A stretch of DNA of 64,000 bases. Source: Gemmatimonadota bacterium (GTDB lineage Bacteria > Gemmatimonadota > Gemmatimonadetes > Gemmatimonadales > GWC2-71-9). This document shows positions 1 to 64,000 of the stretch, one piece after another; position 1 is the stretch's first letter; the number at the start of each line of letters is the position of its first letter. Below the pieces are notes generated by a model. That model saw nothing but the letters and a program-made list of their open reading frames with translations. It did not search any database and was not told the DNA's origin. The position numbers and the translations under genes are program-made. The stretch covers positions 23,506 to 87,505 of the forward strand of contig JAZDCY010000028.1 of the NCBI GenBank assembly GCA_036679645.1, given 5' to 3'.

Positions 1-40
1 TGTGTGACCGAGTAACAACTCGGTCCCGATCGTAACGAGC

Positions 41-700
41 TCAAGGTCCATCCGAGGGGGCGGATCCCGGGTGCAGGAAGAGACTGCGGTAACGGTAGAG
101 ATACACGCCCAGTGAGTAGACCGTGATCAGGATGGCGCCAGCCAGGGTCACGGCCACGAAAGTTCCGTGGAACCGCTCCCAAAACTCCCCGAACCAGCCG
201 CTACGCCACTCAAACGCCGCCGCCATGTCCTTCCACGCGAACCACGCAATTGTGGCGCCGATGAAGGTGTCTTGGATGATGGTCTTCAGCTTTCCCGCTC
301 CGGCGGCGGCGATCACCACGCCGCGTCGCTTCGCCACGTGGCGGAAGACGGTCATTAACGCCTCGCGGCCGAGCAGCAGTAGGGCTACCCACAGCGGCAG
401 GCTACCCCACCACGGGATCTCGTATTGATGCATCGGGTAGCGCGTGATCCAGTAGATGGGGATGAGGGTGGCGATCAGGAGCAGTTTGTCGGCAAGCGGG
501 TCGAGGAGCTTGCCGAGATCGGTGACCTCATCGCGCTCGCGTGCAAGACGGCCATCGTAGATATCGGAGATCGCCGCAGCGAGGAAGACGACGATGGCAA
601 TCAGCTTGGGAACGTACCCGTTGATGAACGGGAGTAACGCGATCACCGGTGTCAGGGCAATCCTGGCCACCGTGAGGATATTGGGCAGCGTCCAGATCAC
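41..700 (-). CDS. pgsA: CDP-diacylglycerol--glycerol-3-phosphate 3-phosphatidyltransferase (CDP-alcohol phosphatidyltransferase)
   Basis: N-terminal 'TLPNILTVARI' and the CDP-alcohol phosphotransferase motif 'DIYDGRLAR...GKLLDPLADK'; GTG start with GAGGTGG SD. Confidence 0.9.
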   Translation of the reverse strand: MIWTLPNILTVARIALTPVIALLPFINGYVPKLIAIVVFLAAAISDIYDGRLARERDEVTDLGKLLDPLADKLLLIATLIPIYWITRYPMHQYEIPWWGSLPLWVALLLLGREALMTVFRHVAKRRGVVIAAAGAGKLKTIIQDTFIGATIAWFAWKDMAAAFEWRSGWFGEFWERFHGTFVAVTLAGAILITVYSLGVYLYRYRSLFLHPGSAPSDGP

Positions 701-709
701 TGCACCACC

Positions 710-1384
710 TCAGCTGAGCGTCTTGAGCACCATCTTCGCGACCGTCTTCAGCGTTTCGAACACGCCCTCACCGCTGACGGCGACGGACTCGAGGTACGGA
801 GCCCGCTCGACCCACGTGCCGTCAATTTGGAAGATGAGTTGTTCACCCTCGTGAGACGGATCCTCTTTGACCGACTGTTTGGCAACGTCTTCCAGCGGCC
901 AGCCCGGATTGAGGGCCGGCTGTAGGTCGGCAATCGGGGACGCGTTGGGTAGGTCTCGCTTGTTGTACTGGACGACGAACGGGATTTGGGTGAGGTCGTA
1001 CCCGTATTGCACCATATTGTCGTACAGATTCTGCATCGACTCGAGGTTCGCCTCCATCCGCTCCATCTGGCTGTCGGCGACGAAGACGATCCCGTCCACC
1101 CCCTTGAGGATGAGCTTGCGGGATGCGTTGTAGTACACCTGCCCCGGTACGGTGTACAGATGGAAACGCGTCTTGAATCCACGGATCGTTCCGAGATCTA
1201 CGGGCAGGAAATCGAAGAAGAGCGTGCGCTCGGTTTCCGTCGCGAGCGAAACCATCTTCCCGCGCGCATCGGGATTCACCTTGCTGTAGACGTGCTCGAG
1301 GTTGGTGGTCTTGCCGCCGAGACCGGGGCCGTAGTACACCAACTTGCAGTTGATCTCGCGGGACGCGTAGTTGATCATCGACAT
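710..1384 (-). CDS. mglA: MglA small Ras-like GTPase
   Basis: '[12 protein letters not shown]', 'RTLFFDF', 'TVPGQVYY', 'QYNKRDL' are MglA motifs; lies directly after mglB. Confidence 0.95.
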
Positions 1385-1395
1385 GGTCGCGTCCT

Positions 1396-1893
1396 CTACT
1401 CGCCGAACAGTTTGTCGATCTCGTCTTCAGCGCCTTCGAGCAATCCCGGCTGCTTACCGGCGTCCCCGCCGGCGGCTAGACGGGAAAACATCTCATCGAA
1501 GACCTGGCCGAGATCGGTGACGGTCTGCTTTACGCGGAGACGCACCAGACCCACCGTCGTGCGCTGATCGAAGAGCACGACGAGGATGACGCGGCGTGCC
1601 ACATCCGCGAGGTACATCGATTCCTTCTCGCCTTGGTGGAACAGCGACGCGAACTCGGACTCGCCGATCATCTTGGCGAGTTGATCGTTGGCGGAGAAGT
1701 CCGCGGCGGTGAGGGAAGCGAACGCCGCCGAGTCGAACTGCAACTGCTCGCCCGCGTTGGCCAGGAGTTGCCCCGTTCGATCAACGAGCAGGGCGCTCCG
1801 GGCGCTCGATTCCTTCAGCAGCGCGTGCAGGTGTTCAGTGATCCGGTTGTGGTCACTCTCGCCGAGCGACCACGTGCCGGCAGTTTCCGCCAT
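1396..1893 (-). CDS. mglB: MglB roadblock/LC7 GTPase-activating protein
   Basis: '[11 protein letters not shown]', '[16 protein letters not shown]', 'GLVRLRVK', C-terminal 'EIDKLFGE'; adjacent to mglA. Confidence 0.92.
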
Positions 1894-1905
1894 CGGCTCC
1901 TCGCA

Positions 1906-2175
1906 TTACCCGAGTTTTGCTTCCATACGCCGGGCGATCGTCTCGGCCCGTCGTCTGAGCATCGGCTGCCCTTCCCATGTTACATAATCTCTCAAGAGAC
2001 GGACCGTCTCAATATTGGGATGCGCGCTGAGGTACCCGAGGGCAGACAGACGTCGCAGCGGCCGATTGCTGAACAAGGCCCGACGATAACGGCTGATCGA
2101 GTGCTGGGCAAGCACCGTCCCGGCAACGGCGCCTAGCCCAAAGGCCGTGAGCAGCGTGGTCAGTCGCGGATGCAC
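1906..2175 (-). CDS. Small hypothetical protein with N-terminal membrane anchor
   Basis: Fills the recR-mglB gap in operon orientation; hydrophobic N-terminus. Confidence 0.7.
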   Translation of the reverse strand: MHPRLTTLLTAFGLGAVAGTVLAQHSISRYRRALFSNRPLRRLSALGYLSAHPNIETVRLLRDYVTWEGQPMLRRRAETIARRMEAKLG

Positions 2176-2178
2176 CTC

Positions 2179-2775
2179 TTAGTTATCCATTTCTCGGCGC
2201 GCCGCGAGTGACCGCGCGATCGTGACCTCGTCGGCATACTCCAAATCACCGCCAACCGGAAGCCCAAGCGCAATCCGCGTGACCCGCGCGCTGCTCGACG
2301 CCAGAAGGTCACGCACGTAGGTCGCCGTCACCTCACCCTCCATGGAAGGGTTCGTGGCCACGATGACCTCCGACACGGCGCTTCCGTTCTGCACGCGGGT
2401 CCCCAGAGCTTCCATGCGCAGATCCTTGGGGCCAACGCCGTCGAGCGGGGAGAGAAACCCACCCAACACATGATACAACCCCCGGTACTCGCCGGTTCGC
2501 TCGATGGCGTGAATATCGGACGGTTCCTCCACCACACAGAGCGTGCTGGCGTCCCGGCGGGGATCCGAACAGATCCCGCACGGGTCCGATTCGCCCAGGT
2601 CGCCACACGTCGAGCATGGCCGGACACGCGCCCGGAGATCCCCGATCACGCGTGCGAGGCGCGTGACATCGGTCGGTGGCTGCTTCAGCAGGAAATAGGT
2701 GAGACGGGTTGCGGTCTTCCTGCCTATGCCCGGAAGCCTGGCGAGCTCGGTAGTCAGCTCGTCGATTGCCGACAC
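2179..2775 (-). CDS. recR: Recombination protein RecR
   Basis: HhH 'LPGIGRKTA', C4 zinc finger, Toprim 'YHVLGG.LSPLDG', 'GGDLEYADEVT'. Confidence 0.97.
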   Translation of the reverse strand: MSAIDELTTELARLPGIGRKTATRLTYFLLKQPPTDVTRLARVIGDLRARVRPCSTCGDLGESDPCGICSDPRRDASTLCVVEEPSDIHAIERTGEYRGLYHVLGGFLSPLDGVGPKDLRMEALGTRVQNGSAVSEVIVATNPSMEGEVTATYVRDLLASSSARVTRIALGLPVGGDLEYADEVTIARSLAARREMDN

Positions 2776-2780
2776 GGGGA

Positions 2781-3107
2781 TTACAACGGGAACTGGAACG
2801 GAAGCGGCATGCCCCCGGTCGCCTTGCGGAGCTCCTCGCGATACATGTCCTCCGCCCGGCGCTGGGCATCGGCGACGGCGGCGACCACGAGATCCTCGAG
2901 CATCTCCACGTCCGAGTCCGCAACGGCTGCGGGATCGATCTGGAGCGACCGAATCCGCCCGCGTCCGTCGGCGGTGACGGTCACCATTCCGCCACCGGCA
3001 CTCCCGGTCACGATACGTTCGGCGAGTTCTGTCTGCATCTGGCTGAGTCGACCCTGCATCTGCTGGCCGAGCTGCAGCAACTGCGAAAAATCAGGCATGC
3101 TTGCCAT
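2781..3107 (-). CDS. ybaB: YbaB/EbfC nucleoid-associated protein
   Basis: 'GSAGGGMVTVT..G', 'EMLEDLVVAA'; classic dnaX-ybaB-recR order. Confidence 0.95.
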   Translation of the reverse strand: MASMPDFSQLLQLGQQMQGRLSQMQTELAERIVTGSAGGGMVTVTADGRGRIRSLQIDPAAVADSDVEMLEDLVVAAVADAQRRAEDMYREELRKATGGMPLPFQFPL

Positions 3108-3163
3108 GGGTGTCCTGCAGGAGGTGTAAATGCAAGCTACCGAGGTCCGTGGGGTGTCGCAAG

Positions 3164-4864
3164 CTACTCGAGAAGCTCGAGGTCGAGCGACTCGGCAACC
3201 GCGTCAAGTGCTTGATCCTTCTTGCGATACACCTCTAGGCGCTGGCGCCGATCGGTGTGCTGATCGAGCCGCTGGACCGGGCTTCCTTCCCCCTCCCCGG
3301 CGGCACTCGCCGGCTGCAGTCTGATTGAAATCGAGACCCCGAGCACGTCCGTGATGGCGGCCTCGATCATGGCCCGGTTCGTCTGGAGGCCCTCGAGGTG
3401 CACCTCGCTATCCGACACGGTCAGCGTGACCTCCACCCCGTCCACGCCCGCCGGTTCCGCGTGCACCAGCGCTTCGCGCAACATCCGCTTCTTGTGCCCA
3501 ACCGCTTCCGTCACCGCGTCCCAATGTGCTACGAGGGCTTCGAGCGTCAGAATACCAGTCGCTTGCGCTGCAGGGGACGGGGGTCGGGGCGAGTGGGCGC
3601 TGGGCGCCGCGGTTACGCGGACACGATCCTCCACCACCCCCACCCCTTCCGTCGCCCGGCCGCCCCGCACGCCCTTCCGCTTTCCACCCACCGGAGACCG
3701 AGAGGTGACCGGGGTCGATCCGAGCGCCGAGAGCACCTCCTCGAGTTCGACCGTCCGGTCGAGCAGGGTCCACTGCAGCAACAAGGTCTCGACATGCAGA
3801 CGTTGGTTGGGCGATCGGCGGATGGCAGTTTCCGCCTCCTGGAGGAGCCGCAGCATCCGGAGCACGTCACCCACCCTGAACCGATCGGCAAACCGATCGA
3901 TCGTGTTGCGCAGGCTCTCGGTCAGCCCCTCCGGCTCTCCCCCGAGCAGGCGCAAGGCAAGCGCACGTAGCGTCTCCCCCAGCCCACCAATGAACTCCGC
4001 GAGATCCGCCCCCCCCTCCGCGAGCCGCGCCACGAACGGGAAGACGGCCGCCGGCTCCCGATCCGCGGTGAACGCCAGCATTTCACCGTACAGCTCGTCG
4101 TCGATGAGCCCCAGGGCCGTGCGCACTCGCTCCGCCGTGACCGCCCCCTCACCAAACGCCAGGACCTGATCGAGAACCGACAGTGCGTCTCGCAGGCCAC
4201 CCGCTGCCGCGCGAGCGATTAACAGCAGGGCATCGTCCTCTACCTCGACCTGCTCCTGCCCCGCCACGTACCGCAGCCGTTTGATGATCGTCTGTGGGCC
4301 GATACGCCGGAAATCGAACCGCTGGACACGGCTCATGACGGGTGCTGCCGTGTTGGCGATCTTGTGGGGTTCGGTGGTCGCAAAGACAAAGACCACGCGC
4401 GGCGGGGGTTCCTCCAGGATCTTGAGAAGCGCGTTCCACGCCTCTCGCGTGAGCATGTGCGCTTCGTCGATGATGTAGACCTTGTACCGATCCGGTGCCG
4501 AGGGAGCGTACATCGCCCGCTCACGCAGGTCCCGGGCGTCGTCCACCCCACGATTGCTCGCCGCGTCGATTTCGACGACGTCGAGGTTCGCAGCACCCAA
4601 CCAGATGCGGTGGCACGAGTCGCAGGTCCCGCACGGCTCCCCGTCGGCAGAGCCATCTGCCCCACCGCGCTCGCAGTTGAGCGCCATTGCCAGAATCCGG
4701 GCGGCGCTGGTCTTCCCCACCCCTCGCGGCCCCGTCAGCAGGTAGGCGTGTGCCACGCGCTGTTTGGCGACCGCGCCCATGAGCCCGGCCGCCACATGTT
4801 CTTGGGCGGCTAGGTCGCCGAACCGGGTCGGGCGATACTTACGGGCGAGCGCGGTATGCGTCAT
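3164..4864 (-). CDS. dnaX: DNA polymerase III subunit gamma/tau
   Basis: 'ALARKYRP', Walker A 'GPRGVGKT', 'EIDAASN', 'IIDEAHML'; start moved to ATG 4864 because the longer ORF runs into the SRP RNA. Confidence 0.97.
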   Translation of the reverse strand: MTHTALARKYRPTRFGDLAAQEHVAAGLMGAVAKQRVAHAYLLTGPRGVGKTSAARILAMALNCERGGADGSADGEPCGTCDSCHRIWLGAANLDVVEIDAASNRGVDDARDLRERAMYAPSAPDRYKVYIIDEAHMLTREAWNALLKILEEPPPRVVFVFATTEPHKIANTAAPVMSRVQRFDFRRIGPQTIIKRLRYVAGQEQVEVEDDALLLIARAAAGGLRDALSVLDQVLAFGEGAVTAERVRTALGLIDDELYGEMLAFTADREPAAVFPFVARLAEGGADLAEFIGGLGETLRALALRLLGGEPEGLTESLRNTIDRFADRFRVGDVLRMLRLLQEAETAIRRSPNQRLHVETLLLQWTLLDRTVELEEVLSALGSTPVTSRSPVGGKRKGVRGGRATEGVGVVEDRVRVTAAPSAHSPRPPSPAAQATGILTLEALVAHWDAVTEAVGHKKRMLREALVHAEPAGVDGVEVTLTVSDSEVHLEGLQTNRAMIEAAITDVLGVSISIRLQPASAAGEGEGSPVQRLDQHTDRRQRLEVYRKKDQALDAVAESLDLELLE

Positions 4865-4875
4865 TGAGTGGAAGC

Positions 4876-4971
4876 GCCCCAGGCTACCCGAAGCGACACA
4901 CGACATCGCTTAGCGCTGCTACCTTCACGGTCCTGACGCGGTTCGCGCACACGCGCCCTCCGGACCTGGGG
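4876..4971 (-). ncRNA. ffs: Signal recognition particle RNA (4.5S, small bacterial type)
   Basis: Minus strand reads GCCCCAGG...GAACCGCGTCAGGACCGTGAAGGTAGCAGCGCTAAGCG...CCTGGGGC: helix-8 TCAGG/AGCAGC motif, complementary ends, usual position upstream of dnaX, TAGCTT -10 just upstream. Ends approximate. Confidence 0.9.
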
Positions 4972-5016
4972 CTCCGTAAGCTAGCAGACCCTGCCGTTCC
5001 GCTCCACCCCATCTCG

Positions 5017-5038
5017 ATGGGCGCCGACGAGCGCCCAT
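5017..5038 (-). terminator. 8-bp GC-rich hairpin downstream of yihY-like gene
   Basis: ATGGGCGC-cgacga-GCGCCCAT perfect inverted repeat; no clear U-tract. Confidence 0.4.
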
Positions 5039-5061
5039 AGGCGCGATCGAGTAGCGCATGG

Positions 5062-5925
5062 TCACGAGAGCATCGCGCGTTGTTCTCGTTGTCGCCGGGC
5101 CAAATCGTAGGTTTCTGCCACCTCGCCGCCGGCAAGGAATACGAAAGCCGTGGCGTAGACCCACAGCACGAAAAGCATTAGCGCAATGGCGTTCGAATTC
5201 GAGATGACGCGATCGAGCGTAACGAACCGGGCCAGGTACACGGCGTAGAGGCGCTTCGCGACCTCAAACGCGAGCGAGGCCGCGACGGACGCGACGAGTG
5301 CCGTATCCCACCTTACGCGGCGGCTCGGTGCCGTGATGTACACCACGTAGAACAAGGCCACCGAGAACACGAATGTCGAGAGCGTCGCCACGAATCGACC
5401 GAGCCAGGGGGACTGCAGCACCAGCACGCTCACCACGGCGTTGGCCGTGATCAGCACGGCGCAGACGAGTGCCAGCGCGAGGTCGTAGAGTTTTCCGACG
5501 TAGAACGGCCGAGTCTCTTCCGTATCAAACACATCATTCAGCGCGGCGCGCACCGACCCGAACAGACGCATCGACAACCACAAGAAGAACGGGGCTCCGA
5601 GGAGTGACAGTTGCGCTCGGCTGTCCACGACCCTGGCGATTGAATCTTCCATCTGGGTGAGTGGATCGCCAACGCCACGAGCCGGCAGGAACCGGTCGAG
5701 GAATGTCCGCACGTCGGCGATCGTCTCGCCGCCCCCACCGATCATGTACCCCAGCACGGAGAGGGTGACCAGGAGGAACGGCAGCAACCACATGAGCGCA
5801 TCGAACGTGAGCGCGCTCGCGAGGAAAGGAATGTTGTCTTCGTAGGCGCCCCTGAAGACGCGCTTGACGAAACCGATGGGCGAGAACGCCCAGCCGCGCG
5901 GTGGCGCCTCGCGCGCGGGGGCCAC
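5062..5925 (-). CDS. YihY/virulence factor BrkB family membrane protein
   Basis: 'ASALTF..L..LLPFL', 'ALNDVF', 'LFVLWVY...FVFLAGGE' pattern with about 6 TM segments. Confidence 0.9.
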   Translation of the reverse strand: MAPAREAPPRGWAFSPIGFVKRVFRGAYEDNIPFLASALTFDALMWLLPFLLVTLSVLGYMIGGGGETIADVRTFLDRFLPARGVGDPLTQMEDSIARVVDSRAQLSLLGAPFFLWLSMRLFGSVRAALNDVFDTEETRPFYVGKLYDLALALVCAVLITANAVVSVLVLQSPWLGRFVATLSTFVFSVALFYVVYITAPSRRVRWDTALVASVAASLAFEVAKRLYAVYLARFVTLDRVISNSNAIALMLFVLWVYATAFVFLAGGEVAETYDLARRQREQRAMLS

Positions 5926-5930
5926 CCCGG

Positions 5931-6347
5931 CTACTCGGCCTTGGCTTCTTCGGGAACCTCCGCCCGCTGGCTGCGGGCGTCCTCGAGCCGCCGCTCCAGC
6001 TCCTCACGCGCCGAGCGGACGGCGGCCTTGCCGGCGTGCACGGCGTCTCGCGCCGATTCGCGCCGCTCGTTCAGGTTCTTACGCGCCTTCTCGAACCCGG
6101 CCTCGATATTGGCCTTGGTGCGGTCGTAGCCAGTCCCGACCACATCCTGGAGATCCTCGAGCCGATCCTCTGCCTCGTCGCGCAGGTGCTTGGCGCGTCC
6201 GCGCAGGTACTCCCGCGTGTCCTCGCCACTCTGGGGCGCGAGCAAGAGCGCCAACCCGGCACCAAACGCGAGCCCCACGAGAAATACACCGACCCCCCCA
6301 GACCGCTCGATTACGACCACCGGCTGATCGTCACGGCGTTGTGCCAT
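5931..6347 (-). CDS. YtxH domain protein
   Basis: 'GLAFGAGLALLLAPQSGEDTR' signature; ATG 6347 with GAGGAG SD. Confidence 0.9.
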   Translation of the reverse strand: MAQRRDDQPVVVIERSGGVGVFLVGLAFGAGLALLLAPQSGEDTREYLRGRAKHLRDEAEDRLEDLQDVVGTGYDRTKANIEAGFEKARKNLNERRESARDAVHAGKAAVRSAREELERRLEDARSQRAEVPEEAKAE

Positions 6348-6421
6348 TTTGCTCCTCCTCGTCTCGCCAGTGCGGCATTTCTGAACATCTGTGTGAAAGG
6401 TACTGAGCTTCAGAATACCCG

Positions 6422-7195
6422 TCAAAACTCCACGGACAGACCATCATACGCCGGCTCGATCCCCTCAGGGAGCCGCTGGGCCAGCGCCTCATGAGCTGTT
6501 CGGTGCGTGAGATGCGTCAGGAGCGTGCGCCCTGCACCCACGGCGCGCGCCACCGCGATCGCTTCTGGTATGGAGAGATGGGTCGGATGGGGCTTCTCGA
6601 AGAGCGCGTTGAGCACGAGCACCCGCACGCCACGCAGGCGCCCCAACGCCTCGCCGGTCACGGCCTTGACGTCGGTCACATAGGCAGCCGCACCGAACCG
6701 GTACCCGAACACGGTGACCGACCCATGTTCGAACGCCAGCGGCAGCACCGGGATTCCGACAATGGAGACCTCTGTACCGGCCTCGAGCGGGACGCGCTCG
6801 AGCTCGGGAGCCGAGGTGCCCGGAGTTGGCTGGATCGCGTCATCGAAGATGTAAGGAAACCGCATCGCCAATCGGTCGAGCGTGTCGGCCGGTCCGTAGA
6901 TCGGTAGTCGACCAGTGCGCACCGAGAGTGCACGGAGGTCGTCGATACCATGCACGTGATCGGCGTGATCGTGCGTGTAGAGCACCGCGTCAAGGGTCTC
7001 GACCCCCGCGCCCGTCAATTGCAGCCGCAGCTCCGGAGGCGTATCGATGAGGATCCGTTGTCCGTCATCGCCCTCGACCACGGCCGCGACACGGGTGCGG
7101 CGGTCCCGCGGGTCGGGTGACGTGCACACGTCACACGCACACCCAATCACCGGAACGCCAAACGACGTCCCGGACCCGAGCACGGTCAATCGCAC
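6422..7195 (-). CDS. MBL-fold metallo-hydrolase (PhnP/YycJ-like)
   Basis: 'LGSGTSFGVP.IGC.C.VC', 'THDHADH.HGIDD', 'THL.H'. Confidence 0.9.
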   Translation of the reverse strand: MRLTVLGSGTSFGVPVIGCACDVCTSPDPRDRRTRVAAVVEGDDGQRILIDTPPELRLQLTGAGVETLDAVLYTHDHADHVHGIDDLRALSVRTGRLPIYGPADTLDRLAMRFPYIFDDAIQPTPGTSAPELERVPLEAGTEVSIVGIPVLPLAFEHGSVTVFGYRFGAAAYVTDVKAVTGEALGRLRGVRVLVLNALFEKPHPTHLSIPEAIAVARAVGAGRTLLTHLTHRTAHEALAQRLPEGIEPAYDGLSVEF

Positions 7196-7196
7196 G

Positions 7197-8630
7197 TCAC
7201 ACCACTTCGACCTTGAGAAGATTCGTGGTGCCCGGAACCTCGAACGGCACGCCTGCCGTCACCACGATGAGATCCCCCCGCTCGGCGTACGATTTCCCAA
7301 GGAGCACCGTGCGGGCTGTCTCGAGACGTGAATCGTAGTTGGGCACGCTGGAGACGAGTTCCGGAACGACACCCCAGACGAGCTGGAGCTGACGGCAGGT
7401 CGTCGATTCGGTGGAGAACGCAACGATCGGGACGCGCGGCCGGTGCACGGCCATCTTCCGCGCAGTGAAGCCGCTCTTCGTGAAGCACACGATGGCCCGG
7501 ACGTCGAGCATCTCGGCCGCCGCGGTCGTCGCGACCGCGATCGCATCCTCGACACGGCTCTCGTCCACACCAACGGTATCGGACCGTCTGCGGAAGGGTT
7601 GCCCTATGGGCGTGTCGATCGTCGACCGCTCGATCTCGTCGATGATCCGCGCCATCGCTCGCACCGCCCCGACCGGATACGAACCGACCGCCGTTTCCGC
7701 CGAGAGCATGACGGCGTCGGTGCCGTCGAGAATCGCGTTGGCGACGTCGGACGCCTCGGCCCGCGTCGGCCGGGGGTTGTCGATCATCGACTCCAACATC
7801 TGCGTCGCCGTGATCACCGCCCGCCCCTTGCGGATCGCCAGCCGGATCAGGCGCTTCTGTACGAGTGGGACTTCCTCATACGGCAACTCGACGCCCAGAT
7901 CGCCACGCGCGACCATCACGGCATCGGCCGCTGCTACAATCTCCTCGAGCCGTTCCAGCGCCGCCGCCCGTTCGATTTTCGCAACCAGCTGTACCCCGTG
8001 GGGTACGAGCGCGCGGACCTCCTCGATATCGTCCGGTCGACTGACAAAGGAGATTCCGATGTAGTCGGCACCGTGCTCGACGGCCAGCGCGATATCCTCG
8101 TGGTCCTTCTCCGTGACCGCCGGCGCGCTCACGCGCACGCCCGGGAGATTGATACCCTTCTGCCCCCGCAGCTCACCACCAGCCACGACGACGCCCAACA
8201 CGCGGTCGCCCTCGACGTGCTGCACCTCAACCGCCAGCAGTCCGTCATCCAGGAGTATCCGGGATCCGGGCTCGACGTCACGCGCCAGGGCCGCATAGGT
8301 CGTCGGGATCTCGTCGCCTGTGGCACTCGTCTCCGGCGCAAAGACGACGGCTTGATCGACCTCGAGCAGGCGCGGTTGGGGCAGCACCCCAACCCGAATG
8401 CGGGGACCCTGCAAGTCGACGAGGATAGCAACGTGACGGTCTCTCGCCTGCGCCGTCTTGCGGATCAGGCGCACGAGCCGTACCCGCTCTTCCGCACTCC
8501 CGTGGGAGCTGTTGACCCGTACGACGTTCACCCCAGCATCGAGCAACGTGCCCAGCACTTCCGGATTGCCCGTTGCTGGCCCAATCGTCGCCACGATCTT
8601 GGTCCGGCGGAACCGCGGATCGTAACTCAT
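7197..8630 (-). CDS. pyk: Pyruvate kinase
   Basis: 'RRTKIVATIGPA', 'DLQGPRIR', 'MVARGDLGVE', 'ATQMLESM', 'DAVMLSAETA'. Confidence 0.97.
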   Translation of the reverse strand: MSYDPRFRRTKIVATIGPATGNPEVLGTLLDAGVNVVRVNSSHGSAEERVRLVRLIRKTAQARDRHVAILVDLQGPRIRVGVLPQPRLLEVDQAVVFAPETSATGDEIPTTYAALARDVEPGSRILLDDGLLAVEVQHVEGDRVLGVVVAGGELRGQKGINLPGVRVSAPAVTEKDHEDIALAVEHGADYIGISFVSRPDDIEEVRALVPHGVQLVAKIERAAALERLEEIVAAADAVMVARGDLGVELPYEEVPLVQKRLIRLAIRKGRAVITATQMLESMIDNPRPTRAEASDVANAILDGTDAVMLSAETAVGSYPVGAVRAMARIIDEIERSTIDTPIGQPFRRRSDTVGVDESRVEDAIAVATTAAAEMLDVRAIVCFTKSGFTARKMAVHRPRVPIVAFSTESTTCRQLQLVWGVVPELVSSVPNYDSRLETARTVLLGKSYAERGDLIVVTAGVPFEVPGTTNLLKVEVV

Positions 8631-8633
8631 CGA

Positions 8634-9863
8634 TCAGGACGCTGAGACGGCCGATCCGTACCGGCGCCCGACGTAGTCCTCCAGCAGCTCAACGAATTCC
8701 TGAACGATCGTGTCCCCCTTGAGCGTACGGTCCAGCGCGCCGTCGATGTAGACGGGCGCTTTGGGCTCCTCGGAGGTCCCCGGCAGCGAGATCCCGACGT
8801 CCGCGTGCTTCGACTCGCCGGGACCGTTCACGATGCATCCCATCACCGCGACATTCAGCTGCTCCACTCCGGGATACTGGGCGCGCCAGATCGGCATCTG
8901 GCGATCCAGATACTGCTGGATCTCCTCCGCCATTTCCTGAAAGAACGTGGACGTCGTGCGGCCACAGCCAGGGCATGCTGTGACCTGGGGGTTGAAGCTG
9001 CGCATACCCAGCGATTGGAGAACCTGTTGCGCGACGCGCACCTCTTCGGTCCGGTCGCCGCCGGGTCGGGGGGTAAGCGAGACGCGGATCGTATCGCCCA
9101 GTCCTTCCACCAACAGAATCGCGAGCCCTGCCGTGCTGGCAATGACTCCTTTCGTACCCATACCGGCTTCGGTCAGACCGAGGTGCAGCGGGTAATCGGA
9201 GCGTGGGGCGAGCAGGCGGTAGACGTCCACCAGGTCCTGCACACGCGACATCTTCGCCGAGAGCACAATACGATCGTGTCCAAGCCCGGTCTCCTCGGCT
9301 AGGTCCGCGGACCGCATGGCGCTTTCGACCATCGCGTGCAGCGTGACGTCCCGTGCATCCATGGGCGCGCCGCGTTCCGCATTTGCGTCCATCATCTCCG
9401 TCAACAGCGCCCGATCGAGCGATCCCCAATTTACCCCGATACGCACGGGCTTGTCGTGCTCGACCGCGACCTGCACGATCGTGCGGAAATGCTCATCCCG
9501 TCGCTTTTGTCCCACGTTTCCCGGATTGATGCGGTATTTCGCGAGCGCAGCCGCACACGCGGGATGCTTGGTGAGCAGTAGGTGTCCGTTGTAGTGAAAG
9601 TCGCCAATGATGGGGACGGCGCTCCCGCTAGCGGCGAGTTGGCCGACGATCTTCGGCACCGCGGTGGCGGCCGCATCGTTGTTCACCGTGACCCGTACCA
9701 ACTCGCTCCCGGTCTCTGCAAGCGCCCGAACTTGGTCGACCGTCTGCGCGATGTCCGCGGTATCGGTATTCGTCATCGACTGCACGACCACGGGATGGCA
9801 GGATCCGACCGGTATATCCCCAATCCACGTGGTCGTGGTGGGGCGCCTCGCTATTCGGGACAT
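8634..9863 (-). CDS. ispG: (E)-4-hydroxy-3-methylbut-2-enyl-diphosphate synthase
   Basis: 'VQSMTNTDT', 'RINPGN', 'HLGLTEAG', 'ACPGCGRT', '[10 protein letters not shown]'. Confidence 0.97.
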
Positions 9864-9966
9864 GGGGAGAATATATGGGGGATTCGGCAGCACGGCGGGT
9901 GCGAGACGCCGGTCGCCGGTCGAGTCGTGTCGGGCCGTCTATATCCTCGGTCCGTTCATCTCTCCG

Positions 9967-10329
9967 CTAGCACGGATGAGCCCAGTCGATGCCGTATTCG
10001 TTCCGGCAGCCAGGACACGGCACGCGCTCCGCATCGGGCGGGAGGTTTGCCCGCGTCCGGCAATTCGGGCAGACCCCGTACGTGGGTTCCAGACTGACCT
10101 GGCTAGCACGCTGCGCCTTGGGTTCGGCCGGATCGCGCACCACGATGCTCCATAGATAGGGCTGCACGTCGGCGAACTCGAGCAGCGTCCGATCTACCGC
10201 AACGTTGCGCTTGTTCACGTCGAGGAAGACGATCGTCGGTTTCTTGTCGTTGACGACTGCATACCACGCGCCGCGGCGTAAGCCGTGCGCCCCGGCTCTC
10301 CGCACACGAGCCCAAGCCTTCGGGGCCAT
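9967..10329 (-). CDS. Hypothetical protein with C-terminal CxxC...CxxC zinc ribbon
   Basis: ATG 10329 with GGAGG SD; 'CPNC' and 'CPGC'. Confidence 0.7.
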   Translation of the reverse strand: MAPKAWARVRRAGAHGLRRGAWYAVVNDKKPTIVFLDVNKRNVAVDRTLLEFADVQPYLWSIVVRDPAEPKAQRASQVSLEPTYGVCPNCRTRANLPPDAERVPCPGCRNEYGIDWAHPC

Positions 10330-10342
10330 GAACCTCCTCCGA

Positions 10343-10528
10343 TTAGCGGGCCAGCAGCCCCGCTGCCACGCCGAATGGAATAACGATGTACAGCACGACA
10401 TCACGGATCAGATAGAACACGACGAACATCGCCACGAGCTTCCAGCCGCGTTTCCGCACCAATCCCGACCAACCGAACATCCGCCGCTCATCGCGCAGCG
10501 TTCGGATAAAGGCTCTGACCCGCTTCAT
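10343..10528 (-). CDS. Small basic membrane protein (61 aa)
   Basis: Basic N-terminus and TM segment 'FVVFYLIRDVVLYIVIP'; TATCTT -10 box 6 nt before ATG. Confidence 0.6.
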   Translation of the reverse strand: MKRVRAFIRTLRDERRMFGWSGLVRKRGWKLVAMFVVFYLIRDVVLYIVIPFGVAAGLLAR

Positions 10529-10598
10529 GAAAGCAAGATAACGCAACGGGGCGCGCTCGGAAGCGCGCCCCGCGAGAGCGCCAAGGAGCTGATCTCGC

Positions 10599-13094
10599 TC
10601 ACCCGCACTCGCTATAGCCACACAAGTGGCATTTCACGCAGCCCTCCGCGAACTCCAGCTGTGAGCCGCAATCGGGACAGGCGCCTGCATGCTGGTCGGC
10701 ATCGAAGGCTCGGGACGACATCAGTTCGCCCTGCATGCCCTCGAACGGACGCAGCTCCGATGGCACCGGCGCGCTGGTCTGGTCTTGCGCGGGGTCGAGG
10801 AGATCCTGTTGCACGCCCTGTTTGTCGTGCATCCACCGTTCGATGGCGATGCCGATGGCATCGGGGACCGATAGGACCTTGTGGGGACCGAGCCCGGTGA
10901 CACGATCGGACGAGATACCACGCAGCTGGCGGTGGACTTCGGTGAGCGGAATCCCCGAGCGGAGTGCAAGCGAGATCAACCGACCGATTGCCTCTACGTC
11001 CGCCATCAGTGCGCCACCGGCCTTGCCGAGGCTCATGAACACCTCGAACGGTTGACCGCGGTCGTCCTCGGTGATCGTGACGTACATCGTGCCGAGCGGC
11101 GTTTCGACTCGGCGAGTTGATCCCTTCAGGAGGTCGGGGCGCGAGCGCTTCCGCCGGCGTTGCAGGTTCTCGGATTCCACGACGTGGAGTTGCTGCTTCG
11201 TGCGGGTGAGTTCGGCCTCGAGCTCAGCTATGGTCGCCTTGAGATCCGCGACACCGGCCGGTGTCGATGACTCATCGTCCGTCCCGCTCTGCTCACGCAC
11301 CTTCTTCGCCGTGCTGCCGGCCGAGAGCACCTGCATGTCCCGGCTCCCGTCACGGTACACGGTGACACCCTTGCAGCCGAGCTCGAACGCCAGTTCGTAG
11401 ATCTGCCGCACGTCCTCTTCGGTGGCGTCGTTCGGGAAGTTGCAGGTCTTGCTGATGGCGGAATCGGTGAAGTCCTGGAAAGCGGCCTGCATTCGGATGT
11501 GCCAATCAGGAGTCACATCGTGCGCGGTCACGAACACACGCTGCCATTTCTCCGGCACGTCGTCGAAATGGATGTGTCCCTCTTCGCCGATCCGCGCCAT
11601 GAGTGCGTCACTGTGCCATCCCTCGCGCCTGGCAATGGCGATGAAATTCTCATTCACATCCGGCATGAGCGTACCGGCTTGGTTGCGCATGAACGCCACC
11701 GCGAACAACGGTTCGATCCCGGACGAGCACCCTGCGATAATAGAGATCGTCCCGGTGGGCGCCACCGTCGTGAGATTGCAGTTGCGCAGGCGGCGCTCCG
11801 GCCGGACCCGCTCCCCGTTGGAAGCTCGGGCGCACCGGTCATCCGGCCCCCAGATACTCTCCTTCCACGCCGGGAATACGCCACGTTGCTCGGCCAATCG
11901 CTCGCTCTCTACCTTCGCCTCGTCGTCGACGAAACGCATGAGCTTGCCGCCAAACGCGACGGCCTCCTCGGAGTCGTACGGGATACTCAACTGCACGAGG
12001 AGATCCGCCCACCCCATAATCCCCAACCCGATACGCCTGATCTGCTGCGCGAGATCGGTGATCTCGGGCAACGGATACTTGTTGGCGTCAATGACGTTGT
12101 CCAGGAAATGCGTGCAGAGGTAGATCGTCCGCCGCAGGTTCTCCCAATCCATCTCGCCGTTCTTTGCGAAGGCAGCGACGTTGATGGATCCGAGGTTGCA
12201 CACGTCGTAGGACAGCAGCGGCTGCTCACCGCACGGATTGGTCGCTTCGTAGGCGCCGAGTTGCGGAACCGGGTTGAAGTGATTGGCCCTGTCGATGAAG
12301 AAAACCCCGGGCTCTCCGGTCTTCCATGCGCCGCGAACGATCTGAGCAAACACGTCGCGAGCGTCGAGGCGACCCATCTCGTCACCCGTACGCGGGTGCA
12401 CGACGGCGTAGTCGCGCCCGGCGCGGACCGCATCCATGAACGCGTCGGTGACCGCGACCGAGATATTGAAGTTGGTGATCTTGGTGGTGTCGTCTTTGCA
12501 CGTTATGAACGCGAGGATATCGGGGTGGTCGACGCGCAGAATGCCCATGTTGGCACCACGCCGCGTTCCGCCCTGCTTCACCACGTCCGTAGAAGAGTCG
12601 TACAACGACATGAACGAGATGGGCCCCGACGCCACCCCCATGGTCGAGCGAACGACGTCGTTCGTCGGACGGAGACGGGAGAAGCTGAAGCCGGTGCCGC
12701 CGCCCGACTGATGCACGAGCGCCATGTCGCGCAGCGTGTCGTATATGCCACTCGTGTCATTCGACAGCGCGTCATCGACCGGCAGAACGAAACACGCCGA
12801 CAGCTGCCCCAGCGGACGGCCAGCGTTCATGAGTGTCGGACTGTTCGGCATCCAAACGCGCGACGCCATGAGATCGTAGAACGCCTCGGCGACCGTCTCG
12901 ACCGCCCCTGCACTGGCGCCGTAGCCAGCATCGGGTGCCGCGATCGTGCGCGCGACCCGCCAGAAGAGCTCCTCGGGTTCCTCGACCGGCTCACCGCGCT
13001 CGTCCTTGATGAGATACCGGCGTTTGAGAACGGTATGCGCGTTGTCGCTCAGCGCGAGCGGTGAACCTCTGTCGGAGTCACCCGAACGTCCCAT
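10599..13094 (-). CDS. nrdJ: Vitamin B12-dependent (class II) ribonucleotide reductase with C-terminal TSCPD-type domain and zinc ribbon
   Basis: 'PNSPTLMNAG..LSAC', 'ATNPCGEQPL', 'APTGTIS', 'CKGVTVYRDGSR', 'SVPDA', terminal 'CPDCG...C..CGYSEC'. Confidence 0.93.
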   Translation of the reverse strand: MGRSGDSDRGSPLALSDNAHTVLKRRYLIKDERGEPVEEPEELFWRVARTIAAPDAGYGASAGAVETVAEAFYDLMASRVWMPNSPTLMNAGRPLGQLSACFVLPVDDALSNDTSGIYDTLRDMALVHQSGGGTGFSFSRLRPTNDVVRSTMGVASGPISFMSLYDSSTDVVKQGGTRRGANMGILRVDHPDILAFITCKDDTTKITNFNISVAVTDAFMDAVRAGRDYAVVHPRTGDEMGRLDARDVFAQIVRGAWKTGEPGVFFIDRANHFNPVPQLGAYEATNPCGEQPLLSYDVCNLGSINVAAFAKNGEMDWENLRRTIYLCTHFLDNVIDANKYPLPEITDLAQQIRRIGLGIMGWADLLVQLSIPYDSEEAVAFGGKLMRFVDDEAKVESERLAEQRGVFPAWKESIWGPDDRCARASNGERVRPERRLRNCNLTTVAPTGTISIIAGCSSGIEPLFAVAFMRNQAGTLMPDVNENFIAIARREGWHSDALMARIGEEGHIHFDDVPEKWQRVFVTAHDVTPDWHIRMQAAFQDFTDSAISKTCNFPNDATEEDVRQIYELAFELGCKGVTVYRDGSRDMQVLSAGSTAKKVREQSGTDDESSTPAGVADLKATIAELEAELTRTKQQLHVVESENLQRRRKRSRPDLLKGSTRRVETPLGTMYVTITEDDRGQPFEVFMSLGKAGGALMADVEAIGRLISLALRSGIPLTEVHRQLRGISSDRVTGLGPHKVLSVPDAIGIAIERWMHDKQGVQQDLLDPAQDQTSAPVPSELRPFEGMQGELMSSRAFDADQHAGACPDCGSQLEFAEGCVKCHLCGYSECG

Positions 13095-13266
13095 ACCGGC
13101 CTCGTCTCTCCAGGGCTGAGATGGCTGCTATTTGTGGATCTTGCGCGCCGTGGGGTGATCGCCGAAGCGTGCGCCGGAAGCGCGGGGTGACAAGGTAGGA
13201 GAGCCCGTGATCCCACGCAAGTCTGACACAAAGACCACACGCCACCGGCCTTCCCATTTGTCAACA

Positions 13267-13782
13267 TCACATATCTGTAGTCGATGCTCCGCTGTGTCTC
13301 GGGACCGCGCCAGACCGATGCCGGCGGGCTTCCCGCACATAGTGCTCCCAGGTCTGCCGCATCCGGTCGACCTCGGCCGCGGTCACGTCGCGGGCCACAC
13401 GGCCGGGCACACCTACCACGAGTGATCCCGGGGGGATTCGTGTGCCTTCGCGCACTACCGCCCCCGCCGCAACGAGCGATCCCGTGCCGACGTGGACGCC
13501 GTTCAGCAGAACCGCCCCCATGCCGATGAGCGATTCGTCCTCCACGGTACAGCCGTGCAAAATAGCCCGATGTCCGACCGCGACCCGCCGCCCAATGGTG
13601 CACGGCACGCCCGCATCGACATGGATCATCGTGAGGTCCTGAATGTTCGTCTCGTCGCCGATGGTAATCGGTGCCATGTCTCCGCGCACGACGCAGTTGT
13701 ACCAGATGGACGCGTCGCGGCCCAGCGAAACGTCGCCAAGCACTACGGCGCCCGCCGCGACGAAGGCTGATGGGTGAATCAG
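13267..13782 (-). CDS. Gamma carbonic anhydrase family (YrdA/CaiE-like hexapeptide repeat) protein
   Basis: 'IHPSAFVA.GA.V.GDV.LG..ASIW...V.RGD', 'TNIQD...IH', 'GH.AILHGC'; homology extends upstream of the first canonical start (13743), so the start is uncertain. Confidence 0.88.
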   Translation of the reverse strand: MIHPSAFVAAGAVVLGDVSLGRDASIWYNCVVRGDMAPITIGDETNIQDLTMIHVDAGVPCTIGRRVAVGHRAILHGCTVEDESLIGMGAVLLNGVHVGTGSLVAAGAVVREGTRIPPGSLVVGVPGRVARDVTAAEVDRMRQTWEHYVREARRHRSGAVPRHSGASTTDM

Positions 13783-13790
13783 CGACGTGG

Positions 13791-15761
13791 CTACTGGCGC
13801 CGAGCGGGACGGAACACGACCTGGAACCAGGCATCCACCGGCTGCCCGTTCAGCGTCGCGGGCTGGTAGCTCTGCGTAAGCGCGTACTGCATGGCAAGCA
13901 GGGTGAACCCGGCGTCGCTCGAGGGGCGTGCCGGCGACCGGCTGTCCGCCTTCCCGCTGGCGCGCACACGTACCCAGAGAATCACCTGCGTGGGATCGGC
14001 ACCTACCGACGCGTCCAGCGGAACGGACGGATCTCCGAGCAGACGCGGGAGGACGTCAAAGCACCCGCGGTTCAAGTTGTAGTTATTCTGGGTCGGGGTC
14101 GCACATTGCGCTGTCGGACGCGGACGCGGGGGCGGCGACGGTTCCGGTTCCGCTGCCTGCTCGGGTTCGACCCGCTCGAGCGACACGGACAGTCTGGCCG
14201 TATCGCCGCGACCCACAGAGACAAACTCCGACTGCGGCTCGTATCCGTCCGCCTCGACGACGACCCGATGAGAGCCCATCTCGACTCGTATCGTGTTCCG
14301 ATTGTAGGTCGTACCGTCCACCCCGAAGCTCGCCCCGTGCGGGGCGCCCCGCACGATCACCCAGCCGCTGTCGGGGAGTGCCGGCCGAACCCGCGCGGCA
14401 CCCGCGGTATCGGCTACACCGGCGGAATCGGAAAGGGTGAGCGAGTCGGCCAGCGCCCGGAGCAGCGAATCTGGCGGCGTGGTGGACGCCAGCGTCGTGT
14501 CGAGCATCGGATTGGAGACCAATCCCACGGTCTGCACGTGGTTCGTGTAGTACCAGTACCCGCCGTACCCGCCACCACCCAACAGCACGACCAGGCTGGC
14601 CGCCACCAACCCACCCCGACGTTTCTTCCGCCTCTCTGGGGGTGGCGGGAGCGGCTCGGCACGCGGCATGGGTGTGGTCGGGGTGCTCGGGCGCTCCGCC
14701 TGACTGGTCGGCTGGCGGTCCACATGACCCGACGCGGCGGCCGCCTGCTGCCGCTCCACGGCGCTCAAGGCTACGGTTGGGGCACTTGCCACATCCGCCG
14801 AACGGTCCCGGGCGGCGGCGGTCCCGTGCTCGAGTTCCGCGACCAGGTCTTCCGCACTCTGGTACCGGTCATCCGGAGATTTTGCCATCATCCGGCGGAT
14901 GACCTGGAACACCTGCCGCTGTTCACCCGACTGCAGGGGCGGCTCTTCCAACTCTTCCATGATGTGCTTGTAGCCGATCGAGAACGCGTCCTCCCCGTCA
15001 AACGGGACCCGTCCTGTCAGGCACTGGTAGCCCACTACGCCTAGCGAGTAGATGTCCGAGCGGCCGTCGAGTGACTGAGCGCGCGCCTGTTCCGGGCTCA
15101 TGTAGTGGGGCGTGCCAATCGACATCCCCGTTCCCGTGAGGCGAGTTCCGGAGGCCGCCTTGGCGATACCAAAGTCTGTGACGATGGCGTGGCCGAGCTC
15201 GTCGTACATGATGTTGTCGGGCTTCATATCGCGATGCACGATCCCGTGCTTGTGCGCGTAGCCCAGCCCCGACGCGGTCTGGATCAGGAGTCGGCGAATG
15301 TCTTCCGGTGGAACGGTCCCTTTCTGCTCGATGACTTCCGAGAGGGATTGTCCCCGCAAGAACTTCATCACGAAGAAGATCACACGACCTGATTTGCCGA
15401 CCCGGTAGATAGGAATGATGTTGGGATGCTCGAGCCGCGCGGAGGTGCGCGCCTCCCTCTGAAACCGCTCGACGAATTCCGCGTCGAAGGCGAGCGAAAA
15501 CGGCAGAACCTTGATTGCCACTTCGCGATCGAGATGCTTGTCGCGGGCCCGGTAGACGATTGCCATCCCGCCCCGACCCAGCTCTTGGAGTAGTTCGTAC
15601 TCCTCGGCTAGCGCCTCACCGACGAGATCGGCTTCGGTCTTCTCCGCCGTATCCGAAGTGGTGACACGGCCGAGCGGCGTCTGCGTACCGAGATCGAGTC
15701 CGCACGACGGACAAAACTTGCCATTTTCTTGGACCTCAGTCCCGCAGCGCGAACAGAACAC
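13791..15761 (-). CDS. Hanks-type Ser/Thr kinase: zinc ribbon, kinase, TM, PEGA-like and TonB-C-like domains
   Basis: 'GRGGMAIVY', 'HRDMKPDN', 'DFGIAK', 'GTPHYMSPE'; TM 'LVAASLVVLLGGGGYGGYWYY'; C-terminal 'YQPATLNGQPVDAW'. Confidence 0.92.
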   Translation of the reverse strand: MFCSRCGTEVQENGKFCPSCGLDLGTQTPLGRVTTSDTAEKTEADLVGEALAEEYELLQELGRGGMAIVYRARDKHLDREVAIKVLPFSLAFDAEFVERFQREARTSARLEHPNIIPIYRVGKSGRVIFFVMKFLRGQSLSEVIEQKGTVPPEDIRRLLIQTASGLGYAHKHGIVHRDMKPDNIMYDELGHAIVTDFGIAKAASGTRLTGTGMSIGTPHYMSPEQARAQSLDGRSDIYSLGVVGYQCLTGRVPFDGEDAFSIGYKHIMEELEEPPLQSGEQRQVFQVIRRMMAKSPDDRYQSAEDLVAELEHGTAAARDRSADVASAPTVALSAVERQQAAAASGHVDRQPTSQAERPSTPTTPMPRAEPLPPPPERRKKRRGGLVAASLVVLLGGGGYGGYWYYTNHVQTVGLVSNPMLDTTLASTTPPDSLLRALADSLTLSDSAGVADTAGAARVRPALPDSGWVIVRGAPHGASFGVDGTTYNRNTIRVEMGSHRVVVEADGYEPQSEFVSVGRGDTARLSVSLERVEPEQAAEPEPSPPPRPRPTAQCATPTQNNYNLNRGCFDVLPRLLGDPSVPLDASVGADPTQVILWVRVRASGKADSRSPARPSSDAGFTLLAMQYALTQSYQPATLNGQPVDAWFQVVFRPARRQ

Positions 15762-15987
15762 GCGGATTACTCCCTGCTATCGGCCAAATTGGCCGTACGC
15801 CAAAACAGTGTCAAGCGATGACTTGAACGGTACGCCAATCGCCGGGCTGAGCGTGTGACCAACCTCACCGTGCCCTTAACGAAAGCTACACCAGGCGCAC
15901 CACCCCAGAGCGTCGGTTCGAGGGCTCGGGAGTGTGAGCCAGCCTCGGGAGGCACTATCGGCTGATACCCGACACGCGCCGACGGCA

Positions 15988-18855
15988 CTAGAACGAGGCT
16001 CCCACCGAGAGATAGCCCCGCGACGAGCCCCGCTGGACCCCCAGGCCATCGACGAGCGGGAGACCGATACCACCGCGCAGCCGGACAGGGGTGTCGTACC
16101 CCGCAATGAGATCGAGCACGACCTCCGCGCCAACGTCACGAAACGTGGTGAGCCTGGCGCGCTCGCCGGCTCGCCATCCACCGCCCGCCTCTGCGAACAG
16201 GGCGAGCGACACGCGATCAAGTCCAATGGGCAGTTGCCACAGGCCACGTGCCACCAGCAGCACGGGCACGCGCAACTCGACAATCTGGGTCACCGCGCGG
16301 GTAAAGCGCTCGCGACTCACGGGATACCCCCGCAGGGGGAACGTTCGCCGTGAGCCGCCGACCCCCACGCCGGGGATCAACTCGAAGGTCTCGCTAGAAG
16401 CCCCGCCGAGCGCGAACGTCGTGATGACCCCACCGGTCGCGAGTGCCCCACGCACCCTGGCCGCCAGGACCCAGTGCGCGAACCCCGGCAGAGGCAGCGC
16501 GCGGAACCCTCTGAGACTGGCTCGCCACTCGTTACCGGTTTCGGGGCCGTCGAGCACCCACCGGCGGCGGTAGAGAACGCTCAGGGATGCCCCGTCCTCG
16601 AGAGACACTGCGAGCGGCGGCCGGCGCGCATGGCCGGCACTCGCGGTGACCACCAGGGCTACCACCGTCGGATTGCGAAACGTGAACCCCAACGGAGACG
16701 ATCCGTCGTTTACCAGAACGTCTTGCTCGACCTCTCCCCCGACCCGAGCCGACGCGGATGAGCGCCATTGCCGCCAACGCCAGGACAGCCCCGTACTTAC
16801 AAAACGCTCGCGCAGCGCCAGCGGCACCGTGTCGCCAGCGGTCGTTTCCGCGAATCCCCCTGCTCTCCATGTCTGCGCGGCGCCGGCATCGATCGCGAAC
16901 CGGCGCCAACGCGAGTAGCGGCTCGCCAGGCTCGCTTCCCACCGGCCCCGATTGGGAGCATGCGACACTGTAAGACCGTAGGAGATGCGACCTATGGCAT
17001 CACTTGCACCGGTCTGCGCGCCAAGGTAACGCCCGGCCCGCCCCTCACCGTGCGAGACGGGAATCCAGTACCGTGGCAGGAGCGCCGGCCAGGGATTGTA
17101 GCCGCCCTGAGTCACGGCAACCTCCGGCGCGGGCACAACAGGGGTGGTCGTCGGTCCGGGGCGATGAAGAGCGGGCACTGCGTGTGTCGTTGACACGACC
17201 ACGACGGCGTACCCGTCGGCGAGCATGGTGGAGTACACGAGCGCCCCGGCATCGATCACCTGGGGCTCACGGGCCCCCGTCGGCACTCGCGTCAGTTGTT
17301 CGAGCGTGCCTTCGAGCGGATCGTAGCCGAAAACCTGCGGGACGCCGAGGCGCTCTGACGCGAACACCAACTGGCCATTGGGCGTCCAGGACGGATCCTC
17401 ATCACGCGGGGCGTCGTCCGTGACCAAGACCGTATCTGTCGGCGTCTCCGAGCGCCACAGAATGATGTCCCACCGTCCGCGCGCATGCCGCGCCGCCGCG
17501 ACCCATCGCCCATCGGGCGACGCCGCGAGCCGTCCCCAGTCGTCGCCATGAGGCGCGGCGAGCGTGTCGACCTCCGACCCGGCTCGGAGCCGCACGAGGG
17601 AGCTGGTGCCGCTCCCTGAGGCGACCAGCACCAGGCCGCCGTCCTCGAGCAGCGACGGGGTCTCGAGCCGCCCGCCCCACGTCACGCGCTGCCACGTAAC
17701 GCCGGGCACCCAGCGATACAGGTCACTGCGAATCTCGACCGGCGACGTGAAGCCGAGTTGCGTGACGTAGACCGTGTCACCACGCCACGCCAGGTCTACC
17801 GCGCCGTTGACCGAATGACGCGCCACCGCGCGGGCGGCTTTGAGATCGTATACCACCACCCGCGCGGTCTCGCGATCGCCCCGGTGCACGAATGCCAGCC
17901 GTTGGCGGTCCTCGGCCACGGCAATGCGCGGCGGGCTCCGCATGCCACGGGCAATGACCCGGTCGAACCCGTCTCCCTCCCCACTGCCTCCCCCTCCCCG
18001 CTCATCCGGGCGCCACCGGTCTCGGAGCTGGGTCCACGCATCCGCAAGTCCCGTGGCACCCGCGGCACGGAGCGGGCCGGACAGCGCGATTGGCCAGACC
18101 TGTCGAGACGAGCGATCGACGAAGCCGGGAACCGCCGTGTCGCCGTACGTTTCCGCGACGAGTTGGAAGAACCGCGATCCCCACGCGTAGGGGCCAAAGC
18201 CGGCGGGCCATATCGGGCTCGCGAACGTGATGGTGTTGGGTCCGGGCCACGCACGTGCCGCTCGCGCGGCCAGCAGTTGGCCGTGGAATCCACCGCGCAG
18301 TCGTCCCGCGGTCGTGAACCGCGACTCGTAGTAGGTAGCGAGCCCCTCAGTCACCCATGAGGGTTGATACGCGTTGGGAAAGAGCGCGGGATTGCGTCCG
18401 AACACGTAACGCGCCAGCCGCCACACGCCGTCCGCCCGATTCAGATGGAAAACGTGTGTCAGTTCGTGCACGGTGACCATGCGGAGCCAGTCGTCGTACA
18501 CGCCGAGCGAAATGTCCGTTGACGGCGCCGCGAGAAAGAGCGCGATCCGGTTGCTGGGAAAAACTCGCGTGAACCCGTTGGAGGCATCGACGTTGTCGAA
18601 GAGCGCGATGTCGGTGCGGTGACCCGGCGGGCGCAACTCGCGGGAAAGGAGCACGTATGCGCGTTCGGCTTCGCGAATCGTCCGCGTTGCGAATGACGCG
18701 AGTTCGCGACGCGCGTGCACGCGGAAATGTTCCGAGGTCCACGTTTGCCACGCACCCGACGGGTCCTGTTGGGCGCGCCCCGCTCCCGGACACAACGCCA
18801 AGGCCAGCCCTATCCCGAGGACGGCACTCCACATTGGGCGGATGTGCATCGTCAC
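15988..18855 (-). CDS. Large outer-membrane protein: gluzincin-like HExxH domain, TolB-like propeller, BamA/TamA-like barrel
   Basis: Signal peptide; 'HELTH...WVTEGLATYYE'; PD40-like 'SPDGRWVA' and 'PSWTPNG'; 'FPLRGYP' and terminal Phe; GTGA overlap with amidase stop. Confidence 0.75.
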   Translation of the reverse strand: MTMHIRPMWSAVLGIGLALALCPGAGRAQQDPSGAWQTWTSEHFRVHARRELASFATRTIREAERAYVLLSRELRPPGHRTDIALFDNVDASNGFTRVFPSNRIALFLAAPSTDISLGVYDDWLRMVTVHELTHVFHLNRADGVWRLARYVFGRNPALFPNAYQPSWVTEGLATYYESRFTTAGRLRGGFHGQLLAARAARAWPGPNTITFASPIWPAGFGPYAWGSRFFQLVAETYGDTAVPGFVDRSSRQVWPIALSGPLRAAGATGLADAWTQLRDRWRPDERGGGGSGEGDGFDRVIARGMRSPPRIAVAEDRQRLAFVHRGDRETARVVVYDLKAARAVARHSVNGAVDLAWRGDTVYVTQLGFTSPVEIRSDLYRWVPGVTWQRVTWGGRLETPSLLEDGGLVLVASGSGTSSLVRLRAGSEVDTLAAPHGDDWGRLAASPDGRWVAAARHARGRWDIILWRSETPTDTVLVTDDAPRDEDPSWTPNGQLVFASERLGVPQVFGYDPLEGTLEQLTRVPTGAREPQVIDAGALVYSTMLADGYAVVVVSTTHAVPALHRPGPTTTPVVPAPEVAVTQGGYNPWPALLPRYWIPVSHGEGRAGRYLGAQTGASDAIGRISYGLTVSHAPNRGRWEASLASRYSRWRRFAIDAGAAQTWRAGGFAETTAGDTVPLALRERFVSTGLSWRWRQWRSSASARVGGEVEQDVLVNDGSSPLGFTFRNPTVVALVVTASAGHARRPPLAVSLEDGASLSVLYRRRWVLDGPETGNEWRASLRGFRALPLPGFAHWVLAARVRGALATGGVITTFALGGASSETFELIPGVGVGGSRRTFPLRGYPVSRERFTRAVTQIVELRVPVLLVARGLWQLPIGLDRVSLALFAEAGGGWRAGERARLTTFRDVGAEVVLDLIAGYDTPVRLRGGIGLPLVDGLGVQRGSSRGYLSVGASF

Positions 18856-20718
18856 CGACCGCGGGCGCGCTCCCGCAGAAACGCTGCTATCCCCTCGACC
18901 AGACCACGCGCGTAGCGTTCCTGCCCCGCTGGGCTGGCGAGCATCGCCTCCTGCTCCGGCACCATCATGAAGAGCCCCTCGGTGAGCACCGCGGGCATCC
19001 ACGTCGGTCGAGCGAGTGCCAGGTCGCCGCGTCCGATACCGAGATCCCGGGCACCAAACTGCCGCACTAGTGCACGGTCGATCGCACGTGCCAGGGGAGC
19101 GCTGCGCGGATGGAAGTAGTAGACGCTGGTACCGCTGTTCACGAAGGGATTCACGCCATCGGGCAGTGCGTTGGCATGAATCGAGACGAGCAGATCCGCA
19201 TTGGCGGCTTCGGCACGGGCGGGCCGCTCAGAGAGCCCGACCGGGAGCGTATCTTCTCGCAGCAGGACCACGCGGGCACCACGTGCTTCCAGCATGGCCC
19301 TCGCGCGTCGCGCAACCGCGAGCACGACATCGCCTTCGTACTGCCGCGTCGGTCCGGTCGCACCTCCTGGCGGGTGCCCGGGATCGAGCGCAATCAGGAG
19401 TCCCGTGAGCGGAGCCTCCTCGTCGAGCGGCGGGGGTCGGCGGATCTCGAACAGCAGATCGTTGCCGTCGCGCCGCGTGCGGTATCCCCACACGGACTGC
19501 GCGAGATCGACGGTAATCACCGTCTCGTCTTCGGCAGAAGCGTGGAAGGCAATCAGCCGGACGAACGGATCGGTCCCCCCATACTGGATCCAATCGGCGT
19601 TGGCGGAGACACCATAGACCGTGAGGGCGAGCTGTCGATCCCGCTCGTCGATGCGAAACGGCACCGGACCCGGCAACGGGACCCGAAGCGTCACCGACCG
19701 GTCGCCTGGGTACAGGCGCATTGACTGGGTCGTCCCCCGCACCGGCGGAGTACCCGGACGTAGAGGCTGGACATCGGTGGCATTCACCCAGGCAACCGAA
19801 GCCCGTGAGAGTTGGAGCCGGACTTGGCCGTTCCAACGGCCGCTAACCGGAACGACGGTACCGTTGGGAAAAAACCAGTGATAGGTCGCGTACGGTGCGG
19901 GGCGTCCGGCCACGATTCCATCGGTCTGCCCGGTCGCCGCGGTATCGTCGTTGACAACGGCCATGGGCGGCGGGTGCGTGTCGACGGTTCCGAGGCGGAG
20001 CGGCCAGCGGGAGGACGTGTCCCGGATCGGGACCCAGCGGGCCGCTCCACCAGGCAACATACCGATCAGCCTGGCGCGGTTCCGGCGATGGTTGACCTGT
20101 GCCAAAAGCGCGTTCCCCCCACGAGACGCTTTCGGCTACACGCTCCGGGAGAAATGCGACATGCCTGCCATCGGTCAAAGTCAACGTCACGCGCGCGCCG
20201 GGCGTCGCGCGCACCACGAGGCGAACACCCTCGTCGGGCCGCACCCAGCGGTCGCCCGTGGGCAGAAATGACGTCGTGTCGATCCAGGCTCCACTATCGG
20301 GCGGGACGAACGAACGCGGTAGCGACGCGAGGAACTCGTAGCGGACATCTGTACCGGCGGCTGACGCGACGATCTCGAACGCCGCAACGGTGTCCTCCGG
20401 CAGGGGGACCCAGGCCAACCACGCCCCGTTGGGAAAGACGGGTACCGCGAAACCGTTTATCGCAAGAGTGGCATCGCCTCTGCCAAGTGAGCCGAAGAGA
20501 AACGTGGAGTCGCGGGCGGTGACTGGAGCCACGGTGCGCGGGACCGGCGTCGTGTCGACGACGGGGGGGTACACGAGGTCGATGCGGAGCGGGCCGGTCG
20601 TATCAGCCGGCGGCGCCGGCAGCGGGTCCAGCGAACGCCCTGAACCAGCCGTGGCGCAGCCGGACGCGAAGGCAGCGCCCAGAACGGTCCCAATCACCAG
20701 CCTCCGCGCATCGTGCAT
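18852..20718 (-). pseudogene. N-acetylmuramoyl-L-alanine amidase (Amidase_3) lipoprotein, split by a frameshift near 20010
   Basis: 5' ORF has lipobox 'FASGC'; 3' ORF has 'IALDPGH', 'LVSIHANA', 'PAVLTE'; the frame changes at ...GPDPGHVL / RWPLRLG. Confidence 0.8.
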
Positions 20719-20844
20719 GGGCGGCGGAAGCTACACTGTTTCAACAACCTACGTCAATTTCAGGACTGGTTGACCCGCCATTTTACGGGGTGTAGATTGG
20801 GCGGCGTCTTTCCTTTTCCAGATTTAGAGGGAGTTGCTTCCCGC

Positions 20845-21684
20845 GTGACACAATGCGATCACTGCGGCCGCGATAACGACGATGCTTCCACGTACTGTTC
20901 GGATTGCGGCCGTCCGATGAAGGGCCCCGACGGTGTGACCGGACCGGCACGCGCAGTGGCTGCCCCAGATGATCGTGGTAGCGGCAGCATGTGCCCGCAG
21001 TGCGGGCAGCCGCTGGCACACCGCCGGTCGCGTCCCCTGACCAGTCCCGTCTCGCTCATTCTGCTCGACGACTCCGGTGAGGAGAGTGGCAGACACGTCC
21101 TCAAGCGCGAGGAGACCTCGATCGGTCGAGTCGACGCCGACATCGTGATCGATGATCCCTTCATGTCGCCCGTGCACGCCCAGATCAGCGTTCATGGGGA
21201 CGACATCCATATTCGCGACCTTGGGAGTCGCAACGGGACGTGGATGTTCATGGAGGACCCCTACCGGCTTCAGGACGGCGATCTCATCCTGATGGGTTCG
21301 CAGGTAATACAGTTCCGACGCCTCGGGTATCCCGGACCACAACCGCCGGAACAAGACCAGACGCGTCGACTCGGGAGCCTGGTTCCGGGCGCGGACATTG
21401 CAAAGGTCACGCAGTTGCGCAGTGACGGGAGCGCCCGTGACGTGATGCACCTGTCGCCCGGTCGACCGGTCGTGGTGGGGCGCGAGGGCGGCGACTGGGT
21501 GTTCCCGTATGATCCCTCAATGAGCTCCGGTCACGCGGAGATCCGATCGGAAGATGCCGACTTCGTCATCGTGGACCGGGGGAGCCGCAACGGCGTGGCG
21601 ATCGCTGTGCGGGGGGAGGTACGCCTTCCCCCGGGGACGCGCATTCTGGCGGGCGACCGCGTAATGCGTGTGGAAAAGTCGTGA
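20845..21684 (+). CDS. Zinc-ribbon plus tandem FHA domain protein
   Basis: CxxC motifs; two FHA cores 'IGR...MSPVHA...DLGSRNGT' and 'VGR...MSSGHA...DRGSRNG'. Confidence 0.88.
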   Translation: MTQCDHCGRDNDDASTYCSDCGRPMKGPDGVTGPARAVAAPDDRGSGSMCPQCGQPLAHRRSRPLTSPVSLILLDDSGEESGRHVLKREETSIGRVDADIVIDDPFMSPVHAQISVHGDDIHIRDLGSRNGTWMFMEDPYRLQDGDLILMGSQVIQFRRLGYPGPQPPEQDQTRRLGSLVPGADIAKVTQLRSDGSARDVMHLSPGRPVVVGREGGDWVFPYDPSMSSGHAEIRSEDADFVIVDRGSRNGVAIAVRGEVRLPPGTRILAGDRVMRVEKS

Positions 21685-23402
21685 AGGTCTGCACGACGTG
21701 TGGCACCGAGTACCCGGATGACCAGAAGTTCTGTCCGAACGACGGGTCGTCGCTCCGGTCGACCTCCGAAGGTAGCCTGATCGATTCGGTCATCGCCGAC
21801 CGGTACCATATCACGTCGAAACTGGGCGAGGGTGGGATGGGGGCGGTGTATCTCGGCGAGCATGTAAAGATGGGTCGCAAGAGCGCCATCAAGGTGATGT
21901 CCCAGTCGATGGCCAACGACGCCGATGCGATTGCCCGATTCAACCGAGAGGCCGCCAACGCGGCGCGGATCAATCACCCCAACGTCTGCGCAATCTACGA
22001 TTTCGGTGAGACGGACGATGGCGTGATCTATCTCGCCATGGAGTTCATCGAGGGCGAGGTGCTCACCGACCTGATTCAGCGCGAAGGGGCGCTCGACCCG
22101 GCGCGGGCGGTGGCGATCCTGAAGCAGACGGCCGACGCCCTACAGGCGGCGCATGACCTCGGGATCGTGCACCGAGATCTCAAGCCCGACAACATCATGA
22201 TCGGCACCGGTCGGGACGGGAGCGATGTCGTCAAGGTGGTCGATTTCGGTATTGCCAAAGCGATGGGAGGGGAAGAGGGTCAGAACGTCACCAAGACGGG
22301 CCTGGTCGTCGGGACACCGGAATACATGAGCCCGGAGCAGCTCTCCGGTGACGTGCTGGACGGCCGCAGCGACACCTACTCGCTCGCGCTCGTGTTCTTT
22401 CGCATGCTGACTGGTGTTTTGCCGTTCCAGGCCGACAGCGCGCAGGAGACCATGATCAAGCGGCTCACGGACGACCCGTTGCGGCTGAACGACGCACGGC
22501 ACGGTGCCACCTATCCGGAGGCACTGCAGGACGTGATGGACCGCGCACTGGCCCGGATGCCCTCGGAGCGGTACCCCGACGCAGCCGGTTTCGCCGACGA
22601 CGCGGCAGCGGCCATTGAAGGCATGCCGGCGGGGGCACCGCCCGTCGAGACCGAAGGCGCCACGCAACTCATGGATTCGGCCGAGGTCCTCGCGAGCTCG
22701 GACGAGGCGACTGCCGAGCTGGCGACCACGCGCGTCGCGGGTGAGGCCATCACGGCGCCGACCCCGGCACCGGAACCGGCCACTCCCACCACTCCAAAGC
22801 CGCAGCCTTCCCCAATCGAGCCCCAGAAGAAGCGCTTCCCGGTCGGAGCTGTCGCCGCGGCTGCTATCGTTATCGTGGGGGTGGGCGTCGGCACCGTCGT
22901 GATGCGTGGAGGCAACGGGGGTGGCGACGGCCTCGATAGCGCCGGGCGTGTGATGGGCGACACCGCGCAGGTGATGGCCCAGGCGGAAACTTCAACGGTT
23001 CGGCAGGGCGGTGGCGAGAATCCCCGGACACGCGACACGGCGACGAGCCGGGACACCTTGCCAGGACCGGGTCCAATCGAGCCAGAGTCGACTGTGGTCA
23101 CGCCCCCGGCCCGTATCCAGGTCAGCGCCGCAGACGCTGGCAGCTGGCTCTTCGACCGCATTGTCGATGAGGGCGTCAATGCCGAGAACGCGACCGGCAC
23201 GCGGGATACTGCGGAGGCATACTACGATCTCGCAGCGGTTGATCAGGCCGACCGGGCCCTCGCCGCATTCGGGGTCGCGCAGGCGTGGAACTTCCTAGGG
23301 GATACCGACCAGGCGTTACGGTGGGGGCGAATCGCAGTGAATCTCGACGGAACCGAGCGCGCGTACCGGAGCTTCGTCGCAACCTTGCGTGGGCAACAGT
23401 GA
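21681..23402 (+). CDS. Hanks-type Ser/Thr kinase with zinc ribbon, TM and extracytoplasmic TPR-like tail
   Basis: 'GEGGMGAVY', 'HRDLKPDN', 'DFGIAK', 'GTPEYMSPE'. Confidence 0.93.
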   Translation: MKVCTTCGTEYPDDQKFCPNDGSSLRSTSEGSLIDSVIADRYHITSKLGEGGMGAVYLGEHVKMGRKSAIKVMSQSMANDADAIARFNREAANAARINHPNVCAIYDFGETDDGVIYLAMEFIEGEVLTDLIQREGALDPARAVAILKQTADALQAAHDLGIVHRDLKPDNIMIGTGRDGSDVVKVVDFGIAKAMGGEEGQNVTKTGLVVGTPEYMSPEQLSGDVLDGRSDTYSLALVFFRMLTGVLPFQADSAQETMIKRLTDDPLRLNDARHGATYPEALQDVMDRALARMPSERYPDAAGFADDAAAAIEGMPAGAPPVETEGATQLMDSAEVLASSDEATAELATTRVAGEAITAPTPAPEPATPTTPKPQPSPIEPQKKRFPVGAVAAAAIVIVGVGVGTVVMRGGNGGGDGLDSAGRVMGDTAQVMAQAETSTVRQGGGENPRTRDTATSRDTLPGPGPIEPESTVVTPPARIQVSAADAGSWLFDRIVDEGVNAENATGTRDTAEAYYDLAAVDQADRALAAFGVAQAWNFLGDTDQALRWGRIAVNLDGTERAYRSFVATLRGQQ

Positions 23403-24421
23403 GTTTCTTTCGGTCAAAGAAGCCTTCGGTTCTCGTGACGGTCTTTGGCAAGACCGATGTCGGGAAAACGCGCGATCACAACGAGGACTGCTTCCTCGTC
23501 GCGAACCTGTCCACCAAGGACGCGTCGCTGCAGCCCGAGGTGCGCGAGCACGAGGTCGGCAAGAAGGGCTCGCTCCTCATGGTCGCGGACGGCATGGGCG
23601 GAGCTGCAGCAGGCGAGGTGGCCAGCCAGATTTCGACCGACACGGTTTACAAGCACCTCGCCTCCACCTGGTGTGAGGACGGCGAGAACACCCCGCAACA
23701 GTTCGCGTTCCGCTTGAAGGAAGCTGTGGAGAACGCAAACAAGAATATTCACGAGTATGCCAAAGAACACGCGGAACTGCGCGGGATGGGTACGACGACG
23801 ACCGCCGTCGGGCTGCTCTCCGACCAGCTCTTTCTGACACAGGTCGGCGACTCCCGCGCCTACCTCGTCCGGGCAGGCGAGGCGGTTCAGCTAACCAAGG
23901 ACCAGTCGCTCATGCAGCGACTCGTGGATGCCGGCGAGCTCACGGAGGAGGAGGCCGAAAAAAGCGAGCGGCGCAACATCATCCTGCAGGCGCTCGGTCC
24001 CGAGCCCAAGGTGCGGGTCGATCTGACTCACCAGCAGGTGCGCAAGGGCGACGCGATCGTGATCTGCTCGGACGGACTCTCCGGTCAGGTGCGGCGGGAG
24101 GAGATCGGGCAGGTGGTCTCGCAGGACAAAGATCTCGTCGATGTCTGCACCGAGTTGATCGACCTGGCAAACGAGCGGGGCGGGCCGGACAACATCACTG
24201 TGGTCGTCGCCCGGGTGTCGGGAGACGGCCTGCAGGACGTGGCGCAAGAGGATGCCGTAGGGCATCAGATCTACCCGTTGCTAGATAGCGAGTCCACGAC
24301 GGAGCCTGTACCGGTCTACACCGGCAGTCCACCGCCGGAACCGAAGGGAGCGGCGCGGGCGCTAATGGCGTCCGCCGCGCTGGTCGTGTTCCTCGCCGCC
24401 ACGATCTACATCCTCACCTAG
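23399..24421 (+). CDS. PP2C-type (Stp1/PrpC-like) Ser/Thr phosphatase with C-terminal TM
   Basis: 'R.HNED', 'VADGMGG', 'VGDSRAY', 'CSDGL', 'GG.DNIT'; GTGA overlap with kinase stop. Confidence 0.93.
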   Translation: MSFFRSKKPSVLVTVFGKTDVGKTRDHNEDCFLVANLSTKDASLQPEVREHEVGKKGSLLMVADGMGGAAAGEVASQISTDTVYKHLASTWCEDGENTPQQFAFRLKEAVENANKNIHEYAKEHAELRGMGTTTTAVGLLSDQLFLTQVGDSRAYLVRAGEAVQLTKDQSLMQRLVDAGELTEEEAEKSERRNIILQALGPEPKVRVDLTHQQVRKGDAIVICSDGLSGQVRREEIGQVVSQDKDLVDVCTELIDLANERGGPDNITVVVARVSGDGLQDVAQEDAVGHQIYPLLDSESTTEPVPVYTGSPPPEPKGAARALMASAALVVFLAATIYILT

Positions 24422-24438
24422 CCCACCACCCGTTCGCC

Positions 24439-25872
24439 GTGAAACTCCAGATCAAGGTCCTGAGCGGCGCCCGATCGGGTATCACAGCGGTGTTCTCCGC
24501 CTCCGGTATCACCGTCGGTCGGCATCACGAATCGACACTGTCGTTTGACGCGGAGCAGGATCTCGACGTCTCGGGCCGGCACGCGGTCTTCGTCCGGGAA
24601 GAAGGCCGCTGGCTGGTGCGTGACCTGGGAAGCCGCAATGGTACGATCGTAAACGGGCACCGCATCACGCGCGATACGAAGCTCGACGATACCGACCAGA
24701 TCCGGTTCGGTGAGGACGGGCCGCGGGTCGAGATTCGCCTCGTGAATGAGTCGACACCCGACAAAGCCCCCGAACCCGCGGCAGCCCCGGCCAGACGGGC
24801 ACCGCGACCCACCGGCGCGGCGCCGCCGCGCGAGAGCGTGGAGCCCCAGCGTCGGTCCAGCACGACGCAGCGCATTCGCATCGAGGTCGGGCGCCAGACG
24901 CGTAGGCTGCGCGCGATGACGCGTGTCCTCTTCGTCGTTCTGCTGGCGGTCGCGGCAATCTACTTTGTAGACAACCGGCGACAGCTACGGCAGCGCGAGC
25001 GGGATGTCGCCGCCATGCAGGCGCGCATCGACTCGATCCTGGACGCGTCGCAGCGGGCCGTCGCGATGCTGCGCGGCCAGGTGGAAGGGCTCGAGAACGC
25101 GCTGCTGCGATCACAGACCGACGTCCAACGGCTGCAACGCAATCTCGCGGTAGCGGAAGCCGCCGGAAACGACGAAGAGGTCGAGGCACTGCGCCAGGAA
25201 CTGGCTACCGCCACCGCCGCCTTTCGCAGCCAGCAGCTCGCCGCTCAGGTGGACTACACATCCATCAACGAGGCCAATCAGTTCGCGGTGGCGATGATCT
25301 GGGCCGACCTCGGCAACGGGATCAGAAACGGCACGGCGTTCGCCGTGACGGCCGACGGCGTGCTCATCACCAACAAGCACGTGGTCGCGGGCGACGACGG
25401 GTCACTCCGGCCGCGCCGGCTCGCGGTCCAGTTCACCAACTCCGCGCAGGTGTTCCGCGCCGATCTCATTGCGCTGTCGGATAACATCGACATTGCGGTC
25501 GTCCAGGTGCGACGTCTCCGGGGACAGATACCGACCATACAGGGCTTCGCCGATCCAGACGCATCTATCGGGGTCGGCGAACCGGTGGCCGTGATCGGTT
25601 TTCCGTTGGGCGATGACCTGCCAATGCGATCGGGATCCGAGGCGGACATCATCCGCACGACCTTCACCGCCGGCACGGTCAGCAAGGTACTTCCGGACCT
25701 GCTGCAGATAGACGGGTACGGGGCCCCGGGCGCGAGTGGGAGCCCCATCTTCAACAGCGATGGCGATCTGGTTGGTGTGCTGTATGCCGGCCAGGAAGGC
25801 ACCAACGGGCGAGTGGTCTACAGTGTGCCGGCGGCGTTCGTGCAGGATCTGTTGAGGCAGATAGGCAGATAG
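24439..25872 (+). CDS. FHA, TM, coiled-coil and trypsin-like serine protease protein
   Basis: FHA 'VGR...VSGRHA...DLGSRNGT'; triad motifs 'TNKHVV', 'DIAVV', 'GASGSP'. Confidence 0.85.
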   Translation: MKLQIKVLSGARSGITAVFSASGITVGRHHESTLSFDAEQDLDVSGRHAVFVREEGRWLVRDLGSRNGTIVNGHRITRDTKLDDTDQIRFGEDGPRVEIRLVNESTPDKAPEPAAAPARRAPRPTGAAPPRESVEPQRRSSTTQRIRIEVGRQTRRLRAMTRVLFVVLLAVAAIYFVDNRRQLRQRERDVAAMQARIDSILDASQRAVAMLRGQVEGLENALLRSQTDVQRLQRNLAVAEAAGNDEEVEALRQELATATAAFRSQQLAAQVDYTSINEANQFAVAMIWADLGNGIRNGTAFAVTADGVLITNKHVVAGDDGSLRPRRLAVQFTNSAQVFRADLIALSDNIDIAVVQVRRLRGQIPTIQGFADPDASIGVGEPVAVIGFPLGDDLPMRSGSEADIIRTTFTAGTVSKVLPDLLQIDGYGAPGASGSPIFNSDGDLVGVLYAGQEGTNGRVVYSVPAAFVQDLLRQIGR

Positions 25873-25913
25873 AGAAAGACAGATAGACGCACAGACGCTC
25901 AGACGCGAGACCC

Positions 25914-27038
25914 TCAGACTCCAGGCGTGATCCTCCCCAGAACGCGCGGTCCCCTCGCCCCGGTCGCCGCCGGCACATTCCCCGGCCTCCCCCGCAACGT
26001 CAGCCAACCTAGTAGCGCGAACGCGACCGCTTCCTTCGCGTCGCCGTCGAAGAACAGATCGTCAAACCGCTTCAGATCGTAGGCCCCCAACGCCGTACGC
26101 AGCGCGTCCCATAACGCGGGATTGCGCGCGCCTCCGCCGGAAACGACGACCTCGGCAGACGCCGCCGGCAGCCAGCGGCGAAACTGATCGGCTACCGACG
26201 CCGCCGTAAGTGCCACCGCGGTGGCGACGGCATCGTCGTCGCCTGTACCGGTCGCGGCCCGCGCGACCTGCTGCGACAGCCGCTTCGCGAACACCGGACC
26301 GAAACGCTCCCTGCCGGTACTCTTGGGCGGCGCCTGCTCGAAGAACGGATCCTGCATGAGTTGCTCGACAACCGCCGCGTGAGCTGTTCCGCGGCGCGCG
26401 CGAACGCCGTCGACGTCGAACGCGACCTCAGGACTGGACGCGCGGACGACGGCGTCGATCACCGCAACCCCCGGTCCCGTGTCGAACGCGATCATGCAGT
26501 CGAGGCTGCCTCCGGCCGGGACCCAGGTGACGTTGGCGATACCACCGAGATTCAGAAGTGCGCGGTCGCGGTCCCTCGCCGCAAAGAGCAGCGCGTCGGC
26601 CATGGGCACGAGCGGCGCTCCCTGCCCACCCGCCGCGACGTCGCGGCTGCGAAAATCGCTCACGACCTGGACGCCCAGCGATTCCGCAATGACGGCCGGA
26701 TCGGCCAACTGCAGCGACGCACGTCCCGGCTCATGCCACACCGTCTGGCCATGTGACGCGACGAACGCCAGTTCACCCGCACGGCGCCCGCCCAGCTCGA
26801 GAACCTCGAGTGCCACCTCCGCAAACCGGCGTCCCAGATCAACGTGCAACAGGGCACACTCACGGACCCCGCCGCACTCTATCGTGTCGAGAATGCGACG
26901 CCGCTCGCTCTCGGAGTAGGGAACGGTGTGAAATCCCAGCAACTCGACATCCGGACGATCACCCGCCAGCCGCACGAGCGCCGCGTCGATGCCGTCGAGC
27001 GACGTACCCGACATGAGGCCGACGCATAGCTGGCTCAC
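25914..27038 (-). CDS. anmK: Anhydro-N-acetylmuramic acid kinase
   Basis: 'GLMSGTSLDGID', 'SHGQT', 'GGQGAPLVP', 'NLGGIAN', 'PKSTGRE', 'KEAVAFA'. Confidence 0.96.
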   Translation of the reverse strand: MSQLCVGLMSGTSLDGIDAALVRLAGDRPDVELLGFHTVPYSESERRRILDTIECGGVRECALLHVDLGRRFAEVALEVLELGGRRAGELAFVASHGQTVWHEPGRASLQLADPAVIAESLGVQVVSDFRSRDVAAGGQGAPLVPMADALLFAARDRDRALLNLGGIANVTWVPAGGSLDCMIAFDTGPGVAVIDAVVRASSPEVAFDVDGVRARRGTAHAAVVEQLMQDPFFEQAPPKSTGRERFGPVFAKRLSQQVARAATGTGDDDAVATAVALTAASVADQFRRWLPAASAEVVVSGGGARNPALWDALRTALGAYDLKRFDDLFFDGDAKEAVAFALLGWLTLRGRPGNVPAATGARGPRVLGRITPGV

Positions 27039-27961
27039 GGGACAACCGGCGGCGGGTCCCCGATCACTCTCCGTATGACGCCGCCGGCTTCACCGAGGAG
27101 CCGCTGCGCTTCCTCCCGGCTCACCTCACGGCGCAGCATGACGAGGGCGTGTTTGACGTCGCCCTGGGCATCGCGGATCGCCGCACGCGCCGTCTCGCGA
27201 TCGACGCCGCACACCTCCATCACGATCCGTTCTCCGCGATCGTGCAGCTTCGCGCTCAACGCCGTGAGATCGACCATCAGGTTGCCGTACGCCTTCCCGA
27301 GACGGATCATGGCACCAGTTGTGATCGTGTTGAGCACCAGTTTCGTGGCGGTCCCGGCCTTGAGCCGCGTCGATCCGGTGAGCGCCTCGGGCCCGACCTT
27401 CACGACTACTGCGATCTCGACGATCTCGCCCAGCTCCGTCGGAACGTCCGAGCATGCGAGCACGACCGGAATTGCCTCTCGCTCGCGCGCGCGTCGCAGC
27501 GCGGCGTGCACGTAGGGTGTGGTGCCGCTCGCGGCGATCCCGATCACGACATCCGCCGACGACACGTCGAGCGCGTCGATTGCGCGCGCTCCCGCGGCCT
27601 CGTCATCCTCCGCGCCTTCCTGGCTGCAGACGAGAGCGTCCTTCCCTCCGGCGATGATCCCGACCACCATCTCAGGTGGCGTTCCAAAGGTCGGCGGGCA
27701 CTCGGCGGCATCAAGTACGCCCAGGCGCCCGCTAGTGCCGGCGCCGACGTAGACGAGTCGACCGCCGCTCCGAAAGGCGCACACCACACGATCGATGACC
27801 GCCGCAATCTCCTCACGCGCCGCATGGACCGCGCCGGGTATATCGCGATCTTCTGCATTGAGGATGTCCACGATCTCGACTGACGACGCCACATCGAGGT
27901 GGGCCGTCCGCGGGTTGCGGCGTTCCGTCAGGCGGGTATCCAGGTATTCGGGCGGGGGCAT
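27035..27961 (-). CDS. murQ: N-acetylmuramic acid 6-phosphate etherase
   Basis: 'TERRNP', 'GAGTSGRLG.LDA.ECPPTF', 'GSTRLKAGTA.K', 'NLMVD'. Confidence 0.96.
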   Translation of the reverse strand: MPPPEYLDTRLTERRNPRTAHLDVASSVEIVDILNAEDRDIPGAVHAAREEIAAVIDRVVCAFRSGGRLVYVGAGTSGRLGVLDAAECPPTFGTPPEMVVGIIAGGKDALVCSQEGAEDDEAAGARAIDALDVSSADVVIGIAASGTTPYVHAALRRAREREAIPVVLACSDVPTELGEIVEIAVVVKVGPEALTGSTRLKAGTATKLVLNTITTGAMIRLGKAYGNLMVDLTALSAKLHDRGERIVMEVCGVDRETARAAIRDAQGDVKHALVMLRREVSREEAQRLLGEAGGVIRRVIGDPPPVVP

Positions 27962-28005
27962 AGGCGCTAAATTACGTACTTCACCCATCCGGAGGCCAAT
28001 ACCCA

Positions 28006-29715
28006 ATGCGACGCGTGGCTGCGCTGCTGATTCTTGCTACCGCCTGCACGAGGATGCCTGGACTGGCTCCCGCCCGCGGGGCCGCTCCCTGGGAGATTCC
28101 GGCAGAGTCCTACTCCAGCGCAGCCGAGCACGGCATGGTGGCGTCGATCTCGCCGATCGCGAGCGAGGTGGGCGTGGAGATCCTGCGGCGCGGCGGCAAC
28201 GCGGTCGACGCGGCGATCGCGATGGGTTTTGCGCTCGCGGTCGTCCACCCGGCCGCCGGGAACATCGGCGGGGGCGGGTTCATGATGGTGCGGCTGGCGA
28301 GCGGGGAGGTCGTCTCCCTCGACTACAGGGAAACGGCACCCGGCGGGGCTACGCACGACATGTACGTGGCGCCGGACGGCACCCTGCGGAGCGATCGCAT
28401 GCTGGGACACCTGGCCTCCGGCGTTCCGGGCAGCGTAGCCGGTATGGCCGAAGCCCACCGGCGCTACGGCGCGCTCTCCTGGACGGATGTGCTGGCGCCC
28501 TCCGTCGAGCTGGCCCGGGATGGGTTCATCCTGGACGACTATCGCGCCCGATCGTTGGCCGGCGGCGCGCGCCGCTTGAGCCGCTTCGAGGCGTCGCGCC
28601 GGCAGTTCCTGCCCGGCGGCGAGCCACCGCCAGCGGGTTCGCGCCTGATCCAGACAGATCTGGGCCGCACGCTCCAGGCCATTGCCGACAGCGGGCCGGA
28701 CGTCTTCTACCGCGGGTTTGTGGCGGACCTCATTGTCGCGGAGATGGAACGGGGTGGCGGGCTCATCACGCATGAGGATCTCGCGACGTACCGTCCCCTG
28801 TGGCGGGAGCCCATAAGATCGACGTACCGGGGACATATGGTGTACTCCATGGCGCCGTCCAGCTCGGGAGGGATTGCCATTGCAGAGATCCTCAACATCC
28901 TCGAGCGCTACGATGCCTTGCCCCCATTCGGGTCGCCCGCGCACGTACACCTCCTCACCGAAGCAATGCGCCGCGCGTACGTCGATCGCAACCACTATCT
29001 GGGCGACCCGGCATTCGTCGACATGCCGATTGCACGCCTGATCTCCGACGAATACGCGGCCGAACGCCAACGCACCATCGAGCCCGGGCGCGCGACCCCG
29101 TCACCAAGTGTTCTGCCGGGCGTTCCGGACGGCGATCACACCACGCACTATTCGGTGGTGGACGGCGACGGCAACGCGGTCGCGGTGACGACCACGATCA
29201 ACACCGGATTCGGCAGTGCCGTAACCGTGAGCGGCGCGGGATTCCTACTCAACAATGAGATGGACGATTTCACAGCCGCGCCCGGCCAGCCCAATACGTT
29301 CGGCCTGGTTCAGGGAGAGGCCAACGCCATCGCGCCGCGAAAGCGCATGCTGTCTTCGATGAGTCCAACGATCGTGGAGGACCCTGCCGGCGATCTCCTG
29401 CTCGTCCTGGGCACACCGGGCGGGGCGACGATCATCAGCACTGTCGCGCAGGTGATTTCGAACGTGATCGATCACGGCATGTCCGCGACCGAAGCGGTGG
29501 CGGCGCCCCGCATTCACCATCAGGCGCTGCCCGACACGATCCGTTACGAGCGTGACGGCCTGAACGCGCGCACAGTGGCCCGGCTGCAGGACATGGGATA
29601 TGCGGTAGTCGAGCGGCCGGGGTACAGCGGTCAGGTGGCCGCGATCTTCGTCCGGCGCGGCCACCTCATTGGGGTAATCGATCCTCGCAGCGGAGGTGGC
29701 GCCACCGGGTACTGA
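28006..29715 (+). CDS. ggt: Gamma-glutamyltransferase (lipoprotein)
   Basis: 'GGNAVDAA', 'DYRE.AP', autocleavage 'TTHYSVVD', 'LNNEMDDF', 'SSMSPT'. Confidence 0.96.
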   Translation: MRRVAALLILATACTRMPGLAPARGAAPWEIPAESYSSAAEHGMVASISPIASEVGVEILRRGGNAVDAAIAMGFALAVVHPAAGNIGGGGFMMVRLASGEVVSLDYRETAPGGATHDMYVAPDGTLRSDRMLGHLASGVPGSVAGMAEAHRRYGALSWTDVLAPSVELARDGFILDDYRARSLAGGARRLSRFEASRRQFLPGGEPPPAGSRLIQTDLGRTLQAIADSGPDVFYRGFVADLIVAEMERGGGLITHEDLATYRPLWREPIRSTYRGHMVYSMAPSSSGGIAIAEILNILERYDALPPFGSPAHVHLLTEAMRRAYVDRNHYLGDPAFVDMPIARLISDEYAAERQRTIEPGRATPSPSVLPGVPDGDHTTHYSVVDGDGNAVAVTTTINTGFGSAVTVSGAGFLLNNEMDDFTAAPGQPNTFGLVQGEANAIAPRKRMLSSMSPTIVEDPAGDLLLVLGTPGGATIISTVAQVISNVIDHGMSATEAVAAPRIHHQALPDTIRYERDGLNARTVARLQDMGYAVVERPGYSGQVAAIFVRRGHLIGVIDPRSGGGATGY

Positions 29716-29741
29716 CCGGCGGCGGCCCTCCGAATCCTTCC

Positions 29742-30524
29742 CTACCTCTGCATCTCCACCACGAACGGCGCCGTCAACACCAGCCGAATCGGGGCGCCTT
29801 CGGGCATGATGATGTCGATATCGCGTGTCGCCGCTGCAATCCCGGCACCGGCCGCCGCACCAGCCGCCGCGCCGACGATCGTGCCGGTGCGATTGCCCCC
29901 AATGATGCGCCCGGCGATGGCACCAACCACGGCGCCTGCGCCTACCCTTGCGGCATCTCCCGCAGTTACGCCGCGCCCCTTCATGAAGGCCCCGATACTG
30001 TCGGTGCGAGCCTGCAGTTCGAACATCGCGTCGCCAAACTGCACGCGGTTGAAGGTGAGGACGAGGCGGCCCTCTCCACCGGGACTTTCGGCCGGGGCGA
30101 TATCCGAGATCGTGCCGCTGAATATGGCGGCGGGTGGAATCACTACCCTGCCCGCGTCATCCAGCACGGCTTCCGCATTTGTTGCAACGACCTGCTCGCC
30201 CTTGGTGTTGTGCCGGGAAGTCAGCGTATCGCCCGCGGCCAGCGTGATGACCGTGCCCGCGGGGAGCGTCATCGTCACGCCGCGGGGAGCGGGCTCCCGC
30301 GCGGGTCTTCTGGCCGGCTGCGGAGCTGTGCGCGGCACGTTCAGGGTCTCCGTGGGCCGACCGGCGTCGGTCGCCGGCACGTCCGCGAGAGCCGCCACCG
30401 ACTCCGCCGGGACAAGGCTGAGGTCGCGTGCCGTCTCGTCATCTGCCGGCCTGTCCCCGCCACCGCACGCCACCACGGCGACCGCTAGTGCCGCAAGGAC
30501 TCCGCCTACGCGTATGGTAGTCAT
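29742..30524 (-). CDS. Lipoprotein with TrbI/VirB10-like beta domain and glycine zipper
   Basis: Lipobox 'VVAC'; 'LPAGT.I', 'G.L.LTF', glycine zipper 'GAGAVVGAIAG...GAAAGAAAG'. Confidence 0.7.
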   Translation of the reverse strand: MTTIRVGGVLAALAVAVVACGGGDRPADDETARDLSLVPAESVAALADVPATDAGRPTETLNVPRTAPQPARRPAREPAPRGVTMTLPAGTVITLAAGDTLTSRHNTKGEQVVATNAEAVLDDAGRVVIPPAAIFSGTISDIAPAESPGGEGRLVLTFNRVQFGDAMFELQARTDSIGAFMKGRGVTAGDAARVGAGAVVGAIAGRIIGGNRTGTIVGAAAGAAAGAGIAAATRDIDIIMPEGAPIRLVLTAPFVVEMQR

Positions 30525-30583
30525 AGCGCCTCCAGGTGTGGTCGTACCAAACGGTTGCCCAACGAGCGGGCACCGGCAAGATG

Positions 30584-31309
30584 CTACAGACGGGACCGCA
30601 GAAACTCAGGCGTGAGCCCTTGCAACCAGGACGCCATCAGCGTGAAATAACCGGTGGCCAACAGCAGCCCGACTGCCACCAGTACACCACCCGAGAACTT
30701 CTGGACCATCGGGATAAACCGGCGATACCGCTGGAACCAGCCGACGAACTTCTCGATCGCGAGCGCGGCGATGAGGAACGGCACACCGAGCCCGGCCGAG
30801 TAGACCAGCAGCAGGACGATCCCCTGCCCCAGGGTGGCCGTAGCGCTCGTGTACGCCAGCACCGCCCCCAGGATCGGGCCTATGCAGGGGCTCCACCCTG
30901 CGCCGAAGGCCAAACCGACAAACGCGCTCCCCAAGTAGCCGAGCGGCTTGTTCTGAAGATGGATGCGGCGTTCCCGCGCGAAGATCCCGAGCTGGAAGAC
31001 CCCCAGGAGGTAAAGACCGAAAACCACGATGAAGGCCCCGCCGAATCGCTCCAGCCAGACCCGGTGGGAGCGCAACAGCGTCCCCACCGCGGTCGCCGAC
31101 GCACCCAGCATCACGAAGATCACCGTGAATCCCAGGATGAACGCCAGGGCATGCGTGACCGCGACCCAACGACGCCGCTCCATGTCATCCAGCGAGAGGC
31201 CGGTGATGAAGGAGACGTAGCTCGGCACGAGCGGCAGAACGCACGGTGACAGGAAGCTCAGGAGCCCCGCCACGAACGCCAATGGTATGCCTACGGCTTC
31301 AGTACTCAT
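30584..31309 (-). CDS. ccdA: Cytochrome c biogenesis protein CcdA (DsbD TM domain)
   Basis: 'AGLLSFLSPCVLPLVP', 'GWSPCIGPILG'. Confidence 0.93.
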   Translation of the reverse strand: MSTEAVGIPLAFVAGLLSFLSPCVLPLVPSYVSFITGLSLDDMERRRWVAVTHALAFILGFTVIFVMLGASATAVGTLLRSHRVWLERFGGAFIVVFGLYLLGVFQLGIFARERRIHLQNKPLGYLGSAFVGLAFGAGWSPCIGPILGAVLAYTSATATLGQGIVLLLVYSAGLGVPFLIAALAIEKFVGWFQRYRRFIPMVQKFSGGVLVAVGLLLATGYFTLMASWLQGLTPEFLRSRL

Positions 31310-31351
31310 GGTATCCGCCCGTACAAACGGTGTAGGTCCCCCAGAGGTTCC

Positions 31352-32287
31352 TCACGGCGTCTGTGCCCGCGCAAAGAGACCGATCACCTTGTGCACCAAC
31401 TTGGCCGCCAGGAAATCGGGCGCGACCATCCCGGGTATGGGCGCCAACTCAACCACGTCGCACCCCACGACGTGCCGTTCCCGGAACACGCGCTCGAGCA
31501 GCTCGAGCGTGGGGTACCACTGCCCGCCTCCCGGCTCCGGTGTGCCCGTCGATGGGATCAACGCCGGGTCGAAGTAATCAACATCGATTGTGATGTAGAC
31601 GTCGGGACCGAGCGCCGCCACGGCTCGATCGATCCAGCCGGGCGTCTCCAACTCGTGCGCGAAGATGGCGGGAATGTCATTTCGCCGGATCAGCTCCCGT
31701 TCGTCACCCGTAAGCGACCGAATCCCCACCGGGACGAGCCGCGCGGCATCGTGCACGCGGTACATGACACAGGCATGCGAGTAGGGCGTACCCTCATACT
31801 CGGTGCGCAGGTCAGCATGCGCGTCCAGCTGGAGCACAGAGAGCATCCCCTTGGACAGGCGATCGGCGTGCGCCAGGATGGGCGGGCCCGAAACGGAATG
31901 CTCGCCCCCCAACATGATCACGAACTTCTCGGTGTCGAGCAGCGCATCGAACGCCCGCCGCAACTCGGCCATCGCGACCTCTGGGCCCGCTCCCGAGAGC
32001 ATCAGCTCGGGTAGCGTGTGTAGGCCCACGCGGTACGGCTCGGCATCGAGAACCTCGTCGTACACTTCGACGTAGCGCGATGCGTGCAACAGGGCACGCG
32101 GACCGAACCGGGTGCCACCCATGTACGACACCGTTGCCTCATAGGGAACCGGCAGGATCAGGACGGCCGCGTCGCGGAAGCCCGACTCATTCGGCGGGAG
32201 ACCCAGAAAACTCTCCCCGGGGGCCCAGGGAAGGTCACGGAGTGCAGACGGCAGATCGGTTCCGGCCGCGTCGCGGAACTCGTTCAT
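31352..32287 (-). CDS. speB: Agmatinase
   Basis: 'GGEHS', 'DAHADL', 'DVDYFDP...TGTPEPGG'; ATGA overlap with pdaD stop. Confidence 0.93.
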   Translation of the reverse strand: MNEFRDAAGTDLPSALRDLPWAPGESFLGLPPNESGFRDAAVLILPVPYEATVSYMGGTRFGPRALLHASRYVEVYDEVLDAEPYRVGLHTLPELMLSGAGPEVAMAELRRAFDALLDTEKFVIMLGGEHSVSGPPILAHADRLSKGMLSVLQLDAHADLRTEYEGTPYSHACVMYRVHDAARLVPVGIRSLTGDERELIRRNDIPAIFAHELETPGWIDRAVAALGPDVYITIDVDYFDPALIPSTGTPEPGGGQWYPTLELLERVFRERHVVGCDVVELAPIPGMVAPDFLAAKLVHKVIGLFARAQTP

Positions 32288-32844
32288 CCGCAGAAAATGA
32301 CGGCGCTCATGGCGGTAACCCAACGTCCGTCGTCCTGCGCCTCGGCGGTGCAGCTCACGTTCAACGAGTTGACGATCTCCCCCGAGAGAAGCCACTGCTC
32401 CCGACGCTCATCCCACGCCTGATCCGGATCGAAGGGCACACCAAGTACGGTGGCTAGCATGCTCGCTGCGAGATCCTCGGCGTAGTCGCCCGCAGGCTCC
32501 CTGCGCACACCGAATGCGTGGTGCTCGGAGATGTATCCGTGATGCGAGGGGTCGGCCGGGATCGCGAGCCCAATTGCCGCTGCCGCGAGACGAGAAGGCT
32601 CATTGGTCTGTGCCTCCGCGACGACGGCAAAGACTACCTGACCCGGTTGGAGCAGTGGCAGTCCCTCTTCCGGTCTCATGAGCTTGCAGTGGGGAGGGAA
32701 GATACTGCTCACCCGCACCAGATTGTATTGCGCAACGCGTGCTTCGCGCAGTGCCAACTCGAAGCTGGTGAGCTTTTCCTTGTGTCGTCCGACGCCCTTT
32801 GTGAGGAAGGCGCGCGTAGGTACGAACATCCTCGAGTCAATCAC
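32284..32844 (-). CDS. pdaD: Pyruvoyl-dependent arginine decarboxylase
   Basis: 'SFELALR.A....NLV.VSSIFPP' (Ser-Ser cleavage site), 'GYISEHH', 'AEDLAA.MLA'; coupled to speB. Confidence 0.9.
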   Translation of the reverse strand: MIDSRMFVPTRAFLTKGVGRHKEKLTSFELALREARVAQYNLVRVSSIFPPHCKLMRPEEGLPLLQPGQVVFAVVAEAQTNEPSRLAAAAIGLAIPADPSHHGYISEHHAFGVRREPAGDYAEDLAASMLATVLGVPFDPDQAWDERREQWLLSGEIVNSLNVSCTAEAQDDGRWVTAMSAVIFCG

Positions 32845-33335
32845 GACGGTCGCTCCTCGCGTTCGTGACCTGTCACAGCCTCACGGGTCGTGTCCGAGGG
32901 AACGGGGTCATCGGCCTCAGCCGGGAACCACAGCTCGGGCGCGATCTCGACCGGGGGCTCCGCTTCACCCGCGCGCTCCCGCACGCCCCGGATGACGTCC
33001 GGGAGCACCCTGTCCGGGCCGGCGCCGACTTCTTCTACCGACACATGCGCCTGGCCCTTCTCCTGCCCGCGGATGATGAGAATGTAGGTGCCCGTGTGAA
33101 CCTGTAGCCGGTTCTCGTCAACTCGCACCGCAATCACAGCGGTTCCCCACTCGCGTTCCTCGTGCCGCACCGGTGGGAAGAGCCAGATGCGCTCGACCTG
33201 GGCGACGGGCAGCACCTCAGCAACGGCCGACGCAAGTTTCGTCCAGCCGATGCCGAGCCCAGCTGCCCGCGTGTCCACCGCGTCCCGCGCGGGCCGCGTT
33301 GCCGACATTTCGATGGCCGAACCCTTCGTCGTCAT
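32841..33335 (-). CDS. Hypothetical protein
   Basis: AGGGAG SD before ATG 33335; GTGA overlap with pdaD; protein-like composition. Confidence 0.65.
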   Translation of the reverse strand: MTTKGSAIEMSATRPARDAVDTRAAGLGIGWTKLASAVAEVLPVAQVERIWLFPPVRHEEREWGTAVIAVRVDENRLQVHTGTYILIIRGQEKGQAHVSVEEVGAGPDRVLPDVIRGVRERAGEAEPPVEIAPELWFPAEADDPVPSDTTREAVTGHEREERPS

Positions 33336-33449
33336 CTCTCCCTGCGTTGTCCGCGATGTGGCATGGCGGTGCAACCCGATTGGGTCACACCGAAATCTCG
33401 AAAAAGACGGCGCAAGATACTGGCAGCGGCGAGCCGTATCAAGGCGCCG

Positions 33450-35867
33450 TCACAGAACCGACACCGGATCGCGGTCGAACGAGACACGGACAGGTCCGCG
33501 GCGCACATGCGGGGCGCGGCGCGCTGCGTAGCGTTGCATCTTGCCGAGCAGCCTGCGGTCGCTCGACCTCAGGAGAAGATGCCAGCGCCACTGCCGTTTG
33601 ACCCGCGCCAACGGCGCCGGTGCCGGCCCCACGACCTCCGCCGCATGAAGACCACGCGAACGGATCAGCCCACGGAACCACTGCGACAACTCGTCCGCCG
33701 CTCGCCCGACCCCCGTCTCGTCGGGACCACTCACAATCACACGTACCAAACCGACATGCGGTGGGTAGGCCGGAGCGCGGCGCTGCGCGAGTTCTCGTTT
33801 CGCGAACCCCACGAAGTCGTGATCACGCGCGGCGGTCAACGCGGCGTGCCCGACGCTGCGGGTCTGAACGAGCACTTCACCACCGCGCGGCCCGCGGCCC
33901 GCTCGACCCGCGACCTGGGCAATCAGCTGAAACGTGCGCTCGGCTGCCCGAAAATCCGGCAGATGCAGTCCTGTGTCGGCATCGACGACCCCAACCAGCG
34001 TTACGCTCGGGAAATCGAGCCCTTTCGCGATCATCTGCGTCCCGAAAAGAATGTCGATCGCCCCGCTCCCCATCGCATCGAGTATACGCCGGTGCGACCA
34101 CTTGCGCGTCGTCGTATCCGCATCCATCCGGGCCAGCCGCGCCCGAGGAAACCGTGTCTCGAGCCATTCCTCCAGCGACTGCGTCCCAATCCCGCGCGTC
34201 CGGCGCGTCTCGTGCCCGCATGCATCACACACGGGGGCGAGCGCCTCATAGTGATCGCAGTAGTGGCAGCGCAAGCGCACGGGTTGTTGGTGCACGGTGA
34301 GCGCTATGGAGCAGTTGGGACATTCCTGCACGAGCCCACACGCCGGACACTGCACGTAGTGTGCAAACCCGCGCCGGTTGAGGAGAAGGAGCACCTGCTC
34401 GCCCGCTGCCAGGCGGGCTTCGACCGCGCGATCGAGCGCCTCGGACCAGGGAACTCCACGGCTCTGGGGCACGCGGGGGGCTGTCGTGAGGTCAATTAGC
34501 GTGACCGGTGGAAGCGGCCTCGCCCCGACTCGTTCCGGCAACCCAACGACGGTGATGCGATCACGCTGTGCCCACGTTTCGAGCGACGGGGTGGCGCTGG
34601 CCAGCACGACGCGCGCGTTCTCGGCCCGGGCGCGAGCCAGCGCTACTTCGCGCGCGTGGTACCGCGGTGCCTTGCCGTGCTTGTAACTGGCGTCGTGTTC
34701 TTCATCTAGGACGATCGCCGCGAGGTCCCGTACCGGTGCGAAAACCGCCGATCGCGCACCCACGACAACATGACGCTGCCCGCTGGCGACGGCACGCCAC
34801 GCATCGGCGCGCTCGGCGTCGGAGAGCCCCGAGTGCAACACCGATACCGCGTCTCCGAACACACCGCGCACTCGCGCGACGGTCTGCGGCGTGAGGGCGA
34901 TCTCGGGAACGAGCACGATCACGCCGCGACCAGCTGCGGCGTCACGGCGCACCGCCTCGAGGTAGACGGCCGTCTTGCCGCTTCCGGTCACGCCGAACAG
35001 CAGACTGGCCGTTCCTCGTTTCCTAGCGCCGAGCGCCTCGACTGCGCGACACTGGTCGGGGCTGAGCGTGTCGGGAGGGGGAGTCTCCACACCGGCGAAC
35101 GGGTCCCGCAACCGCTCGCGTTCCTCTATGCGCGCCACGGAGCGCGCCACGAGCCCGTGCAGCACCGCAGGAGAAAACCCGACCTGCCGCACGAGATGCG
35201 ACCACAGAGCCTCTCCGCCCAGTTCGTCGATAATGTCGTAGGCCGTGCGTTGGCGCACGGCCCGTCCAAAGACCTGCTGGCGCTCCAAGAGCACGGGTAG
35301 GGATCGCGTGAGGACGACCACCCGTTCCTTGCCGGCGCGGGGTCCCAATCGCGGGGGCTCGGTCTCGAGCGTTACCGCACCCGTGCGTTCCAGCCGCTGG
35401 AGCGCGTCCCACACCGGCCGCTGCATCATCCGCGTCAACCGGCTCGCGGTAACTCGGCCGCCGGCCCGCTCGATCGCTTCGTACACATCGCCGCCAGCTC
35501 CACCCGGCACGCTTTCCGGTGCGCGCGCAACCGCAACCAGCCGCGACGCGCCCCACAACGCCCCCGGTAGCATCGCCCGCATCGTTACGCCGAGCGGTGT
35601 GGCGTAATAGCTCGCGACCCAGCGGGCCAAATTCAGCAACGACACCGGCATGATGGCACGAGGATCAGGGGCCAGGAGCACCGATCGAAGATCCGGAGCT
35701 TCGTCATCACCGGTCGCGACGACGATCCCCACCATCTCCCGCCCGCGCACCGGTACGACCACGCGTACCCCCGGCACCACGCGGTCCGCAAGGGCCCGCG
35801 GCAAGTTGTAGCGATAGGGATGCGCCGCGGGAAGTGGCAGCGCGACCGAGCAGGTGGTGGGAATCAC
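33450..35867 (-). CDS. priA: Primosomal protein N' (replication restart helicase)
   Basis: 'GVTGSGKT', 'LVPEIALTPQ', 'DEEHD.SYK', 'SATPS', Cys-rich region, 'GTQMIAKGLDF', 'QVAGRAGR'; GTGA overlap start. Confidence 0.96.
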   Translation of the reverse strand: MIPTTCSVALPLPAAHPYRYNLPRALADRVVPGVRVVVPVRGREMVGIVVATGDDEAPDLRSVLLAPDPRAIMPVSLLNLARWVASYYATPLGVTMRAMLPGALWGASRLVAVARAPESVPGGAGGDVYEAIERAGGRVTASRLTRMMQRPVWDALQRLERTGAVTLETEPPRLGPRAGKERVVVLTRSLPVLLERQQVFGRAVRQRTAYDIIDELGGEALWSHLVRQVGFSPAVLHGLVARSVARIEERERLRDPFAGVETPPPDTLSPDQCRAVEALGARKRGTASLLFGVTGSGKTAVYLEAVRRDAAAGRGVIVLVPEIALTPQTVARVRGVFGDAVSVLHSGLSDAERADAWRAVASGQRHVVVGARSAVFAPVRDLAAIVLDEEHDASYKHGKAPRYHAREVALARARAENARVVLASATPSLETWAQRDRITVVGLPERVGARPLPPVTLIDLTTAPRVPQSRGVPWSEALDRAVEARLAAGEQVLLLLNRRGFAHYVQCPACGLVQECPNCSIALTVHQQPVRLRCHYCDHYEALAPVCDACGHETRRTRGIGTQSLEEWLETRFPRARLARMDADTTTRKWSHRRILDAMGSGAIDILFGTQMIAKGLDFPSVTLVGVVDADTGLHLPDFRAAERTFQLIAQVAGRAGRGPRGGEVLVQTRSVGHAALTAARDHDFVGFAKRELAQRRAPAYPPHVGLVRVIVSGPDETGVGRAADELSQWFRGLIRSRGLHAAEVVGPAPAPLARVKRQWRWHLLLRSSDRRLLGKMQRYAARRAPHVRRGPVRVSFDRDPVSVL

Positions 35868-36613
35868 CCGTGCGGCCAACGAACGCCGCGCACGATCGAG
35901 AGCCCGAGCACTCGCGTGCGCGTGAGCAGACGGAGCGCCCGTAACGGACCGCCGAGAACCGCCCGTACACCCTTCCACCGCGCGGCGCGCCAGCCGCGCA
36001 GAAGGAGCTCCACCAATCCGTGTGCGATCCACCCCCCGTCGAGCGCGGCGTCCTCCACTGTCAACTCCACGAACCCCGCCGCGCCCATCAACTGCTTCCA
36101 CTCCATGAGAACACGTGGGCGAATCCCCAGTGCTCCGATCTGCGCGGCGGCGTCTTCGCTTGGAGACTGCAGCCACGTCGGGACGACCGCGACCATGACG
36201 CTCATCGGCCGGGCCACGCGCGCCGCCTGCTCCAGCGCGCGCGCACCGTCCACATTCGCCAGCGCCGGCAGGTAGATGATCGTGAGGTCGAACATGTCTG
36301 TCTCGTGCGGGAGGTCCTCGGCAGAACCAGTCTGGAACGTCACCAGGTCCGACAGACCTGTCGCGCGCATCGCGTCTTCGGCCGACTCGATCGCCGCGGG
36401 GTCGGGATCGACGCCGGTGACCCGCATGTGAAACCGCTCGGCCCACCACAACACCGAACGCCCCGAGCCGCACCCAACCCACAGCGCCTCAGACGACCGA
36501 TCCGGTTCCGCCAGCCGCGCAATCCGTTCATGGATCGTCTCGGCGACACCGGTCCAGGGTTGGAGAATCGCGAGGACAACAGACGGCGAGAGCTGCACCG
36601 TTGAGACCGTCAT
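35864..36613 (-). CDS. Class I SAM-dependent methyltransferase
   Basis: Motif I variant 'LWVGCGSG', 'VTGVD', 'GSAEDLP...FD'. Confidence 0.8.
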   Translation of the reverse strand: MTVSTVQLSPSVVLAILQPWTGVAETIHERIARLAEPDRSSEALWVGCGSGRSVLWWAERFHMRVTGVDPDPAAIESAEDAMRATGLSDLVTFQTGSAEDLPHETDMFDLTIIYLPALANVDGARALEQAARVARPMSVMVAVVPTWLQSPSEDAAAQIGALGIRPRVLMEWKQLMGAAGFVELTVEDAALDGGWIAHGLVELLLRGWRAARWKGVRAVLGGPLRALRLLTRTRVLGLSIVRGVRWPHG

Positions 36614-37551
36614 CGCTGCACGCTCATCGCCTCCACATGCGCGACCGCTGCCGCGGCGATGCGCTGCGGCACGTATCCGCCTTCCAGCACAGACGCCATT
36701 GGCGCGCCGAGGGCGCGCCACCCGGCGGTCCACTCCGCGTAGTCGTCCGGCTCGAGCGTGAACCCGGCGAGTGGGTCGCCTGCCATGGCGTCAAAGCCCG
36801 CCGAAATGAGCAACAACTCCGGTAGCCATCCATCGGTGGCACGCGCCACAGCCTCGTCGAGGTCGGCCCAATAGGATGCGCGGGGCAGTCCCGGCGCTCG
36901 CGGAACATTGAAGATATTCCCTACCCCGCGCTCATCGGCATGACCGGTACCCGGATAGAGTGGCGACTGATGGAGCGAGACAAACCGAATAGACGAGTCG
37001 TGGGCGACCAGGTCCTGCGTACCGTTACCGTGGTGCACGTCCCAGTCGACGATCAGCACCCGCTCTACCCCACGCTCGGCCATCACCGCCCGTGCGGCAA
37101 CCACGACGTTATTGATGAAACAAAACCCCATAGCACGTGTGGCAGTGGCGTGGTGGCCCGGTGGCCGGACCGGGGCAAACGCCGGCACCCCATCGAGCGC
37201 CGATCTCGCGGCACCGATGGCCGCGCCGGCGGCGTGTACGGCGGCTGCCCAAGTCGCGGCGTTCATCACGGTATCGGCGTAGGGCTCGCGGCCGAGGGCA
37301 CCACCGCCCCCCTCGGCGATCTGCCGGAGGCGCGCCAGGTGTGCCGGTGGATGCACCCGCTGCAGCTGCTCTTCGGAGGCGGGTACCGCGGTCACCCAGT
37401 CCGCGCGTGCGCCGATCGGAGAAGTCTCGAGAGCTGCCGTGATGGCCCGGATACGTTCGGGTGACTCGGGGTGGTGCGGACCGGCCTCGTGCTCCACGGA
37501 ACTCGGGTGCGTGAAGAGGCGAACAGGAGGGGCGGGGATGGTGTCGGGCAT
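36610..37551 (-). CDS. Histone deacetylase family protein (AcuC/acetylpolyamine amidohydrolase-like)
   Basis: 'HPESPERI', 'RPPGHHA', 'GFC..NN', 'DWDVHHGNGTQ', 'SAGFD', 'LEGGY'. Confidence 0.93.
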   Translation of the reverse strand: MPDTIPAPPVRLFTHPSSVEHEAGPHHPESPERIRAITAALETSPIGARADWVTAVPASEEQLQRVHPPAHLARLRQIAEGGGGALGREPYADTVMNAATWAAAVHAAGAAIGAARSALDGVPAFAPVRPPGHHATATRAMGFCFINNVVVAARAVMAERGVERVLIVDWDVHHGNGTQDLVAHDSSIRFVSLHQSPLYPGTGHADERGVGNIFNVPRAPGLPRASYWADLDEAVARATDGWLPELLLISAGFDAMAGDPLAGFTLEPDDYAEWTAGWRALGAPMASVLEGGYVPQRIAAAAVAHVEAMSVQR

Positions 37552-37573
37552 GTCAACGGGGGAATTCCCGGTG

Positions 37574-37840
37574 CTATCGCTGCGCGTCCTCGACCGCCTG
37601 GGAAAGCCGGCGCACCTCATGTCGCAGGGCAGCCCGCGCCTGGTCCAACTCAACGAGTCGTGCCAGGTAGCGCCGCCAGAGGACGACGACGCCGACACTC
37701 GCGCCCGCGAACACCACGCCCCAGACAATCAACCCCGCTCGCGCCGTCCAGACACCCGCAAGCACCAGCAGAACAGCGTCGAGCAGGAGAAACCCCGCAG
37801 CAAAAATCGTCAGCGTCCGCGCACGCGGCCGACGGGCCAT
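37574..37840 (-). CDS. Small 2-TM protein with C-terminal coiled coil
   Basis: Two hydrophobic segments; operon position. Confidence 0.65.
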   Translation of the reverse strand: MARRPRARTLTIFAAGFLLLDAVLLVLAGVWTARAGLIVWGVVFAGASVGVVVLWRRYLARLVELDQARAALRHEVRRLSQAVEDAQR

Positions 37841-37853
37841 CAGGACCGCTCCG

Positions 37854-38123
37854 TCACCAAACGGGACGCCGCTGGCGAGGGAGAACAATCAGTGGAGCGC
37901 CAGACGGGATCCCGAGATCGCCGACGGTCCGCGACTCGTCCAGCACCTCGGCCCCTCGGTACTTGAGCAGGTAGGCGCTTGCATCCGGTCGCCTGCCGAG
38001 CGCCTCCTCCAGCGCCTCGACCTTCACATCGCCGAGCGCGGTGGTCGGGGAGACGGTCACGGTTACCGTATCCCAGACATCCGGCACAGTGACATTCAGC
38101 CGCACGTCGGCGCCGTCGCTCAC
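37854..38123 (-). CDS. Ubiquitin-like (YukD/EsaB-like beta-grasp) small protein
   Basis: 'V.V.P.T.LGDVK.....L......YLLKYRG.EV.DES.TV.DLGI..G..LIV' pattern; ATGA overlap. Confidence 0.65.
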   Translation of the reverse strand: MSDGADVRLNVTVPDVWDTVTVTVSPTTALGDVKVEALEEALGRRPDASAYLLKYRGAEVLDESRTVGDLGIPSGAPLIVLPRQRRPVW

Positions 38124-38392
38124 TCGGTCATCTCTTCAACCACGGGCAGCGTCGAGTAGAAGCGATCTATCGATTGCGTAAAGAGAAGCGACGAGGCGCG
38201 CACACAAGTGCCGGCTTCTCCTGCGATCGCGGCAATGGCTATCTCCTCGCCGCCCTGACCTCGAAACGTGGCGAACGTAGGTCCTTCCTCCTCGAGAAAG
38301 GCTCCGACGTGGGGAACGCGCTCCGCGAAGAATTCCTTGGCGCGCTCGATGACCTCTCGCGCCGGCAGCGTCGTAGTTATTTCATGCACCAT
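38120..38392 (-). CDS. Small hypothetical protein
   Basis: AGGAG SD; coupled to the ubiquitin-like gene. Confidence 0.65.
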   Translation of the reverse strand: MVHEITTTLPAREVIERAKEFFAERVPHVGAFLEEEGPTFATFRGQGGEEIAIAAIAGEAGTCVRASSLLFTQSIDRFYSTLPVVEEMTE

Positions 38393-38561
38393 GGCAAGTA
38401 CGTCTCCTATGGGCCACACGGCCACCGGCAAACTAACGCCGCGTCCGGGTCGTTCCCAGCCCAGCGCCTAAAACGAGCGCGGCAACCGTGGACGCCGGCA
38501 CCCGCCTCGCATCGCTCGACAGCATGGCTCCACGATGCGTTGTAGGCATCCGACCTGCAAG

Positions 38562-39263
38562 CTACCGCTGCGAGGGTGTCGACGGCCTCCTCCGGGCGAT
38601 GGCGCGAGCACAGGACGGTGGGGTCGACACCCGCAACAAGTCGCGCAAGCGCGGCCGGCGCCGAAACACGATGACAACCTCGCCCGGCGGTGGCTCGTCG
38701 ATACCGTCGAGTGAAAGGAAGAGCGGAAGTGGGTGGGCAGGGACGTCGACCCCATATTGCTGCCCGTGCCACGTCAACGTGTACCGGGCCGGGCAGGTTC
38801 GTACCAGAACGTCACAGAAGAAATCGTCGTCCACGCGGTAGACATGCTCTGCGATTTCCTCACCGGCGGCATGAAACAGCGGGTCGAAGACGCGGCCCTC
38901 CTGCCGCGCGAAGTTCTGCTCGGCGGCCCAGTCGTAGCGCTCCAGCGCATCGGCGTTCGCGCGCCACTCGAGATGATGCCGCAACTCGTGGGTGAGCGTC
39001 TCCCATGCCTCCTCCCGCCACGAGAAGTTCTCGTCTTGCCCCGCCAACGCGAGAAACGACCCGTGATACAACACGACACGGGATACGACGTCATCCAGAT
39101 CGCCATGTATGGGAATACACTCACCGAGCGTGTAGACGTCCGCGAGCGTAGGATGCGGCAGGGCCCGCGGACTCACATCGATCGCCGCAATCCCATCCAG
39201 ATACTCTGCCGGGACCTCGCCGGCGAGTTGTCGAATCAACCGGTCAAACTGCTCGTACTGCAC
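38562..39263 (-). CDS. Zincin-like metallopeptidase family protein
   Basis: 'YEQF...L..EVP.EYL', 'VVLY..SF', 'TLTHELRHH'. Confidence 0.8.
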   Translation of the reverse strand: MQYEQFDRLIRQLAGEVPAEYLDGIAAIDVSPRALPHPTLADVYTLGECIPIHGDLDDVVSRVVLYHGSFLALAGQDENFSWREEAWETLTHELRHHLEWRANADALERYDWAAEQNFARQEGRVFDPLFHAAGEEIAEHVYRVDDDFFCDVLVRTCPARYTLTWHGQQYGVDVPAHPLPLFLSLDGIDEPPPGEVVIVFRRRPRLRDLLRVSTPPSCARAIARRRPSTPSQR

Positions 39264-39284
39264 CCAAACTCGCCATTCGTAGGG

Positions 39285-40817
39285 CTACTCCTCCACCGCT
39301 CCCCCCGACCTCCGTCCCAGCCACCGGTTCGCCACCAACAGCAGCACGAAGACAACTCCCCACTGGAGCAGAATCGTGCCCACTGTCTCCTTGCTGAACG
39401 GTTCCAACCAACCCTCGGGATCCCAGCCGCGTGACTGCCACAACCACCACACCAGCAACACGACTGCCTGCAACGGCACCAGCACCCCGATCACGATCTC
39501 CCACCATTTCCCAATCCGGATATCCGAGTGTTCGTGGTTCAACTGCTCGGCCCGGAAACGCTGCACGCCGTGAGTGATGACGGCAATGGCGAAGAACAAC
39601 CCCGACACCATGAGCGCCACACCCCATACCCAATCCTGGTTGCCGAGAAACTGTACGGAGAACGCCGAGGGAAAGCCCAGCAGGAATCCGGCGATGGCGA
39701 CGATGCGCACGCCCCGCCGTCGATCGACGCCCAGGTCGGCCAAAACGCGTGTCGCGAGTTCGACCATCGCCACGAGACTCGTGAAGGCCGCAAACGACAG
39801 CGCCACGAAAAAGAGGATCATGAAGAACTGGCCGCCCGGCACGCGCGCAAATAGCTGCGGCATCCAGATGAACGTGAGCCCCTCGTTGGTCGCCCCAAAG
39901 ATCTCGGCCTGAATGAGATCGGCGTTCACCGCACCACCGGCGGTGACGGCTTCCTGCAGCGACGGGAACGCGGCAAGGGCCTCGGGGTTGGCTGCAAGGT
40001 CCGAGATGACCGCGAAGACGGTGCTGATGACCATGATGCCCGCCAGGAGCGAAACGATGTTGTTCGCCGTGGGCACGATGAACGCGTTGAGCGCCGTGTC
40101 CTCATTGGGGCGCATGTACGCCGCGTAGACGAGTACCAAACCCCATCCCGCACCCGTGTCCCAGGCATTCTGCGTCAGCGCCTGGAGCCAGATGTTGGCG
40201 TCACCCAACTGGTGCCAGTCGACACTGAAAAGAAACGAAAGTCCTGCACCCGCACCCGGCAACGTGACCGCGTAGCCGGCGAGAAGGACGACGAGTACCA
40301 GCAACGCGGGCATGAGCACGCGCGCCACACGTTCGATGGCCCGGACGCCGCGGGAGACGACGTACGCGGCAAGACCGATCGCTACCGCGTGTGTCACTAC
40401 CGGCCAGATGGACTCGGTGTACTGGGTCCAGAACGCTCCAGGGTCGGTACCCGAGATTTCCCCCGTCACCGACGCCACGACGTAGCGAATCGTCCACCCC
40501 GCGACGACCGAGTAGTAGAACATGATGGCGACCGCCACGAACCCGACGAACGCGCCCATCCACGCCCACCTTGGCCCCATCATCGCCACGAACGCGCGGA
40601 CCGGACCGGCACGCACTTTCCTGCCGAGGCCGAACTCGACCAGGATCAACGGGATCGACCAGAGCAGCAGGAAAGCAACCCACGCGACGAGGAACTCGCC
40701 CCCACCGTTCTGCGCGGCGATACGCGGGAACCGCCAGATGTTGCCCGTACCCACCGCCATGCCGAGCATGGCGAGCAGCATCATCCAGCGGGATGAGAAT
40801 CCTTCGGTCCGCGCCAC
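39285..40817 (-). CDS. Sodium-dependent transporter, SNF/NSS family
   Basis: 'GMAVGTGNIWRFP.....NGGG.F', 'FYYSVV.GW', 'GL.FI..P..F', 'AAFTS'. Confidence 0.93.
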   Translation of the reverse strand: MARTEGFSSRWMMLLAMLGMAVGTGNIWRFPRIAAQNGGGEFLVAWVAFLLLWSIPLILVEFGLGRKVRAGPVRAFVAMMGPRWAWMGAFVGFVAVAIMFYYSVVAGWTIRYVVASVTGEISGTDPGAFWTQYTESIWPVVTHAVAIGLAAYVVSRGVRAIERVARVLMPALLVLVVLLAGYAVTLPGAGAGLSFLFSVDWHQLGDANIWLQALTQNAWDTGAGWGLVLVYAAYMRPNEDTALNAFIVPTANNIVSLLAGIMVISTVFAVISDLAANPEALAAFPSLQEAVTAGGAVNADLIQAEIFGATNEGLTFIWMPQLFARVPGGQFFMILFFVALSFAAFTSLVAMVELATRVLADLGVDRRRGVRIVAIAGFLLGFPSAFSVQFLGNQDWVWGVALMVSGLFFAIAVITHGVQRFRAEQLNHEHSDIRIGKWWEIVIGVLVPLQAVVLLVWWLWQSRGWDPEGWLEPFSKETVGTILLQWGVVFVLLLVANRWLGRRSGGAVEE

Positions 40818-40846
40818 GCGTCCCCCTTTGTTGGTCGTCCCGCCCG

Positions 40847-42307
40847 TCACGAGAGCGCCGCTTCCAGTCGCGCAACCGCCGCGTCGAAACTCAACGGCGC
40901 ACCCGTCGCCTCTTGCGCGAGGCGGTCTGCCGGATCTGCCTGGCCACACCGCATCAAGTCGAGTACGGCGCTACCCGCCTCCGGGTTCCGGTACCAGTCT
41001 TCACCGTGCCGCTCCAAGAGGGAAGTCGCCACGGCGGCCTCCAGCTGCCACGCTCGCAGATAACGGGCTGCATAGAATCCTGGGTCGATATCGCGCACGT
41101 AGTCGGACTCGGGATATCGAAATCGGGTGGCGTCCGTCAGCATCTCCGCATAGAGCCCGCTCATGTCGTCGAGCTCGCCCCTATGGAAAGCCAACTCATA
41201 CCGTAGCTTCGCGGCATATCGTCGGAGCATGTACAACTCGGCCACCGCCAACTCAAAGCGCAGTTCCCGCGTATCCGAGCCCGACAACTCCGCGTAGCGG
41301 CGCAGCCATCCATCGTCCAGCGTGAGGTGGTCCCACAACATCGCGAACCCCTCCGTAACCGAGTTGTCACCCAGCCATCGCTCCTGGAAGGGTCGCGACG
41401 GATCGACCGCCGCGAAGTGCATTGCGTGACCCAACTCATGCCAGAACGTGCGATAGTCGGTGTGCCCGCCGCTCGGCTGGATCACGAGATACACCTCGTC
41501 GGGCACGCATACCGGAGAACAGAACGCGCGCGGTTGTTTCCCCTCACGAGTCTCCACGTCGAACCGGACACGGCCGTTCTGGCAGGCATCGAGACCCATA
41601 TCGCGCATGTGCCGGAGGGCCGTCTCGACGAGCGTGTCTGGCGCAAAAGCAGCGTCGAACCGATCCGCGCGGAAAGTCCAACCCACATCGGCACGCACCA
41701 GTTCGCGCACGGGAATCCCAAGGCGGCGCTTGACGAGTCGGGCAAGGCTGTCGGCGTACGCGTCCTTCGTGCGGTCCAACAACGTCTGCGCCGTCGTACC
41801 CAACGCGTCGAGGTCGATACCCGATAGCGACGTGATGCAAGCGACGTAATCCGCCCCGAGATCGTGGCCGAGCATCATCTCTCGCTCCGACGCAAAGCGG
41901 CGACGATGAAGGTCGTTCAATCCTGCGGCACCGACCCGTGCGCGCTCGGCGTCCAACGCAATGCGATAGGCGCGATCGGGACTGTTCTGGAGCTCGATGG
42001 GGACCCGCAGGAAGGGAATCTCGCGTCCGTTCACCCGGACCGTTGCGGCCTGCTCCCACACCAACTGCTGCTCGTCCAGCGGGGCAAGCGTGCGACCGAT
42101 CCGCAAATCGATCAGCCATTCGAGCAAGACCGTGTCACCCGACGCACGCGCAACTTCGTAGGCTTCGTCGGACAGCAAGACGACGTGCCGTTGGTAGATC
42201 TGCTGGAACTGAGGTTCGCTCTTCAGCCCGGCACCGGTGAGATAGTACTCGCGCCCAAGCTCGCTCGTGAGCAGCTCACCGCGAGAGACCAACTCCGCGA
42301 GGTTCAC
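40847..42307 (-). CDS. M3/M32-like zinc metallopeptidase family protein
   Basis: 'R.GK.PRAFC', 'HELGHAMH', 'EGFAML', '[10 protein letters not shown]'. Confidence 0.75.
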
Positions 42308-43638
42308 TCGGCGAGACGGTCCGATAAGTAGGCCGCGAGCTGATCCTGCGCGATGCGTTCCTGCTGCAGCGTATCGCGGTCCCGCACCGTCACCGTCTGG
42401 TCCTCCAGCGTCTGACCGTCGATCGTGATGCCAAACGGCGTGCCCGCCTCGTCCTGGCGCCGGTACCGTCTCCCGATCGAGCCACCGTCGTCGTAGAAGA
42501 TCGGCATCCGACCGCGCAAGTCACCGGCAATGCGGCGCGCGACCTCGGGCATGCCGTCCTTCTTCACGAGCGGAAAGACACCAGCCTTGATTGGAGCCAA
42601 AGACGGCTGCAGACGCAGAACGACCCGCTGCTCGCCCCCGATCTCCTCTTCGTGATACGCGTCGACGAGAGCGACGAGTGCCAGTCGATCGGCGCCTAGC
42701 GACGTCTCGATGATGTACGGAATGAACCGTTCCTTGGACGCGGGATCGAGGTACTCGAGTTTCTTGCCGGACGACGCCTGGTGCCGGCTTAGATCGAAGT
42801 CCGTGCGGTTGTGAATCCCCTCGAATTCCTTCCACCCGAAGGGAAACTCGTACTCGATGTCGTAGCCATCCTTGGCGTAGTGCGCGAGTTCATCGGACGT
42901 ATGCTGATGAAAGCGCAACTTGTCGGGGTTCAACCCGAGTCCCCGGAGCCACTGCATGCGCTGTTCGCGCCACTCCTCGAACCAGCGGTCGTCGTCACCG
43001 GGCTTGACGAAGTACTGCATCTCCATCTGCTCGAACTCGCGCGTACGAAAGATGAAGTTCCCGGGCGTGATTTCGTTGCGAAACGCTTTCCCGATCTGAG
43101 CGATGCCAAACGGGATTTTCTGCCGCGATGCCTGCATCACGTTCAGGTAGTTGACATATATACCCTGCGCCGTTTCCGGACGCAGGTACACGACCGCGGC
43201 ACTCTCCTCCACCGGGCCCATGAACGTCTTGAACATCAGGTTGAACTGTCGGGGGTCGGTGAGCGTTCCCTTGCTGCCGCACACGGGACACTGTCCTTCC
43301 GGCGTTCCCGGTTCACCCTTGATGCGTTCGTCGTCGGCACGAAACCGGTTCTTGCACTGGCGGCAGTCCACGAGCGGGTCGGTGAATCCCTCGACGTGCC
43401 CCGACGCTTCCCACACGCGGGGATGCATGAGGATAGCCGCGTCGATGCCCTCGATGTCGTCACGCTCGAGCACCATCGACCGCCACCACCGGTCCTTGAT
43501 GTTGCGCTTCAGTTCGACCCCGAGCGGACCGTAGTCCCACACCGAGCCCAAACCGCCGTAGATTTCGGACGACTGGAAAATGAACCCCCGCCGCTTGGCG
43601 AGGGACACGAGCTTATCCATCACGGACGGTGTGGCCAT
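42304..43638 (-). CDS. glyQS: Glycine--tRNA ligase (alpha2 type)
   Basis: 'KRRGF...S.IYGG', 'FNLMF', 'YLRPETAQG', 'FRNEITP', '[14 protein letters not shown]'. Confidence 0.97.
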
Positions 43639-44424
43639 CGGCGTAGGCTTTGTGGTGTTGGCTGTAATGAGAAAACGGTTTTGGAAGATAGATGCCCGTC
43701 TAGGCACCCGGCAAGCGGAGCACGCGACCGACCAGCCGCTCGAGACCATCCGCGAGTTGTTTGGCCCGCTCCTCGGAGGCTCCCTTCTGGGCGGCAATGG
43801 GCGCTAGGCTGGGTCCGGGCACCGTGTGTCCGGTCTGGTGCGTCAGATGGGACCCCAGCGCGTCCAGCAGCCTGTCCCCTCCGTCACTGCCAATCAGCAC
43901 GTGCGCGTCGGGTGATCCCCCGACGAAACACGGTGGCGACCTGGGCCGCACTCAGCGTCTCCCTGAACGCCTGTGCAACTCCGAGAACCGATGGCGCAGA
44001 ATGCCTCAGCGTTCCTCACCCGTGCGGAAGACAGAAGAACATAAGATGAAGAATGGCAGAGACTTGCACAATTCTTGAGGCTGTCGTATTTTTTCGTCCG
44101 ACGCCAGCTTCTCGTGGCTCGGGGTGAATGGATGCACCCACGCTCTCCTGTTCTGGGATTCGACCGGCTCCCGCACGCGCCTTGCGACGGGACAAGTTCC
44201 CGCCTGAGCCCACACCAATCCATGCATTATGCACGACGCCAGCATCTGGCTACCGCCATAAACCATTGCAACAAAAGAGTTTATAGTGAGGCACGTCCCT
44301 TGCGTTGGTCTGATGTTGGACTGGTACGGTATGGAGACCGTTCTGCCGATCCTCAAGGGAGTGAGTCGGTCCAACTATCCATGACTGTTCACGGGGCGGT
44401 TCCCCGAGGAGCAATAGCTCACAT

Positions 44425-46785
44425 ATGCTCAGGCCGGTAGAGAGCGAGTCCGGCACTCCGCAGAGCGTGCAACGCGACGTGCACCTCCGCGATCTGTTCG
44501 CCATCATCCGACGGCATTGGAAGATCGTGGTGATCATCGTGTCGCTGGTGACCGCGGGCGCGTGGTATTCGAGCCGGGGCACGGTGCCGCAGTATCAGTC
44601 GCGACTGACCGTCCAGATCAATTCCCCCAAGCAGGTTTTTGCGCGCCTCGACGATATCGATGTCGATGAGTTCGCGCTCAAGACCGACCCGATTCTGTCG
44701 GAGGCGTTGGTACTCACGACACAGGATCTGGCCCTTGGGATCGTCCTCGCCTTGGACCTGCACCTCGAGCTCGACGACCCCACACTTTCGCGATCGCAGT
44801 ATCTCGCCGGTGTGCGGGTCGATTCAGCCGCGCCGCCGGGCCAATACACGATGGAGTACCGTGGTACGGATGGCTACGTGATCCGCAACGCCGCAGGCGG
44901 TGTCGTGGCCGAGGGCCCCTACACAGCGGTCGCGACCGGACCCGGGTTCCAGTTCACCGTGCTACCGGTGCAGGAATCGGGCACCCTGGGGTTCTCGGTG
45001 CGCACGCCGGCATTCACGGCCTCTTGGGTGAGCGCGGGCGTGAACTACGCGGTGCGGGATGGCACCAACGCGGTCGATATCTACTTCACCGGCACCGATT
45101 GGCGCCTCGTCCCCCGTATCCTCAATCAGGCGGCACTCGAGCTGCGCAACGAGGGTGCCAACCGGGCGTTGGGGATTGCCTCGAAGAAGCGCGAGTACAT
45201 CCAGCAACAGCTGAGCCTGGCGAACGCGGCATTCCAGGTGAAGCTCGCCGAACTCCAGGAGTTCAAGGAGCGGCGTGAGATAGCCGATCTGTCGGCGGAG
45301 GCGACGGCTCGCATTGGCGCGCTGCAGCGACTCGAGCAGGAACGCCAGCGCCTGCTGATTCAGCTGGCCACGATCGACTCGGCGGTCGGTGGGGACAGCA
45401 CTATCGGGATCGAGATGCTCAACCGCCTCTCGTCGATCGAGGCGGCCGGCAGCAACGCGGCGCTCGACTTCCAACTCCAGAACCTGCTTCAACTCTACGA
45501 GGAACGCCGGGCTCTGACGGTCGGATCACAGGGTCTGCGCGCAACCAACCCGCGAGTCGAGGCCTTCGATCAACGGATCGTCGCGGCGCACCGCGCGCTG
45601 AGCGACGCGGTGGGGGCGGCCCGCAACAACTTCCTCGTCCGCCTCGACGGTCTGGAACAGGAGATCGACGACGTGCGCGCCACGCTGCGCCGGATCCCCG
45701 GGATGGAGAATCGGATTGCGCAGCTCGAGTTGGAGCGGAGCATCCAGGAACAGACGACGCGCTACTTGCTGGGCCAGCTCGAGAGCGCCCGGATGCAGGA
45801 GGCGACGATCGGGCCGTACGTGAACATCATGGACGGTGCCTCACCCGCCTACCGGATCGGGACGAGCATCAAACAGAAAATCATGCTCGGGTTGCTGGTC
45901 GGTCTGCTGCTGGGATTGGGCGGGGCGTTCTTCCTCGAGTATCTGGATCAGACCATCAAGAGCGCCCACGATCTGGAGCGCGTGCTGGGCGTGCCCGTGC
46001 TGGCCATGATCCCCTACGACGCCAAGTTGGCCGGTAGACCTAACGGAAAGGGCCCGCCGATCACCGTCATCACGGCGCTGGGCGTGGACGATCCGATCGC
46101 CGAAGCGTATCGCACGCTCCGCACCAATGTCACGTTCGTGAGTGCTGAGAAGCCGCTGCAGTTCATCTCGCTGACGAGCCCGGGACCGGGCGAGGGGAAG
46201 TCCACGACCACCGTGAACCTCGCAGTCACCCTGGCGCAGGGCGGGCATAGAACCATTCTCATCGATGGCGACCTCCGCCGGCCGCTCGTTCACCGGGCGT
46301 TTGCCGTGATGCGCGAGCCGGGCCTCACGGACATTCTGATTGGACAGGCTCAGGCGCGCGAGGCGATCCGCCCGGAAGTAATTGGCAATCTGGATATTCT
46401 GCCAAGTGGCTCGAGCCCACCGAACCCGTCGGAGTTGCTCGGGTCGGACGTGATGCACTCCCTAATTGCCGATCTGCGGCGCGAGTACGACTACATCATA
46501 ATCGACACACCGCCCATCCTCCCCGTGACGGATGCGACGGTCGTGGCGACGACTACAGATGCGACGATTCTGACCATTCGGAGTGGCGACACGGAAGAGG
46601 TCCCTGCACGGCGGGCAATGGAGCAGTTGCGACGCATCAACGCGCGCGTTGCGGGCGCGGTGCTAAACGGCGTGAACCGGTCGCGCGACGAGTCGTACGG
46701 CTACTACTCCTATCAGCGCAACGTGCCGTACCTGGCGCGCTCGCCGCGACGGTCTGTACGCGCGCGGATCGCCGATATCTTTTGA
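44425..46785 (+). CDS. wzc: Polysaccharide co-polymerase/tyrosine autokinase (Wzc/GumC family)
   Basis: Wzz N-terminal TM, coiled coil, 'EAYRTLRTN', Walker A 'GEGKST', 'DGDLRRP', 'DTPP', Tyr cluster 'YGYYSY'. Confidence 0.9.
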   Translation: MLRPVESESGTPQSVQRDVHLRDLFAIIRRHWKIVVIIVSLVTAGAWYSSRGTVPQYQSRLTVQINSPKQVFARLDDIDVDEFALKTDPILSEALVLTTQDLALGIVLALDLHLELDDPTLSRSQYLAGVRVDSAAPPGQYTMEYRGTDGYVIRNAAGGVVAEGPYTAVATGPGFQFTVLPVQESGTLGFSVRTPAFTASWVSAGVNYAVRDGTNAVDIYFTGTDWRLVPRILNQAALELRNEGANRALGIASKKREYIQQQLSLANAAFQVKLAELQEFKERREIADLSAEATARIGALQRLEQERQRLLIQLATIDSAVGGDSTIGIEMLNRLSSIEAAGSNAALDFQLQNLLQLYEERRALTVGSQGLRATNPRVEAFDQRIVAAHRALSDAVGAARNNFLVRLDGLEQEIDDVRATLRRIPGMENRIAQLELERSIQEQTTRYLLGQLESARMQEATIGPYVNIMDGASPAYRIGTSIKQKIMLGLLVGLLLGLGGAFFLEYLDQTIKSAHDLERVLGVPVLAMIPYDAKLAGRPNGKGPPITVITALGVDDPIAEAYRTLRTNVTFVSAEKPLQFISLTSPGPGEGKSTTTVNLAVTLAQGGHRTILIDGDLRRPLVHRAFAVMREPGLTDILIGQAQAREAIRPEVIGNLDILPSGSSPPNPSELLGSDVMHSLIADLRREYDYIIIDTPPILPVTDATVVATTTDATILTIRSGDTEEVPARRAMEQLRRINARVAGAVLNGVNRSRDESYGYYSYQRNVPYLARSPRRSVRARIADIF

Positions 46786-46812
46786 ACGTAGAAGTCGGAC
46801 GCTGACGAGTCG

Positions 46813-48093
46813 TTATTCCCTGATAATCTGTTCACGGCGTGATCCGACGCTCACGTACGCAATGTGCGTCTCGGCAAGGTCCTGGATGCGGTCGAGGTAC
46901 GCGCGGGCTTGCGGTGGGAGATCTGCGAGCCGTCGTGCGCCGGTAGTCGGGCGGCACCATCCATCGAGGACTTCGTAGATCGGTTCGACGCGGTCGAGGG
47001 TCTCGGGATCAGCGGCTACGTCATCCACCGTATCACCATCGATTCGATACCCGACACAAACACGCAACTGCTCTAGCGTGTCCAGCACGTCGAGTTTGGT
47101 GACCGCGAGATCCGTGAGCCCGTTGACGCGGACCGCGTACCGCACCACCACGGCGTCGAACCAGCCGCACCGTCTCGGCCGACCCGTCGTTGCTCCGAAT
47201 TCGTCGCCGAGCTGCCGAAACGTCTCGCTGACCGAATCATCCATCTCGGTCGGTAGCGGCCCGTTACCGACACGCGTGGAGTACGCCTTCACGACGCCAA
47301 GGACCGCGTCGATCGCGGTGGGACCTATTCCCGCACCGATCGTTGCGCCACCGGCGGTGGTGTTCGATGACGTGACATACGGGTAGGTCCCGTGATCGAC
47401 ATCGAGCAGCGCGCCCTGCGCGCCTTCGAGCAGGATGCGCCGACCGTTGCGTAGCGCCGTGTAGGTCAGTTTCCCTGTATCCGTCACCAGGGGCAGGATG
47501 CGCGGCGCCACCCGTTCGAGCAGCGCCACGTGCTCGTCGGCGGACGCGCGCTCCGCCGAATCGAGTCGCTCGAGCCAGGCGTTCACGCGTTCCACCCGCT
47601 CGGCGAGCACCGTGGGTAAGCGATCCAGGGCACGTAGGTCACCGACGCGCAATCCGCGTCGCGCAATCTTGTCCTCGTACGCAGGTCCGATCCCTCGCCC
47701 GGTCGTCCCGATCCGCTGCCGTCGCTCGCGTGCGTGATCCATCAGTTTGTGGTACGGCAATACGAGGTGCGCGCGGTCGGACACGGCGAGCCTTCTCTGC
47801 ACGTCGATCCCGCGGGCCGAGAGACCGTCGATCTCACCCAGCAGCGTTTCGGGATCGAGTACGACACCATTCCCGATCACGCATTGGGTGTTGGGATGGA
47901 GAATCCCGGAGGGGATCTGATGGAGAATGAACTCATCGGCGTCGATGACGACGGTGTGTCCCGCGTTGGCACCGCCCTGATACCGTACCACCAGATCGGC
48001 CTGCTCGGAGAGCACATCGACGATCTTGCCCTTGCCCTCATCACCCCACTGGGCACCCACCACCACCACACACTGCCGCTTCGGACCAAACAC
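46813..48093 (-). CDS. purA: Adenylosuccinate synthetase
   Basis: 'QWGDEGKGK', 'GGANAGHT', 'GTTGRGIGP', 'EGAQG', 'TTGRPRRCGW'. Confidence 0.98.
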   Translation of the reverse strand: MFGPKRQCVVVVGAQWGDEGKGKIVDVLSEQADLVVRYQGGANAGHTVVIDADEFILHQIPSGILHPNTQCVIGNGVVLDPETLLGEIDGLSARGIDVQRRLAVSDRAHLVLPYHKLMDHARERRQRIGTTGRGIGPAYEDKIARRGLRVGDLRALDRLPTVLAERVERVNAWLERLDSAERASADEHVALLERVAPRILPLVTDTGKLTYTALRNGRRILLEGAQGALLDVDHGTYPYVTSSNTTAGGATIGAGIGPTAIDAVLGVVKAYSTRVGNGPLPTEMDDSVSETFRQLGDEFGATTGRPRRCGWFDAVVVRYAVRVNGLTDLAVTKLDVLDTLEQLRVCVGYRIDGDTVDDVAADPETLDRVEPIYEVLDGWCRPTTGARRLADLPPQARAYLDRIQDLAETHIAYVSVGSRREQIIRE

Positions 48094-48119
48094 CAGCGTC
48101 TCCGATGCGAAGGGTTGGG

Positions 48120-49013
48120 CTACGCGGCGAGGCCCGCGTCACGGAGCACGGCCTCGACCGCATCGCGGTCCGCCGGGCGGAGGTCGCGCAAGGGCGCGCG
48201 AACCGGTCCGCCATCGAGGCCAACGAGATCGGACGCCGCCTTGATGCCGGGCACGCCCCGCTGCGAGACGACGGCCTGATTGAGCGGCGACAGCCGCTCC
48301 TGCGCGGCACCGGCTCCCGGCCGATCACCGTGGCCGAATGCGCTGTCCACTGCCAGCGCTACCTGTGCGGCGAACATCGCCACCGCCAACACACCACCCA
48401 CCGCACCCAACTCGAGTGCCGCATAGTAGTGCGACCCCGATCCAATGAACAACGCCCACTCCGGAGCCGCCTTGCGGTACGCAGCGAAATTCTTCAGGTC
48501 GCCCGAGGAGTCCTTGGCACCCACCAGATTCGGGTGCTCGGACAGGGCGCCGATGACGCTCTCGTGCAACGCCAGGTGCGTGTACTTCGGGATATTGTAG
48601 GCCAGCACAGGGACGGGAGACGCCTCCGCCACGCTCCGGAAATGCTCGATGAGATCCGCACTGGAGAGCGAAGGGCCGTAGTAGGCCGGCGGCCTTACGA
48701 GCACGGCATCGGCGCCATGCTTGCCTGCCGTGCGACACGCGGCGATCGTTGCGCGCGTCGACTCGCGACCGGCACCTGCCACGAGAAGTCGATCCTCCGG
48801 GACGACATCACGCAACCACGCGATGACTTGCTCGTACTCCTCATCGCTCAGGAGCGCCGCTTCGCCGGTAGACCCGGTAGCGAGGATCCCGGCAACTCCC
48901 TGGTCCAGCAGCGCCCGGGCGTTGCTGCGCAGCGCGACCGGCGCCACGTCACCGGTGACGCGGTCGAAAGGGGTGATGATCGGAACGAGTAATCCGCCGA
49001 GAGTTTGCCTCAC
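48120..49013 (-). CDS. Dihydrodipicolinate synthase family (DapA-like) aldolase
   Basis: 'ITPF', 'GSTGE', 'YNIP', Schiff-base Lys in 'KDSSGD'. Confidence 0.88.
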   Translation of the reverse strand: MRQTLGGLLVPIITPFDRVTGDVAPVALRSNARALLDQGVAGILATGSTGEAALLSDEEYEQVIAWLRDVVPEDRLLVAGAGRESTRATIAACRTAGKHGADAVLVRPPAYYGPSLSSADLIEHFRSVAEASPVPVLAYNIPKYTHLALHESVIGALSEHPNLVGAKDSSGDLKNFAAYRKAAPEWALFIGSGSHYYAALELGAVGGVLAVAMFAAQVALAVDSAFGHGDRPGAGAAQERLSPLNQAVVSQRGVPGIKAASDLVGLDGGPVRAPLRDLRPADRDAVEAVLRDAGLAA

Positions 49014-50206
49014 GACGACATGAAGTCGAGACCGTCTGTGAGACCTTCCATCTCCGTATCGTCCCCGCCCTTCTCATCCTTCGTCGCACCACTCTGCGGT
49101 TCCGCCGGCTGCTCCTTGGGCTTCGTGACCGTTTGGGTCCGGCGGCGGAGTGTCGTCAGTTTGAGCTCGAAGTCGGACGGATTGCTTGCGGCGGCACGTG
49201 CGACCTCGAACGTGACGGTTTCAGCATCGACCAGGTCCATCAGGTGTTGGTCGAACGTCTGCATTCCGTATTGGTCGCGCCCTTCGGCAATGTAGTCGGG
49301 GATCTCCCCTACCCTATCGGGACTGCGGATGAGATCGCGGATGGTGGATGTCGCAATCATCACTTCCACCGCCGCACAGCGCCCCTCACCGTCGGCCCGG
49401 GGTAGTAGCCGCTGCGAGATCACCGCGTGCAATGACTCCGCCAACCGAATTCGAGTCACCTCCTGCTCCTCGGCGGGGAACATGGCCACGATGCGCGAGA
49501 TCGTGGTGACCGCGTCGGGCGTGTGCAACGTGGACATCAGCAAGTGACCCGTCTCCGCCGCCTTCATTGCCGTGTCGATCGTCTCCGCATCCCGCATCTC
49601 GCCGATCAACACAACATCGGGATCCTGGCGCAACGCGGCGCGGAGTCCCGCGGCGAACGACTCGGTGTCGACGCCGATCTCCCGCTGCGTCACCGATGAG
49701 GTAACGTCGCGATGCAGAAACTCGATCGGGTTCTCCAACGTGACGATATGCTTGTTGAAAGTCGCATTGACGTGGTGAACGAGCGCCGCCAAGGTCGACG
49801 TTTTTCCGCTTCCCGTCACGCCCGTCACGAGAATCATCCCGCGCTCGGCCTCCGCGATCCGGCCCAGCACCGATGGCAGCCCGAGGCGCTCGATGTTCGG
49901 AACCTCGAACGGGATCACCCGCATGACGATCATGAACGACGACCGTTGTCGCAGGATGTTTACGCGGAACCGCCCCACACCCGGCGCGCCCCACGAGCAG
50001 TCATAGTCCCTGATCTCGTCGATCCGCGCCCGGTCCGCATCGTTCGACATCAGCTGCTGCGCGATCGCCTTGGTCTGTTCGGGCGTCAAGCGCTGTTTTG
50101 TGAGCGGCTTCAACTTGCCGTCGATCCGTGCCCGGAACACGTCCCCCGCCTTGATGTGCAGGTCGGAAGCACCTCGCTCAACCGCCGCCTTGATGATGTT
50201 CTCCAT
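49010..50206 (-). CDS. pilT: PilT/PilU type IV pilus retraction ATPase
   Basis: 'ASDLHI', 'GVTGSGKTST', 'QREIG.DT', 'ALRQDPDV..IGEMRD', 'AETGHL..STLHT', 'GMQTFD'. Confidence 0.92.
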   Translation of the reverse strand: MENIIKAAVERGASDLHIKAGDVFRARIDGKLKPLTKQRLTPEQTKAIAQQLMSNDADRARIDEIRDYDCSWGAPGVGRFRVNILRQRSSFMIVMRVIPFEVPNIERLGLPSVLGRIAEAERGMILVTGVTGSGKTSTLAALVHHVNATFNKHIVTLENPIEFLHRDVTSSVTQREIGVDTESFAAGLRAALRQDPDVVLIGEMRDAETIDTAMKAAETGHLLMSTLHTPDAVTTISRIVAMFPAEEQEVTRIRLAESLHAVISQRLLPRADGEGRCAAVEVMIATSTIRDLIRSPDRVGEIPDYIAEGRDQYGMQTFDQHLMDLVDAETVTFEVARAAASNPSDFELKLTTLRRRTQTVTKPKEQPAEPQSGATKDEKGGDDTEMEGLTDGLDFMSS

Positions 50207-50209
50207 AGC

Positions 50210-51238
50210 TCAGTATCCCGCCTCGAGATCGACCTCGTTGTCCATACGCTCGCCACGCAGGTATCGCTCGATATTCCCCACGATCAGCGCCGACTCCCGC
50301 TTCCAAAACCGGTCGGACACGCCACTAACGTGAGGCAGCACCAGCACGCGCGGGTGCCCCCAGAAAGGGTGCTCCGGTGGAAGCGGCTCCTCACAGAAGA
50401 CATCCAGCACGCACCCCGCGAGGCGACCGCTCTCCAGGTGCGCGAGCACGGCCTCCTCGTCCAGCACCGTTCCCCGGGCCACGTTCACCAGGAACGCGCC
50501 CGCGGGGAGCGCGTCGAGCACCGCCGGCCCGACCAACCCCACCGTCTGCCCCGTACCCGGAACAGAGAGCACCAGCACATCGCTCTCGCGAGCCAGGTCG
50601 ACAACGGCATCCGGCCCCCGCACCCACACTACGCACTGGGGGGCGGGTTTCGCTGGATTGCGCCGCACCGCCCTGACCGGCATCCCCAGGGCCGCGCACC
50701 GACGGGCGAGCGCCTGCCCGATCCCGCCAAACCCCACGATCCCGACCCGCGTGCCGGCCAACTCGCCGACGCGCATCTGCCCATTCGTGAACCGATCCTT
50801 GGCCCAGCGACGTTCCGCCTGCGCCTGCACGGCCTCGTGAAAGCCCCGGAGGCAAAACGCGATCGCGGCAATCAGGCTATCCGCGATCGGCTCGGCGTAC
50901 ATGCCGCGGGAGCTGGTCAGGACCGCACCGGTCTCACGGAAAGCCTGCGAGAGGCTCCCGCCGGCTCCCGCCGACGCGGTGTGCGCCCACCGGATTGACC
51001 CTGACGCCGCCCGCGCGACGCCCTCGGGAATACCCCATCCAATGTAAACCTCTGCGCCAACCGCGAGACGGCAGGCCTCTGGTGAGCCCGCCCCCCCATC
51101 CCCGTCACTCGACGTCACAGCACGGACCTCGTCGACCTGCCAATCCGTCCCAAGGGCCCGGCGGATCTTTGCCAACGTGTCAGCCGGCGCCGACCACAAG
51201 GGACGCGACGACGCCAGATCGACGACCGCCCGTCTCAC
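50210..51238 (-). CDS. D-2-hydroxyacid dehydrogenase family protein
   Basis: 'GIVGFGGIG', 'VNVARG', 'LDVF..EPLP', 'PHVSG'. Confidence 0.92.
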   Translation of the reverse strand: MRRAVVDLASSRPLWSAPADTLAKIRRALGTDWQVDEVRAVTSSDGDGGAGSPEACRLAVGAEVYIGWGIPEGVARAASGSIRWAHTASAGAGGSLSQAFRETGAVLTSSRGMYAEPIADSLIAAIAFCLRGFHEAVQAQAERRWAKDRFTNGQMRVGELAGTRVGIVGFGGIGQALARRCAALGMPVRAVRRNPAKPAPQCVVWVRGPDAVVDLARESDVLVLSVPGTGQTVGLVGPAVLDALPAGAFLVNVARGTVLDEEAVLAHLESGRLAGCVLDVFCEEPLPPEHPFWGHPRVLVLPHVSGVSDRFWKRESALIVGNIERYLRGERMDNEVDLEAGY

Positions 51239-51876
51239 TCGTCGATAGAGAGTTTGTAAGAGCCCGTCATGCGGAGGACGGAGAGCCTTGCCCGATCGTG
51301 GAGACGCTTGGGACCACGCATGGAGAGCTGGACGCGCATGCGATCGTGATCGAGCGACTCTGTTTCCAGCACCTCGACCTCGAGGCCTTTTTGTCGCACC
51401 AGTTCCTCCACCTGCGCCGCCCCATCCTCGGTTTGGTCGACCTCGACGGTCAGCTTACTGACCAGGGAGCGCCGGTGGACGAACCTCTCGACGGGGCCCA
51501 ACCCGCCGAGGACTACGAGCAACAGGAGCGTAACTCCCGCAGCCTCGAATACCGCACCGGCGCCGAGAGCCACGCCGATGGCGGCAACCACCCAGATGGT
51601 CGCCGCACTGGTGAGGCCGGTGATTCCACCGCGCGCGCGCAAAATCGTGCCCGCCCCAATGAACCCGACGCCGGTCACGATCTGGGCCGCGATGCGCGAT
51701 GGATCGCCGGTGGCTCCCGTCATGCGCATGGAAAGCTGTGTGAAGAGCGTGGCACCGACACAAATCAGGATGTTCGTGCGCAGCCCCGCGGCCTTTGCCT
51801 TCACCTCCCGCTCGAAGCCGACAGCTCCCCCGAACAACACCGCCAGCAGCAGTGCACCCAACAAGTCCAGGCGCAA
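51235..51876 (-). CDS. mgtC: MgtC/SapB family membrane protein
   Basis: 'G.ERE...K.AGLRT', 'DPSRIAAQIVTGVGFIGAG.I', 'GLTSAATIW'; may start further upstream (see findings). Confidence 0.9.
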   Translation of the reverse strand: MRLDLLGALLLAVLFGGAVGFEREVKAKAAGLRTNILICVGATLFTQLSMRMTGATGDPSRIAAQIVTGVGFIGAGTILRARGGITGLTSAATIWVVAAIGVALGAGAVFEAAGVTLLLLVVLGGLGPVERFVHRRSLVSKLTVEVDQTEDGAAQVEELVRQKGLEVEVLETESLDHDRMRVQLSMRGPKRLHDRARLSVLRMTGSYKLSIDE

Positions 51877-51905
51877 CGATTCGACCAGGTGTTGCCACAG
51901 CTCAG

Positions 51906-52907
51906 CTATGGGCGTAGCGCCGCCTTGGGAACGGGAAGAAATCCCATGGCCTCCCGCACGCCTTCCATTGTCTCCGCGGCCACATCGCGGGCTCGCTTCG
52001 CTCCAAGCTGGAGTATCTCGCGCACGCGCTCCGGATTCGCTCGCAGGTCCGCCGCCCGTTCCCGCATGGGTGCGAAGTGACCGGTGATATGGTCGGCGAG
52101 CACCCGTTTACAATCCAAGCACCCCCACCCCGCCGAACGACACTTGGCATCCACGTCGGTCACCGTATCGTCGGGTGAGAAACTGCGGTGCAACGTGAAC
52201 AGGTTGCACTTCTCCGGATCGCCCGGGTCCTTCCTGGTCTTGCGGGCCGGGTCGGTCATGGCCGGTCGCAACAACTGCCAGATCTGTTCGGGGTCATCCA
52301 GCATGCCGATTGTGTTGCCCAGACTCTTGGACATCTTTCCCTGTCCGTCGAGCCCCATGATGCGCTTGGCGTCCGTGTGCTGCACCTGCGGTTCGGGGAA
52401 GAAGTCCGCGCGGTAGCGTGCGTTCCACTTGCGTGCGATCTCGCGCGACAGCTCGAGATGCTGCGCCTGGTCTTCGCCCACCGGAACGAGATCCGCCTTG
52501 TACAGCAGAATGTCGGCGGTTTGGAGCACCGGATAGTTGAGCAGACCGGCCAAGATGCTTTTCTGTCGCTGTGACTTCTCCTTAAATTGCGTCATCCGTT
52601 CCAGCTCGCCGAGCGGAGTCACCGTTGTGAGCACCCACGCGAGTTCGGTGTGCTCGGGCACGTGCGACTGGACGAACAGCACGCATTTTTCCGGATCGAT
52701 GCCCGCTGCGAGCAGGCCCACGGCCATGTCGAGCGTGCGTGTCTCGAGTTGCGCCGCATCGTACTCCTGGGTGATCGCGTGGTAGTCCACGATGCAGTAG
52801 AAGCACTCGTGGGCATCCTGCATGGCAACCCAGTTGCGTACGGCACCCAGATAGTTGCCAATATGGAGTTCGCCGGACGGCTGGATACCGGAAAAAACGC
52901 GTGACAT
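51906..52907 (-). CDS. trpS: Tryptophan--tRNA ligase
   Basis: 'SGIQPSG.LHIGNY', 'VPVGEDQ.QH', 'KMSKS'. Confidence 0.98.
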   Translation of the reverse strand: MSRVFSGIQPSGELHIGNYLGAVRNWVAMQDAHECFYCIVDYHAITQEYDAAQLETRTLDMAVGLLAAGIDPEKCVLFVQSHVPEHTELAWVLTTVTPLGELERMTQFKEKSQRQKSILAGLLNYPVLQTADILLYKADLVPVGEDQAQHLELSREIARKWNARYRADFFPEPQVQHTDAKRIMGLDGQGKMSKSLGNTIGMLDDPEQIWQLLRPAMTDPARKTRKDPGDPEKCNLFTLHRSFSPDDTVTDVDAKCRSAGWGCLDCKRVLADHITGHFAPMRERAADLRANPERVREILQLGAKRARDVAAETMEGVREAMGFLPVPKAALRP

Positions 52908-52943
52908 GGCCTCAAGCTACGGAGGGTGGTAAGGCACCGCAAG

Positions 52944-53551
52944 ATGGCTCAGTATCACGACTTACTGCACATCGCGACTACCGCAGCCGAGGCTGCGGGA
53001 AGGTACATCCGCGAGGTCGAGCGGCCGCATCCGGACTCGTGGGACCGGAAGGCGGCGAGCGATTTGAGGAATTATCTCCTCATGCGCCGTCGGCCGAGGT
53101 CCGCTGGATCGTAGATCCACTGGACGGTACGACGAATTACCTGCACGGGTTCCCGGCGTACGCGGTCAGCATCGCGGCAGAGGTCGACGGCCAACTCGCG
53201 GCGGGCGTCGTGTTGGATGTACCGCACGACCGGCTGTACACCGCAGTGGCTGGCGGCGGCGCGTTCTGCGACGACGCACGCCTCTCGGCGTCGTCGGTCG
53301 ACGACCCGCAGCATGCGCTGCTGGGAACGGGGTTTCCCTTCAAGCACCCGGCCGTGGAGCGACTGGACGAGTACGCTGCTCAGTTCAGCGCGTTGCTACC
53401 CAAGACCGCGGGTATCCGGCGGGCAGGATCGGCGGCGATCGATCTTGCCCATGTTGCAGAGGGCCGCTTCGACGCGTTCTGGGAGTTGTGGCTGGCGGGG
53501 AACCACGTAATGCACGCGTGGCTGTTGGAGCGCTTGCGGGCGGTTGCCTAG
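52944..53551 (+). pseudogene. suhB: Inositol monophosphatase (SuhB) copy 1, frameshifted and internally deleted
   Basis: N-terminus 'AAEAAG..I' in one frame and 'WIVDPLDGTTNY...GTGFP...RRAGSAA.DL' in another (switch near 53065); the 'VT..D..AE' and 'PWD.AAG' segments are missing. Confidence 0.85.
53091..53494 (+). repeat. 404-bp direct repeat, left copy (partner 59360-59763)
   Basis: Hand alignment: gap-free, about 34 mismatches, last 114 bp identical. Confidence 0.92.
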
Positions 53552-53554
53552 AGT

Positions 53555-53935
53555 CAGGATGCGATCTCTCATCTCGCCGGCCCGTACCGGATCACACTGG
53601 CGGTCCCGTCGTCCAGGCGCCCGAGGCACCATCGCCAGCGTGCGCTGGATCGCGGACCCACTCGACGGCACGATCAACTACGTTCGCGCCTCTCCCGCCT
53701 ATGCGGTGAGCATCACCCCGAGGTAGATGGGCTATTGGCTGTAAGCGTGGTGCTCAACGTCGCCCGCGAACCGACGTATGCGGCGGTCGCGGGCGGCGGG
53801 GGGGTCTGTAACGGGACACGCCTGTCGGTCTCTGCGGAAGACGATCCCGCCAGGCGTTGCTCGGCACGGGGTTGCCATTCAAGATCGGGCGGCGGAGCAG
53901 TTGGACGAGTACCGATGCAGTTCAGGCGCCAGCGG
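53555..53935 (+). pseudogene. suhB: Degenerate suhB copy 2
   Basis: 'VRWIADPLDGTINY', 'AVAGGG', 'LLGTGLPFK', 'QLDEY' spread over several frames; ends approximate. Confidence 0.8.
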
Positions 53936-54143
53936 CCATCAGTACGGGGGAGACCGAGTGTGCAATTTTGGCCGCCGAAAGTGTCCAATCTGGAGCCACC
54001 GCAAACATCTACAGACTTGCCGTGAACGTGAGAGCCCGTTGGGGTCCTCTCGGTTGTCGACCAACGGAAGGCCCGCCCGGATGACAACTCGGAGCGAATT
54101 GGCGGAGGTACCTATAACCTCTATTCGCCGAGGTCAGGAATGA

Positions 54144-54413
54144 TCACGCTCGCCCCACTCGCAGCCCTTCGGGCCCAGGGCGCGGTTCGCACGTTCGCGA
54201 ATTCCAGGTTAGCAAGAACGGTCCAATGAAGTTCGGACATATTGATCCCAACAAGCATCGATGCCAGCCGACCTCGAGTGTCTCGATATTGACGCCGAGA
54301 GCATGGGACTGTACAACGGTCTCATTATTCACGAACTCAACGACACGGGCGATGTAGTCAATTCCTTCGAAAGTGCAGGCGGACCAGAATCGCAACGCTC
54401 CGGACGACATCAA
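54144..54413 (-). CDS. Possible small hypothetical protein or remnant
   Basis: Begins directly after the propeller stop; no recognisable motif. Confidence 0.25.
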   Translation of the reverse strand: MMSSGALRFWSACTFEGIDYIARVVEFVNNETVVQSHALGVNIETLEVGWHRCLLGSICPNFIGPFLLTWNSRTCEPRPGPEGLRVGRA

Positions 54414-55610
54414 TCAATTCACGGACCTCGGCGAAGCTAGTCTGTATCTCCCCAGCCGTTGGACGCCAAGCGAATCACGTTCGACGCCATACACGTGGTA
54501 GTCCGTGACAAGCATTACACGAAGGGCGGCGGGTAGGGTAACCCGGAAGACATGCACGCCGCTTGCGTCGAAAACGTCCCACGTCTGGACCTCGGAGTCG
54601 TCCTTCGAGTAGACGCGGACCCATAATGCTCCACCTTCGGTGGCGATCACCCTCCCTACGGCCGGCTTGCGGGACGGTATGGTAAGGAGCCCCCTCAGCT
54701 CCCTTCTGAGCGTGCGCATCTTCCTTTGAACGCTATCCCGTTCTCGTGGCGACAGTGGGTACCGGCGGCTCTCCATTGTGATGACCCTTCGCCTTTCGCC
54801 TGTGACCGAGTACTCAGCTACAGTGTATTCGCGGCCAGAGGTTTGAAAGACTGTCCCGGAGTATGTTGCCGTCCAACTCCCGCGGATGCCGAAAGGAACC
54901 TCTGCAACGGCCGCAACCCCCCGGCCTTGGTACGCCACCATCGCGGCCGTGTCACTCCATGATATCACCGTATCGTGTCTCCCCGTCCCCGTCCTGGTAT
55001 CAACGCGCATCACCGTCGTCAACCCATCCCCCGCGGGATCAGGCGGCGAACTCCAAACAGGTCCCACTTGAATCAGGAAGCCTACGTTCGGCATCCAAGC
55101 AATGTCCTCGACGTTCATCCACGCAATAACTGTTGTGTCCCGAACGTAGTGCCCATCTCGGGAGAACAAGGTGAGCCTTGCTGCGGCCCGATCCCAGACT
55201 GCCAGTGAGTCGGCCATCCATACCAATCGAGCTGGCCACCTAAACTCACCGGGCCCGGATCCCTGTCGACCAAAGGCCTGAATGAAATGGCCCGTGCTGT
55301 CGTAACGCAGAACCTGATGCCGTTGTGCGTCGAGCACATAGATAGCACCCAAGTGATCAACTTCCACGTCCCAGATCTGCATGAATTCATATGCAGTATC
55401 ACCGAGTGCCTCTCCAATCTTCAGGTCTTCCTCAAGAACGATCGGGCGTAGAGTGGAGCGGCGTTGAGCTAGGTTGTGAACGTACTCCACGCCACCTACG
55501 GTATCGTTCCACACGGTCCTCCCCGTGTTTCTGTCAGCGTCGTCGGCGCAACCTAGGGAAACCAGTGAAGCCACGGAGAGAGGGCCGATCACAGCTCTAC
55601 ACAACACCAT
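54414..55610 (-). CDS. 6-bladed beta-propeller (NHL/TolB-like) lipoprotein A
   Basis: Lipobox 'SLGC'; 'VD..G.IYVLD', 'FGRQGSGPGEF', C-terminal 'WDVFD..G', 'RDSLGVQ'; start may be 55610 or 55640. Confidence 0.85.
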   Translation of the reverse strand: MVLCRAVIGPLSVASLVSLGCADDADRNTGRTVWNDTVGGVEYVHNLAQRRSTLRPIVLEEDLKIGEALGDTAYEFMQIWDVEVDHLGAIYVLDAQRHQVLRYDSTGHFIQAFGRQGSGPGEFRWPARLVWMADSLAVWDRAAARLTLFSRDGHYVRDTTVIAWMNVEDIAWMPNVGFLIQVGPVWSSPPDPAGDGLTTVMRVDTRTGTGRHDTVISWSDTAAMVAYQGRGVAAVAEVPFGIRGSWTATYSGTVFQTSGREYTVAEYSVTGERRRVITMESRRYPLSPRERDSVQRKMRTLRRELRGLLTIPSRKPAVGRVIATEGGALWVRVYSKDDSEVQTWDVFDASGVHVFRVTLPAALRVMLVTDYHVYGVERDSLGVQRLGRYRLASPRSVN

Positions 55611-55630
55611 ACCTGTCGCCTTCGACCCAT

Positions 55631-56128
55631 CTACGGGCACTCCACTTTCGCTTCCTGACCGCGCGGGTCAACGTGACAGAAGACCTCTTCGGATCCGACG
55701 GACGTGCTCCATTCGGCTAGGGGCTCGCCGTGATGGCCGACAATCCGGAGCAGCCGTGCACCCCGGTGCGACACTAGAACGGTATCAAGCGTCCAGGCAC
55801 CGCCAATCTCCACGCTCACGGCGGACCGGCCGCTGCATGTTGCAGTCAATGCATGCCGTAGCGCGGAAACGTGCACTGCAACGTCCGAGGTCGCCGAGTC
55901 GTGATCAGTCTTGGCAAACCGCAGCCCCAGCTGTACACCCCTCAGATCAGGAAGCAAGCGAACGACGACCTCAGTGGACGACCCGGCGGCCCCCTGCATC
56001 GTGCGGCATGCCAGTCGTGCCTCGGATCCTTGTTCGAAGGCGTATTCAGTATTTCCGCTACCCGTCGTATGGAGCCAGCTTCCACCTACGAGGGCGAGCG
56101 AAAGAAAGCGGAGTACTTGTGTGGTCAT
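55631..56128 (-). CDS. Hypothetical secreted protein (165 aa, 4 Cys)
   Basis: GGAG SD, hydrophobic N-terminus, beta-rich sequence; lies between peptide 1 and propeller A. Confidence 0.65.
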   Translation of the reverse strand: MTTQVLRFLSLALVGGSWLHTTGSGNTEYAFEQGSEARLACRTMQGAAGSSTEVVVRLLPDLRGVQLGLRFAKTDHDSATSDVAVHVSALRHALTATCSGRSAVSVEIGGAWTLDTVLVSHRGARLLRIVGHHGEPLAEWSTSVGSEEVFCHVDPRGQEAKVECP

Positions 56129-56217
56129 GGTTGCTCCGGGTCGGCCAACTAGGGGTGCAGGTGCGGTATGCGTCAGACGTTCCAGTCTTACGTTAGTTCA
56201 ACCCAGTTTTTGCTTCC

Positions 56218-56454
56218 CTACCCCTCCGGTATGTGAATGCACCTCGACGAACCGCCGCTCGTGCATGATGCGACGCAACTACCACTCTCGGCTGCACAAC
56301 TACAGCCCGTGTTTGAAACGGTGCATTCACAACTCCCGCTGCCGCATGTTGCACTATCAGCGCGTAGAACCTTCGAATCAAGGAACGCGGCACCGACGGT
56401 GGCCCACACAGCGAGTGCTGCCGCTAGCGCCAGGCCGCGAGCTGCTCTTAGCAT
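56218..56454 (-). CDS. Cys-rich secreted peptide 1 (78 aa, 8 Cys)
   Basis: AAGGAAGGA SD before ATG 56454; signal-like N-terminus; core DSATCGSGSCECTVSNTGCSCAAESGSCVASCTSGGSSRCIHIPEG. Confidence 0.8.
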   Translation of the reverse strand: MLRAARGLALAAALAVWATVGAAFLDSKVLRADSATCGSGSCECTVSNTGCSCAAESGSCVASCTSGGSSRCIHIPEG

Positions 56455-56534
56455 GATATTCCTTCCTTTCATGGAACCTGTCAACGTTCACCGCACCTTC
56501 ACAGCCGACAAGCGGCGCACCCCATTTGATCGGT

Positions 56535-57290
56535 CTAATAGGCAGCTCCAAGTTCACGCCTCCGCGTCGCGGCGCGCTCCAGCTCCGAATCTACGATTCC
56601 CTTGATCAGTTCCCACCTCGTGCCTTCGACGCGCTTCCCATTGATGAACAAGGTCGGAGTAGCGAGCACCACTAGCCGCGACGCGAGCTGTCGATCCTCT
56701 AGCAAGACATCTCTCACCGCTTCAGTCTCCGCGCATTGGATCAGTGGATCTGCGCCGATGCCGAGAGAATCGGCCAGCTCCTTCAGGTACGCCACCCCCG
56801 CAACGGCGAGACGGTGCTGGTTCTTGAAGAGTGCATCGTGGTACTCCCAGAAACGACCGGCGCGACCGGCACAAACAGCCGCGAGCGCTGCCGCCGTTGC
56901 ATGCGGATGAAGTTCCTGAAGAGGCAGATGCCTGAACATGAGCTGAACACGATCCGCGTTGCGCCCCACGAGATCGTGGAGAGAGTCTGCAATCAGCGCG
57001 CACGCCGGACACTCGAAGTCGGCGAACTCGACAATCTGAACTTCGGGAATTACCGCGCCGCGGGTGGCCCCCCCATTCGTATCAAGATCGAACCAGGAGA
57101 CGGCCGTCGCGTGCTTGGCAAAAGCTTCGATGTTTGTGAACCGGAGGGCCACCGATCGCTCGAGGGATTGAAGCGCGGCGGTCGAGTCTCGCATGTCGCT
57201 TCTGAGGATCAGGGTGATAAACGCTTGGCCGACTACTAAGAACGTGAGCAGCCCGAGAAGAGTCCCCTCGGTGTTCCTGTCCGGTTTCAT
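56535..57290 (-). CDS. DsbA-family thiol:disulfide oxidoreductase 1 (membrane-anchored)
   Basis: N-terminal TM; 'EFADFECPAC', 'RHLPL..HP.A', 'FWEYHD.LF', cis-Pro 'TPTLFING'; ATGA overlap with propeller B stop. Confidence 0.9.
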   Translation of the reverse strand: MKPDRNTEGTLLGLLTFLVVGQAFITLILRSDMRDSTAALQSLERSVALRFTNIEAFAKHATAVSWFDLDTNGGATRGAVIPEVQIVEFADFECPACALIADSLHDLVGRNADRVQLMFRHLPLQELHPHATAAALAAVCAGRAGRFWEYHDALFKNQHRLAVAGVAYLKELADSLGIGADPLIQCAETEAVRDVLLEDRQLASRLVVLATPTLFINGKRVEGTRWELIKGIVDSELERAATRRRELGAAY

Positions 57291-58516
57291 CCTATCGGCT
57301 CCTGAACTGAGTACACTCTGACGCTCGTTGGCTCGGTGGGGCTGAAATGCAGTCCCACAGCACGGTGGTTCCGTACTGCGAGTATTCGGGCTTGGAATGT
57401 TACCGTGCCACAAAACGACCGTCGCGGCAGTGAGAACACATCGTACCTTGCCGAATACGAGTGGGGACCAGCGGTTGGGCGCCTCACAAGCAGGAAGTAG
57501 CGAGACGCGAACAGCTCGAGTACGGGAGATTTTGTCCTGGGAATGAGGCCGCGCACAGCGGATTCCGTGATGCCGGTCGAGCCACTGAGCGAGAGGGCAG
57601 CCTCAACGTCGTCCGCGGATACCGGGACCGTATCGGCGGGCCGCTGCACGGTCCAGGTCGTATCCCCCCCAAGAAGTGCCGAGATGAAGTATCGACGGGG
57701 CTCGGCGGTCAAGATGGAGCCGTCCGGAGTCAGCGCCCACACCGTGCGCGTCGCGAGGTCATAGGGCAGATTAACAACGCTGATTGTCCGCTCGGACCTG
57801 ACCCGCACCGCTGAGCGTACGGGGTACGGCCCTAGCCGAGTGTGGTCCGTGCCAGTCGTGTCGACGATCCTTATGACCTGGGAGACGGAGCCGTCACTCT
57901 CAGGGATTTCGAGCCCGAACGCGATATGCCCAGAGTCACTGACCGCGACCGGCGCGGGCAGACCCGCCGCCGCCTGGCCGAAGATCGTGAACGATGATAG
58001 CCTCCCATCCCCCAGCGACAACGAGAGCGCTTCCTGTCCACGCACATTCCAGACGTTGATCCGGCCCGATCCGCTAACCGTCATCCCGACGGGACCCGGT
58101 GCCAGTCGATGACCGATGTCTGCCAGTTGCTGTTCGCGCAGCAGGTGGCCGTCCTTGGCGAAGACTTGGACTACACCGCCACCGAGCCCGCTCAAGACGT
58201 AGATATTGCCGTCATCATCTATGTCAACATCCACGCTACCAGGCCGTAGCGTGGCCGCAGTGGAATCCCCTCGCGTCAGCTCGGCGAGAAGCCGGATATC
58301 GAGGCGCTCGCCATCACAACGGAACGTGCTGGGGCTAGGACCGTCACCCTCCGGTGAATTGAGTTTCAGATTGGCCCGCTCTGTCAGACACGCGGTGTTC
58401 TGAGAAGAAAACAGCAGAATGAGAACGAACGCTAGTATAGAATCGCCGTTTCGCCTGCGCCCGAGTCGGTGACTTGAATGGGGGATATCGAATGCTCGCG
58501 GTCGCATCTTAGACAA
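57287..58516 (-). CDS. 6-bladed beta-propeller lipoprotein B (divergent)
   Basis: Hydrophobic N-terminal segment ending 'NTAC'; 'DIDDDGNIYVLS', 'VQVFAKDG.LLR', 'WALTPDG', 'YDVF'. Confidence 0.75.
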   Translation of the reverse strand: MSKMRPRAFDIPHSSHRLGRRRNGDSILAFVLILLFSSQNTACLTERANLKLNSPEGDGPSPSTFRCDGERLDIRLLAELTRGDSTAATLRPGSVDVDIDDDGNIYVLSGLGGGVVQVFAKDGHLLREQQLADIGHRLAPGPVGMTVSGSGRINVWNVRGQEALSLSLGDGRLSSFTIFGQAAAGLPAPVAVSDSGHIAFGLEIPESDGSVSQVIRIVDTTGTDHTRLGPYPVRSAVRVRSERTISVVNLPYDLATRTVWALTPDGSILTAEPRRYFISALLGGDTTWTVQRPADTVPVSADDVEAALSLSGSTGITESAVRGLIPRTKSPVLELFASRYFLLVRRPTAGPHSYSARYDVFSLPRRSFCGTVTFQARILAVRNHRAVGLHFSPTEPTSVRVYSVQEPIG

Positions 58517-58559
58517 GACGATCTCCGTTCACGGCGCCTAGCTCAACAATCATCGTGGA

Positions 58560-58760
58560 TCAAGTTTCATTACCGTTGCGGCTGGTGACGCACGCCTGGT
58601 TACAGCATTCGTCGCAGTCCGGCCCCTGGCAGCTCGGGGGACACTTGGCCTGACAGTAGCGCCACGTGTAGGGATCCGGGCACGTGGAAGGCACCTCCAC
58701 TGGCGACGCCATGCCAAGCACGAGTAGCGCCGCGTTCGCGAGCACTGCTACTCCGAACAC
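58560..58760 (-). CDS. Cys-rich secreted peptide 2 (at least 66 aa, 8 Cys)
   Basis: Hydrophobic leader then TCPDPYTWRYCQAKCPPSCQGPDCDECCNQACVTSRNGNET; first gene of the cassette; start uncertain. Confidence 0.75.
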   Translation of the reverse strand: MFGVAVLANAALLVLGMASPVEVPSTCPDPYTWRYCQAKCPPSCQGPDCDECCNQACVTSRNGNET

Positions 58761-58848
58761 CCCCTGAAGCTTCCTGGTCTCGGTTCCCTCTTTCTCGCAT
58801 GTCCCTTTTCGAACGTTGCGTATAGGGTTCGACGCTCATCAGGACCGC

Positions 58849-58882
58849 CACTTGCGCGCACCACTAGCAATACTCGCAAGTG
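58849..58882. promoter_or_regulatory. Candidate operator (8-bp inverted repeat) in the divergent promoter region
   Basis: CACTTGCG-N18-CGCAAGTG between peptide 2 and the HTH gene. Confidence 0.35.
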
Positions 58883-58981
58883 CAGGCTGCGACCGCTATG
58901 ACCTCTCGCCCGAGCGGCGCCTGCCTCTTGCGTCGCACCACGCGCGTGCGTCTCTTATCGGTCCGCGTTGCGGAGGGCCAA

Positions 58982-59383
58982 ATGGACACTATCTGTACAA
59001 TTCTTACCGCGCTCGTACCTGCCCGATCCCCAGAGACCTGTCAGCTAGTGCGGGTGCTCGCGGAGCACGGCGGGGAGTTCGAGGCCGCGGACATGGCGGC
59101 GCGGCTCTCGGGCTTCCGCACCCGACAGCACATGGGACGCGTCCTACATGCGGAGGGCCTGCCGCAGCTGACCGAACTCGCCGGCTGGATTCGCGTGTTA
59201 CGGTGGGTCTTGGAGTGGGAGCAGAACGGACGCGCGCTCGCCAACCTCTCGCTGTTGCGCGGGCGTGACCCCGCCGTCCGCTATCGGCTGGTCCGCAAGC
59301 TCACGGGCCGCCCATGGTCAGAGGTGAGGCTGCTTGGTGCGGGATGGGTCATGCTCAAGCGGCCGATGTGCGGTGGATCGTAG
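58982..59383 (+). CDS. AraC-like HTH regulator, C-terminus truncated or fused at the suhB repeat
   Basis: GGAGG SD; 'AADMAARL.G.RTRQHMGRVL..EGLP....L.GWIRVL', 'RLVRKLTG..WSE'. Confidence 0.55.
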   Translation: MDTICTILTALVPARSPETCQLVRVLAEHGGEFEAADMAARLSGFRTRQHMGRVLHAEGLPQLTELAGWIRVLRWVLEWEQNGRALANLSLLRGRDPAVRYRLVRKLTGRPWSEVRLLGAGWVMLKRPMCGGS

Positions 59384-59847
59384 ATCCGCTGGACGGCACG
59401 ACGAACTACCTGCACGGGTTCCCGGCGTACGCGGTCAGCATCGCGGCAGAGGTCGACAGCCAACTCGCGGCGGGCGTCCTGTTGGACGTACCGCACAGCC
59501 GGTTGTACACCGCGGTAGCCGGCGGGGGGGCGTTCTGCGATAAGACGCGCATCTCGGTGTCGTCGGTCGACGACCCGCGGCATGCACTGCTCGGCACGGG
59601 GTTTCCGTTCAAGCACCCGGCCGTTGAGCGATTGGACGAGTACACGGCGCAGTTCAGCGCGTTGCTACCCAAGACCGCGGGTATCCGGCGGGCAGGATCG
59701 GCGGCGATCGATCTTGCCCATGTTGCAGAGGGCCGCTTCGACGCGTTCTGGGAGTTGTGGCTGCGCGGAGTGACGGCGGGTGCGGTGGTTGCGGGAAACC
59801 CCACAATGCACAAATGGCTAATCGAGGAGCTCCGGAACGCCTATTGA
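59360..59847 (+). pseudogene. suhB: suhB copy 3 (5'-truncated; contains the right 404-bp repeat 59360-59763)
   Basis: 'WIVDPLDGTTNY...' with no N-terminus; also lacks 'PWD.AAG'. Confidence 0.85.
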
Positions 59848-59958
59848 AGAGTTGGAGACCGAGTGTCCAGAGAGGACTAACCTTCGTGATGTCCAAGCCA
59901 CTCAGTCTTTGTGAATGCGGGCTCATCAGCCTGCACTGTTCAGCGGATCCCCGGTGCA

Positions 59959-60145
59959 GATGACTCCGACGGAGCGCGCTTGCGCGCTCGAGACCCACGT
60001 TGTGGGAGCACCAGGGGAATCCGACACTTTCGGCCGAGCGGTAGATGTCGCGGCTGGACCGGGAGATCGAGTGTACGTGCTCGACGGGTACTACAACCAC
60101 CTGTTGGGCTTCGGGGCCAATCGGAACTTGCGAAGCACCGCCCGG
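59959..60145 (+). pseudogene. Remnant of a fourth beta-propeller gene, interrupted by IS21 sequence
   Basis: 'VVGAPGESDTFGRAVDVAAGPGDRVYVLDG..NHLLGF' resembles the first blades of propellers A and C; ends approximate. Confidence 0.6.
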
Positions 60146-60151
60146 TGGGCC

Positions 60152-60688
60152 CGGCCACAGTGCCTGTCGACGGGGCCTGCGCGTGCGCTACGTCCGGCTG
60201 CCTCACCTCTTGCACGACCTGGCGCTGGCCCAGGCCGACGGCTCCTACGGCAAACTCTTGACCGCCTTAGCGAAGACCGAACTCTTGATACTGGATGACT
60301 GGGGCCTGGCACCGCTCGGCGATCGCGAACGGCGTGACGTGCTGGAAGTCGTCGAAGATCGCTACGGCCGCCGGGCCACGCTCGTGACCAGCCAACTCCC
60401 CGTCGAGCACTGGCACGAACTCATAGGGGACCCCCACCCTTGGGGATGCTATCCTCGACCGCCTGGTACACGGTGCGCACCGGATCACGCTGAAGGGCCG
60501 GTCGATGCGCCGCAAGGAAACGACCAAGAAGGAAACGAAGAAGAAACCGACAACGAAAGAAGGAAACTAGGCCAGCACCCACACCCTCGGTGTCGGTGTC
60601 CGACATCAGCCGAACTGACTGTCCGACTTCGACCGAACCAGGTGTCCGACATCAACCGAACTGGGTGTCCGGATGCACCGAATCCGCA
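60152..60688 (+). mobile_element. istB: IS21-family fragment: 3' half of istB (frameshifted) and right end
   Basis: 'ADGSY', 'LLILDDWG', 'TSQLP..HW', then after a C-run slip 'DAILDRLVH.AHRI.LKG.SMR'; ends in ...CGCA. Confidence 0.9.
60596..60688 (+). repeat. Four 23-bp-period terminal repeats of the IS21 right end
   Basis: GTGTCCGACATCAGCCGAAC-like units at 60596, 60619, 60642 and 60665. Confidence 0.88.
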
Positions 60689-60690
60689 AT

Positions 60691-61212
60691 ATGCAGGATG
60701 GCTCCGGAAGCAAAGGGAACGAACTGTTAACAGACCTGGACGAGCTGGCCAGAGAGGGAGCTCGGCGGATGCTGGTGAGTGCGTTGGACGCTGAAGTGAC
60801 CGAGTATGTCGAGCGATATCGGATTGAGCGAGACGAAGCGGGCCGCGCCCTGGTGGTGCGCAATGGCAAAGCCCGTCCCCGCAAGGTGACGCTGGGTGCT
60901 GGTACTGTTGCGGTGAGGGCGCCTCGGGTGAATGACCGTCGTGTGCGGGAGCAGTTCACGAGCAAGATCTTGCCTCCGTATATGCGGCGGTCGCCCAAGG
61001 TGGCGGAGGTATTGCCGGTGTTGTATCTGCGCGGTCTCTCGACGGGAGATTTTCGTGAGGCGCTGCCGATCCTGTTGGGCGATGACGCATCGGGTTTGTC
61101 CCCTACGACGATCACACGATTGACGGCTGCGTGGGAGGGAGAATACCGGGAGTTTCGCCGATCTGCGCGACCGGGAGTATGTGCGCGTCTGGGTCGACGG
61201 GATCCACTTCTT
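60691..61212 (+). mobile_element. IS256-family transposase fragment (N-terminal third, frameshifted, truncated)
   Basis: 'AREGARRML..AL.AEV', 'RNG', 'PRVNDRR', 'FTS.ILP.Y.RRS', 'LYL.GLSTGDF', then 'YV.VWVDGIHF' in another frame. Confidence 0.88.
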
Positions 61213-61410
61213 CCTCAACCGCTGCTACAAGCTTGGTGCGTCGCCGCCAAGCGCCGCTGAAGAACCGCATTGCCCGCTTCAATTCGGTGTAATCGCCGTG
61301 CCCCGTTACTGTCAACGGCCAGACGACGATGAGTCAGGCATGTTGTGACAGCTCCGTAAGTGCCCGCAAGTGTCAATGCAACCCCGTCGCGTAGCTGAGT
61401 CGAGGCCGAC

Positions 61411-62514
61411 CTACGTCCCGCCTCCCTGACTGCCGGAGTGGTCGATGAGCTGCAAGAGTTCTACATATTCGTAGCCGGCCTCGGTCAGTCGCCTTCCGAG
61501 GATGAGATCTTCCGCCACTTGCCATATCATGAACTCACCCGGGAGTCGCAAGATCGACGACAAATGACCGTCTGGAGTAAAAACTCTCCATGTACGAAAC
61601 CCGTCCGAGGCAACCTCGAAGTCACTCAGCCAGAACTGACCGTTGGCTCCTGCAACGAGTTGATCGTAGAGTCGCACCACGACGTGCGGCGTCTTCGAGA
61701 CGGCGCCATTACTCCAATCGTGCCCGTCGAGGCGAACGATGCTCCAGGCACTGCCGTCCCACCGGCGGATCGCGTGAGCGTCGGAAGTAGACACAAGCAA
61801 GCGTCCGTCGCGGATCGTAGCGGACGGGCGTGGACCATCGACGATCATCTCCAATCCGTATGCTCCCACGGCCTCCCGTGGCCGCCACCAACGCCCCCCG
61901 ACGGAAAGAAGCACACGGTAGGCGGAGTCCTCCGGTGCAGGGTCGCGATGGAAAAGTGCAATCGAGAACGAATCCCGGGTTATCCCGCTAAGTCTCCGGG
62001 GATCCAGGCCATGTGAGAAACCGATTGCAAACCCTGTGTCGTACTCCGAGATCCACTCTGCTTGTCCGTGCTCTGGCAGCCGTGGTCTGAAGGACCGAAC
62101 GTAGCTACCCTCGGGATCGAACACCGTGACTTGCGACGTCAGTCCGTCGAGGGCGATCAAAGAATCCGGGTTCAGTGGTGCGATGTGTCTGAGATTTGTA
62201 AACTCCCCAGGGCCGCGGCCACGTCGCCCTATGCGCCTGATCAAGCGACCCGACCGGTCGTACTCGCGTATCTCAGGAACGGCACCGTTCGAGACAAATA
62301 TTCTATCCTCGCGTAGAAAGCCACTGAAAGTTCGGCCCATTACTTCCTGGTCCGATCCGACAGGGGCGCCGATGGTCTGCACAATCGAAACCGACAACGT
62401 ATCAGTCACAGAAGCCGCGGGATCATTCAGGTGAATGGCGCGATCTCCTCCACAGCCGCCTAGAACTGCGTGGGCGAGCAGAGCCATATCTAAGACAGCG
62501 CGTCTCATCGTCAC
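61411..62514 (-). CDS. 6-bladed beta-propeller lipoprotein C
   Basis: Lipobox 'LGGC'; 'IGRRGRGPGEF', 'VTVFDPEGSYVRSF', 'WRVFTPDG', 'EAGYEYV'; GTGA overlap with DsbA 2 stop. Confidence 0.85.
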   Translation of the reverse strand: MTMRRAVLDMALLAHAVLGGCGGDRAIHLNDPAASVTDTLSVSIVQTIGAPVGSDQEVMGRTFSGFLREDRIFVSNGAVPEIREYDRSGRLIRRIGRRGRGPGEFTNLRHIAPLNPDSLIALDGLTSQVTVFDPEGSYVRSFRPRLPEHGQAEWISEYDTGFAIGFSHGLDPRRLSGITRDSFSIALFHRDPAPEDSAYRVLLSVGGRWWRPREAVGAYGLEMIVDGPRPSATIRDGRLLVSTSDAHAIRRWDGSAWSIVRLDGHDWSNGAVSKTPHVVVRLYDQLVAGANGQFWLSDFEVASDGFRTWRVFTPDGHLSSILRLPGEFMIWQVAEDLILGRRLTEAGYEYVELLQLIDHSGSQGGGT

Positions 62515-63143
62515 TTTGTCGACGAGACGAGTGCCATCAGCTCGCGGGAGGACAAGCGGGCCGTGACCATCCGACGCCGCGTTAGGATCGTCGGGGTTCC
62601 CGAAATCCGCAGCTCCATCCCCGCTCTCAGGTCTTCCGTAACCAGTGACCTTGTGTGCTTGGATTCGAAGCAGTCGTCAAAGGATACTAGGTTTGGAACT
62701 GCACTTGCGCGCGCGGATGCCGGGCCGAGAAACGGCTCCAACTGCTCGCGGTTCCCAAAAAGCCACCTACTGAACTCAACGAACCGACCCTGCTGAGAGG
62801 CGCACTCTGCGGCAACCGATGCCAAGAACGACGACGAGTCCACACTGGGGTGAGCGAAGTGCCTCAGACGCACCGTGAACGAAGAGACGTCCGTCGTCAA
62901 GATGCTGTCTATCGTCCCAAAGAGCTCCGCGCAGTAGACGCATCGATAATTTGAGAATATAACCAGAGTATCAGGGCCGCTCCCGAGAAGTTGGCCCCTG
63001 CTATTCATGCGATTGAAAGTGTTCGACGATATCCTCGCAACTGGATAAGGTGCGCGCGGTCGCAGCCTGTACCAACCGTAAGTTGCGACAGCGAATACCA
63101 GCAGCGTAACCGAGGCAATTTTGGCTAGGCTCGATCCAGTCAT
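62511..63143 (-). CDS. DsbA-family thiol:disulfide oxidoreductase 2 (membrane-anchored)
   Basis: N-terminal TM; 'IFSNYRCVYC', 'RHF', 'AAECA..QGRF', 'GTPT'. Confidence 0.88.
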   Translation of the reverse strand: MTGSSLAKIASVTLLVFAVATYGWYRLRPRAPYPVARISSNTFNRMNSRGQLLGSGPDTLVIFSNYRCVYCAELFGTIDSILTTDVSSFTVRLRHFAHPSVDSSSFLASVAAECASQQGRFVEFSRWLFGNREQLEPFLGPASARASAVPNLVSFDDCFESKHTRSLVTEDLRAGMELRISGTPTILTRRRMVTARLSSRELMALVSSTK

Positions 63144-63181
63144 CTCGGGCCCTGTTCCTCTGAGTGGTCTTCAACGGGATT

Positions 63182-63210
63182 CGGTCCCCGCCATATTGGG
63201 ACGGGGACCG
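63182..63210 (-). terminator. Strong GC hairpin between peptide 3 and DsbA 2
   Basis: CGGTCCCCG...CGGGGACCG 9-bp perfect stem, 18 nt after the peptide stop; no U-tract. Confidence 0.6.
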
Positions 63211-63228
63211 GCAACTGGCGCGCCTTTG

Positions 63229-63474
63229 CTACTCTAGAATGGGGGGACCACCTTCCGGAAGCGTATCAGTCCCTTGCTTGAAGTAATAGTAGTAGCGCCA
63301 CTGGCAGCAGGACCCGTCCGAACACTCTTTCGTACAGTCGCTGACACAGAGACTGCCCGAGAAGGCTCCGCACGGCACCTGCGTAGCGGCCTGTCTGGGT
63401 GCAGCAAACGATATGCCAGCGACGGCTATTGCCGCTGCGGTTAGGCTGCGAGTGAGAAGCTTGCGCCACGTCAT
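63229..63474 (-). CDS. Cys-rich secreted peptide 3 (81 aa, 6 Cys)
   Basis: AGGAGG SD; Sec-like leader MTWRKLLTRSLTAAAIAVAGISFAA; core QVPCGAFSGSLCVSDCTKECSDGSCCQWRYYYYFKQGTDTLPEGGPPILE. Confidence 0.85.
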   Translation of the reverse strand: MTWRKLLTRSLTAAAIAVAGISFAAPRQAATQVPCGAFSGSLCVSDCTKECSDGSCCQWRYYYYFKQGTDTLPEGGPPILE

Positions 63475-64000
63475 ATTTTCCTCCTGGGATTGGGTTCTGA
63501 AAAGCGCCTGTCTGGTCAGTCTAACCTGAAGCCAGCATCGTGACGGTGAAGAACAAGACAACTGAGATATGTAGTGTTCTGTGCAAGCCGATGACTGCAG
63601 ACCACCTCTCATTCGATCGATGAAGGCTTTCCACCTGAGTGCTTCCTGGTCGAACCCGCAGCCGGCCGCGAATCCTTGCGGGGGCAAACTGGCTACACCC
63701 GCTTGAGTGGATCTCACCCGTCGCGATCCCGCTGCGAGACACTAACATATGTTCGACAGTGCTCGAGTGGCCCAAGCTAGGATCGGCACCGCGAATAATC
63801 CTGTAAGCCGGCCGGCACAAGGAGTCAGCTTTGGCGCGTTCACCACTGCCTCCTGTTACGGTGTATCCAAGATCGACCCCTTCCAAGAACGGACAATCAC
63901 ACGAGAGGCGCTATGACCGCCCGCGCGGAGAACCGATGGAGGGGACACCGGGACGGTTTCCGCGGACCGGGGTATGACCTCTCGCGCGCTCGTCGACCAC

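Follow-up and report, generated by a model that had tools for sequence, protein, structure and literature searches.

On the minus strand of the window (the whole 64,000-nucleotide stretch analyzed here) lie three ORFs with a leader and 8, 8, and 6 cysteines, respectively, together with two genes of the DsbA family and three for propellers. A sequence-only reading had arranged these into two operons, operon A (peptide 2 through propeller A) and operon B (peptide 3 through propeller C), and we found every part where it had been placed, on that strand. The features of this region are as follows.

52926 to 53551, plus strand: copy 1 of suhB (inositol monophosphatase), flanking the cassette array on the left (PF00459, E 4e-35).
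53634 to 53925, plus strand: degenerate suhB copy 2 (tblastn; 69% identity to copy 3 over 290 nt).
54414 to 55640, minus strand: propeller A, 408 aa, with a lipobox-like Cys (PF17170, E 2e-7).
55631 to 56128, minus strand: 165-aa orphan ORF with a hydrophobic leader and no family match.
56218 to 56454, minus strand: peptide 1, a leader followed by an 8-Cys core, with a net charge of about -3 and homologues in genome G400.
56535 to 57290, minus strand: DsbA1, CPAC, with an N-terminal membrane anchor (PF13462, E 2e-17; PF01323, E 2e-13).
57287 to 58516, minus strand: propeller B, 409 aa, divergent.
58560 to 58760, minus strand: peptide 2, a hydrophobic stretch followed by an 8-Cys core, with an uncertain start and possibly damaged.
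58880 to 59383, plus strand: divergent helix-turn-helix regulator, AraC-like judging from its paralogues.
59349 to 59847, plus strand: suhB copy 3 (PF00459, E 3e-33; 91% identity to copy 1 over 420 nt).
59915 to 60298, plus strand: propeller remnant continuing into istB (NHL, E 9e-4; genome propeller profile, E 0.0045).
60152 to 60694, plus strand: piece of an IS21-family istB (PF01695, E 5e-26; 94% identity to a copy on contig C9).
60673 to 61260, plus strand: piece of an IS256-family transposase (PF00872, E 4e-14; NF033543).
61411 to 62514, minus strand: propeller C, 367 aa, with lipobox-like Cys21 and a six-bladed NHL-type fold (PF17170, E 1e-6).
62511 to 63143, minus strand: DsbA2, CVYC, with an N-terminal membrane anchor (PF13462, E 1e-14).
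63182 to 63210, no strand: hairpin with a 9-bp stem between peptide 3 and DsbA2, read directly from the letters.
63229 to 63474, minus strand: peptide 3, a leader followed by a 6-Cys core that ends in an aromatic strand, with a net charge of about -3.

Logan contigs agree with the window letter for letter over 53495-58953 and 61110-63999. Assembly collapse accounts for at least part of the internal gaps of suhB copy 1, with a loose end at 53497 that has more suhB-like letters; the gene is intact and single in four of five relatives. The IS256 piece has a read depth of ~550 versus 89 and is multi-copy, likely collapsed in assembly. Two smaller features had also been predicted. The fourth propeller remnant is there, its weak NHL match falling just under the cut-off, as is the hairpin after peptide 3, which has no U-tract and is absent from the terminator-scan listing. 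The promoter and terminator scan of the window gave chance levels only. Overlaps of 4 bp between DsbA and propeller genes had been read in both operons. Both are present (ATGA at 57287-57290 and GTGA at 62511-62514), but the ATG at 62508 would abolish the second. As anticipated, there was no radical SAM, lanthipeptide, YcaO, MNIO, or C39 gene among the 16 ORFs scanned with Pfam and NCBIfam on this contig, which stops at 64000; the lack of a tailoring enzyme gene among those ORFs is unlike enzyme-modified RiPP clusters.

The sequence-only reading had overlooked the divergent regulator, the three suhB copies, and the IS21 and IS256 pieces. The regulator is 91-92% identical to a copy on C88 of genome G000, and a homologue occupies the same slot in genome G002. 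Its paralogues match HTH_18 below the cut-off (E 4e-4). We ruled it out as a cassette-specific regulator, with cassette parts lying within 1.5 kb at only 5 of 24 non-self loci. About 12 of those loci encode long proteins, and the 4 of these that were scanned carry a seven-bladed-type propeller domain.

All three peptides do have a signal-like leader and an even cysteine count, as first read. Small ORFs of this kind could be chance reading frames, and peptide 2, with its odd start and no homologue, fits that explanation. However, a strict filter yields 25 such ORFs in the 4.05-Mb genome (~0.06 per 9 kb), and there are 3 here. Peptides 1 and 3 have a purine-rich ribosome-binding site ahead of the ATG, and their cysteine frames and leaders are conserved in other genomes. 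Peptide 1 has two homologues, both in G400 (1 of 400 genomes), with 41% and 53% identity and the same cysteine spacing. Peptide 3 has seven, in 4 of 400 genomes, with 35-43% identity and the cysteine frame kept; W3, C35, G36, G40, C43, C47, C51, and C57 are invariant in the family. In all four strong-match genomes, the relative is on the same strand as a DsbA2-like gene directly 5' of a propeller. A constant order of peptide, DsbA, and propeller proved false (two of the four have it, and two have DsbA-propeller-peptide). Together with the enrichment over control loci described below, these observations contradict chance frames for peptides 1 and 3, and we regard that explanation as very improbable. 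Conservation supports the peptides as real genes wherever homologues exist.

Peptide 2 had no homologue across 400 genomes. Its in-frame GTG start has no basic N-region, and an upstream ATG with a better binding site is out of frame. Therefore, peptide 2 may be damaged. The 165-aa ORF has no family in Pfam or NCBIfam and matched only itself among 250 candidates. On visual inspection, G400 seemed to have a similar ORF in the corresponding place, but the match was not significant (E 0.11) and we rejected it. The best Atlas scores, which are leads only, were 0.89 for the 165-aa ORF and 0.83 for peptide 3 (to a mostly Acidobacteriota cluster). A word-indexed protein search with peptide 3 returned the query only (3 candidates). 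Because genome searches did find peptide 3 homologues, blanks from the word-indexed search mean little.

The window leaders are hydrophobic and Sec-type, with no double-glycine leader among them, and their shape suggests that the peptides are exported by Sec and that the leader is cleaved. Among 48 peptides, the cysteine count is even in 42, and the net charge is negative in 42, zero in 5, and positive in 1. This acidic charge is unlike that of membrane-lytic peptides. The Arg filter was tested for charge bias. Dropping it added two ORFs near cassette DsbAs and three near housekeeping DsbAs, of which one has 8 Cys; a convincing leader was lacking in all five. Modeled alone, peptide 3 gave low confidence (pLDDT 57), with a hairpin at residues 43-63 reaching 73-78.

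Bacteroidota have loci in which NVEALA small proteins (PF14055) are paired with six-bladed propeller lipoproteins, and the sequence-only reading had drawn that parallel. The loci are alike in that a small exported Cys protein adjoins a PF17170-type propeller, and the Bacteroides structural-genomics propellers 4RAA (Z 18.1) and 3S9J (Z 19.5) match propeller C. However, the window cassettes include a DsbA and a divergent regulator, and the likeness did not extend to the peptides (no PF14055 match in the 3 from the window or in 42 related peptides). A genome-wide PF14055 search gave no match, and neither did its control. Our literature search found no characterization of NVEALA-propeller loci.

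Both DsbA enzymes pass the Thioredoxin_4 cut-off, whereas DsbA2 falls under that of PF01323. Each has a Thr-Pro loop near its C terminus (ATPT and GTPT, respectively) and a hydrophobic N-terminal segment. The nearest solved structure to DsbA1 is BdbD (3EU3, E 2e-9), and DsbA2 has an orthologue in genome G147 (38% identity). In a quick tree, the housekeeping DsbAs formed one branch (SH-aLRT 95) with both window enzymes outside it; cassette and housekeeping enzymes do not differ in the types of CxxC that they have. The housekeeping DsbA adjoins VKOR, and the genome has one VKOR, which probably re-oxidizes the cassette DsbA.

A same-strand ORF with a leader and at least 6 cysteines is present at 23 of 32 non-housekeeping DsbA loci, a propeller at 21, and both at 16. 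Neither was found at any of 28 housekeeping loci. The Fisher p of 2e-9 overstates this difference because the controls are one orthologous group, 20 of the 28 hand-picked as likely housekeeping. An enrichment of Cys-rich small ORFs had been expected beside DsbA and propeller genes alike; it holds beside non-housekeeping DsbA genes, but most propellers have no such ORF (see below). A dedicated oxidase had also been proposed. The strong tie between peptides and the non-housekeeping DsbA class agrees with this, and the cassette DsbA would likely oxidize the peptide, but the oxidase is optional or can be TlpA-like.

Propellers A and C both pass the PF17170 cut-off, and their lipobox-like cysteines were identified by inspection only. 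Propeller A has a homologue at the same position in G400, where the operon A gene order recurs and fragments of a propeller B homologue lie 5' of DsbA. Propeller B itself has no Pfam match; its sole link to the family is a phmmer match to the paralogue C5:77082 (E 6e-6). The model of propeller C (pLDDT 90) is closest to six-bladed NHL domains, with Brat NHL at Z 23.5 and an rmsd of 3.3 over 266 aligned residues, whereas BtuG gave TM scores of 0.36-0.40. The best fold matches, NHL-repeat propellers of Brat and TRIM71 and also NHLRC2 (Z 23.5 to 19.7; NHLRC2 about 16.0-16.4), are eukaryotic proteins with 13-18% identity, and a common fold shows no function. In one relative, G147, a PF03692 (CxxCxxCC) gene lies 3' of the propeller.

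The propeller family is large, with 12,213 representatives at E 0.001 and about 20 members in this genome. A same-strand 6-Cys peptide was found at 9 of 160 general propeller loci and a DsbA at 5 of 160, which suggests that most propellers work without peptides. With a peptide beside only 7 of the 20 propeller matches in this genome as well, the propeller is not the regular peptide partner that it had been taken to be. This abundance, and the weak correlation between peptide and propeller similarity across 40 cassettes (rho 0.10), would fit a DsbA that serves the peptide and a propeller that is a common exported protein riding the same mobile cassettes. However, the peptides at general propeller loci favor the same strand over the opposite strand by 9 to 1, and a given peptide family keeps its propeller subfamily in different families and at different sites, making a bystander propeller improbable. 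In 16 of 19 cassettes with a clear peptide homologue (z 7 or more), many of them reciprocal near-kin pairs, the propeller's best match was in the peptide homologue's cassette. DsbA likewise ranked first in 6 of 9 testable cases, and the propeller tracks the peptide family also where DsbA is absent. At peptide 3's best peptide match, the propeller ranks 8 of 39. The pair in the G002 slot matches a pair on C12 of G000 (45% for the peptide and 45% for the propeller) at a different site with a different regulator. Peptide and propeller move as a unit. Co-folding of peptide 3 with propeller C scored 0.04 (mark 0.32), with the peptide fold uncertain, and speaks neither for nor against binding.

The propeller might instead belong to a production line, as a periplasmic chaperone, an efflux hand-off factor, or a peptide-tailoring enzyme. 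Several related propellers lie within AcrB-type efflux operons and others in MacB-type exporter loci, and DsbA and propeller are translationally coupled in both operons. Enzymes such as PAL (Z 18.8) are among the six-bladed propellers, human NHLRC2 has a thioredoxin-like domain fused to such a propeller (6gc1, Z about 16.0-16.4), and the propeller C subfamily has invariant R173, R180, D181, E81, and several Trp residues. However, 40 cassette propellers have no catalytic-type residue in common, only Gly, Pro, and a GPGEF blade motif being kept. Also, 7 of the 23 peptide-DsbA loci had no propeller match by our first profile (a wider profile added two), and a propeller that follows the peptide family even without DsbA is not what a production line predicts. 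We consider this role unlikely.

The cassettes pile up in the suhB-map interval, which is empty or otherwise filled in relatives, and cassette sites lie near IS and integrase genes. This supports the earlier proposal of modular, diversified cassettes, and the arrays may have grown as duplicated flanking genes (suhB, the regulator, and map) recombined. The propeller is not a fixed part. Four other loci of this genome have an 8-Cys peptide, a CxxC thioredoxin-fold gene, and a DUF4876-like lipoprotein in place of the propeller; three of them also have a TonB-dependent receptor, and DUF6850 is carried by these sister cassettes too. DUF4876 proteins have been proposed as transporter lids (bioRxiv 2023.03.17.533168) and are iron-responsive in Bacteroidetes (PMC10434189).

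The main rival explanation is toxin-immunity, with the disulfide peptide as a narrow-range, receptor-targeted bacteriocin and the propeller as its immunity protein. We judge it somewhat unlikely. At 370-410 aa, the propellers are large for immunity proteins, and the acidic peptides, the lack of a double-glycine leader or C39 exporter, and sister cassettes that place the peptide with an importer-type transporter also count against it. On the other side, strain-variable cassettes are stacked in one place, next to IS and integrase genes, there are one or two peptides per propeller, and the numerous propellers that lack a peptide could be immunity genes without a partner. In the loci for bacteroidetocins (class IIf bacteriocins), a small 4-Cys peptide is similarly joined with its own thiol oxidoreductase, but these loci, as described in PMC6671954, combine a double-glycine leader with a peptidase ABC exporter and lack an immunity gene. 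The window instead has a Sec-type leader and a propeller and, among 16 ORFs scanned before the contig ends at 64000, no peptidase ABC exporter. A MacB-type permease lies 3' of DsbA at 9 of 32 non-housekeeping loci (0 of 28 controls), which recalls the enterotoxin STII route through Sec, DsbA, and MacAB-TolC in E. coli (PMC5985334). The Sec-type leader and presumed disulfide formation by a DsbA are alike, but the window has no MacB gene, and STII, as described there, depends on the housekeeping DsbA and is not paired with a propeller.

On the gene layout, the families, the fold of propeller C, the joint conservation of peptide, DsbA, and propeller, and the variable filling of the suhB-map interval, we tentatively favor a different reading, that the swappable cassettes are variable lock-and-key pairs of a ligand that is secreted and then recaptured by its receptor. 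Each cassette would likely export one small acidic protein, which its own DsbA would likely lock through disulfide bonds, and the co-encoded propeller lipoprotein would recapture that peptide as a strain-specific partner. The most likely use would be as a private good, which might carry a metal or nutrient or act as a cue, and variation would keep others from using it. Ligand-capturing propeller lipoproteins are known in XusB and BtuG (PMC13142918). However, XusB is described there as seven-bladed, binding small siderophores, and encoded beside its own transporter, whereas the window propellers are six-bladed and have no transporter nearby. Several observations count against the recapture reading. 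Most propellers have no peptide and several sit in AcrB-type efflux operons, the window cassettes have no TonB-dependent receptor, kinase, or other transducer, and both peptide 2 and the 165-aa ORF are orphans. Also, co-inheritance is expected for any neighbor genes that travel together, and metal binding would be impossible if every cysteine were oxidized.

We found no curated family or paper that describes such cassettes. A broader and more doubtful possibility is that Gemmatimonadota have a phylum-wide combinatorial library of secreted mini-proteins that resemble knottins. Every such protein would have its own oxidase and a matching receptor in the envelope, either a six-bladed propeller or a TonB-dependent transporter with a lid. 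The pairs would be collected in arrays at fixed chromosomal slots by duplicated-flank recombination, giving a lock-and-key system, without a described counterpart, that serves private goods or the recognition of kin. Given how small the genes are, a laboratory host would allow a direct comparison of cognate and noncognate binding. Disulfide-rich mini-proteins are known chiefly from animals and plants. If this reading is correct, a large and varied bacterial set, in which every member is encoded together with its folding enzyme and a possible receptor, would readily supply stable scaffolds and naturally matched binders. Part of the very large, uncharacterized PF17170 family would then gain a first function, and DUF4876-lidded transporters would gain a candidate substrate.

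Every named part of the two minus-strand operons (operon A, peptide 2, propeller B, DsbA1, peptide 1, a 165-aa ORF, and propeller A; operon B, peptide 3, a hairpin, DsbA2, and propeller C) was present in the ORF list and sequence of the window, as was the propeller remnant near 59959, and both proposed 4-bp overlaps were confirmed there. We scanned 16 window ORFs against Pfam and NCBIfam. Both oxidoreductases belong to Thioredoxin_4 and propellers A and C to PF17170; no family cut-off was passed by propeller B, the 165-aa ORF, or any of the three peptides. The 165-aa ORF is an orphan; among 250 candidates, a homologue search found only the ORF itself. The predicted fold of propeller C (pLDDT 90) best matched six-bladed NHL domains, and the residues common to 40 cassette propellers were structural ones only. 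GC content is 0.58 to 0.62 in both operons versus about 0.66 in the kilobases preceding the region. Logan contigs from run X1, probably the source sample, matched window positions 53495-58953 and 61110-63999 letter for letter, and a sediment metagenome from another study (X2) partly covered operon A with 0 to 1 differences at a depth of about 3. Three direct repeats with 23-nt spacing lie at the end of an IS21 piece (60595-60671).

A filter for small ORFs (40 to 125 aa) that combine a hydrophobic leader with a Cys-rich core passed 25 ORFs in the 4.05-Mb host genome (G000), three of them in the window region. We judged 13 of the 25 convincing, with 12 adjoining a propeller, a CxxC thioredoxin-fold gene, or a DUF4876-like gene. 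Each propeller cassette on contigs C32, C97, C88, and C12 has a divergent regulator (in the window, a helix-turn-helix gene at 58880-59383, plus strand). At C32 a TlpA-like protein (AhpC-TSA, E 2e-5, under the cut-off) takes the place of DsbA. Four contigs carry sister cassettes with an 8-Cys leader peptide, a TlpA-like CxxC gene, and a DUF4876-like lipoprotein, and those on C97, C8, and C7 also have a TonB-dependent receptor. Of these genes, Pfam scans covered the C97 set, the thioredoxin from C19, and the DUF6850 gene from C7, and the others were assigned by likeness.

Sister cassettes in the host genome G000 (contig, positions, extracted locus)
C97, 5107-12449 (L031): sister cassette
C8, 90459-96666 (L036): sister cassette
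C7, 76756-83601 (L037): sister cassette with a DUF6850 gene
C19, 370-6680 (L027): sister cassette in three tandem copies

In the same genome, propellers in peptide cassettes are followed by GWxTD-like and PDZ proteins (C97:586-2670 and C32:49498-50079), the PDZ protein having a Cys-rich tail. A 10-Cys leader peptide adjoins a prepilin-type gene (C29:305-2858) on a contig of 5.5 kb that appears not to belong to the bin.

DsbA2 had matches in 185 of the 201 genomes of the order (genome G107 enters this tally only). For 60 of some 360 matches we retrieved about 10 kb of surrounding sequence; 40 of these matches ranked high in the list, and 20 ranked lower and were picked as likely housekeeping. 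Loci scoring 150 bits or more against the host genome's housekeeping DsbA, which adjoins VKOR, were classed as housekeeping (28 loci, leaving 32 others). An enrichment of Cys-rich small ORFs beside homologues, expected from the sequence-only reading, was found here: a leader ORF on the same strand and with at least 6 Cys lay within 3 kb at 23/32 non-housekeeping loci versus 0/28 housekeeping loci, a contrast whose p value overstates because the control loci are one orthologous group. Propellers were near 21/32 versus 0/28, and peptide and propeller occurred together at 16/32. In a quick tree the housekeeping DsbAs formed one branch, with both window enzymes outside it on long branches. A MacB-type permease was downstream of DsbA at 9/32 non-housekeeping versus 0/28 housekeeping loci; PMC5985334 describes a MacB-type route for secretion of enterotoxin STII. 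A duplicated MacB/FtsX permease of about 820 aa follows the cassette DsbA in L075, L079, L080, L083, L088, L074, L101, L102, and L106, and ECF sigma-like genes lie upstream in L075 and L101. In the operon B orthologue of genome G147, a PF03692 CxxCxxCC gene, possibly encoding a tailoring enzyme, follows the propeller (L072:2257-3753). Small 9-Cys lipoprotein-like ORFs on the opposite strand to a DsbA (L078:5736-5963 and L085:4091-4312) are a separate conserved pair.

On the propeller side the enrichment was weak. The propeller C motif gave 160 loci (the best 80 of 417 hits in genomes, 69 with Gemmatimonadota in the title, and the best 80 of 409 hits in metagenomes), and in this best-hit sample a same-strand 6-Cys ORF occurred at 9/160 loci versus 1 on the opposite strand. 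DsbA occurred at 5/160, 4 of which had a peptide. In the host genome a small Cys protein is upstream of 7/20 propeller matches, and several others are within AcrB-type operons. Because so few propeller loci have a peptide, the cassette uses a minority of a large propeller family. Pairing with propellers is known for NVEALA proteins. PF17170-type propeller lipoproteins are interleaved with AcrB-family pump pairs and an outer-membrane efflux protein at G000 C5:77115-89447 (L022, L040) and in L180, L181, and L182. Longer exported Cys proteins (120 to 155 aa) lie immediately 5' of a propeller, without DsbA, at L029:2198-2665, L177:4086-4457, L210:871-1284, L082:4612-5010, and L304:2394-2786.

Among 400 other genomes, peptide 3 had matches at E 0.01 or better in 23 and strong matches (E below 1e-8) in 4, with 7 ORFs. 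The strong homologues are 35 to 43% identical; five Cys and two Gly are invariant, one Cys pair is nearly so, and the aromatic tail is kept. In all 4 genomes a DsbA2-like gene immediately precedes a same-strand propeller; the peptide lies ahead of this pair in 2 genomes and behind it in the other 2. Peptide 1 matched 1/400 genomes (G400), where it has two copies; the gene order there is propeller B, DsbA1, peptides, propeller A, and frameshifted genes and a piece of an integrase lie close by. Peptide 2, whose start is doubtful, matched 0/400. Layout, families, conservation, and the modularity proposed earlier are shown. We also gathered 40 cassettes through searches with DsbA, peptide 3, the propeller, and the regulator; after one spurious ORF (L073) was removed, they gave 48 peptide cores. 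In this nonrandom set, 42/48 have an even Cys count, and net charge is negative in 42, neutral in 5, and positive in 1. None of 42 related peptides passed a Pfam or NCBIfam cut-off, and the cassette family is a member of no family tested. Loci L163, L164, L165, L166, L167, L168, and L169 hold 4- to 6-Cys peptide 3 relatives with a Cys-Gly start and aromatic tail, accompanied by a short thioredoxin-like gene and a propeller and conserved in several genomes of one family.

The window has three suhB copies (52926-53925 and 59349-59847; 91% and 69% alike), and relatives have a single suhB adjoining map. The suhB-map interval is without a cassette in genomes G001 and G004, contains one unrelated gene in G003, and in G002 contains a CxxC protein, a 4-Cys peptide, a propeller, and a divergent regulator. 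The interval is a variable cassette slot, flanked by duplicated suhB, regulator, and map pieces (further loci, L029:226-612, L191, L192, L193, and L194). Host contig C88 opens with an IS256 end together with duplicated pieces of the regulator and of map; next come a propeller, a Cys protein, map, and, before map, a regulator 91 to 92% identical to that of the window. The window ends with its contig; a Logan contig extends 411 nt beyond and holds a regulator-like piece. We infer that the window probably joins C88 in a single array, from suhB to map, of at least three cassettes. Loose contig ends suggest assembly collapse as the source of some gaps within the suhB and IS copies. The peptide-propeller pair in the G002 slot matches the C12 pair of the host genome (peptide 45%, propeller 45%), and so peptide and propeller move together between sites. 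Regulator homologues fused to a C-terminal 7-bladed-type propeller occur in several genomes of the family (L198:466-1887, L201:499-1932, L202:475-1890, and L216:490-1881); because the one translated is without a leader, the fusion is probably a cytoplasmic one-component regulator.

The propeller's best match sits in the same cassette as the peptide homologue in 16/19 cassettes with a clear peptide homologue. DsbA does likewise (6/9), and therefore co-transfer or binding explains this tracking equally. From DsbA biology, the peptide would be exported via Sec and then oxidized to 3 or 4 disulfides. Co-inheritance, together with ligand-capturing propeller lipoproteins such as XusB and BtuG (PMC13142918), suggests that peptide and propeller may be a cognate pair. 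DUF4876 proteins have been proposed as transporter lids (bioRxiv 2023.03.17.533168) and are described as iron responsive in Bacteroidetes (PMC10434189). The acidity of the peptides, and the presence in sister cassettes of lidded TonB-dependent transporters of the iron-responsive type, lead us tentatively to favor secrete-and-recapture as the purpose of the cassettes. Toxin-immunity, with the propeller protecting against the peptide, is less likely, and a production-line role of the propeller slightly less likely again. Full-text literature searches gave no description of this gene set, though supplementary tables of small-protein surveys or subscription papers could list these peptides. Bacteroidetocin loci combine a Cys peptide with a thiol oxidoreductase (PMC6671954). 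The cassette family is real, recurrent, and undescribed in the literature searched; its function is putative, and its nearest counterparts in kind are secreted disulfide peptides that have an oxidoreductase of their own.
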